Of a stretch of 64,000 bases of DNA, positions 1-64,000 are shown in pieces. Every line of letters starts with the position of its first letter. Position 1 is the stretch's first letter. The notes under the pieces were generated by a model that saw only the letters and a list, made by a program, of their open reading frames with translations, was not told where the DNA came from and ran no database searches. This DNA is from Bacillota bacterium. GTDB taxonomy: Bacteria; Bacillota; Clostridia; Christensenellales; CAG-138. The translations under genes were made by a program, and so were the position numbers. The stretch spans positions 1,852 to 65,851 of the forward strand of contig JAEWYO010000036.1 of NCBI GenBank assembly GCA_023395595.1. Direction: 5' to 3'.

Positions 1-1208
1 AAAAAACTTGCACCCTCAAAACCGCAACCCCGGAGCGGCTGCTTTCGCTTGCGGGCGAAAACTTCGCGGCGCTTGCACGCATGATCGACTACAACATCGC
101 AAATCACATCCCGCTGTTTCGCATCAGTTCGGACATCATCCCCTTTGGCTCCAGCCGCGCATCCGCGCTGCCTTGGGACAGTCTGCATGCCGATTCCCTC
201 GCCTCTATCGCACAAAAAATCAAGCAAAGTAACATGCGTGTTTCCATGCATCCCGGGCAATACACCGTGCTCAACTCGCCGGATGCCGATGTGGTGCGCC
301 GCGCAATCGAAGACCTCGCCTACCACGCGAAGTTTCTTGACCAGCTCTCGCTGAACAACACGCATAAAATCATCCTCCACGTCGGCGGAAAATACGGCGA
401 TGCTGCATCCGCACAGAAGCGTTTTAGCAGTGTCTATCGCGACCTGCCCGCATCGATCACCAAACGATTGATTCTGGAAAATGACGGCAGCATCTTCACG
501 ATTGCCGAAGTGCTGGAGCTGTGCCATACCATCGGTGCGCCGGCTGTTTACGACAATCTGCACAACACGATCCACCCCGCCGACGCAACGAAGAGCGACG
601 CATACTGGGTCGCCCTCTGCCGGGAGACCTGGCGCGAAACAGACGGCGCGCAAAAGACGCACTACTCCCAGCAACACCCGGAAAAGACGCGCGGCGCGCA
701 CTCCGACACCATCGCCATCGAGCCGTTTTTGGACTATTGTCACAGTCTGCCGGGTGAGTTGCCGGATATGATGCTGGAAGTGAAGGACAAGAATCGCTCG
801 GCGGTCAAATGCGTGCTCTGCATGATGGAGAAACCAAACCAGCGCCTGCTCGAAACCGAGTGGGGACGTTATAAATACAGCGTTTTAGAGCGCTCCCCTG
901 CCGACTATCAGGCGCTGCGCGAGCTGCTCAAAGACAAAACGGGCAACCATGCGCTGGCATTCTACCAGAGCGTGGAGCACGCACTCACGCTACCGGAGGA
1001 CAAAGGACGCGCGCTCAACGCGCTGGAGCACGTTTGGGGGTATTTTTCCGATTGTGCGACTCCGGCCGAGGTACGAACTTATCAATCACTCCGGGACGGC
1101 TATCTGCGCGGAGATCACCCGCTGGAGAAAGTTAAGTGCCTGCTCTACCGGCTCTCGCAAACCTATCGCCAAGACTATTTGCTCGGTTCCTATTACTTCA
1201 CACTCTAA
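1..1208 (+). CDS. uvdE: UV damage endonuclease UvdE, 5' end truncated by the window edge
   Basis: The frame is open from position 3 with no upstream stop. The product (NIANHIPLFRISSDIIPFGS, MRVSMHPGQYTVLNSP, IILHVGG) matches my memory of the UvdE/UVDE family. Confidence 0.85.
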   Translation, partial: KTCTLKTATPERLLSLAGENFAALARMIDYNIANHIPLFRISSDIIPFGSSRASALPWDSLHADSLASIAQKIKQSNMRVSMHPGQYTVLNSPDADVVRRAIEDLAYHAKFLDQLSLNNTHKIILHVGGKYGDAASAQKRFSSVYRDLPASITKRLILENDGSIFTIAEVLELCHTIGAPAVYDNLHNTIHPADATKSDAYWVALCRETWRETDGAQKTHYSQQHPEKTRGAHSDTIAIEPFLDYCHSLPGELPDMMLEVKDKNRSAVKCVLCMMEKPNQRLLETEWGRYKYSVLERSPADYQALRELLKDKTGNHALAFYQSVEHALTLPEDKGRALNALEHVWGYFSDCATPAEVRTYQSLRDGYLRGDHPLEKVKCLLYRLSQTYRQDYLLGSYYFTL

Positions 1209-1247
1209 ATCAGAACACTCAAAATAACGAAAGGGAGGCTTACTAAA

Positions 1248-2054
1248 ATGGAAAACAAAACTGTATCGAAGGCATTGAAGTGGTTCGTTCTGCTCGCACT
1301 GCTTGCCATGCTCACCGTCAACGCACTCTCCTCCATTCTGCCGATCAACGGGGTCACACCCAAAGAAGTCTCCGACCGGTACCCGAATCTGTTCGTTCCC
1401 GCGCCGCTGACGTTTGCCATCTGGGGCGTGATTTACATTCTCGTGATTGCGTACACCCTCTACCAATTCGGCGTGTTTCGAGGCAAAGGCGAGGCGGTCA
1501 ACACAACGCTGCTCAACCGCACAGGCATCGTTTTCATCGTCTCTTCCGTACTCAATCTGAGTTGGGTGATCGCCTGGCACTATGGATTGCTCACGCTCTC
1601 GTTCATCCTGCTTGCGCTGTTTTTAATCGCAATGATCGACATCCGGCTGATCATCCATGCGCAGGAGCCGCTCTCCACCAAGGATAAATGGTTCGTGCGG
1701 CTGCCGTTCTCGGTCTATTTCGGCTGGGTCACGGTCGCAACCATTGCGGGAGCCACCGCGTTGCTGGTTGGCAACGGCTTTGGCGGGCTTGGCATCAGCG
1801 AACCCGTTTGGACGATGCTTATCCTGCTCGTCGGCGCAGCAATCGGGATTGCTACCGCGCTGAAGTTCCGCGATATCCCGTATCTGCTGGTGTTCATTTG
1901 GGCGTACTCCAATATCCTCGTGAACCATCTTTCGCCGACCGGATTTGGGGGAATGTATACGGGCGTCATTGCGACGCTTGGGCTCTGCCTTGCCGCGTTT
2001 GTCGCGGTCATCGCGGCGCTCGCCGTCAAGAAAGTACAGCTTTCGCGAAAATAA
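1248..2054 (+). CDS. Trp-rich polytopic membrane protein, TspO/MBR-like
   Basis: ATG follows GGGAGG by 8 nt. The product has multiple hydrophobic helices and TspO-like segments (PAPLTFAIWGVIYILV, LNLSWVIAWHY, FSVYFGWVTVATIA). It is longer than classical TspO. Confidence 0.5.
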   Translation: MENKTVSKALKWFVLLALLAMLTVNALSSILPINGVTPKEVSDRYPNLFVPAPLTFAIWGVIYILVIAYTLYQFGVFRGKGEAVNTTLLNRTGIVFIVSSVLNLSWVIAWHYGLLTLSFILLALFLIAMIDIRLIIHAQEPLSTKDKWFVRLPFSVYFGWVTVATIAGATALLVGNGFGGLGISEPVWTMLILLVGAAIGIATALKFRDIPYLLVFIWAYSNILVNHLSPTGFGGMYTGVIATLGLCLAAFVAVIAALAVKKVQLSRK

Positions 2055-2109
2055 CCCCCGCGATATCCAATCAGCAATCTAAATAAAATCAATATAATTG
2101 GCAGGTACT

Positions 2110-3969
2110 ATGTTTCAGAAAGAGATTCGTTATGATTCTGTGATCATCGGCGGCGGGCTCTCCGGCTTAACAGCGGCGAGCCTGCTCGCCAAAAGAGGGC
2201 TCCGCGTTGCCGTCGTGGACAAAAGCGACCAACCCGGCGGCTCCTGCGGCATCTTCCGGCGCGGGGAAACCACCTTCGACCAGGGCTCGGCGATGCTCTA
2301 TGGCTTTGGCGAGCGGGGCTTTAACGCGCACCGGTTCGTGATGAACGCTCTGGAGGAACCCATCGACATGCTCAAACATGAGCTGCTGTATGTGGTCAAC
2401 TATGAAGGGCAGCGCGTACGCTTTTATGCGGATGTCGAGCGCTTTGCCGAGGAGCTTGCCCGCGTGTTCCCCACGCAGGAGCAGCAGATCAAGCGCTTTT
2501 ATCGCGACATGACCCAGCTCTATCAGCACATCATGGTCGAGCGTCCGAGCTATACCACCGCCGACGAAACCGACCCGAAGGACGGGCTTAGCGGCATCCT
2601 CCGGCACCCGATTTCGTACACCCGTTTCTTAAGCTATCTCAACCGGAGCGCGAAATCTCTCCTGCAGCAGTATTTTACCGATCCTGCGATCTATCACTTT
2701 TTTGACAAGCTTACCTCAACCTATTGCTATGCAACGGTGGAGGAAGCGCCTGCCGTGCTCGCCGCGGTCATGTTTGTAGACAACCACACAGGCGGCAGCT
2801 GGTATCCCGCCGGGTCCACGCTGTTCTTACCCGGAAAACTGGAGAAATCCATTGAGGAACACGGCGGAGACATGTACCTCGGACAAGAAGCCGTGTCGAT
2901 CCTCTTTGACGCGGAGAAACCCTCCGGCGTGCTGCTGGACGACTCAACGAGGTTGATGGCGGATGAGATCGTCTATTCCGGCACGGTCTGGAACCTCTAC
3001 GGCAAACTGCTGGACGAAGCACACACCACGCCAAAGAAGCGCGCCTGGGCAAAAAGCCTCGTGCCGACGTATCCCAGCGTCGTGCTCTACTCCGAGGTGG
3101 ATCGCGCCGTGATTCCGGCGGACACCGCGCCCGTGGAGATGCTGGTCGGCAATCCGGAGCACATCGACGAAAGCGAAGTCACCGCATACATCTTCAGCAT
3201 CGACGATCGTTCCCTCTGCGCGGAGGATGTGCACGCCGTGATGGCAATCGGGCCAACGTTTCAAGATTGGGTTTCTGCCGATGAGGAAACCTATCTGCGC
3301 CTGAAGGAGGCGGAAAGGGAACGCCTAATTGCGGTTCTGGAGCGCAGATTCCCCGGTTTTTCTTCCGCAGTGCGGTATGCCGAGGTATCGACCCCGCGCA
3401 GCATCGAGCGCTACACGATGAAAAACGGCGGCGCGGTGGCAGGACCCAAGCAGATGCTGGGGCAGCATATGTTCCGCCGCCTGCACACGAAGAGCGAACG
3501 GGACAGCCTCTATTTCTGCGGCGAATCGACCGTCATGGGCACCGGCACGCCGACCGTAACCACAAGCGGGCTCTCCGCCGCGAACGCAATCCTCAAGAAA
3601 CGCGGTCTTGCGCCGTTCGTCTACGACAAGGATCAGAAAAACTACGTGCGTCAACTCCCTGTGCCATTTACGGCGGATCAGCTTTATGCCGACGAGCCGG
3701 AACCGGCCAGAAGCATCATGCAAGCCGCCATGCGCTGCCGCTTTTGCGAGCATCCCTCCTGCTGCGGCAAGGATGGCGCGGATATCCCCGGCATCCTGCG
3801 GCGCGTCGCAGTCGGAAATTTTACGGGTGCGAGAAAGTGCTTCTTGGCGCATCCGGCGGACGAGAAAACACTTCGGGACTATGAAACCAGCTGCATCCGC
3901 ACCGCCGAAGGCGGCGAAGGGGTTGCCATCTTGCGCGTGATCCGCGCGCTCACGGAGGAACAGGCATGA
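2110..3969 (+). CDS. FAD-dependent oxidoreductase of the phytoene desaturase (CrtI/CrtN) family with a C-terminal Cys-rich extension
   Basis: Rossmann dinucleotide motif VIIGGGLSGLTAA. CrtI-type motifs are present (GGSWYPAGSTLFLPGKL..HGG; FCGESTVMGTGTPTVTTSG). The extra C-terminal ~120 aa contain RCRFCEHPSCC. The start is uncertain: ATG 2110 or TTG 2098. Confidence 0.75.
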   Translation: MFQKEIRYDSVIIGGGLSGLTAASLLAKRGLRVAVVDKSDQPGGSCGIFRRGETTFDQGSAMLYGFGERGFNAHRFVMNALEEPIDMLKHELLYVVNYEGQRVRFYADVERFAEELARVFPTQEQQIKRFYRDMTQLYQHIMVERPSYTTADETDPKDGLSGILRHPISYTRFLSYLNRSAKSLLQQYFTDPAIYHFFDKLTSTYCYATVEEAPAVLAAVMFVDNHTGGSWYPAGSTLFLPGKLEKSIEEHGGDMYLGQEAVSILFDAEKPSGVLLDDSTRLMADEIVYSGTVWNLYGKLLDEAHTTPKKRAWAKSLVPTYPSVVLYSEVDRAVIPADTAPVEMLVGNPEHIDESEVTAYIFSIDDRSLCAEDVHAVMAIGPTFQDWVSADEETYLRLKEAERERLIAVLERRFPGFSSAVRYAEVSTPRSIERYTMKNGGAVAGPKQMLGQHMFRRLHTKSERDSLYFCGESTVMGTGTPTVTTSGLSAANAILKKRGLAPFVYDKDQKNYVRQLPVPFTADQLYADEPEPARSIMQAAMRCRFCEHPSCCGKDGADIPGILRRVAVGNFTGARKCFLAHPADEKTLRDYETSCIRTAEGGEGVAILRVIRALTEEQA

Positions 3970-5555
3970 ACCATACGGTAGACGTGCTCGTCGTCGGCGC
4001 GGGTGCCGCCGGGCTAACCGCCGCCGCATATTGCGCCAAAGCGGGACTGAACACGCTCGTTTGCGAACGCGCGGAGAAGGTTGGCGGCTTGGTCGGTACA
4101 TTCACGCACGAAGGGTTTGCGTTTGACGCGGGCATTCGCGCATTTGAAGACTCCGGTGTGATCTCGCCGATGCTCCGCTCGCTTGGCATCTCGCTCGAAC
4201 TCGTGAAAAACCCCGTCACGGTGGGAATTGCGCAGCGAAACGTGCGCCTTGTTGGCGAAGAGAGCCTTACTCCTTATGCCGATCTTTACAAATCGTTCTT
4301 TCCCGAGGAGCGCGCCGCCATTGATGCGATTCTGCTCGAAATCGTCAAAGTCATGCGCTATATGGACGTGCTCTACGGAATCGAGAACCCGTTGTTTCTG
4401 GAAAGCGAGCTTCGTGACCCGCAGTATCTGACCCGTACGCTGTTGCCATGGCTGCTCAAATACTCCGTCAACATCAAGAAAGCGAGCCGCCTCAGCCAGC
4501 CCGTGGAGCAGTATCTGCGGCGGTTTACGCAGAACGGTGCGCTGATCGATATGATCTGTCAGCACTTCTTTGCCGAAACGCCGACGTTCTTTGCGCTGAG
4601 TTATTTCGGGTTGTATCTGGACTATCGCTATCCCGTCGGCGGCACAGGCGTGCTGCCGGAGAAGCTTTCGGAGGCGATCCGCGCACACGGCGGCGAGATT
4701 GCAACCTGCACCGAGGTTGTTTCGCTCGACTCTGCCAAGCACACCGCCGCGCTTGCAGACGGAAGCACGGTGCACTACCGCCAGCTCATTTGGGCGGGCG
4801 ACCAGACCGCGTTTTACCGCGCGCTGGGCGAAAATTTGCCAAAGCGCATCGCCGAAAAAAAAACCGTCGCGCAGCGCAGCCACGGCATGGATTCGATCCT
4901 CACGCTCTTTCTCGGCACATCGATTACGCCGGAGGAAGCGCAGGAAACCTGCGGCACACACGCGTTCTACACGCCGGACACGGCGGGACTTTCGTCGCTT
5001 CCCGAATGGCGCACGGCCGCCGGGCAGGGTATCGACGCGCTGAAACGCTGGGTGGTTGCGTATCTGGAGAAGACGACCTATGAAGTCTCTATCCCCGTGC
5101 TGCGGGATGCTTCCCTTGCGCCGGATGGCAAGACGGGATGGATCATCAGCACGCTGTTTGACTATGACCTGACTCGGCATTTTTCCGATGCGGGCGCTTA
5201 TCAGCCGCTCAAAGATTTGGCGCAGGAGACGATTCTTCGCGTGCTCAGTGGTTCCCTCCTCCCGCATCTTAGCGAACGCACCGAGTTTGCGCTGTGCGCC
5301 ACGCCGATGACCATCGAGCATGAGACAGGCGCGCGGCACGGAGCGATCACCGGCTGGGCACACACCAACCAGCCGATTCCCACCGTACACGAATTCAGCG
5401 CGATTAAAAAGGCGATTGAAACGGGCATTCCCGACGTGCTGCAATGCGGCATGTGGACATTCAGCCCTGCCGGTCTGCCGGTTTCGATCATCACCGGCAA
5501 GCTCGCCGCCGATCAGGCGATCCAGCGATTGCGCAAACGGAAAGGGCAGCCATGA
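3966..5555 (+). CDS. FAD-dependent oxidoreductase, phytoene desaturase (CrtI/CrtN/CrtP) family
   Basis: ATGA overlap with the upstream stop, and GGAGG lies 7 nt upstream. Motifs VLVVGAGAAGLTAAAY and YRYPVGGTGVLPEKL..HGG are present. Confidence 0.75.
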   Translation: MNHTVDVLVVGAGAAGLTAAAYCAKAGLNTLVCERAEKVGGLVGTFTHEGFAFDAGIRAFEDSGVISPMLRSLGISLELVKNPVTVGIAQRNVRLVGEESLTPYADLYKSFFPEERAAIDAILLEIVKVMRYMDVLYGIENPLFLESELRDPQYLTRTLLPWLLKYSVNIKKASRLSQPVEQYLRRFTQNGALIDMICQHFFAETPTFFALSYFGLYLDYRYPVGGTGVLPEKLSEAIRAHGGEIATCTEVVSLDSAKHTAALADGSTVHYRQLIWAGDQTAFYRALGENLPKRIAEKKTVAQRSHGMDSILTLFLGTSITPEEAQETCGTHAFYTPDTAGLSSLPEWRTAAGQGIDALKRWVVAYLEKTTYEVSIPVLRDASLAPDGKTGWIISTLFDYDLTRHFSDAGAYQPLKDLAQETILRVLSGSLLPHLSERTEFALCATPMTIEHETGARHGAITGWAHTNQPIPTVHEFSAIKKAIETGIPDVLQCGMWTFSPAGLPVSIITGKLAADQAIQRLRKRKGQP

Positions 5556-6646
5556 TTCGTTTTTGGGTGGATCTGGTCGTTTTGCTGCTCGGCTACGGCG
5601 CGGCGGCGCTGTTGTATTTTCGCATTCCGTTTTTACCGCGCGGGCAGGTTCAGCCGGCGATGCGCCTGAGCGTTATCATCCCCGCACGGAACGAAGAACA
5701 AACCCTGCCGCTTCTGCTGGGCGACCTGCAGCAGCAGACGATTCAGCCGCATGAGATCCTCGTCGTCAACGACGAAAGCACGGACGAGACAGCGGCCATC
5801 GCGCGCTCGTTTGGTGTGCGCGTGCTCTCTTTAAACAGTAACCCCTCCGGTTGGGTCGGCAAGAGCTGGGCTTGTCAGGCGGGCGCAGGCGCGGCAACGG
5901 GCGATTGCCTCGTATTTCTGGATGCGGATGTGCGCCTTGCTCCCGACGGTCTGCACCGGATTGCCTGCGCACAGGCGGAGCACGGCGTGGTCTCCGTTCA
6001 ACCATATCATGCGACCGAACGCTGGTTTGAGCAATGCGCGCTGATCTTCAACCTTGTGCAAATCGGCGCAAACGGCTCTGCCCTGCCCCGTCCGGTTAAC
6101 CTCGGTTTGTTTGGGCCGGTCATCGCGCTCTCCCGCGCGGACTATGCAGCAATTGGTGGGCACACCGGCGTAAAAAGCGCGGTGGTGGAGGATATGGCGC
6201 TCGCGGACAGCCTGCGCCGCGCGCAAATTCCTTTTCGCATCTTTATGGGCGATAGCGGTGTGCGGTTTCGGATGTACCCGGGCGGCTTCGTCTCGCTCTG
6301 GCAGGGATTTACGAAAAACCTTGCAACAGGTGCCGCGAAAACGCCGATCGGGCTTTTTCTGCTGGTGACGCTGTTCATCGCGTCGATCACCTCCGCGCCG
6401 CTCAACCTCGTCGAAACACTGCTCATCGGCAGCCCGCGCGTGCTCTTGTATGCGGCGCTGTATACGCTTTGGGTCGTTGTACTGGGGCGCGTCGCGCGGC
6501 GCATCGGCCGGTTTCGACCACTTGCAGTGCTGTTCTACCCCCTTGCGCTGCTCGTGTTCTTCGCCGTGTTTGTCAACTCGGTTGCCATTCGCCTGCTCCG
6601 GCGAAAAGTGATTTGGAAAGGACGAGCCATCGAGCTCGAACGCTGA
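5552..6646 (+). CDS. Family 2 glycosyltransferase, CrtQ-like, membrane associated
   Basis: ATGA overlap with the upstream stop. There is an N-terminal TM helix followed by the GT2 signature LSVIIPARNEEQTLPLLL..VVNDESTDET and DADV. C-terminal TM helices are present. The longer ORF-track start (5444) overlaps the previous gene. Confidence 0.75.
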   Translation: MIRFWVDLVVLLLGYGAAALLYFRIPFLPRGQVQPAMRLSVIIPARNEEQTLPLLLGDLQQQTIQPHEILVVNDESTDETAAIARSFGVRVLSLNSNPSGWVGKSWACQAGAGAATGDCLVFLDADVRLAPDGLHRIACAQAEHGVVSVQPYHATERWFEQCALIFNLVQIGANGSALPRPVNLGLFGPVIALSRADYAAIGGHTGVKSAVVEDMALADSLRRAQIPFRIFMGDSGVRFRMYPGGFVSLWQGFTKNLATGAAKTPIGLFLLVTLFIASITSAPLNLVETLLIGSPRVLLYAALYTLWVVVLGRVARRIGRFRPLAVLFYPLALLVFFAVFVNSVAIRLLRRKVIWKGRAIELER

Positions 6647-6649
6647 TTC

Positions 6650-7150
6650 ATGCAGATTTTCTTCTTGTCTACGCCCGTTACGATTCTCCTGTTTTTCGCA
6701 ATCTGGGGCATCGTGCCGCTGTTGCTGGCGTATCTGTGTCTGCAAATCCCCGACCGGTTCTTTGAACCCACGCGTTTTCTCTGGCGCACGCACGGCTTTG
6801 AGCAAAATGGCCGCCTCTATGAGAAAGTATTTCACATCCGCAGCTGGAAACATCTTTTGCCGGATGGCGGAGGCGTTTGGAAAAAACGCAGTTACAAAAA
6901 GAAAAATCTAACAGACTATTCGGAAGCAAATCTGCATCGGTTTTTGATCGAAACTTCGCGCGGGGAACTGGTGCATTGGCTCGGTATCCTGCCGTTTTGG
7001 GTATTTGGGCTGTTTGCGCCGCCAGCGGTGATCTGGATCATGCTGCTCTACGCGCTGGTGGTCAACGTTCCCTGCATCATCGCCCAGCGCTACAACCGCC
7101 CGCGCGTCTTTGCGCTCTACAGACGCTTGTACGCAAAGAAAGCAAGTTGA
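6650..7150 (+). CDS. crtO: Glycosyl-4,4'-diaponeurosporenoate acyltransferase-like protein (CrtO family)
   Basis: The 166-aa membrane protein aligns by eye with my memory of S. aureus CrtO: SWKHLLPDGG vs KWKHKILDGH, ETSRGELVHW vs ETKRAELIHW, and AQRYNRPRV vs VQRYNRPRL. Confidence 0.65.
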   Translation: MQIFFLSTPVTILLFFAIWGIVPLLLAYLCLQIPDRFFEPTRFLWRTHGFEQNGRLYEKVFHIRSWKHLLPDGGGVWKKRSYKKKNLTDYSEANLHRFLIETSRGELVHWLGILPFWVFGLFAPPAVIWIMLLYALVVNVPCIIAQRYNRPRVFALYRRLYAKKAS

Positions 7151-7166
7151 GCTTCTCGCGTGTAAT

Positions 7167-7194
7167 AAGCCCGCCGTTTGATTCCGGCGGGCTT
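7167..7194. terminator. Hairpin between convergent genes (bidirectional terminator candidate)
   Basis: AAGCCCGCCG-tttgattc-CGGCGGGCTT forms a perfect 10-bp stem followed by a T-rich tract. Confidence 0.6.
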
Positions 7195-7226
7195 TGTGCT
7201 GTTTACTTGTCTATCTTTGGGTTCGC

Positions 7227-8231
7227 TTAATCAATACTGCCCGTGTTGGCTAGTTCAAGAAACACCTCAACCCAGCCGGGGTCGAATTGCGTTCCCGCGT
7301 TTCGTTTGATTTCATCCACGCATTGTTCAAACGACAGCGCGTCGCGATACGGGCGGCAGGAGCGCATCGCGTCATATGTGTCCGCAATAGCGATCACCCG
7401 TGCGCCGTCGGGAATCTCCTCGCCACCCCGTCCGTCGGGATAACCCTTGCCGTCATATCGCTCGTGATGATGCCGGATAATCGGCCAGATGCGGCTGCCA
7501 GGATCGAGCGGGCGGATGATGTCCGCGGCCAGAGCGCTGTGCTGTTTGATGGATTCATATTCCTCGCTGGTGAGTTTACCCGGCTTTCGCACGATGGAAT
7601 CGGGGATGCAAATCTTCCCGATGTCGTGGAGCTTTGCCGCCCACTGTACATCCAGCAGTCGCTCGTTGATGCCGTTTCGCTCTTCATAGAGCTTGCAAGC
7701 AATTTCGCAAACCCGCTTGCTGTGTCCGTTTGTGTAGAGATCCCGCGCCTCCAGAAGGTTGGAAAGCATCTCCATGCTGGTCATCATCAGGCCGTGATAT
7801 TGTTCCTTGAGCGTGTCGTGTGCAATCTCCTGCGCGCGCTGATAGGCGGCCTTTGCCTCCTCCGCCTTCCTGCGCTCGGTGATGTCCCGCGAGGTGACAG
7901 TCACGCCCTGCAGCGTATGCGCCTCGTCAAACACAGGCGCATAGGTGTTTTCATAATATTTGTCGTTGACAGCATCCGTCACCATGCGGCTGATGGTGTT
8001 GCCTTCGTGCGTCTTGAGATAGCCGAGCGCGCGGTTGACCTTCTCTTTGGAGTCCTCCTTGTGGCAGTCCAGCATGCTGTGCCCAAGCAGGTTTTCGCGC
8101 TTCACATTCCGAATTCTCTCCGCCGCGTCGTTGACGAATACAATCGTACCCTGCGCATCCGAGAGGATGATGCCATCCTGCGTTTGCGACAAAACCAACC
8201 TGTATAGATTGTCCAGCCATTCGTGTTCCAT
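7227..8231 (-). CDS. PAS sensor domain / HD-GYP domain protein (putative c-di-GMP phosphodiesterase)
   Basis: GGAGG lies 7 nt upstream of the ATG. The N-terminal region is PAS-like (GIILSDAQGTIVFVNDAAERI). HD-GYP signatures are present (KLHDIGK; HHHERYDGKGYPDG). Confidence 0.85.
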   Translation of the reverse strand: MEHEWLDNLYRLVLSQTQDGIILSDAQGTIVFVNDAAERIRNVKRENLLGHSMLDCHKEDSKEKVNRALGYLKTHEGNTISRMVTDAVNDKYYENTYAPVFDEAHTLQGVTVTSRDITERRKAEEAKAAYQRAQEIAHDTLKEQYHGLMMTSMEMLSNLLEARDLYTNGHSKRVCEIACKLYEERNGINERLLDVQWAAKLHDIGKICIPDSIVRKPGKLTSEEYESIKQHSALAADIIRPLDPGSRIWPIIRHHHERYDGKGYPDGRGGEEIPDGARVIAIADTYDAMRSCRPYRDALSFEQCVDEIKRNAGTQFDPGWVEVFLELANTGSID

Positions 8232-8439
8232 ACATAGCCTCCGCCTATGGTGTAGCAGTAAGAAACATCGAGAAATGTTCAGAAATGCATGAAACGGCGC
8301 AAGAACCGTTACAAATACACTATAGTTTTATCGAATCACATTTGCAATAGAAAATGACATTTTCGTACAAAAACATCTTGTTTTGGTTTTTCTTGCACGC
8401 TACCACACATGATTTTTGTTTGTTGATTTTTGATTTGGC

Positions 8440-8482
8440 GAGAGAAAACAGCGGAGCGCCCATCCCAAGGCACTCCGCCGTT
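8440..8482 (-). terminator. Putative rho-independent terminator downstream of degV
   Basis: On the minus strand, the GCGGAGTGCC...GGCGCTCCGC hairpin is followed by TGTTTTCTC. Confidence 0.45.
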
Positions 8483-8534
8483 TGTTGCGTGAACCAAACT
8501 CAATTGAGAAAAATTGTTAAAAAAGCAACACTTC

Positions 8535-9401
8535 TTAGAAGAAAAACAACCCGATGGCGCCGGGGCCAACGTGGGACGATGTGCAGGGTTCAAAGACGCT
8601 GACCGAGACATCGACATCCGGATAGCGCTCTACGATGTCCGCCGCAAGCAGATGCGCCTCGTCCTCGCATCCTGTATGCGTGATGCCAACAAATCGATTC
8701 TCCTCAGCTGCCACATGCAGTTGCACAAACTGCTCCAGAAGGGTCTTGATCGCTTTTTTGCGTCCGAGAATCTTCAGATCGAGCACGAGCTTGCCTTCCT
8801 CGTCGCCTTTCAGGATCGGTTTGAGGTGCACGATGCTCCCCGCAAGCGCCGCGCTGCCGGAGATGCGCCCGCCGCGCTTGAGGAAATTCAGGTCGTCCAC
8901 CATGATGTAGGAGTGGATTTCGTGGCTCCTGCGCTCGGCATGCGCCGCCGCCTGCTCCGCGCTTGCGCCGCCGTCACGAAGTTTGACCACCTCGCGCAGA
9001 ATCATACCTTCGCCGATGACGGCGGAGAGCGTATCCACAACCAGAACCTTGCGCTCCGGATACTTCTTTTGCAGGATTTCCGCGGCGATCTTTCCCGCGC
9101 CGCAGGTACCGCTGATTCCGCCGGACATGCCGAGATACAGCACGTCTTCCCCGGCGAGAAGCCGCGGCTCAAACGCGCTCAAAAAAGCGGATGTGTTGAC
9201 CATCGATGTTTTCATCACCAGCGTGCTGTCCTCGCGCATACGCTTGAAGAACGCCTCGCTGTCAAACACCACGCCCGGCTGATAACAGACCACTTCCTCC
9301 TCGTTGAGAGAGAGCGTCAGGGAAACGACCTCTACGCGGCTTGCCGTGTATTCCGCTTCGGTCAGGTTTGCAGTAGAATCGGTAAAAAGTGCGAATGACA
9401 T
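8535..9401 (-). CDS. DegV family fatty-acid-binding protein
   Basis: The product begins MSFALFTDSTANL and shows DegV-like length and motifs. ATG 9401 has GAGGTG 9 nt upstream. The ORF-track start 9413 is a GTG. Confidence 0.85.
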   Translation of the reverse strand: MSFALFTDSTANLTEAEYTASRVEVVSLTLSLNEEEVVCYQPGVVFDSEAFFKRMREDSTLVMKTSMVNTSAFLSAFEPRLLAGEDVLYLGMSGGISGTCGAGKIAAEILQKKYPERKVLVVDTLSAVIGEGMILREVVKLRDGGASAEQAAAHAERRSHEIHSYIMVDDLNFLKRGGRISGSAALAGSIVHLKPILKGDEEGKLVLDLKILGRKKAIKTLLEQFVQLHVAAEENRFVGITHTGCEDEAHLLAADIVERYPDVDVSVSVFEPCTSSHVGPGAIGLFFF

Positions 9402-9551
9402 TGTATGTTGCACCTCGTTTGCTAGTTTGTTATACTATATTAACCGATTGTGTTAATTATGTAAAGAGGTATTCCGAAACTTACCACTTCCCATTCCGCG
9501 CGTGAACGGATATAATAACAGTCAGATTCCAGCGAAAGGAGCCAAAGAACC

Positions 9552-10148
9552 ATGCAATATGATAAGCGGCAGGTCGCGGAGAAGCTCGTCCGCTGGGAAC
9601 GCTTTCTCGGCTCCTATCATTTGCCCGAATGGGAAGAATTGCCGCAGATTGCGCTGTATCTGGATCAGGTGATTGCGCTGGTGAATCAGTATCTCGGCTT
9701 CTTTGTCTATGATCCCGCCGAGGAAAAGCTGCTCACGCCTTCGATGGTCAACAACTACGTCAAGCTGCGCCTGATTCCTGCGCCCGTGCGAAAAAAGTAC
9801 GGTAGAAAGCACATTGCGCTGTTGCTAATGGTCTGTACGTTTAAGCAATCGGTGAGCATGGCGGCGATGGCGGACATGCTCCCGCCGGACGACGAGGAAT
9901 TGATCCATCAGGAATATGTACGCTTCATCGCGTCCTACCAGCGCATTTCGCGCTATGTGGTGCAGCAGGCAAAGGCCAGCGCCGAGCCGATCTATGACGA
10001 AACAAGCAACACCGGCACCGAGGTGAGCGATCTCGTGGTCGGCTCCGCGATTGCGGCGAGTTTCGCGCGGCTGCTTGCGGGCAAGCTCATCGCCCTGCAT
10101 CTGCCGCAGGAGCAGGATACCCTCGGCGAAGTGTTCGACCGCGAATAA
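9552..10148 (+). CDS. DUF1836 domain protein
   Basis: AGGAG RBS. The sequence PEWEELPQIALYLDQVI...TPSMVNNYVKLRLIPAP is typical of DUF1836, which is commonly divergent from degV. Confidence 0.75.
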   Translation: MQYDKRQVAEKLVRWERFLGSYHLPEWEELPQIALYLDQVIALVNQYLGFFVYDPAEEKLLTPSMVNNYVKLRLIPAPVRKKYGRKHIALLLMVCTFKQSVSMAAMADMLPPDDEELIHQEYVRFIASYQRISRYVVQQAKASAEPIYDETSNTGTEVSDLVVGSAIAASFARLLAGKLIALHLPQEQDTLGEVFDRE

Positions 10149-10173
10149 GAAAAAGCAAGCGTCAAAACGCAGC

Positions 10174-10208
10174 CAGGCTCCGGGAAGACCCCGAAGCCTG
10201 TTTTTTTT
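10174..10208 (+). terminator. Rho-independent terminator
   Basis: The CAGGCTCCGGG-aaga-CCCCGAAGCCTG hairpin is followed by T8. Confidence 0.6.
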
Positions 10209-10230
10209 GCATATACTCTTTTGTCGCAAA

Positions 10231-10947
10231 TTATTTTTTGCGCAGTGCAATAGCGATGAAATTAAAGTACTTGCCCGCGCCCGCGTTCATCGCGGCTCTG
10301 TCCATAACGGCGTATTCGTTCTCCGTCTTCAGCCAATCTTGCCAGCATTCCTCATTGCTCTCCATCTCCTCGATTGAAATGATCTCGATTCCCCCGGTTG
10401 CCTCAATCACGTCTCGCCAATAGACCGCGTCGTGGATGGTGTCGAGGTCTTCCGCACTCCATGAGGTCAGCATCTCTTTGGGGATATCCGCATGGATGTC
10501 GTGATGAAATCCCGGCACGACGAGGAGAATCCAGCCACCGGGTTTGACCAGCGGGAGCAGATGCTTGCCCAGATACGCCTTGTCCAGCCCGAAGTAATGA
10601 TAGGAATCCACACTGACCACCGCGTCGAAGAAATTCTCCGCAAAGGGCAGCGTGTGCGCGTCCTCGTGAATCGGAACGATCTGCTCGTTGGTCAGCCCCT
10701 GCGCCACAAAGCGCTGCCAGTTTTCACTTGCGCTAATCCAAAGATCGACTGCAAACACTCGAAGCGCATATTCTTTGGCAAGCATGATGGACGTAACGCC
10801 CTGTCCGCAGCCGAGGTCCATGATGGTTTGCCCCGCTTCCAACGGAAAGCGGTTCATCAGCTCTTCGAGCAGCTTTGCGGGGTTTGGCCCCATAATGTTA
10901 TTTTTAATCAAGTTCGGGTCCATTTTATTTGCTTTCGGGTAGTTCAT
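10231..10947 (-). CDS. Class I SAM-dependent methyltransferase
   Basis: SAM motif I IMDLGCGQGVTS is present, followed by an acidic residue (VFAVDLW). GAGGA RBS. Confidence 0.8.
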   Translation of the reverse strand: MNYPKANKMDPNLIKNNIMGPNPAKLLEELMNRFPLEAGQTIMDLGCGQGVTSIMLAKEYALRVFAVDLWISASENWQRFVAQGLTNEQIVPIHEDAHTLPFAENFFDAVVSVDSYHYFGLDKAYLGKHLLPLVKPGGWILLVVPGFHHDIHADIPKEMLTSWSAEDLDTIHDAVYWRDVIEATGGIEIISIEEMESNEECWQDWLKTENEYAVMDRAAMNAGAGKYFNFIAIALRKK

Positions 10948-11264
10948 CTGTATATCCTCTCAATTCTGTTGTATTTATCTATTTGGATTGTTTGCCCCAA
11001 TAACAAAAACGGCACGGAAGCTCCATGCCGAACAAATCTCTTTGAAGTTCGTTCAAAAAAGAAGTCCTCTAGCTTGGCGCGTTTCTGTTTGGAAAGCGTA
11101 CATCGAAACAAACGCATCGATTGCGCTTGTGTTGCTTCGAACAATTGTCTCGCGTTCCGTTACAGAACCGACGTCAAACAGACACTTCCCTTCTCTTTCA
11201 AAACTTATATTCCGTGCTGGTTTTGATACTAGCAAACCCTGACGCAAAAATCAAGCTGCCGGAT

Positions 11265-12314
11265 TCAATCGTTCTTGAGCGTTTGCAGCATCTGAAGCGC
11301 AAACGAATCCATCCGCTGCGCAATCCCCTCCGCCTGCATGGCTTCGCCGGGGTGGTTTGCGGTCTGCATCAGGCAAAAACGCGGCGGAAGCGAGAATGTT
11401 TTGTTTAGGCACAGCGCGCCGAGCACCTGCTGTGCGATGATATCGCTGCCGCTGTAGCCGGAGACGATCACGGCGTAAAGCTGCTTTTCGTAGAGCGAGT
11501 TATAGACCAGCACGCTCGTGAGGCGATTGATGAACGCAAGGATATTCGCGCTCACGCTGTCGTTGTAGTTCGGGCAGAGCAGCAAGAGCGCGTCGCACTC
11601 GTTGATCGCGGGAAACACATCGTTGGTGATCACGCCGCCGTAGAAACAGCTGTTTTGCCGCGCAAAGTGCGCACAGGTTTTATAGGAACAACCCCGGCAG
11701 TCGAAAATTGCACCGTTTTGGAGCGAGATTTCGTGGATGTCGCAGTAGGGCGAAATCCGCTCGGACAGCGCCATACCGATTTGCAGTGTGTTGGAGGTTG
11801 TCCGGTCACTCGCGTGCAGCAGCAGCACCTTTGGCCGCGTCTTTTTTACGGGACAAAAATGGATCAGCCGCTGCACCAGTTCGCGCGCGGCCTGGTGGTA
11901 TGCCCCCGTGAGGGAAACGCCGCGCCGGAGGGATTGCACATTCCAATTATCGAGCGAACCCGTCGCCTCCACAAGCGGTTTGCCCGGAAAACGGCAGCCG
12001 GCAAGATTTGCCGCAAGCGCCAGCATATCCGCCGTCTGCTTGGTGTAGAGTTCGCCCGCGCCGTCGAGCAGGATCGCGCCCGTTGCGCCCTCCATCGCCG
12101 CCGGGTTTTGCCTTAACGTCGCAATCAGCGCCATCACGTCCGCGTCCAGACCGTGCTCGCTCAGCCCAACCGCAAAGAGCACGCGGTTTCCCGCAAGGCG
12201 CGGGAGCGCATCCGCGCTCATCACCCGCTCGTGCGCAGCGCCTTCCAGCGCATAGGCGAGGGTTTCGTTCAAACGCGTATTCTCGTTGCAGAGTACGACG
12301 ATGATGTCACTCAT
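11265..12314 (-). CDS. Two-domain flavodoxin-like / NADPH-dependent FMN reductase family protein
   Basis: The start overlaps the upstream stop (ATGA). The C-terminal half (KVLLLHASDRTTSNT..., CRGCSYKTC, DALLLLCPNYNDSVSANILAFINR) resembles the iron-sulfur flavoprotein/FMN reductase fold. The N-terminal ~150 aa are unassigned. Confidence 0.6.
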   Translation of the reverse strand: MSDIIVVLCNENTRLNETLAYALEGAAHERVMSADALPRLAGNRVLFAVGLSEHGLDADVMALIATLRQNPAAMEGATGAILLDGAGELYTKQTADMLALAANLAGCRFPGKPLVEATGSLDNWNVQSLRRGVSLTGAYHQAARELVQRLIHFCPVKKTRPKVLLLHASDRTTSNTLQIGMALSERISPYCDIHEISLQNGAIFDCRGCSYKTCAHFARQNSCFYGGVITNDVFPAINECDALLLLCPNYNDSVSANILAFINRLTSVLVYNSLYEKQLYAVIVSGYSGSDIIAQQVLGALCLNKTFSLPPRFCLMQTANHPGEAMQAEGIAQRMDSFALQMLQTLKND

Positions 12315-13546
12315 CCGATTTGAAATTCCTCCAGTTTTCGGTAGCTCTCCGAAACACGTTGGTAGAGGTCAGGATGCAATTCTTCCCGCCTTTGTTCGGC
12401 GCCGGCCGGGGTCAGCCGCGCACGGCAGCCGAAGTAAGCCCCGCCGAGCGGAACCGCCGCGTCGTGCCATTCCCCGCGCAGCGCACGAAGCACCGAGACA
12501 GCGGCAGACGAAAGCCCCGGCGCAAGATACGGCTTGAATCCGAGCGAACGCACTGTGAGATTCGCCGTCTCCGCCTTGTGTGTGAGTGTGCGCGAGCACG
12601 CCGCATCATACCCTTCGTTTGGCGTGTTTGCGATCACGAGCCCGTTTCCGTGCGGGCCGTAGACGCGCAAGTGCTCCACAGGAACGCCCTCGCGCTCGGC
12701 GGAATAGATCGCGCGCGCGTGCATGACCCCGAGGCCAAAGCCGCGCACCTGCTCCGGCAGCAGCCCGTTTCCGTCGAATTCGCCCGCGTCGTTTTGGTTG
12801 CTCATGAGGAATACCGCGCGGCTGAGTTGATCCACCGGATCGGATATCTGGCAAAACAACCCCGCAAAGCCGCTCTCCCGCGCGGCGCGCGCATAGGCGC
12901 GCAAGAGTTCGCGGTTGGCAGAAAACTGCATCATCCGCACATCCCCGCCGCTCTCCGCGCCGACCTCCGGCACGGCACGCGCGGCGGTAAAGAGCAGTGC
13001 GTCACAGTCAAACAACGCCTCTTCATGCAGTACACGAATGCTCGGGAGCGTGTCCCCATCCCGCACGGGCAAAACCTGATTCAGCTCCGCTTCATAGCGC
13101 AGGCACTGGTTTTCATCGCGGTCATAGATGCCAATCTCGGCCAAATCCGTGCCGAGAAGCTTGAGCCCGATTGCCGTCGTGCCGCCAACGTTGCCGAGGC
13201 CGACGAGATTCACGCGCGGCTTGGTTGTTCCGCGCGCACGAAAGGTGCAGAGCACCGGAAACCAACGAGAAAACGCCGTGTTGGCGACGCTTGCGCCGTG
13301 CTCTTTCACAAACTCCGCGAGCGCATCGTCCTTTGCCACGTTCGGCGGCGGCAGAAGCAGCGCGATACCCTCCGCCTCGTCCAACTCCACCAGAGACGAA
13401 ATTGCAAACAGCCCACGGCTCTTTTGCGGGTCTCGCTCGACCAAAAACACGAGCGGGTCAAATGGCTGCGCAACCGCAACCGCGCCCTCCGGCAGTCTTC
13501 CGCCGTGGTCCGCGAGGCAAAATCCTTCATACGCGTAATACTTCAT
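12311..13546 (-). CDS. Divergent lactate/malate dehydrogenase family protein with an N-terminal extension
   Basis: Rossmann motif VNLVGLGNVGGTTA is present, with an LDH-like DPVD and YGPHGNG (compare GEHGD). ATG 13546 lies 9 nt after a GGAGGA embedded in the end of the upstream gene. Confidence 0.6.
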   Translation of the reverse strand: MKYYAYEGFCLADHGGRLPEGAVAVAQPFDPLVFLVERDPQKSRGLFAISSLVELDEAEGIALLLPPPNVAKDDALAEFVKEHGASVANTAFSRWFPVLCTFRARGTTKPRVNLVGLGNVGGTTAIGLKLLGTDLAEIGIYDRDENQCLRYEAELNQVLPVRDGDTLPSIRVLHEEALFDCDALLFTAARAVPEVGAESGGDVRMMQFSANRELLRAYARAARESGFAGLFCQISDPVDQLSRAVFLMSNQNDAGEFDGNGLLPEQVRGFGLGVMHARAIYSAEREGVPVEHLRVYGPHGNGLVIANTPNEGYDAACSRTLTHKAETANLTVRSLGFKPYLAPGLSSAAVSVLRALRGEWHDAAVPLGGAYFGCRARLTPAGAEQRREELHPDLYQRVSESYRKLEEFQIG

Positions 13547-13548
13547 GT

Positions 13549-16500
13549 TCAAACGTCCTCCGCGTTGGAGATGCGCCGCATCTGCCGAATATCGTCTTTT
13601 AGGAAGGCGGAAGCCACCACGTTGAGGTCATATTGCATATGCGCGCCCTTGTCCGGCAGGCGCGGGCGCACCAGCGCCTCACCCAGCCGCCGGAGCGTGA
13701 GCCCCGTTCCCTGCAGCTTGAGATAGCGATCCTCCAGCACCGAGAGGATGGTTAACGTGTTGCCCAGCGCCACGCGGGAATAATGCCGGACGGCGGGCGG
13801 CGGCGCGCCATGCAGATATTTGGGATATTGATAGGGCAAAATCAGATTGATGCTCGGCGGATAGTCCCGCTCCACAATCCCGCCCGAGACGCTGTCTCCG
13901 CCGATGAAGGGATACAGCAGGCTCTCCGTGAACCAATATCGCATGTTCGGGATAAAGTATTCGCAGTCCACATTGCGCTTTTGTTCGCGCATGAGGTCTA
14001 GCCCCCTGCCGGAGAGAATGCCGACGAGGATGCGCTCCACCTCCACGCCCTGACCGCGAAACAGCGGGTCGAGCTTCTCCCAACGATAACCGTTGTGCAG
14101 CAGATCGTCCACCAGCAGCACGGGACGGCGGAAGGATTTGATCGTCTTGACCTGATTGGAAAGCTGGGAATAACCGGGGGATTCTTCAATGTCAAAGCCG
14201 CTCTCGTTGGCGTGGAACACCTTGTCCGCGTGGAGCGCTTTGGTCACCGTGTTTGGCACGATTGTCTCGGCGAGAATCTTGCCATATGGCACGCACATCG
14301 CACGGCCGAGCGTCTTCTGCGTCGGCGGCACGTTGGAAACGCCGTTGAGCGCACGCACTTTTTCGATGAGCCCGTCGTTGATCGCGTCCATGTCGAAGCT
14401 CAGCAGCAGCGTGCCCGGAAACATCGCGCAGATGGATTTTCGCAGTGCCGGGCGTGTGGATTCCACCGCCGCGCGAACCGCCTCATCCGAGGCAAACGGT
14501 TCCTTGATGCATTGCAGTGTGTCCTCGAGCAGTACCAGCGGCGCGCGCATATCCGCGTAAAGCAGCGCGCTCTCGTCCGGTACGGGCAAGAAGCCGAGTT
14601 GGGACGCAACCTCGCGCTCCGTCTCCTCCGCGCAGCGATAGAGCGCAAAGGTGTGCTCCCGAATCAGTGAGCGTGCCAGCAGATCGCACAGCAGCGCGCG
14701 CAGAGGTTCACCCGTTCCGCTTGTTTCCTCGATCCAGAGAATGCGACCGGATGCCAGCCGGCGCACGGTCTCCGTTGCCCCCCGCAGATCGCCCAGCACA
14801 TCGTAGAGATCCGTCACGCTCACACTCCGGCTACGGATGCGCGCGCGCAGTTCGCCCGCGTCGTCGCGATAGGTTGCGGCGTATTCCTCGCCCGTCTCGC
14901 GCACCTCGCAGCGGCGGGTGGGCAACTCGTTGATCTCCTGCTTGTATTGCGGCATGCGCAGATACAGCCCGCGCGCATAGATAAAATCCTGCACCACGGG
15001 ATCGACCATCATGCCGATGTCCATGTCCTTGTCGATGTATTCGCGAATTTGCGTACTGCTCGCGCTCTCGTAATAGGCAGGAAGCGAGAGCGAGATCACG
15101 CGTCCGCGCAACAAATCCTCCGCGCGGCGGTTTTCGTCCGGCTTAGCCTGCTCCACGCGGGTAAAGAGAATGTGATGATAGGTTGCCGCCGTGCCCGGCC
15201 CGCTCTGGCGATAGGCGCTGGCGTTGAGGATGACGTCGCTGCCCGCAACGAGATACAGTTCCCGGTCGCGGAAGAGTTGGCTGAGGTTTTTGAGATCCTC
15301 CGGCACGGCGAGGTTGACCGGAATATCGTCCGGGAAGAGATAGACGTCCGGCAGGTTGGCGGCTGACATGCTCACAATCTGGCGGCGCATGAGCTTCGCC
15401 AGCGTGCGCTTGCTCCAGGAAAACTCGTCCACCGCAAGGTAAACCTCAAACCCGTGGGCGCGGATTTCCTCGACAATGCGCTTGTGCCCCGCCGAAAACG
15501 GGTCGAACGTGCCGGGGAAGAACGCGACGGGCTTGAGCGGATCAAACGCAAATCCGCCGCCGGTTTCGCAGCGCGTGATGAAGCGATAGAGATGGTTGAG
15601 CATCGCCGCTTCATTGAAAAACGCGAGCATACCGTCCCGCCGCTCGCCAAGCAGCGTGAGCAGTTTTTTGCCAAAGCGCACGAGGCAGGCTCTGCGCGCG
15701 TCCAGCGGGCAGCCCTCATTGCCGAAATACATCCGGCAGATGACCTCCAGCGCGGTGAGACGGATGCTGTCGTCAAAATGTGCGACGCCCGTGAGCAGCA
15801 GGCCAAACACCCGCTCGTAGACCGCGTCCGCGCGGGCGGTGTTGTCCGTCGCATAGCCGGAGAGCACGGCGCAGAGCGTCGAGAGTGCGGCGCGCGCCGC
15901 GCGTGTGTTTGCCGCGCGCAGCAGGTCTTCGAGATAGTCGATTCCCTCGTCCATCTCTTTTTCCGGCACGCTGCAGATCAGCCTGCCCAGATACGGCGGA
16001 ATATAGCCGGAGATTTCATTTTGCCCGGTCTCGAGTTCGCGCAAGAGATCGACCATGATCTCGTTTCGCTGATCGACCGACAGCACGGCGGAGACCTCCA
16101 CCAGTGCCTCACCCGCGCGTTCACGCACGGGCAGATGTTCGCTGACCGAAAGCAGGTTGCTCAAGTGCATCGCGATATGGAACGCTTCCTCGGGATGCAC
16201 GTGTACATAGTCGCAAAGATGGTCGATATGCACAAGCTTCATCGTCCAGGTGATGCTGCTCTTGAGGTTGCTTAAGTAGATTTCGCCGACCGGTAGCGCC
16301 GGTTCTTCCAGTGAGGACAATCCCGCGCGTTTTCTGAGGCGGTTGAATAGCCAGACGGAGGCAAACTCCGCGTCGGGCTGGAGCTTGATGCTCTCACACG
16401 CGTGCAGTAGCAGTTTGGGGTCACCATCCGCCACCGCGCTGAGCGCGCGCAGGGCGCGGATGCGTACCCGCGCCTCCGGGGAAGCGGCGGCCCCGCCGAG

Positions 16501-18210
16501 AATCGGCAGCATGCGCTCCACTTCCGCGCGCTGCATGACCTCCTGCGGAATCTGCGTGAGGGTATCCATCAGTGCGAGCAGGTCTTCCCCGCCGCTGAAG
16601 AACATCCGGCGGTAAATCTTGTCCCAATAGCCGCGCCGCTCCTCCGGCATGCAGCGGGAAAAGAGGCTGCCCGCAATGGTCTTGAGAGAGTTGCTGATGC
16701 GCGTCGCATGTTTTTGCGAAATTTTGTAGTCGGGATGCAGACACAGCTCGATATAATCGTCCCAGAGCGCGATGCTCTCGCTCAGCACCGCGTGCAGCGC
16801 GGGCGCAATGGCGAGCGAACCAGCACCGCGCGGGAGTTCTTTGCGATAGCGCGGGCCGGAGTTGGCGAGGATTGCGCCCATGATTTTCCCCGCGTGGCGG
16901 CGCACATCTCCGTCATGATGCATCAGCAGTTCATACAAAAAGCGCAGGGTAAGCAGCTTATGCGTGCGGGTCATATAGGTGCTGTATTCTTCAAACAGCA
17001 GCAGATACGTGCGGATGCGGCTGAGGTTTTTCTCGTCCCGCGCCTGCTCCAGCAGCGCCTCAAACGTGTCGCTCACCGAAATCGTGTGCATCAGGTGGAT
17101 GTTGTTGCCAAACGCGTGGTTGCACAGCGCGCGGATGACCTCGTCCTGCGAGAGCAGTGCCGCGTCCTTCTTCTCCGCGGGCAGCAGTGCTTCCGCGCTG
17201 GGGTTCGGGTTCACGCCGTAGCTGACCAAGAACCGCTCGAAGTCATCGAGCTTTTTATACACCGTCTCGTAGCGCAGGCGCTTCTCCGGCGTCATGTCCG
17301 CAAGTTTGACAAAGATGCGGTCGCGCGATTCGGTCAGAGGGCTGACGACGGTCTGCTCCTTGCCGTCCGCGCCGCGTTCTGCGCGCACGCGAAAATCGGC
17401 ATAGATCAGGATCAGCGATTCGATCGGTAGATTTTCAAACTCCAAATCCCAGGTGGAGTGGTTCGCCGCGATGTGCGCGATATCCGGCATATTTCGCTCT
17501 TCGAGCCACTTCCAGGTGTAATAATAGTGCAGATACGGGATGCGCGGCATGTCCTCACCGCGGCAGCCAAATTTTCCGATGTCGTGCGCCAGCGCGGCGC
17601 AGGCAGCCAGCGCGGTATCCACGGGCAATCCCGCGAGCTTTGCCTGCCGTGCTGTGTGGCACGCCACATGCCGCACACCGAAGGTATGCCCCGCCGGATC
17701 AAACGGCATGATCTCCTTGCCGATGCGTAGCAGTTCTCGATAGTTGCTCTTCCTCATCGCCTCGGCAAAGAGCACACATTGCTCCCGAACCGGGCTTGCA
17801 TCCAGCTCCTCCTGAGAAACGGGCAGATAGTCCAGCAGCGGATCGAAGGACTGCTCCCGCTCCGCGTCCATCAGGCGGGAGAGCACGGTTAAATAGAGCT
17901 TCAGCGCGCTTTTTTGCCCCTTGTTGGATCGCGGCGCGCCCGAATAAGGGTACAATCCGGCGGAGAGCGCTTCATATGCGTGCGCCAGCACCCCTTCTTC
18001 CGGCATCTCGCCCACGCGGCGAATCAACGGCTCGCACAGCGCGGCAACAGCGGCGCAGGAAACGCGCAAACCTAACATAGCGCAATAGTCCGCGTCAAAC
18101 TTTGTTTTCGCCGTCCACGCACGCAATTGTTTGTTGGTTACGCCCGTGTTTTTCGACAGCTCCGCGTAGAGCGCGTCCAGCGCGCCGTTGTTCGCGGTTC
18201 GCTCGTCCAT
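13549..18210 (-). CDS. 1553-aa multidomain protein: HD domain, long helical region, NadD/cytidylyltransferase-like nucleotidyltransferase, PRT-like C-terminus
   Basis: ATG 18210 is preceded by GGAGG. HD motifs are present (HTFGVRHVA...LAHDIGKF). Nucleotidyltransferase motifs are FPGTFDPFSAGH and SASSTQIREYI. A PRPP-loop-like RPVLLVDDLLHNG is present. I recall no characterised homologue. Confidence 0.8.
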   Translation of the reverse strand: MDERTANNGALDALYAELSKNTGVTNKQLRAWTAKTKFDADYCAMLGLRVSCAAVAALCEPLIRRVGEMPEEGVLAHAYEALSAGLYPYSGAPRSNKGQKSALKLYLTVLSRLMDAEREQSFDPLLDYLPVSQEELDASPVREQCVLFAEAMRKSNYRELLRIGKEIMPFDPAGHTFGVRHVACHTARQAKLAGLPVDTALAACAALAHDIGKFGCRGEDMPRIPYLHYYYTWKWLEERNMPDIAHIAANHSTWDLEFENLPIESLILIYADFRVRAERGADGKEQTVVSPLTESRDRIFVKLADMTPEKRLRYETVYKKLDDFERFLVSYGVNPNPSAEALLPAEKKDAALLSQDEVIRALCNHAFGNNIHLMHTISVSDTFEALLEQARDEKNLSRIRTYLLLFEEYSTYMTRTHKLLTLRFLYELLMHHDGDVRRHAGKIMGAILANSGPRYRKELPRGAGSLAIAPALHAVLSESIALWDDYIELCLHPDYKISQKHATRISNSLKTIAGSLFSRCMPEERRGYWDKIYRRMFFSGGEDLLALMDTLTQIPQEVMQRAEVERMLPILGGAAASPEARVRIRALRALSAVADGDPKLLLHACESIKLQPDAEFASVWLFNRLRKRAGLSSLEEPALPVGEIYLSNLKSSITWTMKLVHIDHLCDYVHVHPEEAFHIAMHLSNLLSVSEHLPVRERAGEALVEVSAVLSVDQRNEIMVDLLRELETGQNEISGYIPPYLGRLICSVPEKEMDEGIDYLEDLLRAANTRAARAALSTLCAVLSGYATDNTARADAVYERVFGLLLTGVAHFDDSIRLTALEVICRMYFGNEGCPLDARRACLVRFGKKLLTLLGERRDGMLAFFNEAAMLNHLYRFITRCETGGGFAFDPLKPVAFFPGTFDPFSAGHKRIVEEIRAHGFEVYLAVDEFSWSKRTLAKLMRRQIVSMSAANLPDVYLFPDDIPVNLAVPEDLKNLSQLFRDRELYLVAGSDVILNASAYRQSGPGTAATYHHILFTRVEQAKPDENRRAEDLLRGRVISLSLPAYYESASSTQIREYIDKDMDIGMMVDPVVQDFIYARGLYLRMPQYKQEINELPTRRCEVRETGEEYAATYRDDAGELRARIRSRSVSVTDLYDVLGDLRGATETVRRLASGRILWIEETSGTGEPLRALLCDLLARSLIREHTFALYRCAEETEREVASQLGFLPVPDESALLYADMRAPLVLLEDTLQCIKEPFASDEAVRAAVESTRPALRKSICAMFPGTLLLSFDMDAINDGLIEKVRALNGVSNVPPTQKTLGRAMCVPYGKILAETIVPNTVTKALHADKVFHANESGFDIEESPGYSQLSNQVKTIKSFRRPVLLVDDLLHNGYRWEKLDPLFRGQGVEVERILVGILSGRGLDLMREQKRNVDCEYFIPNMRYWFTESLLYPFIGGDSVSGGIVERDYPPSINLILPYQYPKYLHGAPPPAVRHYSRVALGNTLTILSVLEDRYLKLQGTGLTLRRLGEALVRPRLPDKGAHMQYDLNVVASAFLKDDIRQMRRISNAEDV

Positions 18211-18459
18211 AGCCAAATCCTCCGTCCAGTGAAACAATCTTCTTGCGGATTCTTGTGTCTCACTGGTTCTTTGATTGTATCTCTGTATTGCGATTGTATA
18301 GATAGGAAGCAATCTTGAAAAATTTTCTGATACCTTTATTTTAATCAGATTTCGTTCGCCTGTCGAGCGAAAAGAGAGAATATTGTGCGCGTGCCGCACC
18401 CCCGCTCAGCAAAAAAGTGCATTGTCACAACGTGTTTGCATTCGCTGTGTTTCGCCCAC

Positions 18460-18507
18460 TTGACAAAAACGCGAATCGGTGTAAACATATGAGAGTAATT
18501 CTCATAT
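18460..18507 (+). promoter_or_regulatory. Putative promoter (TTGACA) and Fur-family (Zur) operator palindrome
   Basis: TTGACA lies at 18460-18465. The AT-rich inverted repeat ATATGAGA-gtaat-TCTCATAT at 18487-18507 sits over the expected -10/start region upstream of zur. Confidence 0.45.
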
Positions 18508-18574
18508 TTGGTTTTCGTTCGATGTAAAATTCGGATGTGAACCAAACGGGAAAACCATTCAGGAGGCAATCGCT

Positions 18575-18994
18575 TTGGCGGAATACGAAACAAAACAACG
18601 GCGGATTCTGCTGGACTATCTCAAGGCACATCCCGACCGGGGTTTTTCGGTGGAAGAGCTTTACGATGGGCTTTGTACCGAACACGCGGCGGACATTGTG
18701 CCCGGCAAAAGCACGCTCTATCGGCTGATTGCGCGGCTGGTGTCCGAAGGCCTCGTCAAGCGCTTTGCCGCGGGTCAGGGTAGACAGTTTGCCTATCAAA
18801 TCGTTGCGTGCGATGCGTGTGACGCGCACCTGCACCTCAAATGCACCACATGCGGCAGCCTCTATCACATGGATCACGCGGTGAGCGAGCAAATCATGCG
18901 AGAGGTGCTCAGCAGAAGCGATTTTTCGCTGGACGAAAAAGAGACCGTGCTATTTGGCGTGTGTAAGGGCTGCAAGCTCCGGCAAAGGAAATGA
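18575..18994 (+). CDS. zur: Fur family transcriptional repressor, probably Zur
   Basis: TTG start 8 nt after AGGAGG. It has a winged-helix N-terminus (RRILLDYLKAHP) and two CxxC pairs (CDAC...; CTTCG...CKGC). It is the first gene of a zinc ABC transporter operon. Confidence 0.7.
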   Translation: MAEYETKQRRILLDYLKAHPDRGFSVEELYDGLCTEHAADIVPGKSTLYRLIARLVSEGLVKRFAAGQGRQFAYQIVACDACDAHLHLKCTTCGSLYHMDHAVSEQIMREVLSRSDFSLDEKETVLFGVCKGCKLRQRK

Positions 18995-19314
18995 GGACGC
19001 GATTGAATCTCTCTTCCTCAAAAACACATCGTGCGCTGGCGTTCTTCCTCGTTCTTTTGTTTGGATTTTCTCTGTTGCTTGGCGCGGCGTTTGTGCTTGC
19101 CGAGCTGCATCATTCTTGCACGGGCGAGGATTGCAAAGTCTGCGCGGCGGTTGCGCACACAGTGTCGTTTCTCAAGGCGGAGACCGCCTCGTTCACCTTG
19201 TCGGGGTTGCTTGCCGTTTGGCTCTTAGCTGTGACGTTTGCGAGAGAATTCCCCAAGCAGGCGCTTGCAGAGACCTTTTCGCTCGTAACCCTCAAGGTGA
19301 AGCTGTCCGATTGA
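18991..19314 (+). CDS. Small membrane protein with a HHSCTGEDCKVCA motif
   Basis: ATGA overlap with the zur stop. The 107-aa product has two predicted TM helices flanking the Cys/His cluster. No function is known to me. Confidence 0.55.
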   Translation: MRTRLNLSSSKTHRALAFFLVLLFGFSLLLGAAFVLAELHHSCTGEDCKVCAAVAHTVSFLKAETASFTLSGLLAVWLLAVTFAREFPKQALAETFSLVTLKVKLSD

Positions 19315-19376
19315 GTTTGGGCAAAAACCGTTTCCCTGTTACCCAAACTTTGAACCATTTGGAGGTATCCTTTCCT

Positions 19377-20342
19377 ATGAAACTTAAAAAAATTGCAGCG
19401 TTCGCGCTGATTCTCATTCTTGCCCTGTCCGTTCTGTCTGCCTGCGCGCCGCAAGAAGCAGACGCAACGAAGAACGGTATTTCCATCGTTTCCACAGTGT
19501 TCCCTTCCTATGATTTTGCCCGCCAGATCACGGCGGGAACCAACGCAAACGTCTCGCTCCTGCTGCAGCCCGGCGAAGAGGTCCATTCCTTTGACCCGAC
19601 CAGTCAGGACATCATCCGCGTACAGAGCGCCGATCTCTTCCTCTATGTTGGCGGAGAAAACGACACCTGGGTGGAGGGCGTTCTCGGCGGACTTGATAAG
19701 AGCGTGAACACGTTCCGTATGATGGACTATGTCACGCTCTACGATGAAGAACTCGTCGAGGGTATGCAACCGGAGGCGGAAGACCCCGCAGCGACTGCAA
19801 CTGCCGACGCGCACGAATGGGACGAACACGTCTGGACCGCGCCGGTGAACGCGATTGCCATCGTCAAGGCGATGACCGCGGAGCTCACCGCAATCGATCC
19901 CGACAACGCAGCGGCGTATCAGGCCAATTCGGACGCATATATCAAGCAACTTGAGGCGCTGGATAAGTCCTTCCGGGACGTGGTGGACAGCGCAAGCCGC
20001 AAGACGGTCGTGTTTGCAGATCGATTCCCCGTGCGCTATTTCGTCGAAGAATTCGGGCTAAAATACTATGCGGCGTTCCCCGGCTGTTCCGCCGAGACAG
20101 AGCCTTCCGCCGCGACGGTCGCCTCGCTGATTGACCACGTCAAGGCGGAGAAAATCCCCGTCGTATTCTATATCGAGATGTCCAACCAACAGATGGCAAA
20201 CACTGTTGCGGAAGCGACAGGCGCGCAGCCCATGCTCTTCCACACCTGCCACAACGTGACAAAGGCGGAGTTTGAGAGCGGAGCCACCTATCTTTCACTG
20301 ATGCAAAACAACGTCCTCGCGCTCATCGCAGCGCTGAACTAA
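19377..20342 (+). CDS. Metal (zinc) ABC transporter substrate-binding lipoprotein, ZnuA/AdcA-like
   Basis: GGAGG lies upstream. Signal peptide with lipobox (LSVLSAC). An acidic/His loop is present (ADAHEWDEHVWT). The ORF-track N-terminal extension from 18954 overlaps the previous gene. Confidence 0.85.
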   Translation: MKLKKIAAFALILILALSVLSACAPQEADATKNGISIVSTVFPSYDFARQITAGTNANVSLLLQPGEEVHSFDPTSQDIIRVQSADLFLYVGGENDTWVEGVLGGLDKSVNTFRMMDYVTLYDEELVEGMQPEAEDPAATATADAHEWDEHVWTAPVNAIAIVKAMTAELTAIDPDNAAAYQANSDAYIKQLEALDKSFRDVVDSASRKTVVFADRFPVRYFVEEFGLKYYAAFPGCSAETEPSAATVASLIDHVKAEKIPVVFYIEMSNQQMANTVAEATGAQPMLFHTCHNVTKAEFESGATYLSLMQNNVLALIAALN

Positions 20343-20421
20343 AACAAGCAATCTGCTCCGCCTCCGTTTGCCGGAAACGCGAATGGAGGCGAAGGCACCC
20401 AACGGGAGGCAGTATCGCCAA

Positions 20422-21129
20422 ATGTCATTGATTCAGGTTACAAACGCCGCGTTTCGATACGACGGCAAAGAGGTGGTCAGCGGGCTGAATTTCAGCGTAA
20501 ATGACTGCGACTATCTCTGCATCGTCGGCGAAAACGGCTCCGGTAAGAGCACGCTCGTCAAGGGTTTGCTCGGTTTAAAAACGCCGCACAGCGGAACCAT
20601 CACACTCGGCGAAGGCCTCACCGCGCGCCAGATCGGCTACCTGCCGCAGCAGAAGGAGAGCCAGCGCGACTTTCCCGCCAGCGTGCAGGAGGTCGTGCTC
20701 TCCGGCACACTCAATTCGCTCGGGTTTCGCCCGTTTTACACACGCACGCAGAAAAAGAATGCCTTGTTGCAGTTGGAGCGCGTAGGCCTGCTGCCGCAAA
20801 AGAACGCGGCGTATAGCGAGCTCTCCGGCGGGCAGCAGCAGCGCGTGCTGCTTGCGCGCGCGCTCGCCGCCACGCAAAAATTACTGATTCTTGACGAACC
20901 CATCGCGAGCCTCGACCCCGTTGCGGCAGCCGAGATGTATCGTCTGATCGAGGAGATCAACCGCAACCACGGCGTGACCGTCGTCATGGTGTCGCATGAC
21001 CCGCACGCGGCGGCGCACGAGGCGAGCAGCGTGCTGCATCTAGACAACCGGCAACTTTTCTACGGTTCTTCGGCGGACTATCGCAAAAGCGACATTGGAA
21101 AACGGTTTTTAGGCGGTGAAGGCAGATGA
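20422..21129 (+). CDS. Metal ABC transporter ATP-binding protein (ZnuC-like)
   Basis: Walker A GENGSGKST, signature LSGGQQQR and Walker B LLILDEP. GGGAGG lies upstream of ATG 20422. Confidence 0.85.
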   Translation: MSLIQVTNAAFRYDGKEVVSGLNFSVNDCDYLCIVGENGSGKSTLVKGLLGLKTPHSGTITLGEGLTARQIGYLPQQKESQRDFPASVQEVVLSGTLNSLGFRPFYTRTQKKNALLQLERVGLLPQKNAAYSELSGGQQQRVLLARALAATQKLLILDEPIASLDPVAAAEMYRLIEEINRNHGVTVVMVSHDPHAAAHEASSVLHLDNRQLFYGSSADYRKSDIGKRFLGGEGR

Positions 21130-21956
21130 TCGATGTGATTCGCGAAATGCTATCCTATCCGTTTCTGGTGCGCGCGCTCACGGTCGGGCTGCTGGTTGCG
21201 CTCTGCGCGTCGCTGCTGGGTGTGAGCCTCGTGCTCAAGCGCTTTTCGATGATTGGCGACGGGCTTTCGCACGTTGGCTTCGGCGCGCTCGCCATCGCGT
21301 CTGTCGCGGGAATTGCGCCGCTGTATCTTGCAATCCCGGTCTGCATTGCAGCGTCTTTTTTGCTGCTTCGCATGAGCGAGAGCACGCGCATCAAGGGTGA
21401 CGCTGCCATCGCAATGCTTTCCGCCGGCGCGCTCGCCATCGGCGTGATGGTTGTCTCCATGACCACGGGCATGAATACCGACGTGTATAACTACATGTTC
21501 GGCAGCATCCTCTCGCTCTCCTCTGCGGATGCAACGCTTTCCATCGTGCTCAGCGGCGTGGTGCTGGTGCTGTTTGTGCTGTTTTATCCGCGCCTCTTTG
21601 CGGTCACGTTTGACGAATCCTTCTCCCGCGCAACGGGCATCCCCACCCGCGCGTACAACGCGGCTCTCGCGACATTGGCCTCCATCACGGTCGTGCTCGG
21701 CATGCGGATGATGGGCGCGCTGCTGATCTCCAGTCTGATCATTTTCCCCGTGCTGACGGCGATGCGCATCGGCAAACGGTACCTCACCGTGACGCTGCTC
21801 TCCGCCGGGGTTGCGATTGCGGGCTTCCTTCTTGGCATGCTGGTGAGCTATGTTTACGAAGCGCCAAGCGGCGCCAGCATCGTCTGCGTCAATATCGTCC
21901 TGTTCGTCTTGTTCGCGATTGCGGGCGCAATTAAGAACGCGATCACAAAAAAGTAA
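21126..21956 (+). CDS. Metal ABC transporter permease (ZnuB-like)
   Basis: The start overlaps the stop of the ATPase gene. The polytopic product resembles the ABC-3 family. Confidence 0.85.
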   Translation: MIDVIREMLSYPFLVRALTVGLLVALCASLLGVSLVLKRFSMIGDGLSHVGFGALAIASVAGIAPLYLAIPVCIAASFLLLRMSESTRIKGDAAIAMLSAGALAIGVMVVSMTTGMNTDVYNYMFGSILSLSSADATLSIVLSGVVLVLFVLFYPRLFAVTFDESFSRATGIPTRAYNAALATLASITVVLGMRMMGALLISSLIIFPVLTAMRIGKRYLTVTLLSAGVAIAGFLLGMLVSYVYEAPSGASIVCVNIVLFVLFAIAGAIKNAITKK

Positions 21957-21975
21957 ACCTTCCGGTTACACAAAA

Positions 21976-22008
21976 GCACGCAGGCTGATTTGCCCGCGTG
22001 CTTTTTTT
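21976..22008. terminator. Rho-independent terminator (A-tract / hairpin / T-tract, potentially bidirectional)
   Basis: AAAAGCACGCAGGC-tgattt-GCCCGCGTGCTTTTTTT. Confidence 0.65.
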
Positions 22009-22021
22009 GTGTTTTGTAATT

Positions 22022-22166
22022 ACAGCCGCTTTGCAACCAGCCCGTGTCGGTTCTGATTTACAGCCGCTTTGCAACAAGCCCGTGCCGGTTCTGATTTACA
22101 GCCGCTTTGCAACCAGCCCGTGTCGGTTCTGATTTATAGCCGCTTTGCAACCAGCCCGTGCCGGTT
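22022..22166. repeat. 38-bp tandem repeat: three full copies plus the 31-nt prototype that forms the 3' end of the adjacent gene
   Basis: Units start at 22022, 22060, 22098 and 22136 (acagccgctttgcaaccagcccgtgtcggttctgattt). The last unit contains the stop codon and last 10 codons of the 22134-22718 gene. Confidence 0.9.
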
Positions 22167-22718
22167 GCAGTAGGCATAGAGCATGCCCCGCCCGCGCACG
22201 GGAAAGCGCGCGGAGGCGTCCTGCTCCGGATAGAGTTTGATCATCTGCATGCGATCCGCTAGCACCAGCGCAAAAAACGAGATGAAGTGTGTTTTCTCCA
22301 TCGGATGCTGCATGCTCACGAACAAGTCGCCTTCTATGGTCTGCGTCGTGATTGTGTGCTCGTCCTCGTCCTTCTCCGCCTCCAGCGGCGGGAGTTGCAC
22401 ACCGCAGCAGCTAAACGCGCCTTCGCCCGCCGAAAAGATCACATTTCCGCAGACCGGGCAAACATAAAACTTACTGCGGAGCATGTTCCCGTGGCGGTTG
22501 GTATTCTGTACGCATTCGCCGGAGAACAGCTCCGCCAGCGACACGCCAAGCGTCTTTGCCAACGGCTCGATGAGGCTGATGTCCGGCAATCCCCTGCCGG
22601 ATTCCCATTTGGAGACGGCCTTGTCGCTGACCATCAACTTTTCCGCAAGCTGCTTTTGCGTATATCCTTTTTTCTCACGCAGGAGCTTGATCGTGCTCCC
22701 CGTAACATAATTGTTCAT
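22134..22718 (-). CDS. XRE-family HTH regulator fused to a desulfoferrodoxin-like (desulforedoxin + neelaredoxin) module
   Basis: GGAGA lies 7 nt upstream of ATG 22718. HTH region LREKKGYTQKQLAEKLMVSDKAVSKWE. Desulforedoxin-type Cys pattern YVCPVCGNV...FSCCG. SOR-like ligand motifs HPMEKTHFISF and YCNRHGL. Confidence 0.75.
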   Translation of the reverse strand: MNNYVTGSTIKLLREKKGYTQKQLAEKLMVSDKAVSKWESGRGLPDISLIEPLAKTLGVSLAELFSGECVQNTNRHGNMLRSKFYVCPVCGNVIFSAGEGAFSCCGVQLPPLEAEKDEDEHTITTQTIEGDLFVSMQHPMEKTHFISFFALVLADRMQMIKLYPEQDASARFPVRGRGMLYAYCNRHGLVAKRL

Positions 22719-22852
22719 TTGGTTTTCTCCATTCGGTTCGGTTGCCATCGGTTCCTACCGGAACCACGCTCAGGTTGAGTTAAGCATAGCACCCAAAGGA
22801 TCAACGGACAACCTACGAAACGTGGAGATCGGAGTTATTTATATTTCGAGTA

Positions 22853-24445
22853 TCACAGCCCCAGCGCATCGGCAATCGCTTCCAGAATGCCTTCGCTGCT
22901 GTGGGTCGCACCCGAGACGGTGTCCACATTGACGCCTTGCGCGGTGATCACGCGGTCAATCATCTTCCCCTCCGCGCGGCTGAAATACTTCTTCGTGTCG
23001 CGATAATGGTCGATGTTGATATTTGTGATATATCCGTTCACGACGGTCACGGTCACGTCGATATCGCCTTTGTGCCCTCTGCCTGTGCCGGAATATTCCC
23101 CGTCCGCAAGCGAGATCGGCCCGAGCTGGATCGTTGGCGTTGGCGAAGGCGAGGGCGTCGGCGTCGCAACGGGGCTTGGCGTCGGCGTAAGCTGCGGCAT
23201 CGGCGTTTCGCCGGATGAATCCACCGCAAAGGAGACAGGCTCGCTCTGCTGCTGTGTCTGCTCCTGCGGCACGCCCTCCAGGGCGTTTTTCACCGCGTCG
23301 ATGATGCCAAAGCTACTGAACGTCGCGCCCGAAACCGTGTCCACCTCCGCGCTCTGCGCGGCGATGATCGCGGGGATCACCTGCGCCTTTGCCTGATTGA
23401 AAAACAGTGTGTCGTCGCCGGTTTCCTCCACGTGGATGTCCACGATGGAACCGTTTGTAACCACCACAGAAACGCTGGTCGTGCCGTGAAATCCATCCCC
23501 ACTGCCGGAATACGTTCCGTCGGTATAGCTGCCGGCATATGCGCCCTGCTTGGTGCTCAGGCTTGCGGCAACCGCGGCGATCTGCCGCTCGGTCGCCTGA
23601 TTGGAGGCGATGTTTCCCTCAAAATACATACCTGTGAGCCCAATCACCGCAACCGCCGTCGCGAGGGCGGGCTTCGGGTTCGCGCGGACATTGTCGCGCG
23701 GGCAGATCTCCACGCAGCTCATGCAGTCGATACACTCCGCGCTCTTGACCACGTTTGTGCGGTAGAGCGGAATCCCCATCGTGCAGTGCTTGGTGCAAGC
23801 GCGGCAGGGGCCGCATTTCGCACGCGGTTTTCGAATTTTGAACAGCCGCGTCTTGGAAACAATTGCAAACACCGCGCCAAGCGGGCAAAGATAGCGGCAA
23901 AAGAACCGCTCGATATACAACGAACCCGCGATGATGACAAGCAGCAGAGCCATGCCGACGGAGAAAATCGTGTCCATATCCGTCCAACCGTCAAGTTTTG
24001 TGAGCATGCCAAACACCGTCCAGGGGTTGCCTGTTCCGTCCAAAACGGAGATGCCGAGCGTCCAGATGACCAAAACGATGAACGCCAGCAGCACGTATTT
24101 CAGCTTCTTGAGCAAACGATCAAACTTTGAACCGATCTTCGGGCGCTTGAGCTTGAGCTTTGACCCCAGATACCAGAAGAAATCCCCCATCGTGCCAAAC
24201 GCGCACAAAAACCCGCAGAAGAATCGCCCCATGATCGCCGTGATGACCAGCAGGCTCACGGTGAGCACGAGCTGTCCCGTGAGCGCTGCGCCGTTGAACG
24301 AGCCGCTGATAAGCGCCACATAGATCGATTTGATTGCTGCAAATGAATACAAAAACAGCCCCGGAAAGAGGATCAACGAGGCTATTTGAATGATGCGCCG
24401 CGTCAGCGTCAGCGCGGTGATCTTATGAAACAGTTTTTTCTTCAT
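22853..24445 (-). CDS. Membrane polyferredoxin (NapH/MauN-like 4Fe-4S protein) with two C-terminal FMN-binding domains
   Basis: TM helices carry the CGFLCAFG and CRYLCPLG motifs. Fe-S motifs CGPCRACTKHC and CIDCMSCVEICP are present. There are two FMN_bind-type flavinylation motifs (VDTVSGATFSS, VDTVSGATHSS) separated by a PT-rich linker. Confidence 0.8.
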   Translation of the reverse strand: MKKKLFHKITALTLTRRIIQIASLILFPGLFLYSFAAIKSIYVALISGSFNGAALTGQLVLTVSLLVITAIMGRFFCGFLCAFGTMGDFFWYLGSKLKLKRPKIGSKFDRLLKKLKYVLLAFIVLVIWTLGISVLDGTGNPWTVFGMLTKLDGWTDMDTIFSVGMALLLVIIAGSLYIERFFCRYLCPLGAVFAIVSKTRLFKIRKPRAKCGPCRACTKHCTMGIPLYRTNVVKSAECIDCMSCVEICPRDNVRANPKPALATAVAVIGLTGMYFEGNIASNQATERQIAAVAASLSTKQGAYAGSYTDGTYSGSGDGFHGTTSVSVVVTNGSIVDIHVEETGDDTLFFNQAKAQVIPAIIAAQSAEVDTVSGATFSSFGIIDAVKNALEGVPQEQTQQQSEPVSFAVDSSGETPMPQLTPTPSPVATPTPSPSPTPTIQLGPISLADGEYSGTGRGHKGDIDVTVTVVNGYITNINIDHYRDTKKYFSRAEGKMIDRVITAQGVNVDTVSGATHSSEGILEAIADALGL

Positions 24446-24525
24446 CTATCTCTCTCTTGTATATCGTTTCGCCGCGTGCCGGACATTGCCAGCGCATCAA
24501 TGGAACGCATGATTCATTTTCTTGA

Positions 24526-25497
24526 TTATAATAACTCAAAATTGCCGCGCAAGCCGTCGGTGCAAAAAACATCCAGCGCATCCGTCACAAACACCGCCTG
24601 ATAGCCCGCCTGTTGAATCAGCGGCAGCCCTTTTTCCGCACCGAGCACGAAAACCGCCGTGGACAGTGCGTCCAGCGCAAGAGCGCTGCTGCCAATGAGC
24701 GTCACATTCCGCAAGCCCGATCGGGACGGATAGCCTGTGCGCGGGTCCAGAATATGGTGATAGCGCGTGCCATCCACCTCATAGTATCGCTCGTAGTCGC
24801 CTGAGGTCACCGCGCACGCATCCGTGAGCAGCACGCGACCCATCGGGATGCCCGTCATACGGTCAGGATGCTGGATACCGACGTGCTTGCCTTCGCCGAT
24901 GACGCTCACGGTGCCGCCGAGGTTGACCAGCGCGCTCGTGATGCCGCCTTCGGTCAGAATCCGCCGCACCTCGTCCGCCGCATAGCCTTTCGCGATGGCA
25001 CCAAGATCAAGACTTTGTCCGAAACGCCGAAGCTCCGCCGTCTGTGCCTCGTCATCGAGCAGAATGTCTTCGTCGTTGACCAGCAGCAGCGCGTGCTCCA
25101 CCTCCGCGCGGGAAGGGACCGTTCCGCAGCGGGCATGGATTTCCCAAAGAGCACTGAGCGCGCGGGTGGTAATCGAAAACGCGTTTTCGCTCAGTGCGTT
25201 ATAGCGTTTGCTCTCGCTGAGCAAAAAGAAGGCATCCTTGCCGAGCGGCACACTGCTGCATCCGGCAGACGCATTCAGCAGCGAAAGCTCGCTCTCCGGC
25301 TGAAACACGGAAAGGCAGTCGTGTAGAAACAGCACCCGCTCTTTTGCGCGCATCAGCGCTTCCCCCGCCGCAACCCGCTCTGCATAGGCATAGACCGAAA
25401 TATGGTTCGTCGTGCCGAGCGCGGTGAATGCCGTCTCGATTGAAATCTCGTCCGGCGCGGCAGTATTTTGTCGTTTTTGTTCCGTCGTATTCTGCAT
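24526..25497 (-). CDS. apbE: FAD:protein FMN transferase (ApbE family), no recognisable signal peptide
   Basis: ApbE-like motifs are present (LGTTNHISVY, LDLGAIAKGYAADE, TSGDYERY). The N-terminus MQNTTEQKRQNTAAPDE is hydrophilic. Confidence 0.8.
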   Translation of the reverse strand: MQNTTEQKRQNTAAPDEISIETAFTALGTTNHISVYAYAERVAAGEALMRAKERVLFLHDCLSVFQPESELSLLNASAGCSSVPLGKDAFFLLSESKRYNALSENAFSITTRALSALWEIHARCGTVPSRAEVEHALLLVNDEDILLDDEAQTAELRRFGQSLDLGAIAKGYAADEVRRILTEGGITSALVNLGGTVSVIGEGKHVGIQHPDRMTGIPMGRVLLTDACAVTSGDYERYYEVDGTRYHHILDPRTGYPSRSGLRNVTLIGSSALALDALSTAVFVLGAEKGLPLIQQAGYQAVFVTDALDVFCTDGLRGNFELL

Positions 25498-25823
25498 AGA
25501 ACCAGTTTAACGTTTTTTAATTGACAAACAAGCACAAAACGGTGTCAATTTGTGGCAAAATGAGAACATGGCGTAACAAGAATATACATATTTTGAAATA
25601 GAATAAATATTTGTAAAATTTTCTTGATCTATTGCAGTTTTCGACTTTCTTCGGAAACATTCTCGATTGTCTCTCCAGCCTCTTTCTCGCGTGAAATATG
25701 CAAGAATATTGCATATTGTTCTTGTCATGGTGTAATTTTGATCTTGTCATAGGGTGGAATCTATGCGATAATTTGTTTTTCGGTGTGTTCCACAACTACT
25801 GCACGGAAAGGCGGCGCGGCAGC

Positions 25824-26663
25824 ATGCGGATCGTTCAGGCCGCACAACTCATCGAACCCATACGCAGGCTCTGCCTGCGTGCCTGCTGCAACCTGCCAAC
25901 AGATGCGGTCTTTGCTCTGTCCTCCGCCCGCAAACGGGAAGAGACGGGCAGCGCCGCGCGAAACGTGCTTGATCAACTGCTCGAAAACCAGCAGCTTGCC
26001 CGCGAAAAAAATCGCCCGATCTGTCAGGATACCGGCATGGCGGTCGTCTTTGCCGACATCGGGCAGGACGCATTCATTCAAGGCGATCTTTCCGCTGCCG
26101 TCAACGAAGGCGTGCGGCTTGCCTATACCGAAGGCTATTTGCGCAAATCCGTTCTCGACCCCCTCACGCGCACCAACACCGGGGACAACACCCCCGCCGT
26201 TCTGCATGTGCGCTTCGTTCCCGGGGAAACCATCACGCTCACCGTCGCGCCGAAGGGATTCGGCAGCGAAAACATGAGTCGGCTTTTCATGCTTCCGCCA
26301 TCCGCAGGAATTGAAGGAATTCTCACCCACATTCTGACCACGGTTCAGGATGCGGGTGCTTCTGCTTGCCCGCCCGTCGTGGTTGGCGTTGGCATCGGCG
26401 GCACGATGGAATCCTGCGCGCTGCTGGCAAAGCGACAACTGCTGCGTCCGCTGGGCGAACGGGCAGAGCGTGAAGATGTAGCGCAGATCGAGCAGGAGGC
26501 GCTCCAACGCATCAACCAAAGCGGCATCGGCCCGATGGGACTCGGCGGCAACACAACCGCGCTTGCCGTACATGCGGCGGTTCAGCCGACCCACATCGCC
26601 GGGCTTCCGCTGGCGGTCAACATCCAGTGCCATGCGTGCCGCCACGCAAGCTGTGAGGTGTAA
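25824..26663 (+). CDS. Fe-S hydro-lyase alpha subunit (class I fumarate hydratase / L-tartrate dehydratase alpha)
   Basis: The ICQDTGMAVVF motif is typical of the FumA/TtdA N-terminal domain. The ORF-track start 25698 lies in an AT-rich leader. Confidence 0.85.
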   Translation: MRIVQAAQLIEPIRRLCLRACCNLPTDAVFALSSARKREETGSAARNVLDQLLENQQLAREKNRPICQDTGMAVVFADIGQDAFIQGDLSAAVNEGVRLAYTEGYLRKSVLDPLTRTNTGDNTPAVLHVRFVPGETITLTVAPKGFGSENMSRLFMLPPSAGIEGILTHILTTVQDAGASACPPVVVGVGIGGTMESCALLAKRQLLRPLGERAEREDVAQIEQEALQRINQSGIGPMGLGGNTTALAVHAAVQPTHIAGLPLAVNIQCHACRHASCEV

Positions 26664-26667
26664 GCCG

Positions 26668-27204
26668 ATGGAGTATCGCATGAACGCACCTCTCGGGCAG
26701 GCAGATTTAGCCGTTTTGCACGCCGGAGACGTGGTATACTTAACCGGTAGAATCTATACCGCCCGCGACGCGGCACACGCACGGTTTGCCCAATTGCTCA
26801 AAAGCGGCGAACCCCTGCCCGTGCCAAAGGGTGCGTGCATCTATTATTGTGGGCCATGTCCGGCCGCGCCCGGCGAGGTCATCGGCCCGTGCGGACCGAC
26901 CACCAGCAAACGCATGGATGCCTATACCCCGGCGCTGATCGACTACGGCATCGCACAATTCATCGGCAAAGGCGCGAGAAATGCCGCCGTCAACGCCGCG
27001 ATGCTGGGTCGCGCGGTACACTTCGCCGCGACAGGGGGAGCTGGCATGCTCTATGCCTCGCGCATCACGGACTGCGAACTCGTCGCGTTCGGCGATCTGG
27101 GCGCGGAGGCGGTCTATCGCCTGGAGGTGGTCGATTTCCCCGTGGTCGTAACGTATGATCTAATGGGAAACGACGCGTATGCACGGGCGATGCAGAATTC
27201 GTAA
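26668..27204 (+). CDS. Fe-S hydro-lyase beta subunit (class I fumarate hydratase / tartrate dehydratase beta)
   Basis: GAGGTG RBS. The sequences LTGRIYTARDAAHARF, CGPTTSKRMD and IGKGARN are typical of the beta subunit. It follows the alpha subunit by 4 nt. Confidence 0.85.
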   Translation: MEYRMNAPLGQADLAVLHAGDVVYLTGRIYTARDAAHARFAQLLKSGEPLPVPKGACIYYCGPCPAAPGEVIGPCGPTTSKRMDAYTPALIDYGIAQFIGKGARNAAVNAAMLGRAVHFAATGGAGMLYASRITDCELVAFGDLGAEAVYRLEVVDFPVVVTYDLMGNDAYARAMQNS

Positions 27205-27334
27205 ATTTTGTAATTCCGTATGCTTACGGAGTTGCTGTTATAGGTTCAATTTGGAAGTTAGTTAGAACGCAGTGAAGCAAGAAATTGTATCGCTGCTAGC
27301 ATAAAGGGTTTCAATTTGGAAAGGAGCGGAAGAA

Positions 27335-28603
27335 ATGAACTGTGCAATCGTAGGAATCAACTGGGGTGACGAAGGAAAAGGCCGCATGGTAGACCTCATC
27401 GCCGCGGATTATGACGTGGTCGTGCGCTATCAGGGCGGCAACAACGCGGGACACACCGTGGTCAACGAATATGGTAAATTTGCGCTGCACCTCTTGCCCA
27501 GCGGCATTTTCCGCAACGGCGTGGTCAACGTCCTCGGCAACGGCGCGGTCATCGACCCGGAGAAGCTGCTCGAAGAGATGGATGAGCTGCGCAGCAAGGG
27601 CATTTCCATCACGCCCGAAAACCTGAAAGTCAGCGACCGCGCGCCGATCGTGTTCCCCTACCATCGCGATCAGGACGCACTGGAAGAAGCGCGCCTCGCG
27701 GATGCAAAATACGGCTCCACCAAGCGCGGTATCGCTCCTGTTTACGGCGACAAATACCTCAAGAAGACCATCATGCTCGGCGAGCTGTTTTATCCGGAAT
27801 ACCTGAAGAAGCGCCTTGAAGGCATCCTCGAATGGAAGAATCTCACGCTCAAAAACGTCTACGGCGGCAAGACCTATTCGCTCGACGAAATCTGGGAGTG
27901 GTTGATGACCTATGGCGAGCGGCTCAAACCGTTTATCTGCGACACGGGCGCATATCTGAGAAGCGTAGACGGCAAGAAGAACATTCTCTTCGAGGCACAG
28001 CTTGGCGTGCTTCGAGACATCGACTTCGGCATCTTCCCCTATACCTCCAGCTCCGCGCCGCTGGCCGCCTATGCGCCGATTGGCGCGGGCATGCCGGGCA
28101 CAAAGATCGACAGCGTCGTCGGCGTGGTGAAGGCATACTCCACCTGCGTGGGCGAAGGCCCGTTCACGGCGGAATGGTTCGGCGAAGAAGCATCCCGCCT
28201 GCGTGAAGCGGGCGCGGAATACGGCGCGGCAACCGGTCGTCCCCGCCGCGTGGGTCCAATCGACATCGTCGCGACCCGCTACGGCGTCGCCATGCAGGGC
28301 GCAACCGAAGTCGCGCTGACCAAGATCGACATCCTTTCTTATATGGATCAGATTCCGGTCTGCGTGCAGTATGAGCTAAACGGCGTGAAGACGGACGACT
28401 TCCCCTTCCCCGCCGCGATTGCCGAAGCAAAGCCCGTGATCGAATACATGCCCGGCTGGAAGTGCGATGTTTCCAAGTGCCGCACATTTGAAGAACTGCC
28501 CAAGACCGCGCAGGACTATATCAACTTCATCGAAAAGAACATCGGCTGCCCGATTACGAACATCTCCGTCGGCGCCGCGCGCGACGAGATCATCCGGAGG
28601 TAA
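27335..28603 (+). CDS. purA: Adenylosuccinate synthase
   Basis: GDEGKGRMVD and QGGNNAGHT motifs, with full-length similarity to PurA. Confidence 0.95.
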   Translation: MNCAIVGINWGDEGKGRMVDLIAADYDVVVRYQGGNNAGHTVVNEYGKFALHLLPSGIFRNGVVNVLGNGAVIDPEKLLEEMDELRSKGISITPENLKVSDRAPIVFPYHRDQDALEEARLADAKYGSTKRGIAPVYGDKYLKKTIMLGELFYPEYLKKRLEGILEWKNLTLKNVYGGKTYSLDEIWEWLMTYGERLKPFICDTGAYLRSVDGKKNILFEAQLGVLRDIDFGIFPYTSSSAPLAAYAPIGAGMPGTKIDSVVGVVKAYSTCVGEGPFTAEWFGEEASRLREAGAEYGAATGRPRRVGPIDIVATRYGVAMQGATEVALTKIDILSYMDQIPVCVQYELNGVKTDDFPFPAAIAEAKPVIEYMPGWKCDVSKCRTFEELPKTAQDYINFIEKNIGCPITNISVGAARDEIIRR

Positions 28604-28609
28604 GCATTC

Positions 28610-30016
28610 ATGCGGGATCAATATGAAAGCCCGCTGAACAGCCGCTATGCTTCCGACGAGATGCAGCGGTTGTTCTCGCCGGACATGCGATATTCCACCT
28701 GGCGCAAACTCTGGGTGAGCCTTGCCCGCGCAGAGCACGCGCTTGGGCTGCCCGTCTCCGAGGAGCAAGTTGCAGAACTGGCTGCGCATACAAACGACAT
28801 CGACTATGACGTGGTCGCCCGGCGCGAGGCTGAAGTGCGGCACGATGTGATGGCGCATGTCTACGCCTACGGGCAGGTTTGTCCGAAGGCCGCCGGCATT
28901 ATCCATCTGGGCGCAACAAGCTGCTATGTCACCGACAACGCGGACTTGATCATCCTGCGCGATGCGCTCAAGAGCATTCGCAACAGCATCTACGCGGTGC
29001 TCAACCCGCTTTCGGACTTTGCGGCACGCACAAAGGCGATTCCCACCGTCGGATACACACATTTTCAGTCCGCGCAGCCGATGACCATCGGTCGGCGTGC
29101 GTGCCTCTGGCTTCAGGATCTTTGGCTGGATCTGGAGGAGATTGAAGATACACTCTCCGCCATTCGCTTTCTGGGCTGCCGCGGGGCAACGGGCACCGAG
29201 GCGAGCTTTGTCTCCCTCTTTGGCGGGGACACACAGAAGATCGATACGCTGAACGAGCGGATTGCGTCCGATTTCGGGTTTGCGCGCTGCTATGACGTCA
29301 GCGGACAGACCTATCCGCGCAAGCTCGACAGCCGCGTGCTAAACGTTCTGTCCTCCGTAGCACAGAGCGCGTATAAGTTCGGCGACGACATCCGCCTGCT
29401 GCAGCACGACGGGATTCTCTCCGAGCCGTTTGAAAGCAAGCAGATCGGCTCCTCCGCGATGGCATACAAGCAAAACCCGATGCGCAGCGAACGCATCTGC
29501 TCACTCTCCCGTTTCGTGATCGCAACCGCGCTCAACGCGCCGCTTACCGCAAGCACCCAATGGCTGGAGCGCACGCTTGATGATTCCGCAAACCGCAGGC
29601 TCTCGCTGCCGGAAGCGTTTCTCGCGACCGACGCGGTGCTGCGCCTCATGGCAAATGTTTGCACGGGGCTAATCGTACACGAGCAGGCGAACGCAAAGAT
29701 TCTCGGCGATTCTCTGCCGTTTCTCGCGACGGAAAACCTGCTCATGGCGGGTGTTCAGCGCGGCGGAGACCGACAGGCGCTGCATGAGATCATCCGCGCG
29801 CATTCCCTCGCCGCAAAAGAGCGGCTCTCCCGCGGCGAAGGCAATGACCTTGCCGAGCGCCTCGGCAACGATCCGGCGTTTCCGCTCAGCCTTGCGGAGA
29901 TTCAGGAGCAGCTCGATCCTGCGCGGCACATCGGCCGCTCGATTGAGCAAACGGATCGCTTCCTAGCTTGCCACCCCGTGCCGGAGAGCAACCCGCTGCA
30001 AGAGATATTGGTATAA
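28610..30016 (+). CDS. purB: Adenylosuccinate lyase
   Basis: GGAGG RBS. The product begins YESPLNSRYAS and carries the fumarate-lyase signature GSSAMAYKQNP. Confidence 0.95.
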   Translation: MRDQYESPLNSRYASDEMQRLFSPDMRYSTWRKLWVSLARAEHALGLPVSEEQVAELAAHTNDIDYDVVARREAEVRHDVMAHVYAYGQVCPKAAGIIHLGATSCYVTDNADLIILRDALKSIRNSIYAVLNPLSDFAARTKAIPTVGYTHFQSAQPMTIGRRACLWLQDLWLDLEEIEDTLSAIRFLGCRGATGTEASFVSLFGGDTQKIDTLNERIASDFGFARCYDVSGQTYPRKLDSRVLNVLSSVAQSAYKFGDDIRLLQHDGILSEPFESKQIGSSAMAYKQNPMRSERICSLSRFVIATALNAPLTASTQWLERTLDDSANRRLSLPEAFLATDAVLRLMANVCTGLIVHEQANAKILGDSLPFLATENLLMAGVQRGGDRQALHEIIRAHSLAAKERLSRGEGNDLAERLGNDPAFPLSLAEIQEQLDPARHIGRSIEQTDRFLACHPVPESNPLQEILV

Positions 30017-30085
30017 CGCCATTTCAAGCGCAATGGAGGTTTCCAGAGATGGAAGCCTCTTTTTTTGTACGCATGGTTGGCGCAA

Positions 30086-30204
30086 GGGAGGCGCGGGACG
30101 AATCAAATTTCAAAATAAGAAGAAGGGTTGACTTTCCGGGAGCGCGGGCGGATCAATCCCTTGCGTTATTCAGAATGCTTGACTTTCCGGGAGCGCGGGC
30201 GGAT
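30086..30204. repeat. Direct repeats with ~51-bp period (ttgactttccgggagcgcgggcggat x2 plus a degenerate third copy)
   Basis: Identical 26-mers lie at 30128-30153 and 30179-30204. A related gggaggcgcgggacgaatcaa lies at 30086-30106. Confidence 0.8.
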
Positions 30205-30333
30205 ACTATCCGCCCCTACAGGCGGCTTGAACCGATCTTCAAACAAACGTCGTGAATGTTTGTCGTAATATCTTTCACAAATTCACCCGCCGAACAACGC
30301 GAGTTCTGTAGAGGCGGATAGCATCCGCCCGCG
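30194..30333. repeat. 28-bp inverted repeat pair, each arm itself a hairpin, flanking ~84 bp (REP/MITE-like)
   Basis: cgcgggcggatactatccgcccctacag (30194-30221) matches the reverse complement of ctgtagaggcggatagcatccgcccgcg (30306-30333) at 26 of 28 positions. Confidence 0.8.
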
Positions 30334-30477
30334 TACCCCCTCCGCCTTTCTCTTTGTTCCCATACTCATTGATCAATCAAAGATAACTATTATAATCCTT
30401 GTTTTTTCACAGGTATGATTATATAATGGGAACAAATAATAACACAATTCTTCACATCTTAAGGAAAGAATAGCAGT

Positions 30478-31416
30478 ATGAAAGCACTTCAATTGCTCGA
30501 TATCGCGATTGCGCCCGATCTGCACGAACTCACCAAACATGGAACTCCGATCTTCCCCTGCGCAGGCTATGACGAAGACCCCGGCAAATACCTTGTCGGC
30601 AATATTCCCTGGCACTGGCACGAGGAGATGGAGGTTATTCTCGCGCTGGAGGGGGACACACGCGTGCTCTGCGGCGAGACGGAATATCTCATGCAGGAAG
30701 GCGAGGCGATCTTCGTCAATACCAACGTGCTGCACAAACTCAAGCGGGGGCAAAAGAACACCCCCTGCCGGATCAACAGCCTGCTGTTTATGCCGGAGTT
30801 TGTCGCCAGTTTTCCGCAGAGCATCATTCAGCAGCGCTATATCGCGCCGCTTGTGCGCTGCTCCACACTATCCGAGGTTGTGCTGCACGGTGATGTCCCC
30901 TGGCAAGCGGAGGCGATTGGCCGATTTCGGGCGGCGTTTGACGCGTTTGTCAGCGACCGCTACGGATATGAAATTCTTGTGCAGGTAGAGCTGATGCAGA
31001 TGCTGCTGCTGATTTTGGAAAATCTTCAGGATCGTGTTTGCGACACGGAGCTGGTGCAAAACAAAGACGCCGTGCGCATCAAGCAGATGCTTGGCTACAT
31101 CCACGCGCACTATGCAGAGCCGCTCACGGTTTCGCAGATTTCCGCAGCCTCGGCCATCAGCGAGAGCGAATGCTACCGCTGTTTTCGAAAGGTGTTGGAC
31201 ACCTCTCCCATCGACTATCTGCTGCAATATCGCATCCGCGCGGCGGCGGGACTGCTCTCCACCACGGATATGAGCGTTTCGGACATCTGCTTTGCAACGG
31301 GGTTCAACAGTCCCAGCTATTTTGCAAAAGTCTTCCGGCAGGAGCTGCTCGTCAGCCCCCGCTCGTACCGCTCGACGCACCAAAGCGCAGAGACCGCCGC
31401 AAAGCACCGCTCCTGA
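30478..31416 (+). CDS. AraC family transcriptional regulator (cupin sensor + HTH)
   Basis: The N-terminus is cupin-like (WHWHEEMEVILALEG). The C-terminus has an AraC HTH (SVSDICFATGFNSPSYFAKVFR). Confidence 0.85.
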   Translation: MKALQLLDIAIAPDLHELTKHGTPIFPCAGYDEDPGKYLVGNIPWHWHEEMEVILALEGDTRVLCGETEYLMQEGEAIFVNTNVLHKLKRGQKNTPCRINSLLFMPEFVASFPQSIIQQRYIAPLVRCSTLSEVVLHGDVPWQAEAIGRFRAAFDAFVSDRYGYEILVQVELMQMLLLILENLQDRVCDTELVQNKDAVRIKQMLGYIHAHYAEPLTVSQISAASAISESECYRCFRKVLDTSPIDYLLQYRIRAAAGLLSTTDMSVSDICFATGFNSPSYFAKVFRQELLVSPRSYRSTHQSAETAAKHRS

Positions 31417-31590
31417 CCGACGCGTTTCTCCCGCGCACGGCAACGGAGCAAGAAGCTCACACCCCCGCTCAAAAACCCGCTCTGGTCATGTTGCAGTGTT
31501 ATGTGGTATGATGACAGGAAAGTATCTTGTCTGCATTCGGCTTTGGTTAAGCCGTTTTTACAGGCAAACGGTACCTCCAACATCCCTCTG

Positions 31591-31620
31591 TTGACAGACA
31601 TGCCAAAGCAGTATTATAAT
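31591..31620 (+). promoter_or_regulatory. Putative sigma-A promoter of rex
   Basis: TTGACA, an 18-nt spacer, then TATAAT, ending 28 nt upstream of the rex start. Confidence 0.5.
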
Positions 31621-31647
31621 ATCGATATAGTTTTTCGGAGGTTCGCC

Positions 31648-32301
31648 ATGGAAAAACACACCCCCGTCTCCATTTCCAAGCAAGCGCTTCAGCGCATGCC
31701 GTATTACCTGCAGGCGCTCCGCGCCGCGCGGGACACAGGCGCCGAGATCATCTCCGCGCCGACCGTTGCCGCGCAGCTCGGCTTAAACGAAGTGCAGGTA
31801 CGCAAAGATTTTGCCGCAGTGAGCGACACCGCGGGCAAACCCAAGACCGGATTTCAAACCAACGAGCTCATCGCAGCCATCGAGCGCACCCTCGGATATG
31901 ACAACTCCAACGACGCGGTGCTGGTCGGCGCGGGCAGCCTCGGTCGCGCTCTGCTCTCCTATCGCGGGTTTGAAGCGTATGGCTTGAGCATCGTCGCGGC
32001 GTTTGACGTGGACCCGAACCTCACGGGCGGAGAAATCTCCGGCAAACAGGTTCTCCCGATGGGAAAACTTTCCACCATCTGCCGCAACATGAACATCCAC
32101 ATCGGCATCATCACGGTGCCCGCGTCCCAGGCGCAGGCGGTGTGCGATGCGTTCGTCGAGAGCGGCGTGCTTGCGATTTGGAACTTTGCTCCCGTACACC
32201 TGAACACACCGGAAGGCATCCTCGTGCAAAACGAAAACATGGCGGCTTCCCTCGCGTTGCTCTCCAAGCATCTGTCGGAGCGTCTCGGCTCGAAAAAATA
32301 A
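31648..32301 (+). CDS. rex: Redox-sensing transcriptional repressor Rex
   Basis: GGAGG RBS. The sequences ISKQALQRMPYYLQAL, QVRKDFA and the Rossmann motif VLVGAGSLGRAL are present. Confidence 0.85.
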   Translation: MEKHTPVSISKQALQRMPYYLQALRAARDTGAEIISAPTVAAQLGLNEVQVRKDFAAVSDTAGKPKTGFQTNELIAAIERTLGYDNSNDAVLVGAGSLGRALLSYRGFEAYGLSIVAAFDVDPNLTGGEISGKQVLPMGKLSTICRNMNIHIGIITVPASQAQAVCDAFVESGVLAIWNFAPVHLNTPEGILVQNENMAASLALLSKHLSERLGSKK

Positions 32302-32405
32302 TCTTCGGTTCACACAAACACTTGCGCCCTTCGGGGCGCTTTTTTTGCGCGCCAAAGTAATCCCGAACGAATCTTGTTTTGATTGTGTTTTTTTCGCAAA
32401 CCGGG

Positions 32406-32455
32406 TTGACAGAGTCCTTATCCGGTGCTATATTATCGATTGTCGATTATCGATA
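32406..32455 (+). promoter_or_regulatory. Near-consensus promoter (TTGACA-17-TATATT) overlapped by an ATCGAT-based inverted/direct repeat
   Basis: TTGACA at 32406-32411 and TATATT at 32429-32434. The repeat TATCGAT-tgtcgatt-ATCGATA lies at 32434-32455, immediately upstream of the Fe-ADH gene. Confidence 0.55.
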
Positions 32456-32492
32456 TAAAATACTGATAGGTACGATGGTAAGGAGATTGCAT

Positions 32493-33668
32493 ATGTCACG
32501 TTTTACACTACCCCGCGATCTGTATCACGGAAAAGGTTCTCTTGAGGCACTCAAAACGCTCAGCGGTAAGCGGGCAATCGTCGTTGTCGGCGGCGGTTCC
32601 ATGAAGCGCTTTGGTTTTCTCGACCGCGTGGAAGCTTATCTGCGCGAGGCGGGCATGGAAGTTGAGCTTTTTGAAGGCGTTGAGCCCGATCCTTCCGTAG
32701 AAACCGTCATGCGCGGCGCAGAAGCCATGCGCAAATTCCAGCCGGACTGGATCGTCTCCATCGGCGGCGGCTCGCCGATTGACGCGGCAAAGGCCATGTG
32801 GGCGTTCTATGAATACCCCGACGTGACGTTTGAATCCCTCTGCATTCCGTTTAACTTCCCGACGCTGCGCACCAAGGCGCGTTTCTGCGCGATTCCCTCC
32901 ACCTCCGGCACAGCAACCGAAGTTACCGCATTCTCCGTGATCACGGACTATGCAAAGGGCGTGAAGTACCCGCTGGCGGACTTCAATATCACGCCGGATG
33001 TTGCGATTGTTGACCCCGACCTCGCCGAAACAATGCCCAAGAAGCTCACCGCGCATACCGGCATGGATGCGATGACCCATGCAATCGAGGCATATGTCTC
33101 CACGCTGCATTGTGACTATACCGACCCGCTTGCGCTCCATGCCATCAAGATGGTCAGCGAATACCTGATCCCGTCCTACAATGGCGACATGTCCGCACGG
33201 GCAAGCATGCACAACGCGCAGTGCCTCGCCGGCATGGCGTTCTCCAATGCGCTGCTCGGCATCGTCCACTCCATGGCGCACAAGACCGGCGCGGCGTTCA
33301 GCGGCGGGCACATCGTCCACGGCTGCGCAAACGCCATGTATCTGCCCAAGGTGATTCAGTACAACGCCAAAGATCCGGCGGCTGCCGTGCGCTATGGCGA
33401 AATCGCGGCGCATCTCGGTCTCGCGCCCACCGCGGACGCGCTGGTCAAGCACATCCGCGCGATGAACAAGGCGCTGGATATTCCGGACAGCATCAAGGAC
33501 TACGAAGGCGGCATCATCGACGAGAAAGAATTTCTCGAGAAGTTGCCCCGCGTGGCAGAGCTTGCCGTTGGCGATGCCTGCACCGGCTCCAACCCGCGCG
33601 CCATCACGCCCGCGGTCATGGAGAAGCTCTTGAAGGCCTGCTACTACGACACCACGGTAGACTTCTAA
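32493..33668 (+). CDS. Iron-containing (group III) alcohol dehydrogenase
   Basis: AGGAG RBS. The product begins MSRFTLPRDLYHGKGSLE, with GGGSPIDAAKAM and His-rich metal site motifs (HAIEAY, HSMAHKTG). Confidence 0.9.
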   Translation: MSRFTLPRDLYHGKGSLEALKTLSGKRAIVVVGGGSMKRFGFLDRVEAYLREAGMEVELFEGVEPDPSVETVMRGAEAMRKFQPDWIVSIGGGSPIDAAKAMWAFYEYPDVTFESLCIPFNFPTLRTKARFCAIPSTSGTATEVTAFSVITDYAKGVKYPLADFNITPDVAIVDPDLAETMPKKLTAHTGMDAMTHAIEAYVSTLHCDYTDPLALHAIKMVSEYLIPSYNGDMSARASMHNAQCLAGMAFSNALLGIVHSMAHKTGAAFSGGHIVHGCANAMYLPKVIQYNAKDPAAAVRYGEIAAHLGLAPTADALVKHIRAMNKALDIPDSIKDYEGGIIDEKEFLEKLPRVAELAVGDACTGSNPRAITPAVMEKLLKACYYDTTVDF

Positions 33669-33793
33669 CAAACAAATTCATTCATTGGTACGTAACCAAT
33701 TGTAACATCTTTCGCATCCGGGCTTTTCTGCTAGCCCTAAATGCGAAGAACCCTAGGTCTTCCTCACCCGATCATCGCAAGGCGATGAAACAT

Positions 33794-33828
33794 ACGAACG
33801 CCGTTTTCTGCGCGGCGTTCGTTTTTTT
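33794..33828 (+). terminator. Rho-independent terminator after the Fe-ADH gene
   Basis: ACGAACGCCG-ttttctgcg-CGGCGTTCGT followed by T7. Confidence 0.7.
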
Positions 33829-33994
33829 GCGCTCATCTTTGCGCGACGCTCTTCCCATTCGCTCGTTTTGCTTCTAAAAACCGCCTTCTGCATTCTTATA
33901 ATTTCATCTTTGCTAAATTCCGATAATTTTTCCGGTTGCCTGAGCGGGATACTACCTCTGGATACCCCTGCTCACACAAACAAAGGAGGCAACC

Positions 33995-35053
33995 ATGCAA
34001 ACAAAAGACTATTCCATTACGCTGGACATGATGCGTACGCTGCCATTTCGCCCGTTTGAGGTGGTGGAAGGCGACACGGGTAACATTCTGCACGTCACGC
34101 TGCTCAACAACGGAGACGCGATGGATCTCTCCGGCTGCAATGTCCAGATCGCGTTTGCGTCCAGCAGCGGCTTTGCGATGCAGGACGAGACGAGCGGCAT
34201 CGTAAAAACAGCGGCAATCGGCACATTTGACGTAGCCCTGCTTCCAACCGCGTACGGCGCGGGCAATGTCAGCGCGGACGTACAAGTCTACAGCGGCGCA
34301 CGCAGCGAAACCCTCGTCACCAGCACGCGCTTCGACTTCCGCTGCCGCAAGTCCCTCATCAGCGGGGATATCATCCGCGCAAACTCCGCCTATCCCCCGC
34401 TGGTTGAGGCGGCGCGCATCGCAAACGAGGCAGCGGAAGCCGCGCTTGCCGCTGCCTCGCGCATCGGTACCGACATCGGCGAACTCAATGTGCAGGCAGA
34501 CTGGAACGAAGCAAACCCCGCGCAAGATGCGTTCATCCGCAACAAACCCGCAATCCCCTCTGCGCCCGCCGACGTTGGCGCAGCCCCCGCCAACCATGCG
34601 TCGCAGCACGGGCCAGGCGGCAGCGATCCTGTTCCCCCGATTCCACACGCGGCGCGGCACGCGAGCGGCGGCGCGGACGCGCTCAACCCGGGAGACATCG
34701 GCGCGGCGCGTCTCGTCGGCGGCGTGCTCGACGCCGAGCAGAGCGCAGTCATTGTGCAGGAGCAGACCGCAAGCTACACCGCAACCCCGGCCGACAACGG
34801 CAAGGATATCTGGCTCAACAGCGGTTCTGCCGTGACGCTGACGCTGCCACCGCAGGCAAGCGCCGCATTTCCGGCCAAGACGTTTTTCTTTGTCACGCAG
34901 ATGGGTAGCGGCGCGGTCACCCTCGCGGCCGGATCGGGTGTTACGCTCCGCTCAGCGGGCGGCAGGCTGAAACTTGCGGAGCAATACACCACCGTTCTTT
35001 TGCGAAAGCTGTCGGACAACGTTTGGCTCGTCACGGGGAATCTCAGCGTATGA
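33995..35053 (+). CDS. Phage tail-fibre / baseplate upper protein (BppU N-terminal domain)-like protein
   Basis: AGGAGG RBS. The N-terminus (ITLD...FEVVEGDTGNILHVTLLNNGDAMDLSG) resembles the BppU_N fold family. A tail-fibre-type motif QADWNEANPAQDAFIRNKP and repeated HxxxHGxGGxDP-like motifs are present. Confidence 0.7.
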   Translation: MQTKDYSITLDMMRTLPFRPFEVVEGDTGNILHVTLLNNGDAMDLSGCNVQIAFASSSGFAMQDETSGIVKTAAIGTFDVALLPTAYGAGNVSADVQVYSGARSETLVTSTRFDFRCRKSLISGDIIRANSAYPPLVEAARIANEAAEAALAAASRIGTDIGELNVQADWNEANPAQDAFIRNKPAIPSAPADVGAAPANHASQHGPGGSDPVPPIPHAARHASGGADALNPGDIGAARLVGGVLDAEQSAVIVQEQTASYTATPADNGKDIWLNSGSAVTLTLPPQASAAFPAKTFFFVTQMGSGAVTLAAGSGVTLRSAGGRLKLAEQYTTVLLRKLSDNVWLVTGNLSV

Positions 35054-35838
35054 GAGAGCTGATGATGGGCTGCGTTGCGGCGAGCATTGCCGGGTTTGGC
35101 CCGGCGGATTTCACCTTCACCGGCGCCTGCACCTGGATTCAAGACAGCTCCACCAACTGGCGGTTGAAGTTTCTCTCCAGCGGGATTTTCACGCCGAAAA
35201 AGTCGCTGGTGATCGATCTGTTTCTGGTTGGCGGCGGTGGCGGCGGCGGATCGACCGGCAACAGTATTGCAGCAGCTGGCGGAGGCGGCGGAAGAACTGG
35301 CCAATGGCCGAATGCTGCACTCGTTGCGGGTCAATCGTATGCCGTAACGATAGGTGCAGGCGGCGGAGCCAGCGCCAATGGCGGCACGACTAGCTTTATC
35401 GGCGGCGTTCACAACAGCGCTGTTGCTGGCGGAATGACCCCGAATCCACGTTATGTTGGTGGCTCCGGTGGTTCCGGAGGCGGCGGCGGTGGCGGAGGAA
35501 CAGGCGGTTCCAATGGTGCAAGTGGTTCTGGTGGCATTGATGGCGTTGGTGGTGCAGGGCAAGGCTACACAACCTATGAATTTGATCATACATCCTTCAC
35601 GCTCTATGCCGGAGGTGGCGGTGGTGGTGCCGAAGGCAATAGCTGGGACCCGAATTATGGCAACGGAGGCGCGGGCGGTGGTGCTCGTGGCGGCGACCAC
35701 TATGGCGGCACGGGCTGGTCTGCGGCTGCAAACACGGGAGGTGGCGGCGGCGGTGGCGGAGCCAAGGGTGATTCCGGAATTGGCGGTGCAGGTGGCTCCG
35801 GCGGCTCCGGCATTCTGGCCATCCGCAACCACAGATAA
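35050..35838 (+). CDS. Glycine-rich protein of the type found next to phage tail fibres
   Basis: ATGA overlap with the upstream stop. The beta-rich N-terminus (FTFTGACTWIQDSSTNWRLKFLSSGIF) is followed by long GGxGG tracts. Confidence 0.65.
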   Translation: MRELMMGCVAASIAGFGPADFTFTGACTWIQDSSTNWRLKFLSSGIFTPKKSLVIDLFLVGGGGGGGSTGNSIAAAGGGGGRTGQWPNAALVAGQSYAVTIGAGGGASANGGTTSFIGGVHNSAVAGGMTPNPRYVGGSGGSGGGGGGGGTGGSNGASGSGGIDGVGGAGQGYTTYEFDHTSFTLYAGGGGGGAEGNSWDPNYGNGGAGGGARGGDHYGGTGWSAAANTGGGGGGGGAKGDSGIGGAGGSGGSGILAIRNHR

Positions 35839-35850
35839 GGAGGAAGCAAT

Positions 35851-36072
35851 ATGAATGAACCGAAAAACTACGCGTTGATTTCACCCGATGGCATCGTGGA
35901 GAACATCATCTGGCTCTGCGCGGCAAATCAAGCTGATTTCCCCAACGCGGTGTGCACGGAAAACCGCCCGGTCGCAATCGGAGATTGTTATACAGGCGGC
36001 GTGTTCACGCGCGCAGGCACGCCCGTTTTGACCGAGGAGGAGCAGGCAGCCGCGCTCGAAACCGCGCCCTAA
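35851..36072 (+). CDS. Small hypothetical protein (73 aa), third gene of the tail-fibre cassette
   Basis: AAGGAGG lies 8 nt upstream of the ATG. The product is non-repetitive. No family was recognised. Confidence 0.5.
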   Translation: MNEPKNYALISPDGIVENIIWLCAANQADFPNAVCTENRPVAIGDCYTGGVFTRAGTPVLTEEEQAAALETAP

Positions 36073-36100
36073 CACGATTCTTCCAACCACAGGCAGACAC

Positions 36101-36138
36101 AAAAAACCCGGGGAAGCGTACTTCTCCGGGTTCTGTTT
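36101..36138. terminator. Bidirectional terminator between convergent genes
   Basis: AAAAAACCCGGGGAAG-cgta-CTTCTCCGGGTTCTGTTT. Confidence 0.65.
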
Positions 36139-36182
36139 GAGTAAGGACTTTGGTTTGAATGTCTGTTGTGCGGGAAGTCGGA

Positions 36183-37574
36183 TTACTCCGCCTTCTCCTC
36201 TTCCTTCTTGCGTCCGATGGAGAGCAGAAGGTTGAGCAGAATGCCCGCGATGGCGGCGCCCGCGATGCAGGGAACCTGAATGCCGAAGAACGGGATCATA
36301 CCGCCGAACTTGTACTGTCCGCCGATGCCGATGATCATGATGACCGCGATCACGGCGATGTTGCGCGCGTCGAACATGTCGCACTTGCGATCGATCATGA
36401 TCGCGATACCCTGCGCGGCGATTGCGCCGAAGAGGAAGATTTCGATACCGCCAATGACAGCCTGCGGGATCGAGTAGATGACGTTCACAACCGGCGAGAA
36501 GAACGAGAGAATCATCGCGATGATCGCAGCCGCGATCAGAACCGCCGTGGAGAACACTTTCGTGATCGCCATGGTGCTGATGTTTTCGCCGTAGTTCGTG
36601 CCTGCCGGTCCGCCGAACAAGCTGGCGAGGATGTCGCCCAAACCGTCGCCAAAGAGGTTGGAGCCAAGACGATCGCCGATGTCATACGTTTTGCCGGTGC
36701 CCTTTTTCTTGGCAAGGTCATTGACGTAGATATCCAGCTGGAAGACATGCGCCGTGGATTCCGGAATGGTCGCGATAGCGATTGGCATAATCGCGGCGAG
36801 CGCAACCCAGTCCACTCTCGGCAGCGTGAAATGCGGAATTGCAATCACGCCCGAAATGATCTGCGTGCCTGCCATTGCGGCAGCGGGCAGTTCGCGGAAC
36901 ATGGATTCCTTGGTGATCAGCAGGACGATACCCGCCGTGATGCAGCCAACGATCGGGCCGAGCAGCAGCGGAATCTGTCCCAGGAAGCCCTTGAGATAGA
37001 CGGAGAAGAGAATGGTTGCAACGAGGGTCACGAGAGACACAACCCAAACCCAATCGGTTCCGGCGATTCCTGCCGCGCCCGCAACGGGAGCCGCATCGCC
37101 AAGGGCGTTTGCCGCCAGCGTGAGGCCGATGACCATCGCGATGGGGCCGGTGACCGTCGGGGGCAGAACCTTTTCAATCGACTTGCGGCCAAAGCGGCTG
37201 ACGATGATGCCGGCCACGATGGAGACAAGACCCGAAGCAATGATACCAAACTGCACACCGGAGATAGCGGAATCCGGCAGCACTTCGCCGAACGCCACGC
37301 CGCCCGTGAGACCGATGATGGCGGAGAGGTAGGAGAAGCTTGAACCATAGTAGAGCGGGATTTTGCGCTTTGTCACCAGAATGAAGCCGATGGTGGCAAA
37401 GCCGCTGGCGAAGATTGTCGTTGCCAGATGGAAACCGGTGAGCAATGCAACGAGGATCGTAGCCGGGAACATGACGATGATCTGCTGCAGGGCATAGAGG
37501 ATCAGTTTCCAAAATGGCGGTGTTTCGTCCGGTAGGTACCCTATGGTCTTTGGTTCTTTGGGTTCCTTTGACAT
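36183..37574 (-). CDS. Nucleobase:cation symporter-2 (NCS2) family permease (uracil/xanthine-type)
   Basis: AGGAGG RBS. The polytopic product carries LYALQQIIVMFPATILVALLTG and NCS2-like motifs (GDILASLFGGPAGTNYGENI). Confidence 0.9.
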   Translation of the reverse strand: MSKEPKEPKTIGYLPDETPPFWKLILYALQQIIVMFPATILVALLTGFHLATTIFASGFATIGFILVTKRKIPLYYGSSFSYLSAIIGLTGGVAFGEVLPDSAISGVQFGIIASGLVSIVAGIIVSRFGRKSIEKVLPPTVTGPIAMVIGLTLAANALGDAAPVAGAAGIAGTDWVWVVSLVTLVATILFSVYLKGFLGQIPLLLGPIVGCITAGIVLLITKESMFRELPAAAMAGTQIISGVIAIPHFTLPRVDWVALAAIMPIAIATIPESTAHVFQLDIYVNDLAKKKGTGKTYDIGDRLGSNLFGDGLGDILASLFGGPAGTNYGENISTMAITKVFSTAVLIAAAIIAMILSFFSPVVNVIYSIPQAVIGGIEIFLFGAIAAQGIAIMIDRKCDMFDARNIAVIAVIMIIGIGGQYKFGGMIPFFGIQVPCIAGAAIAGILLNLLLSIGRKKEEEKAE

Positions 37575-37967
37575 GTGTGAATTACCTCCTACTCATTTTT
37601 TGTGTTGCCGGGTGTTCTATGGGTGATTCGTCTGCATGCGCGTGCCTCCGTCTGCCAGCCGATGCTGGTTTGCGCACCGGTTTGCCTCCGCTTCGTGCGG
37701 CGTTGCCATCCGGCAGCGTGTCGCATCAAGCGAGCGGCGAATCAAGGCGCAAATGGCTGCGTTCTCTCGTTCGGCTGTGTTCTGGTACGCGCGCAGCAAC
37801 CGAATTCCGGTTGCGTTTGGGTCATTTGCATCATCTCCCGCTTGAGCGATCCCATTGCCTCGCAAGGAGATCGATGCCGCCTCTTTGTTCCGTTTTTCGT
37901 TTCGTCTTTCGCGGAACATCGTGCGATCGTTATGCTTCATGAAACGATTCGCAAGTTTTTCGGCACG

Positions 37968-38010
37968 AAAAACAGAAACTGCGCGATTGCGGTGAAACTT
38001 GCAATCGCAG
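37968..38010 (-). terminator. Rho-independent terminator (or attenuator) inside the long intergenic gap
   Basis: On the minus strand, CTGCGATTGC-aagtttcacc-GCAATCGCGCAG is followed by TTTCTGTTTTT. Confidence 0.6.
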
Positions 38011-38345
38011 GTAGTTCACGGTGTTTATCAAGGTGCGTTTGTGCTGTTGGGCCCTGATTTTTTTATATGCGAACAATGAGCCGTTTGTTTCTTCTGGCTA
38101 TATTATATGATACAGCAGTCCGAATCAAGAACTTTTTTACGCAAATCTGTATTCGATTGTTGTGCAAGTCGCCAAAAATGAGTGAATTCGTGTCAGGTTG
38201 GTTTCGATGTGTTGTGGTTGAGCCAGTCGGTAGATGATGTGAAAACAGAAACCGTTGTGTCGGGATTGGTTGATTGGTTTCGGCCTGCCGGGAGCATATG
38301 GATGCCCCCGGCGAAGCCTGTTACGTTGAAATATGCGTTATCTGA

Positions 38346-39146
38346 TTATACACCCTCGAAACCGTCGAATGCAACGACGCGAGAGATGCAGCTTTCGCCG
38401 TCTTTGAGCTTCCACGGGAAGATGCCGATCACGCAGCGTTTGTTGGAAAGTTGCTCGATCTCGCCGCCGAGGCACTCGGCATGGATCGCCTCATACGGCT
38501 GGCAGAAGAGCTCGATGTGCATCGCCTGATAGTGATCCGGCCACGGATAGACTTCTTCAAGCGTCTTCCCGTATTTCTTTTGGAAAATCGCGTCGCACTT
38601 CTTGGCTTCCATGGGTTCCCATTCGCGAATCTTCGTGTTCATCGGGTGATCCGCGCTGCCGCAGTCCACACCGATCCAGCTGATCTTCTTGTCGCGCACC
38701 CACTGGATGAAGTCCAGCGACGGGCCGGGATGGCGGAGCATATAGCGCCGCTCATCGGCCTTTGGGCTGTCCCAACCGTAGATGTGGTAGCCGGTGTTGA
38801 TAATCAGCACGTCGCCTTCCTTGACGGTTACGCGCTTTTCAATGTCCTGCGGGGTGTAGATGCCGAAATCCTCCGCCTGATCGCTCAAATCGACCACCAC
38901 GCCGGGACGGCAAAGGCGGGTCAACTCCAGAGAGGCGATGTCGCGTCCCGCAGTGTCAAAATGCAGCGGGCCGTCGAGATGGGTGCCGACGTGGTTGCTG
39001 TGCGTCAGCAGCTGTCCGTTTGCGCCGTTTGGCGTGAGACGCTTGAAAAACTTCATCGTCAGCGGCTCATACGTCGGCCATGCGGGCGTGTTGATGCCAA
39101 TCGGAATCGTGAGGTCATACATCTTGATATCAGACCATTTGCTCAT
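38346..39146 (-). CDS. Cyclase family protein (kynurenine formamidase / isatin hydrolase-type metal-dependent hydrolase)
   Basis: AGGAGG RBS. The family signature HSNHVGTHLDGPLHF (HxGTHxDxPxH) is present. Confidence 0.85.
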   Translation of the reverse strand: MSKWSDIKMYDLTIPIGINTPAWPTYEPLTMKFFKRLTPNGANGQLLTHSNHVGTHLDGPLHFDTAGRDIASLELTRLCRPGVVVDLSDQAEDFGIYTPQDIEKRVTVKEGDVLIINTGYHIYGWDSPKADERRYMLRHPGPSLDFIQWVRDKKISWIGVDCGSADHPMNTKIREWEPMEAKKCDAIFQKKYGKTLEEVYPWPDHYQAMHIELFCQPYEAIHAECLGGEIEQLSNKRCVIGIFPWKLKDGESCISRVVAFDGFEGV

Positions 39147-39213
39147 TGTGTTTGCCTCCTAAACTTATTTTCGTGTATCTGTTCTCGTTTTCACAAACGA
39201 AGTTGTGCGTTTG

Positions 39214-40638
39214 TTATGCCCAGGCTTCCGCGCAAGCCGCCAATGCCTGCTTGAAGCAGTCCTCCGGCGGATAGACAATGCCCGCACCTACCTGCCCCAC
39301 GCCGGGGTTTTTGTGCGCAATGCCCGTGTTGATCACGGGGCGGATGCCGGTTTCAATGACTTTTCGGATATCGACCCCCGTCGGGCTGCCGCGAAAATCC
39401 AGCGCGGGAATCTTATACGAGCGTCCCTCACCCACCGTGATTTCATACATGCGGGTGGAATAGTGAATCGAATCGCTGACCTGCCCGCCGACGAACTGAA
39501 CGATTGCCGGAGCCGCCGCCATGCAAAATCCGCCGATGCCCGCCGTCTCCGTGATGCAGCTGTCCCCCAGATCGCGCGCCGCGTCCGCCTCGCTGTAGCC
39601 GGGGAAATACAGCCCCTTGACCATCTCCGCCTCTGCCGAGAACCAGCGTTCTTTGCCAAGCCCCGCGATGCGGATGCCGAAATCCGTGCCGTTGCGGCAC
39701 ATCGTCGCAACCACGGTGCAATACGGAATATCAAAGATCGGGTCGAGTGTGCATTTCATCGCTGGCATGGAGATGTTCAGGAACGTGTGGTTGTTGCCGT
39801 TGATGAAGTTGAACGCCGCGACTTTTTGCGCCAGCGGGCGCTCGCAATTCATGATCGCGGGCACGAGTTCGCGCAGCAGAAGCGAGGTTCCCGCCTCGTT
39901 ACGGTTGTGCGCCTCGTCCCCCATCTGAAGGAGCTTTGCGATGAGCACCTTCACATCGATTTCGCCCTTGATTGTCAGGGCGTCTTTCAGCACGGGATAG
40001 AGTTCCTGCTCCATCCAGTTCAGACGCGCGAGTACTTCATTGTCATATGCGCCAAAGCGCAGCACTTTGCCCAAGCCTTCGTTGATCGTGCAATACGCGC
40101 GGTTGCCGAAGGTTTTGTTCTCTAGAATCCAGACCGGCATACGATAGGTCACAACGCCCGCCATCGGGCCGACCGCATCGTGCATATGGCATGGATCAAA
40201 CGTGATCTTCCCGCTTGCGGCGAGTGCTTCCGCCTCGGTTGCGTCCTTGGCGAGTCCTTCGTAGATCAGCCCGCCAAGCACCGCGCCGCGCTGCGGTCCG
40301 CTCATCCGCGCCCAAGTCACCGGCGGCCCCGCGTGGAGGATCGTGTGTTTCGTCATGCCGGGGATGACTTCCCCCGCGATGCCTAAGCCTACAATCGTCG
40401 GCTGCGCGGTGAGGATGCGCTCCAGCGCCTCCTTGTTTGCCGCGTCAATCTTTGCCGCAAGCGCAGGCTGCTTGAGTTTGCGCAGGTTGGCTGCCGCCGC
40501 TTTGTCCCCGCCTGCGACGGGCTTCCAGTCCACATGCACCGCGTCTACCTTCTGGCTGACAAGATCGTCATAAAACGACTCGATGCCGAAGTTCACCACA
40601 TGCAATTTTTGTTCAAACAACGCATTCAATTTCGACAT
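39214..40638 (-). CDS. DUF1116 protein (YlbE-like)
   Basis: ATG 40638 lies 4 nt after the fdrA stop, with AGGAGGG embedded in the end of fdrA. The product begins MSKLNALFEQKLHVVNFGIESF, similar to YlbE-type proteins. The ORF-track extension to 40884 overlaps fdrA. Confidence 0.8.
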   Translation of the reverse strand: MSKLNALFEQKLHVVNFGIESFYDDLVSQKVDAVHVDWKPVAGGDKAAAANLRKLKQPALAAKIDAANKEALERILTAQPTIVGLGIAGEVIPGMTKHTILHAGPPVTWARMSGPQRGAVLGGLIYEGLAKDATEAEALAASGKITFDPCHMHDAVGPMAGVVTYRMPVWILENKTFGNRAYCTINEGLGKVLRFGAYDNEVLARLNWMEQELYPVLKDALTIKGEIDVKVLIAKLLQMGDEAHNRNEAGTSLLLRELVPAIMNCERPLAQKVAAFNFINGNNHTFLNISMPAMKCTLDPIFDIPYCTVVATMCRNGTDFGIRIAGLGKERWFSAEAEMVKGLYFPGYSEADAARDLGDSCITETAGIGGFCMAAAPAIVQFVGGQVSDSIHYSTRMYEITVGEGRSYKIPALDFRGSPTGVDIRKVIETGIRPVINTGIAHKNPGVGQVGAGIVYPPEDCFKQALAACAEAWA

Positions 40639-40639
40639 G

Positions 40640-42211
40640 TTATCCCTCCTGACGCAGGTTCGCGAGGATGCGGGAGACAAAGCGCGTTGCCTGCGCGTTG
40701 CTCGGCAGCACGACAGCGCCCGCGTCGGCAAGCTGCTGTTGGGTGCGGCTGAGGCTCTGCGGGTCGCCTTCCGTTCCGCAGACCGCGCAGACGCAGCAAA
40801 GGGATCTGCCCGCGCGCGCCGCTTCGTCCTTTGCCGTCCGAATTGCGGCGGCGAGGTCTTCCGCCGGGTTGGGATGCGAACCAAAGCCGATCACGCAGTC
40901 GGTCATGATCACGGCGCAGGACGGGTCTTTCGCGTCCGTGATCACGCGCTCGGCGCGCAGGCTCGGGTCGATCATCGGGTGCGGACGGCCGACGGTAAAC
41001 GCATCGTCCCCAAAGTCGAGGAAGGTGTGTTCGCGGCTTAGCCCGCCCTTCGGGTCTTCCAGTGCGTCCGCCGGATTGAGCGGAATGTTGCTATAGATGT
41101 GCCCGAGATTCGCAATCATGAGCTTCATCGCCTCGTCGCAGAGCGTGCCGCCGGTATAAAACCCGCGCACATAGCGCTGTCCTTTGACAAACTCGGATGC
41201 GATCCGCTTTGCCATCGCTTCCGCCTTTGCTTCGCCCATCGTGAATCCCGCATAGTCCACCGGCGTTTCGCCGCGGCTGAGCGCAACGGCTTTGTGCGCC
41301 GCGTCCTCCAGCGAGACAGCGGCAACCAGCCCAAAGGATTCAATCTCGCCTCGGTCTCCGCCGATGAAGCAGACCACCGTGGGTTTGCCCGTCTTGGCGG
41401 CAAGCGCAAGCATTTCACTCGCGATCTCTTTTGCCGGAGGCTTGCTGATGAGTGTGATGACCTTTGTCTTCGGGTCGTTTTTCAGCGCGTCCAGCCCCAG
41501 CTTCATCATCAGCCCGCCGATGTCCTTCTTGAGGTCGCGTCCGCCGGTACCAATCACCTGGCTCACGCCGGAACCCAGCTGGTCGATGATGCTCGAAACC
41601 TCCTGCGTGCCCGTGCCGCTGGCAGCGACGATGCCGATATCCCCGCTTCTCACCACGTTTGCAAACGCGAGCGGCACATGGTTGATGATTGCGGTACCGC
41701 AGTCCGGCCCCATCATCAAAAGCTCGTGTTCATAGGCGTAGGTCTTGAGCGCTTTTTCTTCTTCGATGGTCACGTTGTCCGAAAACAACATGACGTTGAT
41801 GCCGTTGTCGAGGCAGCTCTGTGCAACGTCCGCGGCATGCCTGCCGGGCACGGAGATGACCGCCATGTTCAGGTCGGGATCGATCTTGATTGCGCCATCC
41901 AGCGTCGGCGGCGCATAGGCAGCGGCTTTACTCTCCGCTTTTTTGTTCAGCAGTTCTTCCGTCTTGTTCAGCACAGCGGAAAACGCGCTTTCGCTTTCGC
42001 AAGAGACAGCGACGAAAAAATCGTTTGTGGAGACATTTGCGTCCAGTTCCGGCGTGGCAACACCGATGTTGTGCGCAATCTCCTTATTCAGATCCGACCC
42101 CATGCCAACCAGCGCCTCGTGTACGCCTTCAAGCTTTTTGAGCTCTTTTGAGATCAGCATCAGGGTAACGGAGTCATAGTATGCGTTTTTTTTGATTTGT
42201 AATTGTATCAT
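40640..42211 (-). CDS. fdrA: FdrA family protein (succinyl-CoA synthetase alpha-like, acyl-CoA synthetase-type)
   Basis: The product begins MIQLQIKKNAYYDSVTLMLIS. CoA-ligase-like motifs are present (GIVAASGTGTQE, GPDCGTAII). Confidence 0.85.
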   Translation of the reverse strand: MIQLQIKKNAYYDSVTLMLISKELKKLEGVHEALVGMGSDLNKEIAHNIGVATPELDANVSTNDFFVAVSCESESAFSAVLNKTEELLNKKAESKAAAYAPPTLDGAIKIDPDLNMAVISVPGRHAADVAQSCLDNGINVMLFSDNVTIEEEKALKTYAYEHELLMMGPDCGTAIINHVPLAFANVVRSGDIGIVAASGTGTQEVSSIIDQLGSGVSQVIGTGGRDLKKDIGGLMMKLGLDALKNDPKTKVITLISKPPAKEIASEMLALAAKTGKPTVVCFIGGDRGEIESFGLVAAVSLEDAAHKAVALSRGETPVDYAGFTMGEAKAEAMAKRIASEFVKGQRYVRGFYTGGTLCDEAMKLMIANLGHIYSNIPLNPADALEDPKGGLSREHTFLDFGDDAFTVGRPHPMIDPSLRAERVITDAKDPSCAVIMTDCVIGFGSHPNPAEDLAAAIRTAKDEAARAGRSLCCVCAVCGTEGDPQSLSRTQQQLADAGAVVLPSNAQATRFVSRILANLRQEG

Positions 42212-42227
42212 GATACACTCCTTCCGA

Positions 42228-43169
42228 TCAGACCGTGCATCTCGGAATCAACGTTGTTCGTTTGAAGTTCCAGCATGATCCTGTATGATCCTCTGCATTA
42301 TGCTGCCGCAGCGCGAACACCACCCCCGTGAGCATGTCCGCGCCGGACGTGGAGCCAATGTCGCGCACGCGCCGGATTGCCCCGCGCGTTTTTGCGTCAT
42401 CCCCTGTCGAAAAAGATGCGTCCAATAGATCCCATAGCGCGCTGTTCGCCAGCGCCTGCCCGCTCTGGAGCAAAAATGTTCCGCTGATGCGGTTGGTCTT
42501 CTCCGCTGCCGCCCGCGCCATCGCGTCGATTTTCGCCTGTGTTCCCGGTTCGTTCGCCGCACGAAGCAGCAGATGCAGGGTGAGGAAATACCCGCTGAGT
42601 AAATCGTCCGACGATGGAGTCAGCCCCATGCCGCAGCCCGCGCAGTCCCCCGCCGCCTCGGCGGCTTTGTCCCATTCTCCCGCCGAAACCATCATGAAAA
42701 AGCGGCTCAGTCTCGGCGCAAGAAAGCGCGTATAGGTGTTTTCCCCGCCGCCCGTGACGAGCGGGGCAAGGCTATTTTCCGCGTCCGCATCAACAAGAGA
42801 TTCCGTGATGGATTCTGCAAGTACATCTTTTGCCGCAGACACGTTGTGCAAAAGAATGGAATCCACACTCAGGTCAACCGGCTTTGCACAGCAGAGATCA
42901 ATTGTTACCCCAGCAGCGGGAATACGAAAACCCCCGTCCTGCAAATACGCCGCCATGCCCGCGCGGACACCCGTTTGGGCAAACGGGGCGTTCGTCCGCA
43001 CGAGCACGGCATATGGCGTTAGGGCCTTGTGTTCCGCAATCAGCCCGATCAGCCCATCGTGTCCCAGTTCCAGATTCACCGCGTGGTCAAACACGGAATG
43101 TACCGTGCCGACAAGCGGTTTTTCTTTTGAGAGGGACAGCAGACGCTGACAAGCGGCAATTGCGTGCAT
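42228..43169 (-). CDS. DUF2877 protein (YlbF-like)
   Basis: It lies 4 nt after the upstream stop, with a GGAG RBS. The N-terminus (VGTVHSVFDHAVNLELGHDGLIGL) resembles DUF2877 as I recall it. It occupies the position between the DUF35 gene and fdrA. Confidence 0.65.
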   Translation of the reverse strand: MHAIAACQRLLSLSKEKPLVGTVHSVFDHAVNLELGHDGLIGLIAEHKALTPYAVLVRTNAPFAQTGVRAGMAAYLQDGGFRIPAAGVTIDLCCAKPVDLSVDSILLHNVSAAKDVLAESITESLVDADAENSLAPLVTGGGENTYTRFLAPRLSRFFMMVSAGEWDKAAEAAGDCAGCGMGLTPSSDDLLSGYFLTLHLLLRAANEPGTQAKIDAMARAAAEKTNRISGTFLLQSGQALANSALWDLLDASFSTGDDAKTRGAIRRVRDIGSTSGADMLTGVVFALRQHNAEDHTGSCWNFKRTTLIPRCTV

Positions 43170-43173
43170 TGCG

Positions 43174-43542
43174 TTACTCCGGCTTTACAAACACGAAGCC
43201 GGTTTCTTCGCAGTCGATGCTTTCCTTATATAGGATACGGCGCGTGCGCACCACGCCGACGGTCGCGAGCAGCTCCATGCCGCTCTCGATTCCGTCGTCA
43301 AAGCCGATTTGTCCCGTTGCGCGCACACCGTTTTCAAACTCGACCACGCCGAAATGGAGCCACGGCTGCATATAGCCTTCGGGCAGGTTGTAGACCCGCG
43401 TCCATGTCAGCAGTTTGCATTTGCCGCCGAGCGGTTCTTCGGTGAACTCGCGGCCGTCGCAGTCCGGATTCTGGCACACGACGTAGCGGGGATGGTGCAG
43501 TTTTCCGCATTTGGTGCATTTGTAGGCGTACATCTGTTCCAT
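43174..43542 (-). CDS. Zn-ribbon / OB-fold protein (DUF35 family)
   Basis: GGAGGG RBS. The rubredoxin-like CTKCGK...CQNPDC is followed by an OB-fold segment (GKCKLLTWTRVY...). Confidence 0.8.
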   Translation of the reverse strand: MEQMYAYKCTKCGKLHHPRYVVCQNPDCDGREFTEEPLGGKCKLLTWTRVYNLPEGYMQPWLHFGVVEFENGVRATGQIGFDDGIESGMELLATVGVVRTRRILYKESIDCEETGFVFVKPE

Positions 43543-43556
43543 AATGATTCCCTCCT

Positions 43557-44753
43557 CTACTTCGTGGTCACAATCGTTGCCACGACGTTGTTGCCAAAGC
43601 CGCCGAAGTTCACGGCAAGCCCGGTCTTCGCGCCCTCGACCTGCCGCCCTTCCGCTTCCCCGCGGAGCTGACGCACGAGCTCGATGATCTGCGAAACACC
43701 GGTTGCGCCCAGCGGATGGCCTTTTGCCTTCAACCCGCCGGAGGTGTTGATCGGCAGTTTGCCGCCGATCTTCGTGTCCCCGTTGCGCGCGGCAATGTGC
43801 CCCTGTCCGCGCGGGAAGAGGCCGGTTTCCTCGCTCTCCTCGATTTCGAGGATCTGGAATGCGTCGTGCAGTTCGGCTACGTCGATGTCTTCGGGCTTCA
43901 TGCCCGCCATCTTGTAGGCCTTCTCGGCGCTGAGGCGAACGGCCAATAGGTCACTCGGATTTTCGCGGTTTGCAACCACGTGGGTGTCCGTTGCGGAGGC
44001 GATACCCGCAATCCGTACAAACGGTTTGCTGCCAAAGCCCAGCGCGTCCTGTTTGTCTTTTGCGACCAGCAGCACGGCAGCCGCGCCATCCGAAACGGGG
44101 CACATATCAAACTGCCGCAGCGGGTCGGCGACGATTGGATTTGTCGCGTTGATGTATGCGGGGTTTGTGATGCGCTCCAGCACCACCGGGCGCTGAATGT
44201 GCGCCACGGGGTTGTGGCAGGCGTTGTCGTGGTTCTTGACCGAGACGATGGAAAGATCTTTGCTCTCCACGCCGAAGCGATCCATGCAAAGCCGCGTAAA
44301 CATACCCGCAAACGACGGCAGCGTAAGGCCATATTTGTATTCTGCCGTGGGATGCAGCATGGTCGCGACAAAGTCGGTGCCTTCCCAGCCGGAGACCTCG
44401 CGCATTGCCTCGCCACCGATGACCAGAACGCAGTCGCACATGCCGGAGGCGATTGCCATCACGCCGAGTTTTACGGCGGAGGCGCCCGAAGCCGGCCCGT
44501 TTTCGATGGTCTCCGCCATCGCCGGACGGATATTGAGCGTGTCTACCACCGCGCTGGCGGCGCCCGAGACGCGGTTGACCATGCCCGCGCCCATGGAGGC
44601 GACAAACACCTGATCGATCACGTTCCTGCGCCCGGTCTTTGCGCCCGCGTCGTCCATGGCAAGCAGCGCCGCTTCACAGAGCATATCCAGAAACGAGCCG
44701 TTTGTTTTTCCGAATTTGGTATGGCCAACGCCAACGATTCCTACCTGTCTCAT
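43557..44753 (-). CDS. Thiolase-like (SCP-x / non-canonical thiolase) protein
   Basis: The product begins MRQVGIVGVGHTKFGK and shows the thiolase fold with C-terminal motifs (NTSGGLKAKGHPLGATG). It lies immediately upstream of its DUF35 partner. Confidence 0.85.
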   Translation of the reverse strand: MRQVGIVGVGHTKFGKTNGSFLDMLCEAALLAMDDAGAKTGRRNVIDQVFVASMGAGMVNRVSGAASAVVDTLNIRPAMAETIENGPASGASAVKLGVMAIASGMCDCVLVIGGEAMREVSGWEGTDFVATMLHPTAEYKYGLTLPSFAGMFTRLCMDRFGVESKDLSIVSVKNHDNACHNPVAHIQRPVVLERITNPAYINATNPIVADPLRQFDMCPVSDGAAAVLLVAKDKQDALGFGSKPFVRIAGIASATDTHVVANRENPSDLLAVRLSAEKAYKMAGMKPEDIDVAELHDAFQILEIEESEETGLFPRGQGHIAARNGDTKIGGKLPINTSGGLKAKGHPLGATGVSQIIELVRQLRGEAEGRQVEGAKTGLAVNFGGFGNNVVATIVTTK

Positions 44754-44825
44754 TGCCTTCTTCCTTTCTTCCTTCACGCAGCGCGGGCGCACTTCTTCCG
44801 CGCCCTGCGCAAACCTGCCGAAGCG

Positions 44826-45497
44826 TCAGACGCTGATCTTGGCGGGCATGTGCACCACTTTGTTTGCTTCAATGACATCTTCAAACGCCGGACGGATGCC
44901 GACATTCTTGTTCGCCTTGTGTTTTTCCCAGAGTGCGCGCGTGAGCACAAACGTCGGCACGCCGCCGAGTTCGTGCGGGCTTTGCGGACGGGATTCAAGC
45001 TCATATTCGATCATCCAGCGCTTAAAGCCGTTCGGGCTTTCCGCAACGATCCAAACTTCGTCTTGATTCATAAAGTCGAAGTGATATTCCATCTTGGCGG
45101 CAAAGAGCTGTGCGCCAACGCGCGCGCCGCGCTTGAGGGTCATGGTGTGATAGCTCATGCCGATCTTTTCGTTGACCATGCGGCCGTTGACGATGCCGGC
45201 GATTTCGCCATCGATTGCGCCGATGAGCAGATATTCATCCTGCACGCGATAGCGCAGCATACCAAGCAGCTCTGCCACGATGCGCGCGGAGACGATGTCG
45301 TAGAAATCCTTCTGGTGGTCGAGCAGCACCTTGATGCCGTCGATGACCATCTCGGTCTCTTCCCGCGTCGCGGTGCGTACCAGCATATCTTCGCCCGTGG
45401 TCAGCGGAATCACCTTCGCCTCGTAGGGTTTGAGCCCGATTGTCGGCGGACGCAGTTTGGCTTCCATTTCGTCAACGAGAATATCATACTTACCCAT
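44826..45497 (-). CDS. Hypothetical protein, first gene of the operon (possibly an acyl-CoA N-acyltransferase-like fold)
   Basis: ATG 45497 lies 8 nt after GGAGG. The 223-aa product is non-repetitive. I recognised no diagnostic motif. The fold suggestion is weak. Confidence 0.5.
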   Translation of the reverse strand: MGKYDILVDEMEAKLRPPTIGLKPYEAKVIPLTTGEDMLVRTATREETEMVIDGIKVLLDHQKDFYDIVSARIVAELLGMLRYRVQDEYLLIGAIDGEIAGIVNGRMVNEKIGMSYHTMTLKRGARVGAQLFAAKMEYHFDFMNQDEVWIVAESPNGFKRWMIEYELESRPQSPHELGGVPTFVLTRALWEKHKANKNVGIRPAFEDVIEANKVVHMPAKISV

Positions 45498-45889
45498 GAG
45501 ATTTGCCTCCTTCAATTTTGTAAAAGAAATGTGATAGAAAGGATGGGTGGGAATTACAAGTTCATTTTAGCGTCGTTATGAAGCCTTGTCCAGTATTTCT
45601 TGCAAATATATTGTTTTTCACGCCGTCCCTGCCTGGTTTGCCGCGTACTTCTGCAGTAGCGCTATAAAGCGTCCGTCATCTTGCAGGAAATGCTGTAATT
45701 TAACCGTTTTGTTGGGGATAATTGGCTCTGATGATCGTATTTTGTTCGGTAGTATTTCCGAATTACACGCCGAATTTCATCTTTTATAGTCGGTAAAGCG
45801 GGAAAACGCATGAAAAGAAGCGATGTTTTATGCAGCCTATACCGATATTTCCTGCACGTTTTTCGAAATGTGATTTTCTTTGCGGAAAA

Positions 45890-45918
45890 TTGTGTTTTTC
45901 ACAAACGCGTAGTATACT
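45890..45918 (+). promoter_or_regulatory. Putative pfkA promoter
   Basis: TTGTGT, a 17-nt spacer, then TATACT. The -35 element is part of the palindrome TTGTG-ttttt-CACAA. Confidence 0.45.
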
Positions 45919-46053
45919 GTTAGAAAATAATGGGGTGGAATTTTGTTTTTTTCGAAAGCACGCATTTTCACCCGGCGATTTGCGGTTTTTACCAGTATTA
46001 CTACGGAACTTGATTCAGTCGGGTTCCGATTTTAGAAAAGAGGATCGCATCAC

Positions 46054-47028
46054 ATGGAAAACAAGATTCGCAGAGTCGGTATCCTCACCAGCGGCGGAGA
46101 CGCGCCAGGCATGAACGCCGCCATCCGCGCGGTTGTGCGCACATGCGTGCTGCACGGGGTTATCCCTGTCGGCATCCACCGCGGTTACAACGGACTCATT
46201 CATTCGGACGTGGTCGAGCTCGACGCGCGCGCCGTCAACGGCATCACCTCGCGCGGGGGCACGATTCTCTACACCGCCCGCAGCGAAGAATTCCGCACGG
46301 ACGAAGGCGTACAGCGCGCAGCGGAAAACTGCAAATACCTCGGCATCGACGGCGTGATTGCCATCGGCGGCGACGGCACCTTCCGCGGCGCAAGAGAGCT
46401 CTCCAAATACGGCATCAACACCATCGGCATCCCGGGCACGATTGACAACGACATCGCCTGCTCGCACTATTCCATCGGTTTTGATACCGCGGCAAACACC
46501 GCAATCGACGCCATCGACAAGCTTTCGGACACGATGCAGAGCCACCAGCGCACCAGCGTGGTCGAGATCATGGGCAGAAACGCGGGTCACCTCGCGGTCT
46601 ATGTCGGTATCTCGGTCGGTGCCACGGCGATCATCCTGCCGGAGCGCCCGTTTGACTTCGAGCGCGACGTGGTGGAAAACATCCGCGAAGGGCAATATCG
46701 CGGCAAGCACCATCACCTCATCATCGTTGCCGAGGGCACGAACAGCACCAACGAGATCGCGCAGCGCTGCCGCGACGAGCTGGGTCTGGATACGCGCGTG
46801 ACGATCATCGGGCACGTGCAGCGCGGCGGAAGCCCGTCCGCGCGCGACCGTGTGATGGCAACGCGCATGGGGCACCGCGCGGTGGAGGAAATCCTCGCCG
46901 GCGGCACCAACCTGATCGTGTGCTATCGAAACAGCCAGATTACGACCATGCCCATCGACGAGGCGCTGACCATGACCAAAGACCTCGACGAGTATATGTA
47001 TCGCGTCGCGACTGAAATCACGATCTGA
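46054..47028 (+). CDS. pfkA: ATP-dependent 6-phosphofructokinase
   Basis: VGILTSGGDAPGMNAAIR, IGGDGTFRGA and PGTIDNDI motifs are present. Confidence 0.95.
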   Translation: MENKIRRVGILTSGGDAPGMNAAIRAVVRTCVLHGVIPVGIHRGYNGLIHSDVVELDARAVNGITSRGGTILYTARSEEFRTDEGVQRAAENCKYLGIDGVIAIGGDGTFRGARELSKYGINTIGIPGTIDNDIACSHYSIGFDTAANTAIDAIDKLSDTMQSHQRTSVVEIMGRNAGHLAVYVGISVGATAIILPERPFDFERDVVENIREGQYRGKHHHLIIVAEGTNSTNEIAQRCRDELGLDTRVTIIGHVQRGGSPSARDRVMATRMGHRAVEEILAGGTNLIVCYRNSQITTMPIDEALTMTKDLDEYMYRVATEITI

Positions 47029-47043
47029 AGCACGTTTCTTCCG

Positions 47044-47072
47044 AAAGCCCGGGTGTTTGCCCGGGTTTTCTT
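47044..47072 (+). terminator. Rho-independent terminator after pfkA
   Basis: AAAGCCCGGG-tgtttg-CCCGGGTTTTCTT. Confidence 0.6.
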
Positions 47073-47106
47073 GCGCAAGTTTTTTGAAGATGAGAGAGGA
47101 ATAGCT

Positions 47107-47844
47107 ATGTTCTTTGATACGTATGGTTCGCCTGAAAACCCGACGCTGATTTTGCTGCACGGCGCAGCAGCGCTGGACACGTTTGCGCATCAATACGACC
47201 TGCTGGCTGAGCGTTTTTACGTACTGGTGCCACATCTGCCCGGCGCAGGCAAGGCCGCAGCGGAACTGTATGACCCGCAGGCGACCGCGGATGCGCTCGC
47301 GCAGTGGATCGAATCCCTCGCGGTCGGAACAGTGCGCGTGATGGGGCATTCCGTCGGCGCGGAGCTCGCGGTCAAGCTCGTGAGCGAGCATGAATCCCTC
47401 TTCTCCCGCGCCGTGTTTCTCAGCCCGTGGCTCTGCGCCAGCGAGCGCAGCGTCGTTCGCTTCACCAAACTTGCGCGGATGTCCTATGGCGCGATCAAGA
47501 ACGCTTCCCTGCTTCGCATGCAGGCGAAGTATTGGGGATTGACGCCGGAGCAAACGGAGACGATGGTTGCCTACAGCCCGCGCATCCCGTTGGAGACCTA
47601 TGTCGCGTTTTACGAACAGCGCATTCACCTAAGCAAGCTCTCCGGCTATGCGGGGGTGCAGATTCCGATGCTGGCGATGTGCGCGCACGGTGAGACAGCG
47701 GAGACAAAGCAGTCTGTCCGCGCGCTGGGTGAACAAAACACAAACTGCCTCACGGTTATCTTCCCGCAAGGCAGTCATGATTTTGTTTTGCGCAACTATG
47801 GCTTGCTCAACCCCATGTTGCTGGATTTTCTAACGGCGGAGTGA
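47107..47844 (+). CDS. Alpha/beta hydrolase
   Basis: LILLHGAAA and the nucleophile elbow GHSVGA are present. ATG 47107 follows GAGAGGA. Confidence 0.8.
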   Translation: MFFDTYGSPENPTLILLHGAAALDTFAHQYDLLAERFYVLVPHLPGAGKAAAELYDPQATADALAQWIESLAVGTVRVMGHSVGAELAVKLVSEHESLFSRAVFLSPWLCASERSVVRFTKLARMSYGAIKNASLLRMQAKYWGLTPEQTETMVAYSPRIPLETYVAFYEQRIHLSKLSGYAGVQIPMLAMCAHGETAETKQSVRALGEQNTNCLTVIFPQGSHDFVLRNYGLLNPMLLDFLTAE

Positions 47845-47847
47845 ACG

Positions 47848-48390
47848 CTATGCCTTTGCGCTCTTTCCCGGCCATGTGAGGATCAGCGCAAACGGAATCA
47901 CGTTGTTCTGCGTCAAGAAACCGCGCATGGTGTCGATATGCTGCTCTTTCCCCGCGTGCCCGTTGAGAAAGCGAAACTGCGCTTCTCCAGCCGCCGCAGG
48001 AGACAGGCTCTCGTCGGCATAAAATGTTACAAAATGAAAGCCGTCCTTGTGACAATACCAAATGATCCCCGCGCTTGTCCCTTCGGGCAGGCGCGCTTTT
48101 TTATTCCAGCGAAACTTCACCGGCATACGATAGCCGTGTTTCTTCAAATAGTATCGCAGCCGCAGGATGTCCGTACCCGTGAGCCCGCGGAAAACCGAAA
48201 AGCGGATCAGCTCGTCGGCGAGCGTTTTTTCGTCCACACTCAGCCCCATCCGCTTGAGAAAGTTGTATTCCGCAATCCAGCCGCAGCCGTTGATGTCGCT
48301 CGTAAACGCGCCGTAGCGAATATCCGTCACCCGCGCCTGATCGATGATATAGCCGTCTTTGGAATATGGTGTTCTGATTGGTTGATCCAT
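47848..48390 (-). CDS. Hypothetical protein, possibly a papain-like/C39-like cysteine peptidase fold
   Basis: The 180-aa product has an NGCGWIAEYNF motif and downstream His residues. The assignment is tentative. Confidence 0.4.
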   Translation of the reverse strand: MDQPIRTPYSKDGYIIDQARVTDIRYGAFTSDINGCGWIAEYNFLKRMGLSVDEKTLADELIRFSVFRGLTGTDILRLRYYLKKHGYRMPVKFRWNKKARLPEGTSAGIIWYCHKDGFHFVTFYADESLSPAAAGEAQFRFLNGHAGKEQHIDTMRGFLTQNNVIPFALILTWPGKSAKA

Positions 48391-48552
48391 GTGCTTTCAC
48401 CGCCTGTCTTTGCGCAGGCTGCCTGCGCCGTGTCAGTTGTCGATCCGGCTCGTTGCGCTGCTCCCGAAGAAATCGCCTCAAACCGATCGAACGATAGCAT
48501 CATTATAGCGGCTTACGCGCGATTTCACAATTCAAAAACGTTGCGCAAACGC

Positions 48553-48810
48553 TTACTTTGTCTCCAATTGCTGCGCGGCGGCGATTGCGCGGGTCAGCTG
48601 GTCAGCGCAGGAGGTTTTCTTATAGCCGCATGTGTTGCCGGAGAGCAGCGCGATCACCCGTTCCGCATCCATCCCTTCCACGAGCTTTGCAATCGCCTTG
48701 AGGTTTCCGTTGCAGCCCGCCGTGAAGACGAGGTTGTGAATTTTGCCCTGCGTCAGGTCAAACTCAATCTTATTTGGGCAAACGCCTTTCGGCGTAAATG
48801 AATGTCTCAT
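48553..48810 (-). CDS. TSCPD-domain small protein (TIGR03905-like)
   Basis: GVCPNKIEFDL..., AGCNGNLKAI and NTCGYKKTSCADQL carry the four Cys pattern typical of this family. The start overlaps the upstream stop (ATGA). Confidence 0.75.
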   Translation of the reverse strand: MRHSFTPKGVCPNKIEFDLTQGKIHNLVFTAGCNGNLKAIAKLVEGMDAERVIALLSGNTCGYKKTSCADQLTRAIAAAQQLETK

Positions 48811-50159
48811 GTGTGAGCGGGTTCCCCTTTTGTTGAATTTTCTTGTGTTAGATCTTTCTGCTGTGCTTGTGTGTCTGCGTCGTCTTCCGCCTCAATCACT
48901 TCCAGCGAGACCAGCGGGCCCGGTTCGCGCTTGGGCGGGTGCCAAGCCAGAATCCGCTTTGCCATCGGATGCTCGATCAGATACGTTGCCGCAATGGCAA
49001 GCGCAAACGTTGCCGCAAGGATCAGCGCGGTATACGTCCATTGCCAGACGGTATCGCCGGTCATATTCGGCGGCTGCTGCCCCCTCCAGCTCGGAATTCG
49101 CCATTCTTTGAATTGAACGGCAATCCATTGATGCCAGATGTAGACGTTATATGAAATCAGCGACAAAAAGCGCATAACCTTGTTGGAAAACAGCCAGCGG
49201 ATGCCGGAGAACGTCAGCGCGGCGGACACGGTGATCAGCGCAAACACCAGCGAGAGCGAGAAGCGGGTCTGCGCCTGCCAAAGTTGAATCAGCTTCGGCT
49301 CCGGCGTCGCCTGCATGATGCCAAACAGCAGCGCAAACCCCGCGACCAACCCGGCAAGCGCGAGCGCGGAGAGCTGCGGGCTGCGTTTGAGAAATTTCCC
49401 CGCCAGAACGAAGAGGAACGCAAACGCCATTCCGTTTGCAAACACGCCAAAGAATGCGGGCAGCTGGTTCACCGTCATGCGAATGTTTTCCGGATGCGCC
49501 AGCGCGAAGCCGCGCAGATACACCACGGATATGGCGAGCATGCCAAGATACGTCCAAACCGGTTTTTTCGCAAACGCCTTTGCCAGAAACGGAAAAAACA
49601 CATAGAACTGCATCTCGATGGCAGCCGTCCAGAGTACGCCGTTGATCTTGTTCGCCAGCAATGTATCCATAAAGAACGTCTGCGTAAACGTCAGCGTCGG
49701 CACCAAATCCCCCAGCGCATCCGAAACCGAGCGGTATGCATGCGACGGCACGGACACGAGAAAAAAGATCAGCAAAACAGCGACGAAATAGCTCGGCACG
49801 ATCCGCGCGACGCGTTTTTTATAAAACAGGCGTGTGTCCGGCAGCGGTTCTTTTTCCAGCGCTGCGCGCGCATACGGCAAAAACAGACAAAATGCAGAGA
49901 GAAACAGCAGCCAATCGACAAACAGAAAGCCGGAACGCGGGAGAAAAAACAGATTCAGCGTCTGCGGCAAGCCAATGCGCGAAAGAAACGGCAGATCGAT
50001 ATACGGCATGATCCAGTTTTGCTGCCAGAAATGGAACCAGAGCACGCCGAACACTGCCAGCGCGCGCACGCCATCGAGCACGTCGATGTGCTTTGTGTCA
50101 ATATTGGTCTGATCCACCGCGATGGTCTGACAAGTGATTGTGTCCGTGATTTTTTCCAT
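48807..50159 (-). CDS. Acyltransferase family 3 membrane protein (OatA/OafA-like)
   Basis: The DGVRALAVFGVLWFHFW motif is followed by about 10 TM helices. ATG 50159 was chosen over the longer ORF-track start. Confidence 0.8.
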   Translation of the reverse strand: MEKITDTITCQTIAVDQTNIDTKHIDVLDGVRALAVFGVLWFHFWQQNWIMPYIDLPFLSRIGLPQTLNLFFLPRSGFLFVDWLLFLSAFCLFLPYARAALEKEPLPDTRLFYKKRVARIVPSYFVAVLLIFFLVSVPSHAYRSVSDALGDLVPTLTFTQTFFMDTLLANKINGVLWTAAIEMQFYVFFPFLAKAFAKKPVWTYLGMLAISVVYLRGFALAHPENIRMTVNQLPAFFGVFANGMAFAFLFVLAGKFLKRSPQLSALALAGLVAGFALLFGIMQATPEPKLIQLWQAQTRFSLSLVFALITVSAALTFSGIRWLFSNKVMRFLSLISYNVYIWHQWIAVQFKEWRIPSWRGQQPPNMTGDTVWQWTYTALILAATFALAIAATYLIEHPMAKRILAWHPPKREPGPLVSLEVIEAEDDADTQAQQKDLTQENSTKGEPAHT

Positions 50160-50254
50160 GCGGATAGTGTACCACAACGGTATTTTGCGAAAAAGATGGG
50201 TTTTTGTTGTATTTGATCCGCGTTTTTCTACGATGTGTTGTGAAAAAACGCGTT

Positions 50255-50369
50255 GCGTACAAATCAATTCGCAAAAATACGTTTACTCGTCTTCAGTCTC
50301 TCTGTTGCGTATGATTTGCGTACAAATGAATTCACTAAAATACGGTTGTCCGTCTTCTTTCTCTCTGCT
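50255..50369. repeat. 63-bp tandem direct repeat, two imperfect copies
   Basis: gcgtacaaatcaattcgcaaaaatacgtttactcgtcttcagtctctctg (from 50255) matches gcgtacaaatgaattcactaaaatacggttgtccgtcttctttctctctg (from 50318). Confidence 0.75.
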
Positions 50370-50452
50370 GCGTGTATTATAATAGAAAAAACATGTTTCC
50401 GGCGTGGAGTAAAACGCGCGGTGAACGCATGGATTACGGGAGGTTTGTCTGC

Positions 50453-51496
50453 ATGAGCGTTTCAGTTTCCGAGTTTGGTCACCTGCCCTCCGGCGAGGCG
50501 GTGCTTCGCTATACCATCACCAACAAGCACGGCGCAAGCGCCAGCTTCCTCAACTATGGTGCGACCTGGCAGAGCATGTTTGTGCCCAACCGTAAAGGCG
50601 AGCTCGTCGATGTCGTGCTGGGTTACGACACGATTGAGGATTATCAGAAGAACTTCATGTTTCTCGGTGCAACCATCGGGCGCGTGGCAAATCGCATCAA
50701 GGATGCGCGCTTTACCCTAAACGGCGTGGAATACAAGCTCGCCGCAAACAACGGCAATGCCTGTTTGCACGGCGGCGTGGTCGGTTTCGATAAGAAGATT
50801 TGGCAGGCGCAAATTGACGGAGACTCCGTCTTCTTCTCGCTCACCAGCCCGGATGGCGAAGAAGGCTTCCCCGGGGCGCTCTCCGTCGTAGTCATCTACA
50901 CGCTGGACGAGGAAAACGCGCTCTCGATCCAATATCTGATCAACAGCGACCAGGACACGATCCAGAACATGACCAACCACGCATATTTCAACCTTGCGGG
51001 TCAGGGTCAGCGGGATATCCTCGGTCAGTTGCTCCAAATCGACGCGGACAAGTTCACCCGCATCGATCACGATGTTTTGCCGACCGGCGAAATCGTGCCC
51101 GTGTTCGGCACGCCGCTGGACTTCACCAAAGCGAAGCCCATTGGGCGCGACATCAAAGCCAAGGCGGAGCAGGTCGATGTTCTGGGCGGCTATGACCACA
51201 ACTTTGTACTCAAGCACAGATCGGGCGGCGTGGAGAAAATCGCAACGGTGGTTGATCCCGTCGGCGGCGTGGCGATGGACGTATACACCGATCAGCCGGG
51301 TATCCAGCTCTTTACTCCGCCGGATTTTTCCTATATGACCGGCAAGGGCGGCGTGCAATATGGCGCGCGTCCTTCCTTCTGCCTCGAAACGCAGCATTTC
51401 GCAGACGCGATGAACCACGAAAATTTCCCAAGCATCGTTCTGCACGCAGGCGAGGTGTTTTCCTCCGAAACCATCTATCGCTTCCGGGTGGAATAA
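50453..51496 (+). CDS. galM: Aldose 1-epimerase (galactose mutarotase)
   Basis: GGGAGG RBS 9 nt upstream. Mutarotase motifs are present (GATIGRVANRI, NNGNACLHGG, TNHAYFNL). Confidence 0.85.
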   Translation: MSVSVSEFGHLPSGEAVLRYTITNKHGASASFLNYGATWQSMFVPNRKGELVDVVLGYDTIEDYQKNFMFLGATIGRVANRIKDARFTLNGVEYKLAANNGNACLHGGVVGFDKKIWQAQIDGDSVFFSLTSPDGEEGFPGALSVVVIYTLDEENALSIQYLINSDQDTIQNMTNHAYFNLAGQGQRDILGQLLQIDADKFTRIDHDVLPTGEIVPVFGTPLDFTKAKPIGRDIKAKAEQVDVLGGYDHNFVLKHRSGGVEKIATVVDPVGGVAMDVYTDQPGIQLFTPPDFSYMTGKGGVQYGARPSFCLETQHFADAMNHENFPSIVLHAGEVFSSETIYRFRVE

Positions 51497-51510
51497 AAAA
51501 TACGTGTAGC

Positions 51511-51541
51511 AAAAATCCGCCTTTCACGGGCGGATTTTTTG
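51511..51541. terminator. Bidirectional rho-independent terminator
   Basis: AAAAATCCGCC-tttcacg-GGCGGATTTTTT. Confidence 0.75.
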
Positions 51542-51584
51542 ATTGCATGTAAACGTTTTCCCCAACGGCGGGTAGAAAACACGA

Positions 51585-51860
51585 TCAGTCCACTTCCTCA
51601 TCCGGAAGGGAATCCGCGCCGTCGAACACGCGGCTGAGCCCGTTGCAGCCCGGCTCATAGTCCATGTGGCGCTCGTGCTCATATTCGCGCACATCCGCGT
51701 TGAGCCGCAGATCAAACGGCATGCCGTTGCTGCGAACCGAGGCACGCAAAAATACCGTCAGCGCGGTGGACAGATTCATCCCCAGTTCGGCATACACTGC
51801 TTCCGCTTTGCGCTTGAGTTCGGAATCGACACGAATGTTGATGTTGACCGACTTCGACAT
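51585..51860 (-). CDS. RelB/DinJ family antitoxin-like protein (no adjacent toxin gene)
   Basis: The N-terminus is a ribbon-helix-helix (NINIRVDSELKRKAEAVYAELGMNLSTALTVFLRASV). GAGGT RBS. Confidence 0.75.
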   Translation of the reverse strand: MSKSVNINIRVDSELKRKAEAVYAELGMNLSTALTVFLRASVRSNGMPFDLRLNADVREYEHERHMDYEPGCNGLSRVFDGADSLPDEEVD

Positions 51861-51930
51861 TGCAAATACCTCGTTTCAAAACAAAGATACCATATCGAAA
51901 AGAGGTCTGCAACAGGGAAAGTTTTTCGTG

Positions 51931-51950
51931 TTACAATGTGATTACAATGT
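51931..51950 (-). promoter_or_regulatory. Direct repeat TTACAATGT x2 upstream of the antitoxin gene (candidate operator)
   Basis: ttacaatgt-ga-ttacaatgt lies about 75 nt upstream of the start codon. Confidence 0.35.
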
Positions 51951-52006
51951 AAATCATTTGCCGTAAATCAGCTATTTCTGAGTTATCAACTCTCGAAGCA
52001 GCGCTG

Positions 52007-53233
52007 CTAGACGATCTGAAACAGATAAAACTTCAGATAATCCGTTTCGGGCACATGCATGAGCGTCGGATGATCCGGCGACTGCCTGCGCGCTTCGATG
52101 AGCTTGAGGGCAACGCCCGCATCCCGCGCGGCGGAGAGCAGCATCTTCTCAAACAGCTCGCTGGGCATAAAATGAGAGCATGAGCACGTCGCCAAATACC
52201 CCCCACGCGGCAGCAGCTTCATCGCGTTGTAGTTGATGGTCTTGTATCCCCGCTCCGCACCCGCGATGGTTTTCCGGCTCTTTGTAAACGCCGGCGGATC
52301 GAGAATGATCATATCGTATATATCATGCTTCTCCATGAGCTGCGGCAGCAGGTCAAACACATCTGCGCAGACAAAATCCATCTTCGCCGTGAGTTCGTTC
52401 TTCTCCGCGTTCGCGCGGGCAAGCTCCACCGCCGCCGCAGACACATCCACGGCGGTGACATGCGCCGCACCCGCCTTTGCGGCGTTGAGCGCAAACGAGC
52501 CCGTATGCGTGAAGCAGTCTAACACGCGCTTTCCGCGCGCGATCTTTGCCGCGGCGAGGCGGTTGTATTTCTGGTCGAGGAAGAACCCCGTCTTTTGCCC
52601 GTTTTCGACATCCACATCGTAGCGAATGCCGTTTTCAACGATCTCGATGCGCGGGCTCGGCGGTTCCGGCAGAAAGCCCGCGCGATACCAGCCCTTCTCC
52701 AGTTTGAGGCCCTCAAGTTCGCGGATGCCGACCTCATTTCGCTCGAATATGCCGCGCACCTCGATTCCGTCTTCCTTGAGCAGAGAAACCAGCAGACGAT
52801 AAAGCATGTCCTTGATGCGCTCTATGCCCACGGAGAGCACCTGGCTCACCAGCACATCGTGATAGCAATCGATGGTCAAGCCAGGCAGTCCGTCCGCCTC
52901 GCCGAAGATCAGCCGGCAGCAACCGTAGTCCTCGCCCATCGCGGTCTTGCGATAGTCCAGCGCATAGCGCAGCCTGCGCGAGAAGAATGCTTCGTCGAAC
53001 TTCTCGTTTGCGTTGCTGGAGAGCAGGCGCAGGCGGATCTTGCTTTGCTTGCTCAGAAAGCCCGTGCCCAGATATGCGCCTTTTTCGGAAAACGCGTCCA
53101 CGAGCGTGCCGTTTTCAATCGCGTCTGTGTTGCCGGACACCTCCGTGTCGTACACCCAGGGATGCCCCGCCTTCACGGAGCCTTCCGCCCGTTTGGATAT
53201 GGTCAGCCGCGCAAACGCGCGTTCTTGTTTCAT
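52007..53233 (-). CDS. Class I SAM-dependent rRNA (cytosine-C5) methyltransferase, RlmI-like (PUA + MTase)
   Basis: PUA-like N-terminus (GHPWVY). SAM motif VLDCFTHTGSFALNAA, plus ILDPPAF. Confidence 0.85.
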   Translation of the reverse strand: MKQERAFARLTISKRAEGSVKAGHPWVYDTEVSGNTDAIENGTLVDAFSEKGAYLGTGFLSKQSKIRLRLLSSNANEKFDEAFFSRRLRYALDYRKTAMGEDYGCCRLIFGEADGLPGLTIDCYHDVLVSQVLSVGIERIKDMLYRLLVSLLKEDGIEVRGIFERNEVGIRELEGLKLEKGWYRAGFLPEPPSPRIEIVENGIRYDVDVENGQKTGFFLDQKYNRLAAAKIARGKRVLDCFTHTGSFALNAAKAGAAHVTAVDVSAAAVELARANAEKNELTAKMDFVCADVFDLLPQLMEKHDIYDMIILDPPAFTKSRKTIAGAERGYKTINYNAMKLLPRGGYLATCSCSHFMPSELFEKMLLSAARDAGVALKLIEARRQSPDHPTLMHVPETDYLKFYLFQIV

Positions 53234-53383
53234 ATGCGTTCTCTTTTCTCTCTTGCCGTATTTGATTATTTGTGAAGTATGTTTTTTTGCGCCAGATCGA
53301 ACGAATTTATGCGTTCTCTTCTCTTAATGCCGTATTTGATTATTGGCGAAGTATGTTTTTCGCGTTTGATCGAACGAATCGGT
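53234..53383. repeat. 75-bp tandem duplication abutting the start codon of the methyltransferase gene
   Basis: Units start at 53234 and 53309 (atgcgttctctt..gccgtatttgattatt..gaagtatgttttt..gatcgaacgaat). Similarity is high by eye. Confidence 0.8.
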
Positions 53384-53413
53384 TTTACTTTTTGCAGCCG
53401 ATCGCCTGTGCTC

Positions 53414-53728
53414 TTAGCCCTGCGCTTTGCTCGTGTTGGTCAGGAGTTTTTTGAGCCCCAGGAAAATCAGCGAGGACGTAAAGACATTCAGCGCGCCCGC
53501 GAACGCGGCAACCATCAGCACAAACTGGCCCGTATAATCTTCAAACCAGGAAAAAAAGTAATCGCTTAGCGTGTCCGGCCCAATCTCCACGAAGATCACG
53601 ATGCTGGTAATCACCAGCAGCAGTACACCAATCGTCAAGCAGATCTTCGCAATCATCAAAAATACCTTACCGGTTTTTTCAAGCAGGTCTTCAACGACAA
53701 TTTCTCTGGTCTCAATCTTCTGTTCCAT
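53414..53728 (-). CDS. Small membrane protein, hypothetical
   Basis: Two clear hydrophobic helices. GGAGA lies 6 nt upstream of ATG 53728. Confidence 0.45.
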   Translation of the reverse strand: MEQKIETREIVVEDLLEKTGKVFLMIAKICLTIGVLLLVITSIVIFVEIGPDTLSDYFFSWFEDYTGQFVLMVAAFAGALNVFTSSLIFLGLKKLLTNTSKAQG

Positions 53729-54095
53729 ATGCATTCTCCTATTCTTTCATTCGCTTCCAGTCGCGCTATGCGCGCTTCCTGATTTTGATGTTTTCTCTTC
53801 GCTGATTATATGCGATTTGAACGCCGAAAAGCAACAAACAAGGGTAGATCATCTCAAGTCATACTCTTCGTCCAATATTCGTAAAAATCATCTTACTTGT
53901 GCCGCACTTTTTTATTTTTAAGCTTTCCCTATTGCTTATTTGGGGCTATAATGGTAACGAACTCAAGGAAAGGAGTGTGATTGGACGGTGGATACCGTTC
54001 CCGAACGAAGTACATACATTCGAAAAACAGAAGCGCGCGTTCGGGAAGCTTCGCTTTCTTGCCGCGCGCGGTAAAGCGAAAGGAGTAACACTGCC

Positions 54096-55037
54096 ATGAA
54101 GAAGATCTTCAAAACCTTCGAGGCAGAGATGCGGCAGATTACCGAGCCCGAAAAGGACTGCTGGATCTCGCTCGTCAAACCGACGGAGAAGGAACTTGCC
54201 GAGGTAGCGGAACAGTATTGCATCGAGCCGGACGACCTCAGGGCCGCGCTGGACGAAGAAGAACGTTCCCGCATCGAGCTGGAAGACAACTACACACTCA
54301 TTCTCGTAGACATCCCCGCCGTGGAAAAAAGCAAGGGCAAGGACATCTACACCACGGAGCCTCTGGGCATTATCCTCGCAAAGGACGCAATCATCACCGT
54401 CTGTCTCGAAGAAACACCCGTGCTCTACGCCCTCAAGCAAAAGCACGCAAACGAACTGCGCACGCATATGCGCACACGATTCGTTCTGCAAATCCTCTAT
54501 CGCAACGCCTCGCTCTATCTGCAATATCTGCGCGTGATCAACAAACTCAGCGACAAGATTGAGCAGAAGCTGCATGGTTCCACCGAGAACCGCGAGCTTA
54601 TCGAGCTGCTGGAACTCGAAAAGAGCCTTGTCTACTTCACCACGTCCCTGCGCTCCAACGAGGTTGTGCTCGAAAAGCTCCTCAAGAGCGACCGTGTGAA
54701 GAAGTATCCGGAGGATGAAGACCTGCTGGAAGACGTCATCGTTGAAAACCGCCAGGCAATCGAGATGGCGAATATCTACAGCGGCATCCTGAGCGGCATG
54801 ATGGACGCATTTGCCTCCGTCATCTCCAACAACCTCAACATCGTGATGAAATTCCTCGCGGTGATGACGATTGTGCTCTCGGTTCCGACGATTATCTTCG
54901 CGGCCTATGGCATGAACGTAGCCCCAGAAGGTATGCCGTTTGCGAACAGCCCGTTCGGATTTTTGATCATCGTGCTGCTTTCGTTTGTGGTGTCCATCGC
55001 CGTCGCCGTCTATTTCTTCAAAAAGAAAATGTTCTGA
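54096..55037 (+). CDS. corA: CorA family magnesium/cobalt transporter
   Basis: AGGAG RBS. A YGMN motif is present (AAYGMNV), with two C-terminal TM helices. Confidence 0.9.
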   Translation: MKKIFKTFEAEMRQITEPEKDCWISLVKPTEKELAEVAEQYCIEPDDLRAALDEEERSRIELEDNYTLILVDIPAVEKSKGKDIYTTEPLGIILAKDAIITVCLEETPVLYALKQKHANELRTHMRTRFVLQILYRNASLYLQYLRVINKLSDKIEQKLHGSTENRELIELLELEKSLVYFTTSLRSNEVVLEKLLKSDRVKKYPEDEDLLEDVIVENRQAIEMANIYSGILSGMMDAFASVISNNLNIVMKFLAVMTIVLSVPTIIFAAYGMNVAPEGMPFANSPFGFLIIVLLSFVVSIAVAVYFFKKKMF

Positions 55038-55071
55038 TCACCCCCGGCGCACAGTTGCCAGCAACCGTATA

Positions 55072-55122
55072 AAAAAAAGTAAAACGCCTACGGCATTGCG
55101 CCGCTAGGTTTTTTACTTTTTT
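55072..55122. terminator. Hairpin flanked by A and T tracts between convergent genes
   Basis: AAAAGTAAAACGCCTACGGC...GCCGCTAGGTTTTTTACTTTTT. Confidence 0.5.
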
Positions 55123-55159
55123 GGGTTTTATGTATGCTGCTTTTGTGTTGATTGCGCGG

Positions 55160-56578
55160 CTAAAACTGGAAATAGATGAACGCCGTGTCTCCGGCATAGA
55201 AGAACATCAGCGTGAGCAGGATCGCCAGAATCAGAATCACTTTGTTCCAGAATTTGCTCAAATCCAGCAGCGGATAGAACCCATGCCTGCGGTTTTGGAT
55301 GGCTCCAATGGCGGTTGCAATCACGATGACTCCCGCAAAAAGGAACGTGAAGACATAGTAGTACTGTATGCCGCCAGCGCCGGTGACGATGCGCGAAAGG
55401 ATCGTGATCGCATCCGGAAACGACTGGGCACGGAAAAAGACCCAGCACAAGCAGGTGAACAGATACGTTGCAATCACCGATACAATCGAGGCAACCCGCT
55501 TAAGCCAAGGACGCTGAATATGGATGCCGCGCCGGTCACTTTGCTCCCGAAATGACTTGTGCACCACCAGCGCACCGCCATGCAGCGCGCCCCAGAAGAC
55601 CATCTGCCAGTTGGCCCCGTGCCAAAGCCCGCCAAGAAGCATCGTGAGCATCAGATTGATCTTGGTGCGCACCTTTCCTTTGCGGTTGCCGCCGAGGGGA
55701 ATATAGAGATAGTCCCGCAACCATGTGGAGAGGCTGATGTGCCAGCGCTGCCAGAGTTCGGTGGGGTTTTGGGAGAGATACGGCATGTCGAAGTTTTTGC
55801 AGAGATCGTAGCCAAACGTTTTTGCCGTACCGATTGCCATATCCGAATAGCCGGAAAAATCGCAATAGATCTGAATGGAATACGCGACCACGGCGAGAAA
55901 CAGCGAAAGCCCGCTGTAGCTGGCCGGTGAGGCAAACACCGCGTCCACGCAGACGGCGAGGCGATCCGCAATCACGACCTTTTTTATCAAGCCAAAAAGG
56001 AAGATTTGCAACCCTTCGACGAGGTTCTCGCGGTTCATCGGGCGGTCTTCGTCCAGTTGGGGTAAAAAATCGCTTGCGCGGACGATCGGCCCCGCAACCA
56101 GCTGCGGGAAAAACGAAATATACAGCGAGATGTTCAAGAACCTATCGCACGCCTTGAGCTGTTTACGATAGACATCGATCAGGTAGCTCAGCGCCTGAAA
56201 TGTGTAAAACGAGATGCCCACAGGCAAGATGATGTTGAGCGTGCCGAGATTTTGAATCCCGAAAAGTTGCGCGAACGACTCGACAAAGAAGTTGAAATAC
56301 TTGAAGAAGCCGAGAATCGCAAGCGAGATCGAAACGCCAATAAGCATAAAAGCTTTCGCGCGTTTTTGGTCGGTTGCGCGCGCAATCTGCTTGGCGAGGA
56401 TATAGCTGATGTACGTCTGCAAGATCAGCAGCAACAGGAATCGAACGTCCCAGTAGCCATAGAATAGATAACTGGCAATCAGCAGCACAATATGCTTTTG
56501 CTCTCTGGTCTTGCTCAGCTTGCTGCCCAGATAGGAACCCGCAAAGAGCAGCAGAAATGCCATAGATACGAATGACAT
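55160..56578 (-). CDS. MBOAT family O-acyltransferase (AlgI/DltB-like)
   Basis: The polytopic product shows the MBOAT His region (RWHISLSTWLRDYLYIPLGGN, GGLWHGANW). Confidence 0.9.
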   Translation of the reverse strand: MSFVSMAFLLLFAGSYLGSKLSKTREQKHIVLLIASYLFYGYWDVRFLLLLILQTYISYILAKQIARATDQKRAKAFMLIGVSISLAILGFFKYFNFFVESFAQLFGIQNLGTLNIILPVGISFYTFQALSYLIDVYRKQLKACDRFLNISLYISFFPQLVAGPIVRASDFLPQLDEDRPMNRENLVEGLQIFLFGLIKKVVIADRLAVCVDAVFASPASYSGLSLFLAVVAYSIQIYCDFSGYSDMAIGTAKTFGYDLCKNFDMPYLSQNPTELWQRWHISLSTWLRDYLYIPLGGNRKGKVRTKINLMLTMLLGGLWHGANWQMVFWGALHGGALVVHKSFREQSDRRGIHIQRPWLKRVASIVSVIATYLFTCLCWVFFRAQSFPDAITILSRIVTGAGGIQYYYVFTFLFAGVIVIATAIGAIQNRRHGFYPLLDLSKFWNKVILILAILLTLMFFYAGDTAFIYFQF

Positions 56579-57690
56579 CAGTTCTTCTCCTCTACTTGCA
56601 GTTCCGTGAGCGCCTGATAAAACGCTTCCGCGACGATCCGGTGCCCGGTCTTGTTCAGGTGACCACTCACAAACGTCGTGTTATCAAAGCCGTAGGGCAC
56701 GGAATAGTCCTTCGCATACGCTTGCAAGAACGCATCTCCCGTGTCCAGAAAGACGATGCCGTTGCGCGTACAAGCCGCACGGTAGTCCTCATAATACCGC
56801 ATATCGCGATCGATCGTGATGCTGCCGTCCGGCTGAATGACAACGCCCGGATGATACAGCAAAAGGATTGGTTTGTCGGTTTGCGAGCGAATCAGCGCAA
56901 GCGCCTGGTTCAATGCCGCAGCATAGCCCTGCTGGGCGGCGTTTGGCGCGCCCGGAGCGACCGTCCCGGTTTGTTCCGCGCTGCTCTCGGGCGCAAAAAG
57001 CTTGTTGATCTGCGCCGTGAGTCGGTCGATTCCGAAGGCACCCTGCATGCCAAAGTTCATCGAATCAAACTGCTGCCGTAAGAGCGAAACCAGCGGTGCC
57101 GAGAGCAGGATGTTGTTTCGGATGCGCCGCGCAGGGCTCAACGAAGCATCCAGCGCCTCGCCCGTGCTCGCCGGATCAAACCGCGCCTGATCCAGCGCAC
57201 CAAGAATCTCGTCGGTCGAAAGCTCCATCTGCGACATCTCGATCAAGACTGCCTCCGCATTCGGAAACTCCTCCATCGCCGCCTGGAATCCTTCGATGAT
57301 GCGCGGCAGCGTCTGCCCTGCGGTGCCGAGGTTATAGACCGTGCGCACGGTTGGATCGATCCTGTCGTTGAGCACAGAGACCATGTTGTCCTTCTGCATC
57401 ACCTGCAAAGCTTCCGCGTGGGACGAACCCATCAGCAGAATATAGTGCTCCGAGAGCGGTAAGTCGTCGTTGTTGAGATAGCCCTTTGCGTCCACATGGT
57501 TGATGCCATAGCCTTCCGAAGCACGCACGATGCTGCTGTTCGGGGTGCGGATGCTGGTGGAGTACGCATTCTCACGCTGAATGGAACCCGCTCCGCTGCG
57601 ATAGAAAAACGAAATGCCGTTGGCAATCAGGAGCGCGACGAGCAGCGCAAGCCCCCACGATAGGATTGCTTGTCCTGTCTTTCTGGTCAA
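56578..57690 (-). CDS. SGNH/DltD/AlgJ-like accessory protein of the MBOAT acyltransferase
   Basis: TTG start 8 nt after GGAGG. N-terminal TM anchor. The stop overlaps the MBOAT start (TGATG). The tail SGHLNKTGHRIVAEAF is typical of SGNH-like folds. Confidence 0.6.
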   Translation of the reverse strand: MTRKTGQAILSWGLALLVALLIANGISFFYRSGAGSIQRENAYSTSIRTPNSSIVRASEGYGINHVDAKGYLNNDDLPLSEHYILLMGSSHAEALQVMQKDNMVSVLNDRIDPTVRTVYNLGTAGQTLPRIIEGFQAAMEEFPNAEAVLIEMSQMELSTDEILGALDQARFDPASTGEALDASLSPARRIRNNILLSAPLVSLLRQQFDSMNFGMQGAFGIDRLTAQINKLFAPESSAEQTGTVAPGAPNAAQQGYAAALNQALALIRSQTDKPILLLYHPGVVIQPDGSITIDRDMRYYEDYRAACTRNGIVFLDTGDAFLQAYAKDYSVPYGFDNTTFVSGHLNKTGHRIVAEAFYQALTELQVEEKN

Positions 57691-58020
57691 AGCACGGCCT
57701 CCTTTGCGCGATCAAATCGCGCGGATGTTGTCGAAATATGAAACATTCAATAGAAAGGTTGCGTCGAATACAAGTGTTTCGATTGCATGCGGATTCCATC
57801 AATCACGCGGATGAACCTCGAAGCGAATGGTATCGCGGCACACAATCGTTTTGATTGTAGCGGCGAACAGAAGCTTCGTCAAGCGCAAACGCTCGGCGCA
57901 ATGGAACAATGCGTGTTGGATTGTTTCCCCGCTGTGCCCAAACAAAAAACTGACGGCGATGGATCAACCGCTGTCAGCTTTGAGACAGTCTTTTGCGAAA
58001 AATCGATGTGTCGATCATTG

Positions 58021-58192
58021 CTGGAGGATTGAATGGAGTTTCTGCCCTCGCGTTTGCTTTTCTTAGAGGATTGAAACGCGGTTCCTGCCCTCATGCTTGC
58101 TTTTCTTAGAGGATTGAAACGAGATTCCTACCCTCGCGTTTCCTTTTCCTAGAGGATCGAAACGCGGTTCCTGCCCTCATGCTTGCTTTGAT
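58021..58192. repeat. 43-bp tandem repeat: three copies plus the prototype that forms the 3' end of the GGDEF gene
   Basis: Units start at 58021, 58064, 58107 and 58150 (tagaggattgaaacgcggttcctgccctcatgcttgcttttct). The last unit contains the TAG stop and the last ~12 codons. Confidence 0.9.
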
Positions 58193-59048
58193 AGAGTGCC
58201 TTGTCCGCGCGCTGAATCAGCGTGAACGTGTTGTCCATCGGCAGCGCCATCGTGCAGCCGATGGAGACCGTCACCCGGAGGCAGTCCGCCCCGCGCGAAA
58301 GCCCCGACTGCGCGACAAGACGGCATACCTTCTCCGCGATCATCCTGAGTTCCAGATGCGTCACCCCGCGCAGCACGGCGACAAACTCTTCCCCGCCCCA
58401 GCGGCCGATGAAGTCGTTCTTCCGCATCGCGCTTTGGAATGTTCCGGCGACCATCTTGAGCATCGCATCGCCAATGTTGTGCCCGTAGGTGTCGTTGATG
58501 CGCTTAAAAAAGTCCAAATCGAGCATCAACACGCCAAACGGAATGCCGAGCGAGGCAAAATCACGAAATTGATTTTCGAGGAAGGTATCGATATACCGCC
58601 GGTTTGGCAGCTGCGTGAGCTGGTCAAACAGCGCAAGCCGTTCCATCTCCTTGCGTCCGATCTCGGTGCAATCGCTCAGTTCTGCGCTGGAGAATACCTC
58701 CGTCGCGCCGATGATCTCGCCATCGATGGACAGAGGGCGAATCTTGACATCTACGCGGACGCGATGCCCGTTTTTATGGTGCAGATAGACCTGCGCGCTG
58801 CGCGGGTTGCCGTCGTGGAGGGTCGCATGCAGCGGGCAGCCATTCAGGCAGAGCTGGTTGCCCGACTCATCCACATGGTTGAGCAGATTGTCATAGCAGA
58901 ACCTGCCGAGCATCTCTTCCGCGGAAAAACCGGTGATCCGTTCCGCGCCTTTGTTCCAGAACGTGATGCCCCTGTCTTTGTCCACAAAATAAACGCCTTC
59001 GTACAGGTCGTTGAGCAGGTCTTCGCAATAGCAAAGTTCGTAATTCAT
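58149..59048 (-). CDS. PAS domain diguanylate cyclase (GGDEF)
   Basis: PAS region (GVYFVDKDRGITFWNKGAERITGF). GGDEF active site RWGGEEF and an RxxD-type site (FKRINDTYGH region). ATG 59048 was chosen because the ORF-track N-terminal extension has no domain content. Confidence 0.85.
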   Translation of the reverse strand: MNYELCYCEDLLNDLYEGVYFVDKDRGITFWNKGAERITGFSAEEMLGRFCYDNLLNHVDESGNQLCLNGCPLHATLHDGNPRSAQVYLHHKNGHRVRVDVKIRPLSIDGEIIGATEVFSSAELSDCTEIGRKEMERLALFDQLTQLPNRRYIDTFLENQFRDFASLGIPFGVLMLDLDFFKRINDTYGHNIGDAMLKMVAGTFQSAMRKNDFIGRWGGEEFVAVLRGVTHLELRMIAEKVCRLVAQSGLSRGADCLRVTVSIGCTMALPMDNTFTLIQRADKALYQSKHEGRNRVSIL

Positions 59049-59344
59049 GCTGTCCTGTTGGGTTGCGCAGCGCGTGCGCAGCCGTGTTTGTAATGGAGTT
59101 TGCTGTTCGCCGGCCGCGGTTGCCGCAGAGCCATAGAAAGCAAGTTTATTCCATTGTAACAGGTTCTTTGCGTTGCCGCAACCTGGGCGAAAATCCTCTG
59201 TTTCTGCGCACAAAATCTGTACAACAATCCGCATTATGACCCGTTTTTCTGCGAAAATATGCAAAAAAACAACGTCCGGCATAATATCCAGACGTTGTTT
59301 GATTGAGCCATTGGCCTTGTGTTTCGTTTGCTCTGTTCCCCCGC

Positions 59345-60538
59345 CTATAGTCCCGGCGTGCCGACTGCCGTCGGCGTTGGCGTCGGCGTCGGTGTTGGTG
59401 TGGGTGTGGGTGTCGGCGTCGGTGTCGGTGTCGGCGTCGGCGTCGGTGTGGGAGTCGGTGTCGGGCTGACCGTCGGACTCACAGTCGGGCTAACCGTCGG
59501 GCTCGTGCTCGGCGATGGCGTCGGTGAAACGGCGATCAACGTGATGTATTTCGCAAACACATAGCCGGATTTCCCCGTTGTGTTGACGACCACCTGATAC
59601 CAATCACCCGATTTTGCCAGAACGGTGACGGGCGTATCCTTGTCGAGCTTGCCCGCGCTGGAATAGTTCGTCCCCGGGCCGGAGCGGAAGTTGACGCCGC
59701 CTGCGTTGAGCTTACCCTGCTGGCTGCCCGCCGGCGTTGCGGTGGGTTTCGGCGTCGGTGTGGTCGGCCCCGGTGTCGCCGTCGGCGCGGTGCTGGTTAC
59801 CTTGACAAAACTCGCGTAAACATAGCCGGTCTTGTTGATCGCAATCGCGGTCACTTTATACCAGTCCCCGTTCTTCTCGAGAATGGTCACGTCGTCCATG
59901 CGCTGGAGCTTGTCCACCTTTGCATAGTTGGTGCCCGGGCCGGAGCGCAGGTTGACGCTGTTTGCGGTGATTTCGCCTGCGGTGGCGGTCGTTCCGCCGG
60001 TTCCGCCCGTTCCGCCCGCTTTGTCCACCTTGGAGACAATCTTCACATAGTTCGGCGAGATATACCCCTCGTTACCCGTGGAATGCACCTTTACCTTATA
60101 CCAGCCGGTCGTCGCATCCGCAGAATAAACCGTCAAGCCCGCATTTGCGGCAACGATTGCGAGACTGGTGCTCTTGCTGGTCGCCTCCTTGCGGAGGTTG
60201 ACGCGGCCGGAGGTGCAGCCAAGCGCATAGGCGCTCAGGCTCGTGCCGTTCACGGTGATATATTTGCCGCTGACATAGCCGCTCTTGCCCGTGGAAGGCA
60301 CATCGATGCGCAGCCATGTGCCGGTGACTTCATAAATATTGACAGCTGTATTCACGGCAAGCGTGTCCACAATCGCGTTTTTCGTACCCGCGCCTTTGCG
60401 CAGGTTGAGCTTCGTGGTGTTGACAAATCCGCTCGCCAGCGTGCTCTCCGCGTGCGCCTCACGCACCGGCACCATGCCGATGAGCAGCGCGACGCAGGCT
60501 AGCCCAGCCAATAATCGAATCCAATTCTTGTTTCGCAT
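59345..60538 (-). CDS. Secreted protein with four bacterial SH3 (SH3b) repeats and a Thr/Pro-rich C-terminal tail
   Basis: GGAGGG RBS. Signal peptide (LLAGLACVALLIGMVPVREAHA). The repeated pattern VNLR.GPGT...G.WY.V....G..GYV is present. Confidence 0.8.
   Translation of the reverse strand: MRNKNWIRLLAGLACVALLIGMVPVREAHAESTLASGFVNTTKLNLRKGAGTKNAIVDTLAVNTAVNIYEVTGTWLRIDVPSTGKSGYVSGKYITVNGTSLSAYALGCTSGRVNLRKEATSKSTSLAIVAANAGLTVYSADATTGWYKVKVHSTGNEGYISPNYVKIVSKVDKAGGTGGTGGTTATAGEITANSVNLRSGPGTNYAKVDKLQRMDDVTILEKNGDWYKVTAIAINKTGYVYASFVKVTSTAPTATPGPTTPTPKPTATPAGSQQGKLNAGGVNFRSGPGTNYSSAGKLDKDTPVTVLAKSGDWYQVVVNTTGKSGYVFAKYITLIAVSPTPSPSTSPTVSPTVSPTVSPTPTPTPTPTPTPTPTPTPTPTPTPTPTPTPTAVGTPGL
59371..59527. 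repeat. Low-complexity GGYGTC-type microsatellite-like tract encoding SPTV/TP repeats
   Basis: A visible run of cggcgtcggtgtcggtgt units, translated on the minus strand as SPTVSPTVSPTV followed by a long Thr-Pro dipeptide run. Confidence 0.85.
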
Positions 60539-60740
60539 GTTGTTTCCCTCCCCGCGGTTGACCCGCGTTAGCGTACTAGTCGTACTAATACACTTGCATC
60601 ATACGCTATCTACGGTATGATTGTCAACGTGAAACGAGCGGATTCACAAAGCCGTCACAACTTTTTTTTGCAAAAATCGCACCAACTTTGCTTTATTCGA
60701 ACGTTTGTTTTATTTTTACGCCACATCGTAACTTTTCTGT

Positions 60741-60768
60741 TTACACGTCGTAATCGCCAGATTATAAT
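60741..60768 (+). promoter_or_regulatory. Putative promoter of the XRE/ImmA pair
   Basis: TTACAC, a 16-nt spacer, then TATAAT. Confidence 0.45.
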
Positions 60769-60777
60769 GAATACGAG

Positions 60778-61110
60778 GTGATTGACTTGACCCTGACCGA
60801 AAAACTGGATTTGCTGCTGGAGGAAAAAAACCTCAACAAATCGCAGCTCTCCGCGCAATCCGGCCTGCCCTATACCACAATTGTGAGCCTCTATGAAAAA
60901 GGCGCCGAGAACGCAAAGCGCTCCACCCTGCTCACGCTTGCGCGGTTTTTCAATGTTTCACTCGACTATCTGGCGGATGACGAGGTGGAAGAGCGCGGCA
61001 CGCGCATCTATGCCTCCGCCGGACATTTTGACGTAGCCAAACTCACGCCGGAGGGGCGCGAGCGATATGAGGAATACATCGAGTTTTTAGCGGATAAATT
61101 CACCAAATAG
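60778..61110 (+). CDS. XRE family HTH transcriptional regulator
   Basis: The HTH region is NLNKSQLSAQSGLPYTTIVSLYEKG. The start is ambiguous: GTG 60778 or TTG 60787, which lies 6 nt after GAGGTG. Confidence 0.8.
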   Translation: MIDLTLTEKLDLLLEEKNLNKSQLSAQSGLPYTTIVSLYEKGAENAKRSTLLTLARFFNVSLDYLADDEVEERGTRIYASAGHFDVAKLTPEGRERYEEYIEFLADKFTK

Positions 61111-61197
61111 TCGCGCATTTCCCGCGCGAATCGTGCATTTACTCTCACATATTATTGGATAAAACGCGCTATGTCGCAGAACAGGAGTAAAACGGGT

Positions 61198-61671
61198 ATG
61201 GATCGCATCGAAGAACTCACCGCCGAGGCGGGCGAGCGCGGAATTGACGTGCACGAGCGCGAAATCCCCGTGCCCGGCATGTCTGCGGCGTATATCAAGA
61301 CTGAAACGGGCGAACACATCATCATCCGGCAGGATGGCACGCAGGCGGAGCGCGCCTGTTGGCTGGCCGAAGAGCTTGGGCATCACTACACCGGCTCCGG
61401 CCGCCGGCTGCACTACAACGCCGCGGACGACTGGCGCGCCGAGGCAAAGGCACGCAAATGGGCGCACGACCGCCTGCTCTCGCCGGACGCAATCCGCACC
61501 GCAGCGCGCAACACAGACGACATCTACGAAATCGCGTTTACCCTCAACGTCAGCGTGGAGTTTTTGCGCGAATCGATCGACTGGTACATGGCGCGCGGGC
61601 TTTGGTCGCCGGATGTTCCGCCGGAAGAGCCGGGCGCAGACAGCGCGTTCCGCAAGCCTGATTTGGAATAG
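61198..61671 (+). CDS. ImmA/IrrE family metallopeptidase
   Basis: HEXXH motif in LAEELGHHYTG. AGGAG lies 10 nt upstream of ATG 61198 (alternative ATG 61171). It forms the classical pairing with the upstream XRE gene. Confidence 0.8.
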   Translation: MDRIEELTAEAGERGIDVHEREIPVPGMSAAYIKTETGEHIIIRQDGTQAERACWLAEELGHHYTGSGRRLHYNAADDWRAEAKARKWAHDRLLSPDAIRTAARNTDDIYEIAFTLNVSVEFLRESIDWYMARGLWSPDVPPEEPGADSAFRKPDLE

Positions 61672-61750
61672 TGCAATGAACGCAGACCGAATATGGCTTC
61701 CTCTGAACCCCTGCCCAATACACAAACGAACATGTAATCCGATAAAAAAA

Positions 61751-61787
61751 GAGCGACGGCAGCTTTCACGGCACGTTCGCTCTTTTT
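61751..61787. terminator. Hairpin with flanking A/T tracts enclosing the stop codon of the minus-strand gene
   Basis: AAAAAAGAGCGACG-gcagctttcacggca-CGTTCGCTCTTTTTG. Confidence 0.5.
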
Positions 61788-63046
61788 GTTTCATTGGGTG
61801 TGTTCATGCTGCTCTTCTGCGGCTGTGCGGAAGATAGGTCGTCCTGCGCGACGCGATTTGAATCAGGTGTGCATAAGCCACTTCTTTTCGCGCGCAGAAA
61901 CACATAGATCAGCAGCACTATCGCAACAAACGGGCTGATTTGAATTCTGCTCGCGCAGACGAGTATCCAGTTCACCATCGGCATCAGCCACAGAATCACG
62001 ATGACGGCGGCATCCGTTTTGCCTGCCCCTTCCTGCATGCAATCATAGATCAACAGAATGGTTGGGATGCTCAGCAACATCAAATCATACTCGATAAAAT
62101 AGGGGATCACCACAAATATGCCCAGCACCATCGCGCTTCCGCGTAACACCACCCGGTTTGTGTTTCGAAAAATGCGTGCAATGACAACGGTCGCGGCGAT
62201 GCTCACCAACGTTATGATCACATAGAGCGGCACGCCGTTGATTCCCATCAAGCGCAATGCCGTCATCAACGAGGGTTGAATGTCTGCGATGATCCACCAG
62301 TTTGCGTCAAACAGCGCGGTACCCGTCGTAAAGAGCTGATGGAAAAACGCCTGCCACGTTTCCGAGCCGTATATGGCAAGCGAAAGTAGCACCGTCAGCC
62401 CCGTAAACAGCGCGGACCAGCCAAGCACCTTCCAGTTTCGCGTCACCAGTAAAATAAGAAACGGAAACACCGCAAGCCATGTTTTATATGCCAGCAGCCC
62501 GAACATCAGTCCGGACAAAATGGGGCTGGTTTCCATAAACCCGATTCCGGCTGCCAGCAGTGCCGTGCTGAGAAATCCATTTTGCCCCCAGCTGAAGTTG
62601 TACATCACAGCGGGAAATGACAATGCGACAAGTGAAAGACTCTTCCGCTTTGGAAGCATGGCTGCGCACCCGAGTACGGCCAGTACCAACGTGGCAGCAA
62701 GCCAGACAAGATAGGATGCCCTAAATGGCAGCACCGAGAGGGCGGAAACGAGCGTGAGTAATAGCGTCGGCGGGTAGAGTCAATGATTATCTTCGGGTAT
62801 TTCAAGCCCGGTGTCCTGTAAGATTCTGGCATTCTGACTCGGGGAATCATAGATTTGGTCTGCATCGCCAGCCAAAGCGGTCTGCCCGGCGGTATAGAGA
62901 ATCCTATAATCGATTCCAAATTCAAACCCCGTCGATCGTGCTGTCTGCTTCGCTTGAACATATGCGCCCACCGTCATCACGATGTAAAGAGCAAAGATGA
63001 CCAGCGAATAACGCACGAGTCTACCTGCAAGTGTTTTTTTACCCAT
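61766..63046 (-). pseudogene. GT87/DUF2029-type polytopic glycosyltransferase interrupted by one in-frame TGA (62780-62782)
   Basis: The two ORFs (62780-63046 and 61766-62734) are in the same frame. The reading ...IPEDNH*LYPPTLLLTLVSALSVLPFRASY is continuous across a single TGA. Confidence 0.7.
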
Positions 63047-63097
63047 CCGAAACCTGAGTCTTCCTTTGGATTTGGAACGATGATGCAGAAACCGTCG

Positions 63098-63583
63098 TCA
63101 CGTCGTTTGCTTCTTTTTTGCTTTACGAATCTTCATGACGATCGCACGCAACCCCAGCAAAACCAGCACGCCCATCACCACGCCGGAGAAATCCAGCACC
63201 ACATCAATCACCTGTGACCCGCGCGAGGAAAAGAGTTGAATCGTCTCGTCTGCCACGGCGACAAGCAGCCCCGCAAACAGGCAATTGAGAATCGAATGCA
63301 GCTCCCGTTTGCCGAGCAAAACCGAAAGCAACGCAAGCTCCGCGCCGAGCATCGCAAACTCGGTAAAGTGCGCCAGTTTGCGCACCAGATGATCGGTCAC
63401 ATGCTCGGGCGAGAAGATCGCATCTAGCAACGGCCGAATGAATTGCAGCACACCGAGGCTGAGCAACTGCGATTCGCTGCGGCTCTTCATCGAGTTTCCC
63501 CAAATAAACCCAATCGTGAACAGGATCAGCAGGCAAAGGAGGATGATCCCCATCCTGCGCGTTTTCATTTGTGTTGTGTGCAT
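63098..63583 (-). CDS. VanZ family membrane protein
   Basis: VRKLAHFTEFAMLGA and DETIQLFSSRGSQVIDVVLDFSG motifs are present. Confidence 0.8.
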   Translation of the reverse strand: MHTTQMKTRRMGIILLCLLILFTIGFIWGNSMKSRSESQLLSLGVLQFIRPLLDAIFSPEHVTDHLVRKLAHFTEFAMLGAELALLSVLLGKRELHSILNCLFAGLLVAVADETIQLFSSRGSQVIDVVLDFSGVVMGVLVLLGLRAIVMKIRKAKKKQTT

Positions 63584-63586
63584 GTT

Positions 63587-64000
63587 TTACTTCGTTGTCC
63601 CCTGTTTCTGTATGTCTTCCCTTCGCTTACGTGCCAGGCATTTGGCGCCATAGGCCAGCAGCATGCCGCCCGAAGCACCGAAAAAGTCGATCCAAACATC
63701 CTGCACCTGGCTTGTTCTGCCGGTGAAGATTTGAATCGTCTCATCGATCACCGCGGTAAGCAGCACGGTGAAGAGCAGCAGCCAAACGTTCACCTGCTTC
63801 ATCGACGCCGTCACCCAAACGAGCAGCGCGCCGAGAATCGCATACTCGATGCAATGCGCGGCTTTTCGCACATCGTAATCAAACGCCTTTGCCGGTATCT
63901 TCCCCTGCGGGTCGAGAATCGGCTTGAGCCAGTGCTCCACCCAGCCGCTGAACGCGTTGGACTGTTTGCTCCCCGCGAGCGAATTGGACCAGATGAACAC
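63587..64000 (-). CDS. VanZ family membrane protein, 5' end beyond the window edge
   Basis: VRKAAHCIEYAILGA and DETIQIFTGRTSQVQDVWIDFFG motifs are present. The frame is open to the last base of the window. Confidence 0.75.
   Translation of the reverse strand: MFIWSNSLAGSKQSNAFSGWVEHWLKPILDPQGKIPAKAFDYDVRKAAHCIEYAILGALLVWVTASMKQVNVWLLLFTVLLTAVIDETIQIFTGRTSQVQDVWIDFFGASGGMLLAYGAKCLARKRREDIQKQGTTK

Follow-up and report, generated by a model that had tools for sequence, protein, structure and literature searches.

What does a three-gene unit do when its first gene encodes a single 1553-aa polypeptide of five parts, followed by a dehydrogenase-like and a flavoprotein-like gene? We addressed this question in the window, i.e., the whole stretch of 64,000 nucleotides analysed here. 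The three genes, named A, B, and C, lie on the minus strand together with their candidate signals:

18338..18366, minus strand: promoter-like site TCGACA-17-TAAAAT, ~130 nt upstream of gene A (consensus scan, 10/12 matches; a pattern match only)
18220..18224, minus strand: ribosome-binding site GGAGG of gene A, 9 nt before ATG 18210 (read from the sequence)
13549..18210, minus strand: gene A, 1553-aa HD / HEAT / NadD-like / GNAT-like / PRT-like fusion (ORF, homologues, conservation)
17176..18210, minus strand: N-terminal helical region and HD domain, A aa 1-345 (Pfam HD)
17395-17691, minus strand: Pfam HD match, A aa 174-272 (E 2.9e-5)
15556..17163, minus strand: HEAT/ARM alpha-solenoid, A aa 350-885, ~535 aa (AF2 and Foldseek)
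14950..15534, minus strand: NadD/NMNAT-like (HIGH-type) nucleotidyltransferase (NTase), A aa 893-1087 (Pfam, NCBIfam, profile against PDB)
14347..14910, minus strand: GNAT-like fold, A aa ~1101-1288 (AF2 and Foldseek)
13552..14313, minus strand: type I phosphoribosyltransferase (PRT)-like fold, A aa ~1300-1553, with PRPP-loop-like motif VLLVDDLLHNGYR (Foldseek, conservation)
12311..13546, minus strand: gene B, LDH/MDH-like NAD-binding dehydrogenase, 411 aa from ATG 13546 (profile against PDB)
11265..12314, minus strand: gene C, 349 aa, with an FMN-reductase/iron-sulfur-flavoprotein-like C-terminal part (Pfam FMN_red)
11379-11834, minus strand: FMN_red domain, C aa 161-312 (Pfam FMN_red, E 1.9e-13)
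11646-11699, minus strand: four-Cys motif, C aa 206-223 (invariant cysteines)
11010..11030, minus strand: intrinsic-terminator-like hairpin, 9 pairs then TTTTTGTTAT, 235 nt past gene C (pattern scan)

The ORF of gene A spans 18399..13549 on the minus strand, and ATG 18210 gives the 1553-aa product. The GGAGGA ribosome-binding site of gene B (13554-13559) is located within the 3' end of gene A, and ATG 13546, 8 nt after it, is the most likely start of gene B, rather than the TTG 13552 given by the ORF lister. The ATG of gene C (12314) overlaps the TGA of gene B as ATGA. A, B, and C are translationally coupled, with stop/start codon overlaps found in the window and in distant clades, and the terminator-like hairpin is probably the end of their transcript. 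The sequence features listed in a preliminary description of this DNA were all present at the positions it gave.

A fusion of separate genes by misassembly or frameshift is refuted as an explanation of gene A, and we consider it next to impossible: homologues of 1500-1640 aa are found in thousands of independent assemblies, complete genomes included, and both AF2 models are confident (pLDDT 88-89). Since at least 2792 homologues of this length cover 96-100% of the query, gene A is neither a chance ORF nor a frameshift artefact. Column identity averages 60% in 31 sequences, and each domain contains invariant residues. No variation was seen at the HD, (S)xGH/SSTxIR, or DD positions in 31 orthologues at 49-90% identity. 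Across clades, the NTase and PRT-like domains retain 35-49% identity, compared with 17-25% for the HEAT and GNAT-like parts. The five-part architecture first proposed was upheld, and its two unnamed parts could be assigned with AF2 and Foldseek: the helical part rich in Leu and Ala folds as a HEAT/ARM solenoid, and the middle segment has a GNAT-like fold.

At least 575 species-level genomes carry gene A. They belong to Christensenellales, Oscillospirales, Lachnospirales, Peptostreptococcales, and Tissierellia, and the family of gene A is confined to part of Clostridia. A, B, and C are adjacent and in the same order in 66 of the 71 loci with enough downstream DNA, across orders, while the flanking genes vary; in five loci that carry gene A, neither B nor C lies within 6-8 kb. 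Orthologues of B and C are also linked to HD-less forms of A in two further distant clades, and in one HD-less clade the partner of A is a PPDK_N/PEP-synthase-like ATP-grasp protein. A-B-C is a real, widely conserved operon of gut Clostridia, chromosomal and vertically inherited. No riboswitch match was found for the operon.

In the N-terminal half of gene A, Pfam HD was found in 23 of 31 family members. The motifs HTFGVRHVA (aa 175-183) and LAHDIGKF (aa 207-214) contribute to a six-ligand H..HD..H..H..D pattern with invariant H175, H209-D210, H228, H251, and D272. Among PDB sequences, HD-GYP protein 4mcw comes nearest (E 5e-3, first half only). The solenoid is all-helical in the AF2 model (pLDDT 88) and matched designed ARM proteins, karyopherins, and CAND1 in Foldseek (E 2e-7 to 1e-5), with weak Pfam HEAT matches in 13 of 31 members. 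It contains an invariant flexible loop, SGPRYRKELP (aa 451-460), present in the HD-containing clade.

For the NTase domain, Pfam CTP_transf_like matched A aa 897-1057 (E 5.5e-7) and was found in all 31 members. The motifs FPGTFDPFSAGH (aa 898-909) and SASSTQIREYI (aa 1049-1059) hold the invariant residues G900, F902-D903-P904, G908-H909, S1051-S1052, and I1055-R1056. Like NadD/NMNAT enzymes (PF01467, TIGR00482), the domain has (S/T/H)xGH, SSTxIR, and the C-terminal '..YI...GLY' helix; A aa 895-1086 correspond to positions 8-199 of 201 in the NadD model and to residues 4-202 of the NaMN adenylyltransferase 5llt, with which its profile aligns end to end (E 7e-6). In contrast to these enzymes, it sits inside a 1553-aa protein, and the NCBIfam NadD models span the whole domain at 35 bits, far below their cut-offs of 112-150. 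What we take to be the NaMN-phosphate motif of B. subtilis NadD, PxxxPPHK, is replaced by DEFSWSK. SxGH and SSTxIR show no variation across the large HD-containing clade. Several HD-less relatives have Asp in place of the His and a degenerate SSTxIR, with the PRT-like site intact. Because of this degeneration in part of the HD-less clade, adenylylation would not be universal to the family.

Two known protein types share part of this architecture. NadD-YqeK fusions (PRK07152; adenylyltransferase plus HD-domain Ap4A hydrolase) also carry HIGH-type NadD-like and HD domains in one polypeptide. However, in gene A their order is reversed, 550 aa of HEAT repeats separate them, the HD domain is nearest (weakly) to HD-GYP 4mcw, and GNAT-like and PRT-like domains are added; PRK07152 matches gene A weakly and only via its NadD half. 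Citrate lyase ligase CitC likewise combines GNAT and HIGH-type nucleotidyltransferase folds, but in the opposite order, while the NTase of gene A is NadD-like; the Pfam Citrate_ly_lig model had no match in gene A.

The GNAT-like and PRT-like region was modelled by AF2 with pLDDT 89 and pTM 0.90. The GNAT-like part shares its fold (Foldseek E ~1e-3) with GNAT acyltransferases, namely polyamine/agmatine N-acetyltransferases and FeeM, and with the C-terminal GNAT-like regulatory domain of M. tuberculosis isocitrate lyase 2 (ICL2). It differs from the acyltransferases in that the loop binding the CoA pyrophosphate in GNATs is variable and unconserved, and Pfam GNAT had no match in gene A or the family members scanned.

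At the C-terminus, the preliminary description had noted a PRT-like segment with a PRPP-loop-like motif (RPVLLVDDLLHNG, aa 1362-1374). This segment has a type I PRT fold and an invariant DD pair, the 5'-phosphate loop is altered, and the Pfam PRT model had no match in gene A, matching only two distant relatives, weakly (E 1e-3). Foldseek matches were XPRT, APRT, UPRT, and OPRT (PF00156; E 4e-5 to 1e-3, probability 1.0, target-normalised TM 0.45-0.5), ppGpp-bound XPRT 6w1i being among the best, and the fold is also that of PurR/PyrR. As in type I PRTs, an acidic DD pair lies in a hydrophobic beta-strand, with a glycine loop upstream at PRT-like spacing: 60 residues separate the PPi-loop-like CVPYG from the DD pair, a spacing like that of E. 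coli APRT. Unlike them, gene A reads HNGYR where catalytic PRTs have TGGT, an altered loop that is invariant and takes the form (H/x)(N/K)G(Y/F/H)R in the family, and there is an extra invariant motif, CEYFIPN..YW.TES.LYPF.GGDS. CVPYG (1306-1310), D1368-D1369, H1372, R1376, and G1437-G1438-D1439 (GGD) are invariant. DD, CVPYG, and GGD are kept in relatives at 25-32% identity, and this is the most uniformly conserved domain of gene A across clades.

By profile comparison with the PDB, gene B is a member of the LDH/MDH family (L-LDH and MDH, E 1e-7) and aligns over its full length with MDH 2x0i and LDH 6h9s. Its Rossmann domain begins at ~aa 111, which bears out the ~110-aa N-terminal extension noticed earlier; the extension is poorly conserved in the window's clade and absent in Tissierellia. 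The GxGxxG region, R206, D238-P-V-D241, M277, R280, and H301 are invariant. As in L-lactate/malate dehydrogenases (PF00056/PF02866), there are equivalents of Arg109, Arg171, and His195, as well as GxGxxG and an acidic residue after beta-2. However, an invariant Met occupies the Asp168 position of LDH, deletions are present around the Thr246 helix and after His195 together with an 11-aa insertion, and scores fall far under the NCBIfam LDH and MDH cut-offs.

Gene C had been described as a two-domain flavodoxin/FMN-reductase-like protein. This was right for the C-terminal half, which carries the FMN_red phosphate loop, but the N-terminal 158 aa matched nothing: they had no detectable relatives and no similarity to the C-terminal half (hhalign probability 0.5%). 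No PDB sequence relative of gene C was found below E 0.1. The invariant residues are H167, S174, N175, and the cysteines C206-x2-C209-x4-C214-x8-C223. The FMN_red domain and the compact four-Cys motif resemble iron-sulfur flavoproteins (Isf) of the NADPH-dependent FMN reductase family (PF03358), the motif lying ~45 residues into the domain, presumably where Isf binds its [4Fe-4S] cluster. Gene C differs from Isf in its C-x2-C-x4-C-x8-C spacing and its extra 158-aa N-terminal domain.

NCBIfam has no family model for gene A, the PDB holds no relative beyond single domains, and the full-text literature search returned nothing on the system. Source names were only 'cytidyltransferase-related domain protein' or 'hypothetical', and JGI labels some members 'nicotinic acid mononucleotide adenylyltransferase'. 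These results are in line with the earlier statement that the architecture is not known from any characterised protein: it appears undescribed, and nobody seems to have studied the operon.

Our leading reading, a plausible one, is that the operon would serve to make, salvage, or turn over a modified nucleotide, of the pyridine type or another, with redox partners involved. By analogy with the related enzymes, we infer a substrate, a series of catalytic steps, and a complex, and tentatively suggest that A-B-C could form a multienzyme complex in which a base is first phosphoribosylated and then adenylylated, so that a NAD-like nucleotide is made and/or turned over. The PRT-like domain would convert a base, likely a carboxylated heterocycle, and PRPP to a ribonucleoside 5'-monophosphate, and the adjacent NadD-like domain would join this mononucleotide with ATP into a dinucleotide, in parallel to nicotinate -> NaMN -> NaAD. 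The HD domain, with its dinuclear-type ligand set, might act on the product or a by-product by hydrolysing a phosphoester or pyrophosphate in it, and the GNAT-like domain and HEAT solenoid may bind ligands and hold the partners together. B, as a putative NAD(H)-dependent LDH-like dehydrogenase that keeps the carboxylate-binding Arg and catalytic His, and C, as a candidate FMN/[4Fe-4S] flavoprotein, would act on the base or product in a coupled redox step.

This route is supported by the end-to-end alignment of the NTase with NaMN/NMN adenylyltransferases and its retained motifs, by the type I PRT fold with CVPYG and DD, and by these two being the best-conserved domains across clades. The conserved HD ligand set, Arg/His residues of B, and cysteines of C also argue for it, as do the breadth of full-length homologues, the A-B-C order kept where flanks differ, the overlapping codons, the linkage of B and C to HD-less forms of A, the housekeeping context, and the lack of PADLOC or viral-contig matches. 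Against it are HNGYR in place of TGGT and no Pfam PRT match, the low NadD scores and the DEFSWSK motif, the unconserved CoA-pyrophosphate loop, the Met for Asp168, the five loci without B or C, and the ATP-grasp partner of one HD-less clade, which it does not explain. Moreover, the NTase motif decay in HD-less relatives means that adenylylation could not be the universal core.

The main rival, which we hold to be rather unlikely, is a metabolite-sensing regulator. The PRT-like domain (as in PurR/PyrR), the GNAT-like domain (like the ICL2 domain that binds acetyl-CoA), and, in certain clades, the NTase would sense PRPP, (p)ppGpp, acyl-CoA, or ATP, and the HEAT scaffold carrying them would control the B-C redox pair, the HD hydrolase, or both. 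In a variant, the NTase and HD domains would work against each other, one making and the other erasing a dinucleotide signal (e.g., Ap4A-like), with redox state, as read via B (NAD/NADH) and C (ferredoxin/flavin), as the gate. SpoT/Rel and GlnD follow such a logic, pairing a synthetase with an HD hydrolase in one protein. A sensor would also fit the non-canonical yet invariant 5'-phosphate loop, the match to ppGpp-bound XPRT, the ICL2 match with its unconserved CoA loop, the retention of the NTase domain where its motifs decay, the absence of an Asp168 equivalent in B, and HEAT solenoids being typical interaction scaffolds. However, invariance of DD, CVPYG, and GGD down to 25% identity exceeds the usual need of sensor PRT-like domains, the NTase catalytic motifs are invariant across the large HD-containing clade, and gene B keeps its catalytic His and both Arg. 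Pfam and NCBIfam scans found no DNA-binding or other output domain in gene A.

Compared with the nucleotide route, an ordinary NAD salvage pathway in fused form seems improbable. Here the PRT-like domain would be a nicotinate/nicotinamide PRT, the NTase the cell's NaMN/NMN adenylyltransferase, and B and C mere NAD(H)-using neighbours. Among known families, NadD/NMNAT do match the NTase best, the JGI label says the same, and NadD fused to an HD protein is known from NadD-YqeK, although PRK07152 matches gene A weakly. Yet NadD equivalog scores reach at most a quarter of the cut-offs, and known nicotinate and nicotinamide PRTs are type II, whereas the fold here is type I. The family is restricted to part of Clostridia while nadD is near-universal, and the motif loss in some clades would be intolerable for an essential NadD. 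An anti-phage or conflict system that manipulates nucleotides or NAD is a very improbable reading, for which large defence proteins with several domains, HD, PRTase, or NTase modules among them, would be the model. Large conflict proteins combining HD, PRTase, and GNAT modules are described in the literature. PADLOC models matched none of A, B, and C, and no relative was found in 2.9 million viral contigs. Gene A is very highly conserved along its whole length, unlike fast-evolving defence genes, its identity drops step by step, from 92% to 37%, as taxonomic distance grows, and, among the matches listed, nearly all loci are one per genome. The operon neighbours are housekeeping genes (zur-znuABC, DegV, rsmD-coaD, and recG), and in Tissierellia the operon follows rsmD-coaD.

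The three genes lie on the minus strand of the window. Gene A encodes a 1553-aa fusion of HD, HEAT, NadD-like, GNAT-like and phosphoribosyltransferase (PRT)-like domains, gene B a protein of the LDH/MDH type, and gene C a protein resembling the iron-sulfur flavoproteins (Isf).

Features of the A-B-C region
18366-18338, minus strand: sigma-70-like promoter pattern upstream of A
18399-13549, minus strand: open reading frame of gene A; start ATG at 18210, 9 nt after GGAGG; 1553 codons
16786-16860, within gene A (aa 451-475): invariant insertion into the HEAT region, a loop made of SGPRYRKELP and the residues after it
13546, minus strand: start ATG of gene B, 8 nt after GGAGGA; 411 aa
12314, minus strand: start ATG of gene C, overlapping the TGA of B as ATGA
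11030-11010, minus strand: strong terminator-like hairpin 3' of C

The promoter pattern and the hairpin frame a single A-B-C transcription unit. The preliminary description had placed the start of the 1553-codon gene at ATG 18210 after GGAGG and had noted the ATGA overlap between B and C; both were confirmed, and every peptide motif that it quoted for A was found in the sequence. For gene B, an alternative TTG start at 13552 from the ORF lister overlaps the stop codon of A, and ATG 13546 is the more likely start.

Gene A belongs to a widespread family, and its full-length homologues exclude the reading of this giant gene as an assembly or frameshift artefact, to which we give a negligible probability. 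A protein search retrieved at least 2792 homologues, counted as clusters at 90% identity; the best 120 have lengths of 1502-1637 aa, query coverage of 96-100% and identity of 49-92%. Conservation is very high over all 1553 residues: the mean column identity in an alignment of 31 members is 60%, and every segment contains invariant residues. With one genome scanned for each species, relatives turned up in at least 575 genomes. When the GNAT-PRT module was searched with HMMER against 1.84 billion representatives, nearly all of the matches (490 clusters at 50% identity) belonged to the A family and almost none lay outside it; the shorter ones were fragments or variants without the HD domain, and the largest single clusters of the family held up to 929 metagenomic sequences. 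The carriers belong to Christensenellales, Oscillospirales, Lachnospirales, Anaerovoracaceae, and Tissierellia, many of them from human and animal guts. Both MAGs and isolates are represented, with labels including Christensenellaceae, Blautia, Anaerotignum, Tyzzerella, Anaerovorax, and Hominibacterium, and among the Oscillospiraceae Faecousia, Avoscillospira, Oscillibacter, and Dysosmobacter.

The proposed linkage of the three genes holds at most loci. From 80 loci fetched, 71 had sufficient downstream DNA, and B directly follows A in 66 of them, with C after B. In a few loci, lineage-specific small membrane proteins are inserted at the A/B or the B/C junction, and A stands alone, without B or C, at five loci. 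The identities of A, B, and C drop in parallel across loci, from 92% to 37%. Among the ORFs within about 10 kb on each side, no other neighbor recurs. A-B-C is a translationally coupled operon that has been vertically inherited.

In the N-terminal half of A, the HD phosphohydrolase signature is backed by a Pfam HD match at aa 174-272 (24.8 bits, cut-off 22) and by a complete set of invariant metal ligands: H175, H209-D210, H228, H251, and D272. This six-ligand pattern is that of dinuclear HD enzymes such as PhnZ, MIOX, and YqeK. Among solved sequences the HD-GYP protein 4mcw comes closest, but the match is weak (E 5e-3) and covers the first half only, and A contains no GYP of the HHExxDGxGYP motif of HD-GYP phosphodiesterases. 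An AlphaFold2 model of aa 1-890 is all-helical (pLDDT 88, pTM 0.85) and resembles ARM/HEAT solenoids (Foldseek E 2e-7 to 1e-5). Thus, the Leu/Ala-rich helical part, which the preliminary description could not assign, can now be placed as a HEAT/ARM solenoid. All 50 Foldseek matches listed for this model were HEAT/ARM proteins and none was an HD fold, so the HD subtype is read from the amino acid sequence. The invariant loop at aa 451-475 is the sole internal low-confidence stretch of the model. Among the aligned relatives it occurs only in proteins that retain the HD-bearing N-terminal region, and one relative (P0253) has a similar insert; the loop may be a mobile element serving the HD site.

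The nucleotidyltransferase (NTase) core, matched by Pfam CTP_transf_like at aa 897-1057, carries both expected NadD-type signatures, and both are invariant in the HD-containing clade. In PGTFDPFSAGH (aa 899-909), all 31 sequences have G908 and H909; the (H/T)xGH motif of NadD/NMNAT is kept, but with Ser at the first position instead of His or Thr. SASSTQIR matches ISSTxIR, with S1051, S1052, I1055, and R1056 invariant. In six distant relatives these motifs are degenerate, the His being replaced by Asp and SSTxIR decayed. The NCBIfam NadD models span the whole domain with scores far under their equivalog cut-offs (NF000840, 35.1 bits vs. 150; TIGR00482, 30.6 vs. 112), which makes it a divergent relative of NadD and not an orthologue. 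Its profile aligns end to end with the NaMN adenylyltransferase 5llt (E 7e-6) and also with the C-terminal half of human NMNAT1, pointing to an NadD/NMNAT-like rather than a PPAT-like or TagD-like domain. A motif regex found no canonical nadD within the 64-kb window, which is too small to be informative on this point.

The C-terminal part (aa 1088-1553) was modeled as two folds with pLDDT 89 and pTM 0.90. The first, corresponding to the previously unassigned middle segment, is predicted with moderate confidence to be GNAT-like: its Foldseek matches (5k9n, 7ciu, 2g0b, and 6ee1; E 7.5e-4 to 1.5e-3) are polyamine and agmatine N-acetyltransferases, FeeM and the regulatory domain of M. tuberculosis ICL2 (E about 1e-3). 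The acyl-CoA pyrophosphate loop (Q/R)xxGx(G/A) is not conserved in it, the loop before the helix being variable in length and sequence. The second fold matches type I PRTs (XPRT, APRT, UPRT, and OPRT; E 4e-5 to 1e-3, Foldseek probability 1.0), and this predicted fold lends structural support to the PRPP-like loop that had been suspected from the sequence. A PRPP loop consists of four hydrophobic and two acidic residues and then xxTGxT. VLLVDD is present and invariant; catalytic PRTs have TGGT, whereas A keeps the acidic DD pair and has HNGYR in place of the phosphate-binding TGxT. Pfam PF00156 matches neither A nor any of the 31 members, and reaches 18.7-18.9 bits (E 1e-3; gathering score 26.3) in two distant relatives. 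The PRT-like motifs CVP(Y/F)GK, LVDD..KG.R, and YPF.GGD are kept in nearly all relatives examined.

For gene B, a profile of 27 orthologues matched L-LDH and MDH structures at E 1e-7, with two full-length alignments, in agreement with the family first suggested for it. In GLGNVGG (aa 118-124, the GxGxxG motif), G120, V122, and G123 are invariant, as are R206, R280, H301, and M277. With a Geobacillus LDH sequence as reference, R206, R280, and H301 presumably correspond to Arg109, Arg171, and His195, and Met277 presumably occupies the Asp168 position. The N-terminal extension of about 110 aa is poorly conserved and is lacking in the Tissierellia orthologues (311-319 aa).

Gene C had been described as a protein with two flavodoxin-like domains and a Cys patch. 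The C-terminal half stands, with PF03358 FMN_red at aa 161-312 (50.7 bits, cut-off 24) and four invariant cysteines (206, 209, 214, and 223; spacing x2, x4, x8). The N-terminal half does not: residues 1-158 gave no match and do not resemble the C-terminal half, and an internal duplication was rejected since hhalign gave a probability of 0.5%, so two flavodoxin-like domains lack sequence support. The FMN_red domain and the four cysteines, a putative [4Fe-4S] motif, make C resemble Isf, although the spacing differs from that of Isf.

Some members of the A family lack the HD domain; these are shorter proteins that begin with Met. We examined the genomic context of two such clades.

Conserved neighbors in the clades without the HD domain
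L082 7365-9989, L083 6106-8748, L085 866-3418: PPDK_N-like partner upstream of A (first clade)
L088 8446-9963, L089 7750-9268: rsmD, coaD, and coiled-coil protein region (Tissierellia)

In the first clade, the A homologue has 1226-1322 aa, and a single long contig shows B and C orthologues 5 kb upstream, 44-52% identical to their counterparts at HD-type loci. In the Tissierellia clade, A has about 1075 aa, and the order A-B-C is the same with overlapping genes. This linkage indicates that the trio predates the HD fusion. The core that is conserved in A comprises the NTase, GNAT-like, and PRT-like domains together with the latter half of the HEAT region, and conservation across clades is highest in the NTase and PRT-like domains.

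A PPDK_N/PEP-synthase-like ATP-grasp protein of 850-880 aa always precedes A in the first clade, with a 4-nt overlap. Its PPDK_N domain (E 4e-43) is kin to PEP synthase, rifampicin phosphotransferase, and PigC, and it has further N- and C-terminal regions beyond the ATP-grasp domain. It shows no homology to A, and a single weak relative lies near an HD-type A (L078). A true PPDK was rejected as an operon partner: it adjoins A in one locus only (L081) and is treated as a coincidence because tblastn finds none in the other loci. The Tissierellia operon lies directly downstream of rsmD, coaD (phosphopantetheine adenylyltransferase) and a gene for a 161-aa coiled-coil protein, in a conserved housekeeping cluster with pknB, rsgA, rpe, thiamine pyrophosphokinase, rpmB, fakA, and recG.

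At the functional level, the A family is widespread in gut Clostridia, strongly conserved, entirely uncharacterised and nameless, and the parts of A-B-C all point to nucleotide or NAD-type chemistry coupled with redox proteins. The folds and the residues of active-site type are kept for an HD hydrolase, a NadD-like, a PRT-like, an LDH-like and an Fe-S flavoprotein-like component. We tentatively favor a dinucleotide route, without holding it as probable. The PRT-like domain would convert PRPP and a base into a mononucleotide, which the neighboring NadD-like domain would adenylylate, following the logic from nicotinate to NaMN and NaAD. The HD domain would hydrolyse the product or a by-product, B and C would act in redox chemistry on either the base or the product, and the HEAT and GNAT-like parts would serve as scaffold and for ligand binding. 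Our own analogy for B/C and the PRT is orotate PRT acting after NAD-linked dihydroorotate dehydrogenase. If true, this would be a new dinucleotide assembly, in which one protein joins a type I PRT to the NadD-like enzyme that it supplies, and gut anaerobes that are abundant could turn out to have a new cofactor or signal. The bolder version, in which anaerobic gut Clostridia make a NAD-like dinucleotide cofactor or signal new to science, seems doubtful to us. A non-canonical type I PRT would then put a base other than nicotinate on ribose 5-phosphate, the NadD-like domain would transfer an adenylyl group to the product, and the HD domain would degrade the dinucleotide; oxidation or reduction of the base moiety would fall to a dedicated NAD-dependent dehydrogenase and the Fe-S flavoprotein.

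The main rival to the dinucleotide route, which we consider somewhat unlikely, is a role as sensor or regulator, with metabolites bound by the PRT-like and GNAT-like domains and sometimes by the NTase domain. Four features speak for it: the phosphate loop of the PRT-like domain is non-canonical, the CoA loop of the GNAT-like domain is variable, NTase motifs decay in some clades, and B has Met at the Asp168 position. If this reading holds, bacteria would have a metabolic sensor of a new type, built on a HEAT scaffold. Ordinary NAD salvage would suit a NadD-type domain and is improbable for one so far below the NadD cut-offs. A defence system was rejected as very improbable on two results: PADLOC models matched none of A, B, and C at E up to 0.1, and no relative was found among viral contigs.

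The claim that the architecture has no characterised counterpart is consistent with our searches, which found no curated family model for A, no solved structure akin to it beyond single domains and nothing relevant to A-B-C in the full-text literature. The source names of A are 'cytidyltransferase-related domain protein', 'hypothetical protein' and the automatic 'nicotinic acid mononucleotide adenylyltransferase'. Both the architecture of A and the A-B-C operon appear to be undescribed. Since known superfamilies account for all of the domains and NadD-HD fusions exist, we do not rate the system as categorically new.

Regulatory elements were searched around A. A riboswitch or other RNA element upstream of A was discarded, as Rfam gave no family anywhere in the window at gathering thresholds. 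The upstream regions of 78 loci shared only AT-rich low-complexity 9-mers, in at most 7 loci each, and no Rex-like box was found in the window by eye.

Neighboring features in the window
18487-18507: perfect 8-nt inverted repeat, ATATGAGA-N5-TCTCATAT
18575-18994, plus strand: Fur-family regulator gene, followed by ZnuA, ZnuC, and ZnuB genes
7227-8231, minus strand: PAS and HD-GYP-type signaling protein (Pfam HD_5, E 6e-37), 3 kb downstream of the operon

The repeat lies about 70 nt upstream of the Fur-family gene, within the 365-nt divergent intergenic region shared with A, and is probably a Zur operator; a tie to A is unlikely because the flanks differ in other genomes. Between the operon and the PAS/HD-GYP gene are genes for DegV, DUF1836, and a class I methyltransferase, and none of these four genes is conserved beside A elsewhere.

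Long antisense ORFs (12320-13726 on the plus strand and others, up to 468 aa) overlie genes A and B. They lie in a GC-rich stretch (62% G+C) and are taken to be by-products of base composition and not genes, able to mislead naive longest-ORF gene calling. Finally, the 'chromosome' of a Christensenellaceae MAG (OY762290.1) carries the whole A-B-C region twice with homologous flanks, at 8.6-29 kb (L001) and at 3.58-3.60 Mb (L004). The two copies share about 80% identity at the DNA level and 89% in protein A, and stem either from segmental duplication on a large scale or from the merging of two strains in the assembly.

Follow-up and report, generated by a model that had tools for sequence, protein, structure and literature searches.

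Rhodococcus and other aerobes degrade pyrimidines oxidatively by means of uracil dehydrogenase, barbiturase, and ureidomalonase. In the anaerobic allantoin degradation of Escherichia coli, purified AllF-AllG-AllH acts as an oxamic transcarbamylase, which interconverts oxalurate plus phosphate and carbamoyl phosphate plus oxamate and did not require CoA as assayed (PMC11326118). An initial annotation of the locus studied here still treated the E. coli trio as merely proposed for the oxamate carbamoyltransferase step, a view that the work on the purified proteins has made outdated; Pfam now names DUF1116 AllG and DUF2877 AllH. A further group of relevant proteins has a thiolase fold devoid of the nucleophilic cysteine: Ltp2 and Sal, which are steroid side-chain aldolases, belong to the SCP2-thiolase-like enzymes without the cysteine and bind DUF35 domains, and SLP of trypanosomes shows weak malonyl-CoA decarboxylase activity (PMC12329534).

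In the window, by which we mean the whole 64 kb stretch of DNA that was analyzed, relatives of AllFGH and of the thiolase-fold/DUF35 proteins are encoded side by side in seven collinear minus-strand ORFs (38346–45497), whose order and coordinates agree with the initial annotation and whose family assignments are all reproduced by Pfam and NCBIfam. The genes are separated by 72, 14, 4, 16, 1, and 67 nt, so that the smallest gap is 1 nt instead of the 4 nt given earlier. As had been noted, GGAGG-like Shine–Dalgarno sites are present and partly embedded in the preceding gene: we found one for each of the seven genes, with those of the AllH and AllG genes lying inside the preceding gene. Upstream of gene 1, a consensus scan returned a promoter-like site on the minus strand (45564–45592; TGGACA, 17 nt spacer, TAAAAT; 10/12 matches), which on this match is a putative promoter. 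About 30 nt past the stop codon of the last gene, a strong hairpin is predicted on the same strand (38282–38318; −29.4 kcal/mol, z = −4.97, with 0 of 200 shuffles folding equally well). It lacks a U-tract and probably marks the end of the transcript; visual inspection of the alignment shows, at this position in relatives, a G+C-rich segment with apparent self-complementarity.

The gene order is kept well beyond this genome. Relatives of gene 1 occur in 393 species genomes, and the operon is carried by anaerobes of hundreds of species, among them common inhabitants of the human gut; examples of carriers are Flavonifractor plautii, Lawsonibacter hominis, and Anaerocolumna aminovalerica DSM 1283. 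Related loci are found in both bacteria and archaea. Among the 61 species-level genomes in which the locus lies on a long enough contig, 52 have the identical seven genes in identical order, which confirms that the combination is retained across genomes and is far beyond chance; in the remaining nine, the genes are rearranged, or AllH is missing or too divergent for detection. The short gaps, the Shine–Dalgarno sites, the promoter-like site, the 3′ hairpin, and the kept gene order support the view that the seven genes are one conserved functional unit. Three loci (L073, L075, L082) have the cluster split into two modules, AllH-F-G-cyclase and GNAT-thiolase-like-DUF35, and across phyla the association with AllFGH is tighter for the gene of the GNAT-fold protein than for the thiolase-like/DUF35 pair. 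The operon is real and uncharacterized: in the searchable literature we found no paper on the seven-gene cluster and none tying it to any substrate, in keeping with the earlier remark that the combination was not familiar from any characterized pathway.

Genes 4–6 correspond to the subunits of the E. coli enzyme. Gene 4 (42228–43169, minus strand; 313 aa) is the DUF2877/AllH-like subunit, matches PF11392 at E=1.4e-20, and shares about 32% identity with E. coli YlbF in a 110-aa stretch; AllH is the least conserved member of the cluster, with 31–64% identity among orthologues. Gene 5 (40640–42211, minus strand; 523 aa) encodes the FdrA/AllF-like subunit with HMA_AllF_N, CoA_binding, and Ligase_CoA domains, reaches 477.6 bits on the NCBIfam FdrA subfamily model (cut-off 433), and is 38% identical to E. 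coli FdrA, while gene 6 (39214–40638, minus strand; 474 aa) encodes the DUF1116/AllG-like subunit (PF06545 at E=1.2e-92; 45% identity to E. coli YlbE). As in E. coli, the three subunit families are adjacent and co-oriented, and in some relatives a carbamate kinase is linked to the cluster. However, the order is allH-allF-allG instead of allF-allG-allH-allK, no allBCDE or allK neighbors are present, and the AllF/AllG domain boundary is shifted, in that E. coli FdrA has as its C-terminal tail what gene 6 has as its N-terminal ~55 residues. Moreover, the trio is accompanied here by genes for a GNAT-fold protein, a thiolase-like/DUF35 pair, and a cyclase-family hydrolase. For this AllHFG, the substrate is probably an acylurea other than that of E. 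coli.

The hydrolase is encoded by gene 7 (38346–39146, minus strand; 266 aa), a cyclase-family metal-dependent amidohydrolase (PF04199 at E=5e-35) with 79–99% identity among orthologues. It shares the domain and the HxGTHxDxPxH metal motif, here HVGTHLDGPLH from residue 52, with kynurenine formamidases and isatin hydrolase, which are its nearest solved structures, but it resembles these only remotely (E 4e-9 to 1e-4), and its score on the arylformamidase model is 49.9 bits against a cut-off of 223 bits.

Gene 2 (43557–44753, minus strand; 398 aa) encodes an archaeal/SCP2-type thiolase-like protein with Thiolase_N and Thiolase_C_1 domains in Pfam, whose nearest neighbors in the PDB are 7yvy, 4yzo, and 6esq. 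The GHP histidine (His346) and the oxyanion-hole histidines are retained, but ENGPASG, with Pro87, replaces the xxxCxSG nucleophile motif and HDAF replaces HDCF; the GHP histidine and both cysteine replacements are invariant in 41/41 orthologues and are likewise found in the distant locus L093. Because both catalytic cysteines, the nucleophile and the acid/base residue, are absent, thiolytic or retro-Claisen cleavage by this protein, as originally suggested, is unsupported, and the catalytic Tyr of the Ltp2/Sal aldolases is missing as well. Gene 2 resembles Ltp2, Sal, and SLP in lacking the nucleophile, and Ltp2 and Sal also in the DUF35 partner, but differs from them in its motif, HDAF versus YDHF, YDCY, or YDCF. 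The partner is gene 3 (43174–43542, minus strand; 122 aa), a DUF35 protein with Zn ribbon and OB fold, whose Pfam matches to zf-ChsH2 and OB_ChsH2_C are sub-threshold (20.5 and 17.8 bits) and which matches BbsA at E=5.6e-8; its ribbon has four cysteines (C9, C12, C23, C28). In the relatives, a gene of this type always follows the thiolase-like gene, and gene 3 is likely the scaffold partner of gene 2.

Gene 1 (44826–45497, minus strand; 223 aa) had been described as an unknown protein, which holds insofar as neither Pfam nor NCBIfam contains a match. Its fold, however, can be assigned by modeling: for the AlphaFold2 model (pLDDT 87.6), the top Foldseek matches in the PDB are all GNAT acyltransferases (E about 1e-6), which identifies gene 1 as a predicted GNAT-fold protein. 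The family is very small and isolated (2352 homologues at 90% clustering; 146 among 1.84 billion 50%-identity representatives), and S115, H117, E153, S154, H175-ELGG, and a motif-A-like R123..G128 are invariant from Clostridia to archaea.

An archaeal-type thiolase fold encoded beside DUF35 and a third CoA-related partner recalls the PhlABC and thiolase/HMGCS/DUF35 complexes, in which, however, the third partner is PhlA or HMGCS and not a GNAT-fold protein; complexes of thiolase and DUF35 have roles in biosynthesis (PMC12960953, PMC6392133). Together with the CoA_binding and Ligase_CoA domains of FdrA, this likeness would fit an anabolic cluster, in which FdrA is an acyl-CoA synthetase and the GNAT/thiolase-like/DUF35 trio forms a C–C or C–N bond. 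We consider this very improbable: a thiolase fold stripped of its nucleophilic cysteine precludes Claisen condensation via an acyl-enzyme, AllFGH worked without CoA in the published assay, and the neighboring genes, to which we now turn, are catabolic (molybdenum hydroxylase, permeases, carbamate kinase).

The NCS2 nucleobase permease noted earlier further downstream is present on the minus strand 771 nt past the operon (36183–37574) and is of the uracil type: it scores 240 bits on the NCBIfam uracil permease model versus 126 bits on pbuX, shares 34% identity with UraA and 24% with XanQ, and in its signature YGENISTMAITK the Glu of UraA stands instead of the Gln of XanQ. It is associated with the operon, yet is predicted to have its own promoter, as its leader (37968–38128, minus strand) combines a promoter-like site (38102–38128) with a hairpin/U-run (37968–38010) in blocks conserved in six relatives; the leader has no Rfam match. 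Many relatives carry this or a second NCS2 permease type after the cluster, and for both types the best-scoring models are those of uracil permease and RutG, and the Glu signature is that of UraA. In 39 of 84 loci, the cluster is followed by a three-subunit XDH-family molybdenum hydroxylase, which also occurs in L089, in one locus of a deltaproteobacterium, and in L086 and L091, both archaeal; its subunits score best on the xanthine dehydrogenase (XdhABC) models, under their cut-offs. L003/L081 have a carbamate kinase gene immediately next to the cluster, L063 and L064 have partial copies of one, and PucR/CdaR-type regulators are divergently placed in related loci. A homology search of all 64 kb of the present window yielded no carbamate kinase, which agrees with the earlier statement, and no molybdenum hydroxylase either. 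The accompanying statement on regulators holds close to the operon, with none within 5 kb upstream of gene 1 and none between operon and permease; Rex-type and AraC-type regulator genes lie about 6–8 kb beyond the cyclase gene.

The molybdenum hydroxylases, nucleobase permeases, PucR-type regulators, and carbamate kinases of the relatives point to anaerobic catabolism of an imported N-heterocycle, as originally envisaged, in which a ring or amide is hydrolyzed and one step depends on phosphate. One form this could take is that AllH-F-G is a true oxamate carbamoyltransferase for oxalurate that arises when purines, urate, or allantoin are degraded, with the cyclase-family hydrolase opening, e.g., parabanate or a related imidazolidine and the GNAT/thiolase-like/DUF35 proteins handling oxamate or an upstream intermediate. 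Oxalurate conversion is the sole demonstrated AllFGH activity, the linked hydroxylase and the PucR-type regulators would suit a purine, and allFGHK of nitrifiers has been interpreted as serving oxalurate degradation (PMC12625717). We nevertheless judge this unlikely: none of the inspected loci contains genes of the allB, allC, allD, or allE type, the permeases are not of the xanthine/urate type, and the two-carbon oxamate would leave the thiolase-fold/CoA module and the (methyl)malonyl-CoA decarboxylase genes described below without an obvious role. Furthermore, clostridia already have a classical xanthine pathway, reportedly consisting of four hydrolases and a prenyl-FMN decarboxylase. This ‘xanthinase’ pathway has reportedly been assigned to another gene cluster (Tong et al. 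2023, cited in PMC12507026).

The uracil-type permease signature, a cytosine-deaminase-like amidohydrolase gene (L050, L056, L073; in L091, the GNAT gene has a 57%-identical archaeal counterpart as its neighbor), and the (methyl)malonyl-CoA decarboxylase genes argue for a pyrimidine and a malonyl fragment. Our best reading of the whole, which is tentative, is that the operon serves the catabolism of an oxidized pyrimidine-type ring, a cyclic acylurea, with ATP gained via carbamoyl phosphate. The substrate would most likely be barbiturate or 5-methylbarbiturate, formed from uracil or thymine by the XDH-family molybdenum hydroxylase. After import of the base by the NCS2 permease, the cyclase-family hydrolase would open the ring to ureidomalonate, of which oxalurate is the one-carbon-shorter homologue, and AllH-AllF-AllG would phosphorolyse it to carbamoyl phosphate and malonamate; a carbamate kinase encoded elsewhere would then make ATP from carbamoyl phosphate. 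The proposed sequence from uracil via barbiturate to ureidomalonate and a malonyl-type C3 product parallels the aerobic oxidative pathway. In contrast to that pathway, the present hosts are anaerobes, a cyclase-family enzyme would open the ring, and the ureido group would yield carbamoyl phosphate, and thereby ATP, instead of urea; beyond the cyclase family, none of the seven proteins matches barbiturase, cyanuric-acid-hydrolase, or amidase models of Pfam or NCBIfam.

Several observations weigh against oxidized pyrimidines: the cluster lacks a neighboring molybdenum hydroxylase or carbamate kinase gene in this window and in many close relatives, the permease has a promoter and leader to itself and could simply serve ordinary uracil salvage, the XDH-family subunits are nearest to xanthine dehydrogenase models, and PucR regulators are classically linked to purines. 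The same logic of ring hydrolysis, AllFGH-type phosphorolysis of an acylurea, and a CoA-dependent fate of the remainder could also apply to another N-heterocycle, e.g., a different hydroxylated pyrimidine, pyridine, or imidazole, or a dietary or xenobiotic ureide, a somewhat unlikely but credible reading. All support for N-heterocycle catabolism fits it equally and none of that support fixes the substrate, and the molybdenum hydroxylase, cyclase-family, and GNAT proteins score under every equivalog cut-off or have no family match, but the permease signature, the cytosine-deaminase-like gene, and the decarboxylase genes speak specifically for pyrimidines and a malonyl fragment.

The weakest step of the proposed pyrimidine route is the last, in which the GNAT-fold protein and the cysteine-less thiolase-fold protein on its DUF35 scaffold would convert the C3 amide into a CoA thioester and this, without thiolysis, into acetyl-CoA and CO2. 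We estimate that going from amide to thioester is uphill by about 20 kJ/mol, which leaves little energy for a Na+-pumping decarboxylase, and the role given to the GNAT-fold protein may therefore be wrong. In favor of a malonyl-type CoA intermediate are the thiolase-fold protein, which keeps its oxyanion-hole histidines but not its cysteines, and decarboxylase and CoA-transferase genes, which are associated with the cluster in only one to three lineages each. L091 has a complete biotin-dependent Na+-decarboxylase set between molybdenum hydroxylase and AllG (MmdA-type carboxyltransferase, 799 bits; OAD_beta; biotinyl carrier with MKM motif; BioY; BPL), and in L093 an MmdA-type gene adjoins the GNAT/thiolase-like/DUF35 trio, a coexistence that weakens the case for the thiolase-like protein as decarboxylase. 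Additionally, OAD_beta adjoins the cluster in L079, L080, and L083, and in L090 a CoA-transferase adjoins the GNAT gene.

Seven minus-strand genes, identified by ORF calls and profile searches, form the operon between positions 38346 and 45497. In reading order they encode a protein of 223 aa that matches no Pfam or NCBIfam profile (44826–45497), a thiolase-fold protein of 398 aa (43557–44753), a DUF35 protein of 122 aa (43174–43542), AllH/DUF2877 (313 aa, 42228–43169), AllF/FdrA (523 aa, 40640–42211), AllG/DUF1116 (474 aa, 39214–40638) and a cyclase-family protein of 266 aa (38346–39146). The intergenic gaps measure 72, 14, 4, 16, 1 and 67 nt in this order, all seven genes have a GGAGG-like ribosome-binding site, two of which lie within the preceding gene, and the operon contains 9 terminator-like matches, fewer than the 13.6 expected by shuffling. 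The initial annotation had described this anatomy, and its reading frames, families and ribosome-binding sites were all recovered; the smallest gap, however, is 1 nt and not 4 nt. A consensus scan placed a promoter-like site before the operon (45564–45592, minus strand), and the stop codon of the cyclase gene is followed on the same strand by a very stable hairpin (38282–38318; −29.4 kcal/mol, z = −4.97). Long antisense ORFs over the operon (up to 533 aa; for example 43980–45581 on the plus strand) were dismissed as artefacts of high G+C; in several of the compared loci such frames misled a naive ORF picker. An NCS2 permease gene follows 771 nt beyond the operon (36183–37574, minus strand). 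The 5 kb upstream of the operon and the stretch between it and the permease hold no regulator gene, and genes for a Rex-type and an AraC-type regulator lie about 6–8 kb past the cyclase gene. The 64-kb window holds no homologue of carbamate kinase or of a molybdenum hydroxylase anywhere, lacks the allantoin genes allB, allC, allD and allE as well as the carbamate kinase gene allK, and as a whole matches no Rfam family at the gathering threshold.

The combination is strongly conserved, as a comparison with loci from other genomes (L001–L093) shows. Clustering at 90% leaves 2352 relatives of the 223-aa protein, and a scan with one genome per species located relatives in 393 genomes. Among the best 80 loci, 61 had enough downstream contig for the order to be read, and 52 of these carry the identical seven genes in identical order. 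The remaining nine comprise three loci in which AllH has diverged beyond what tblastn detects (L078, L079, L083), two in which it is missing (L063, L065), one whose contig begins inside the cluster (L081) and others that are rearranged. In the two loci without AllH, both from Pelethousia genomes, the gap between the DUF35 and AllF genes is just about 130 nt (L063, 4742–4873; L065, 4289–4420); AllH is here either encoded elsewhere or dispensable. The rearranged orders show that the operon is composed of two modules: In L073 and L075, AllH-AllF-AllG-cyclase and the trio of 223-aa protein, thiolase-like protein and DUF35 protein form two divergent units, and in L082 AllF-AllG-cyclase precedes the trio. 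The nearest relatives of the window are MAGs of uncultured Clostridia and Christensenellaceae, and more distant carriers include Flavonifractor, Lawsonibacter, Pelethousia, Anaerocolumna, Herbinix, Acetivibrio and Clostridium species. Cultured carriers are, for example, Flavonifractor plautii, Lawsonibacter hominis NSJ-51, Anaerocolumna aminovalerica DSM 1283, Clostridium rhizosphaerae and C. lamae. One carrier, a Flavonifractor, is very common in the human gut, and its version of the protein appears in the index of 1616 assembly-collection blocks.

The first module points to the chemistry. AllF scores 477.6 bits against the FdrA subfamily model (cut-off 433) and consists of HMA_AllF_N, CoA_binding and Ligase_CoA domains; AllG (PF06545, E = 1.2e-92) and AllH (PF11392, E = 1.4e-20), the current Pfam names of DUF1116 and DUF2877, are encoded next to it, so that the three all genes are adjacent. 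Identities to the E. coli subunits are 38% for AllF, 45% for AllG and about 32% for AllH. The purified E. coli AllF-AllG-AllH is an oxamic transcarbamylase, which converts oxalurate and phosphate into carbamoyl phosphate and oxamate (PMC11326118). As in E. coli, all three subunit families are encoded together in the window, whereas gene order and neighbours are unlike. The first ~55 residues of the window's AllG (40474–40638) align with positions 506–554 of the FdrA model, its C-terminal tail, and the subunit boundary has therefore moved between lineages; the E. coli counterpart of this segment is the C-terminus of FdrA (L085, 8190–8348). Such a boundary shift is consistent with a physical complex. 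A carbamate kinase gene occurs in few relatives only and adjoins the cluster in L003 and L081, and allBCDE genes were found at none of the inspected loci.

The trio is less familiar. The AlphaFold2 model of the 223-aa protein is confident (pLDDT 87.6), and Foldseek returned 280 PDB matches at E ≤ 1e-3, the top 50 of which are all GNATs at TM-scores of just ~0.5; the protein thus has a predicted GNAT fold. By sequence it is isolated, with just 146 matches among 1.84 billion representative proteins. Its canonical acyl-CoA motif R/Q-x-x-G-x-G/A is degenerate (R123-G-A-R-V-G128), only the arginine and the last glycine being conserved in the family, and S115, H117, E153, S154 and H175-ELGG are among the residues that remain unchanged between Clostridia and archaea. 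Such a pattern is more suggestive of an enzyme than of a scaffold. The second protein of the trio has N- and C-terminal thiolase domains (Thiolase_C_1, E = 2.2e-43) and is nearest to archaeal-type acetoacetyl-CoA thiolases, among them the member of the thiolase/HMGCS/DUF35 complex; its match to 7yvy has E = 1.6e-76. Alignment with 7yvy, 6esq and 6hsj shows that the nucleophilic cysteine of xxxCxSG is replaced by Pro87 in ENGPASG and that the acid/base cysteine of HDCF is replaced by alanine (HDAF), a feature that is not decisive alone, 7yvy also having HDAF. All 41 orthologues compared have Pro87, HDAF and the preserved GHP histidine, and the three features recur in a distant, separately located thiolase-fold copy. 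With the nucleophilic and the acid/base cysteine lost throughout, the protein is therefore not catalytically a thiolase. An aldolase of the Ltp2/Sal type was ruled out as well: Such enzymes use the tyrosine of a YD(H/C)(F/Y) motif (PMC12329534), which is absent from HDAF. Cysteine-less thiolase-fold proteins can retain the oxyanion hole, and one of them, a trypanosomal SLP, has weak malonyl-CoA decarboxylase activity (PMC12329534). The DUF35 gene is invariably adjacent to the thiolase-like gene; its product has a four-cysteine ribbon (C9, C12, C23, C28), sub-threshold Pfam matches and a match to BbsA at E = 5.6e-8. DUF35 proteins are scaffolds for thiolase-fold enzymes. By its zinc ribbon, its OB fold and the thiolase-fold partner encoded alongside, this protein belongs to that family, and it would be the scaffold of its partner. 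Of the reading in the initial annotation, the breakdown of an N-heterocycle through a phosphate-dependent step finds support; the thiolytic cleavage does not. A biosynthetic role of the cluster is highly improbable given the missing catalytic cysteines and the catabolic neighbours.

The cyclase-family protein matches PF04199 at 121 bits (cut-off 23.1), carries the metal motif HxGTHxDxPxH as HVGTHLDGPLH and bears at best remote similarity to kynurenine formamidases and isatin hydrolase. Two types of NCS2 permease are linked to the cluster, the second being a recurring neighbour in relatives; the best-scoring models for both are uracil permease and RutG, and their NAT signature begins with glutamate, like that of UraA; in XanQ this position holds glutamine. 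In this family, glutamate marks uracil-type and glutamine xanthine/urate-type transporters. The permease of the window has its own promoter-like site (TTGATT, 17 nt spacer, TATAAT; 38102–38128, minus strand) and a leader that contains a hairpin with a U-run (37968–38010, minus strand) about 400 nt before the start codon, both conserved in six relatives. The leader (37968–38128) matches no Rfam family at E ≤ 5 and could be an attenuator or a riboswitch-like element of a new type. Other neighbours accompany these genes in relatives: In Flavonifractor, a divergent PucR-type regulator precedes the seven genes, which are followed by a small protein and then by three subunits of a molybdenum hydroxylase of the xanthine dehydrogenase family. 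This hydroxylase is found in 39 of 84 loci and scores below the equivalog cut-offs of every named enzyme. A MocA-ModE fusion and CdaR/PucR regulators recur as well, and a cytosine-deaminase-like amidohydrolase is present in L050, L056 and L073.

Distant relatives of the GNAT-fold protein (L086 and L088–L093, 33–48% identity) have other surroundings. The locus of a Nitrososphaerales archaeon (L086) combines molybdenum-cofactor genes, the molybdenum hydroxylase, GNAT, AllF/G/H, a Bmp-type nucleoside ABC transporter and an amidohydrolase, and has no cyclase, thiolase-like or DUF35 gene. AllH-F-G, cyclase and GNAT are joined by the hydroxylase in L089 and by its C-terminal part in a deltaproteobacterium (L088), and the archaeal locus L092 holds cyclase, AllF, AllG, AllH, XdhC, a MocA-like gene and GNAT. 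The indolepyruvate:ferredoxin oxidoreductase and ADP-forming acyl-CoA synthetase genes beside GNAT in L092 are probably unrelated to the cluster, because their scores lie above or near the equivalog cut-offs for enzymes of aromatic amino-acid fermentation. In a further archaeon (L091), a cytosine-deaminase-like amidohydrolase with 57% identity to that of Pelethousia stands beside GNAT, followed by the hydroxylase, a complete biotin-dependent Na+-decarboxylase set (BioY, biotin ligase, biotinyl carrier, OAD_beta pump subunit and an MmdA-type carboxyltransferase of 799 bits) and AllG. In L093 the trio adjoins an MmdA-type gene and AllFGH is absent, and in L090 GNAT adjoins two CoA-transferase subunits. 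Three Bacillota MAGs have an orphan OAD_beta, the beta subunit of Na+-translocating decarboxylases, beside the CdaR-type regulator of the cluster (L079, 7263–8399; L080; L083, 5839–6975); tblastn with the MmdA-type gene of L091 found no carboxyltransferase homologue in these three loci. The contents of the distant loci therefore define a phylogenetically wide core of molybdenum hydroxylase, AllFGH, ring or amide hydrolase and GNAT-fold protein. What differs is the part that handles CoA esters and decarboxylation: Clostridia have thiolase-like/DUF35, and other lineages a biotin decarboxylase or a CoA-transferase.

The operon is very probably catabolic, acting on an acylurea derived from an N-heterocycle and yielding carbamoyl phosphate. 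A true oxalurate pathway fed from purines, for instance via parabanate, would invoke the sole demonstrated activity of AllFGH and suit both the XDH-like hydroxylase and the PucR context; we nevertheless consider it unlikely, for the allBCDE genes are absent, the permeases are of the uracil type and a C2 product leaves the CoA and malonyl enzymes without a role. The enzymes of the clostridial xanthinase pathway are four hydrolases and a prenyl-FMN decarboxylase; the Pfam families of the seven operon proteins include no UbiD-type decarboxylase. The classical clostridial xanthine route, with ring opening, ureido removal and decarboxylation, was set aside, having been reported as assigned to a different gene cluster: PMC12507026, citing Tong et al. 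2023, states that the xanthine amidohydrolase gene cluster has already been identified.

We tentatively suggest that the substrate is a pyrimidine oxidised at C6. AllFGH converts an N-acylurea and phosphate into carbamoyl phosphate, and cyclase-family enzymes are metal amidohydrolases. The molybdenum enzyme would hydroxylate uracil or thymine with water, giving barbiturate or 5-methylbarbiturate, whose ring the cyclase-family hydrolase (in archaea the amidohydrolase) would open to ureidomalonate, that is, oxalurate extended by one CH2. AllH-F-G would cleave this to carbamoyl phosphate, from which carbamate kinase could gain ATP, and malonamate. The GNAT-fold protein, the cysteine-less thiolase-fold protein and DUF35 would then form (methyl)malonyl-CoA and, from it, acetyl- or propionyl-CoA and CO2. 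This scheme assigns a role to every gene and would explain the uracil-type permeases, the cytosine-deaminase-like gene and the (methyl)malonyl-CoA decarboxylase genes. That the same logic serves another N-heterocycle seems rather unlikely to us, even if no item of evidence fixes the substrate. Possible but doubtful is the full version of the pyrimidine scheme: an energy-conserving anaerobic "oxidative" pathway in which an AllFGH paralogue acts as a "ureidomalonate phosphorylase" and GNAT-fold, thiolase-fold and DUF35 proteins turn the amide fragment into a CoA thioester, chemistry that would be new for both folds. Such a pathway would be common among Clostridia of gut and environment and extend to Nitrososphaerota archaea. 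To our knowledge, amide-to-thioester conversion is known for neither a GNAT nor a thiolase fold, and we estimate this step to be thermodynamically uphill. Further weak points are that the decarboxylase and CoA-transferase links each come from few lineages, that hydroxylase and kinase are absent from the window and that the permease has its own promoter and leader.

The finding is genuine: The operon is conserved and uncharacterised, and cultured gut anaerobes allow it to be tested directly. The searchable literature holds no paper that describes the seven-gene cluster, in agreement with the initial annotation, which knew the combination from no characterised pathway. Its parts fall into known superfamilies, and the scheme shares its proposed intermediates with the oxidative pyrimidine pathway already described. 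The likeness to that pathway ends with them: None of the seven proteins matches barbiturase (cyanuric-acid-hydrolase family) or ureidomalonase in Pfam or NCBIfam, the window's enzymes would be non-homologous, and carbamoyl phosphate would preserve the ureido group. Without characterised counterpart are the GNAT-fold family and the Pro87 thiolase-fold/DUF35 pair. If the pyrimidine scheme is true, the cluster, present in at least 393 species-level genomes, would add a third anaerobic route of nucleobase breakdown in the gut to the reductive pyrimidine pathway and to those for uric acid, which were solved recently. It would also widen the range of AllFGH, a newly discovered enzyme class, past oxalurate, and both an orphan GNAT-fold family and a cysteine-less thiolase/DUF35 pair would gain a function. 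It may also matter for how microbes deal with pyrimidine drugs and for cross-feeding of nitrogen, including in ammonia-oxidising archaea with the core of GNAT, AllFGH and molybdenum hydroxylase.

Some further neighbours deserve mention. Just past the permease, the plus strand of the window (33995–35838) encodes a BppU_N (phage tail-fibre-like) protein and a glycine-rich protein, the latter in the same position in 14 related loci; these genes do not obviously belong to a prophage. In about 30–40 loci, though not in the window, a small protein of 181–192 aa (u181/u192) is encoded between the cyclase gene and the molybdenum hydroxylase or second permease (for example L034, 17216–17761; L001, 17028–17606); it matches no Pfam or NCBIfam profile, and a hydrophobic N-terminal segment is apparent by eye. 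In Flavonifractor, Se_S_carrier (PF11823) and Aminotran_5 genes lie just past the PucR regulator (L001, 6753–8125), the second resembling cysteine desulfurase/selenocysteine lyase, which hints that the linked molybdenum hydroxylase may be selenium-dependent.
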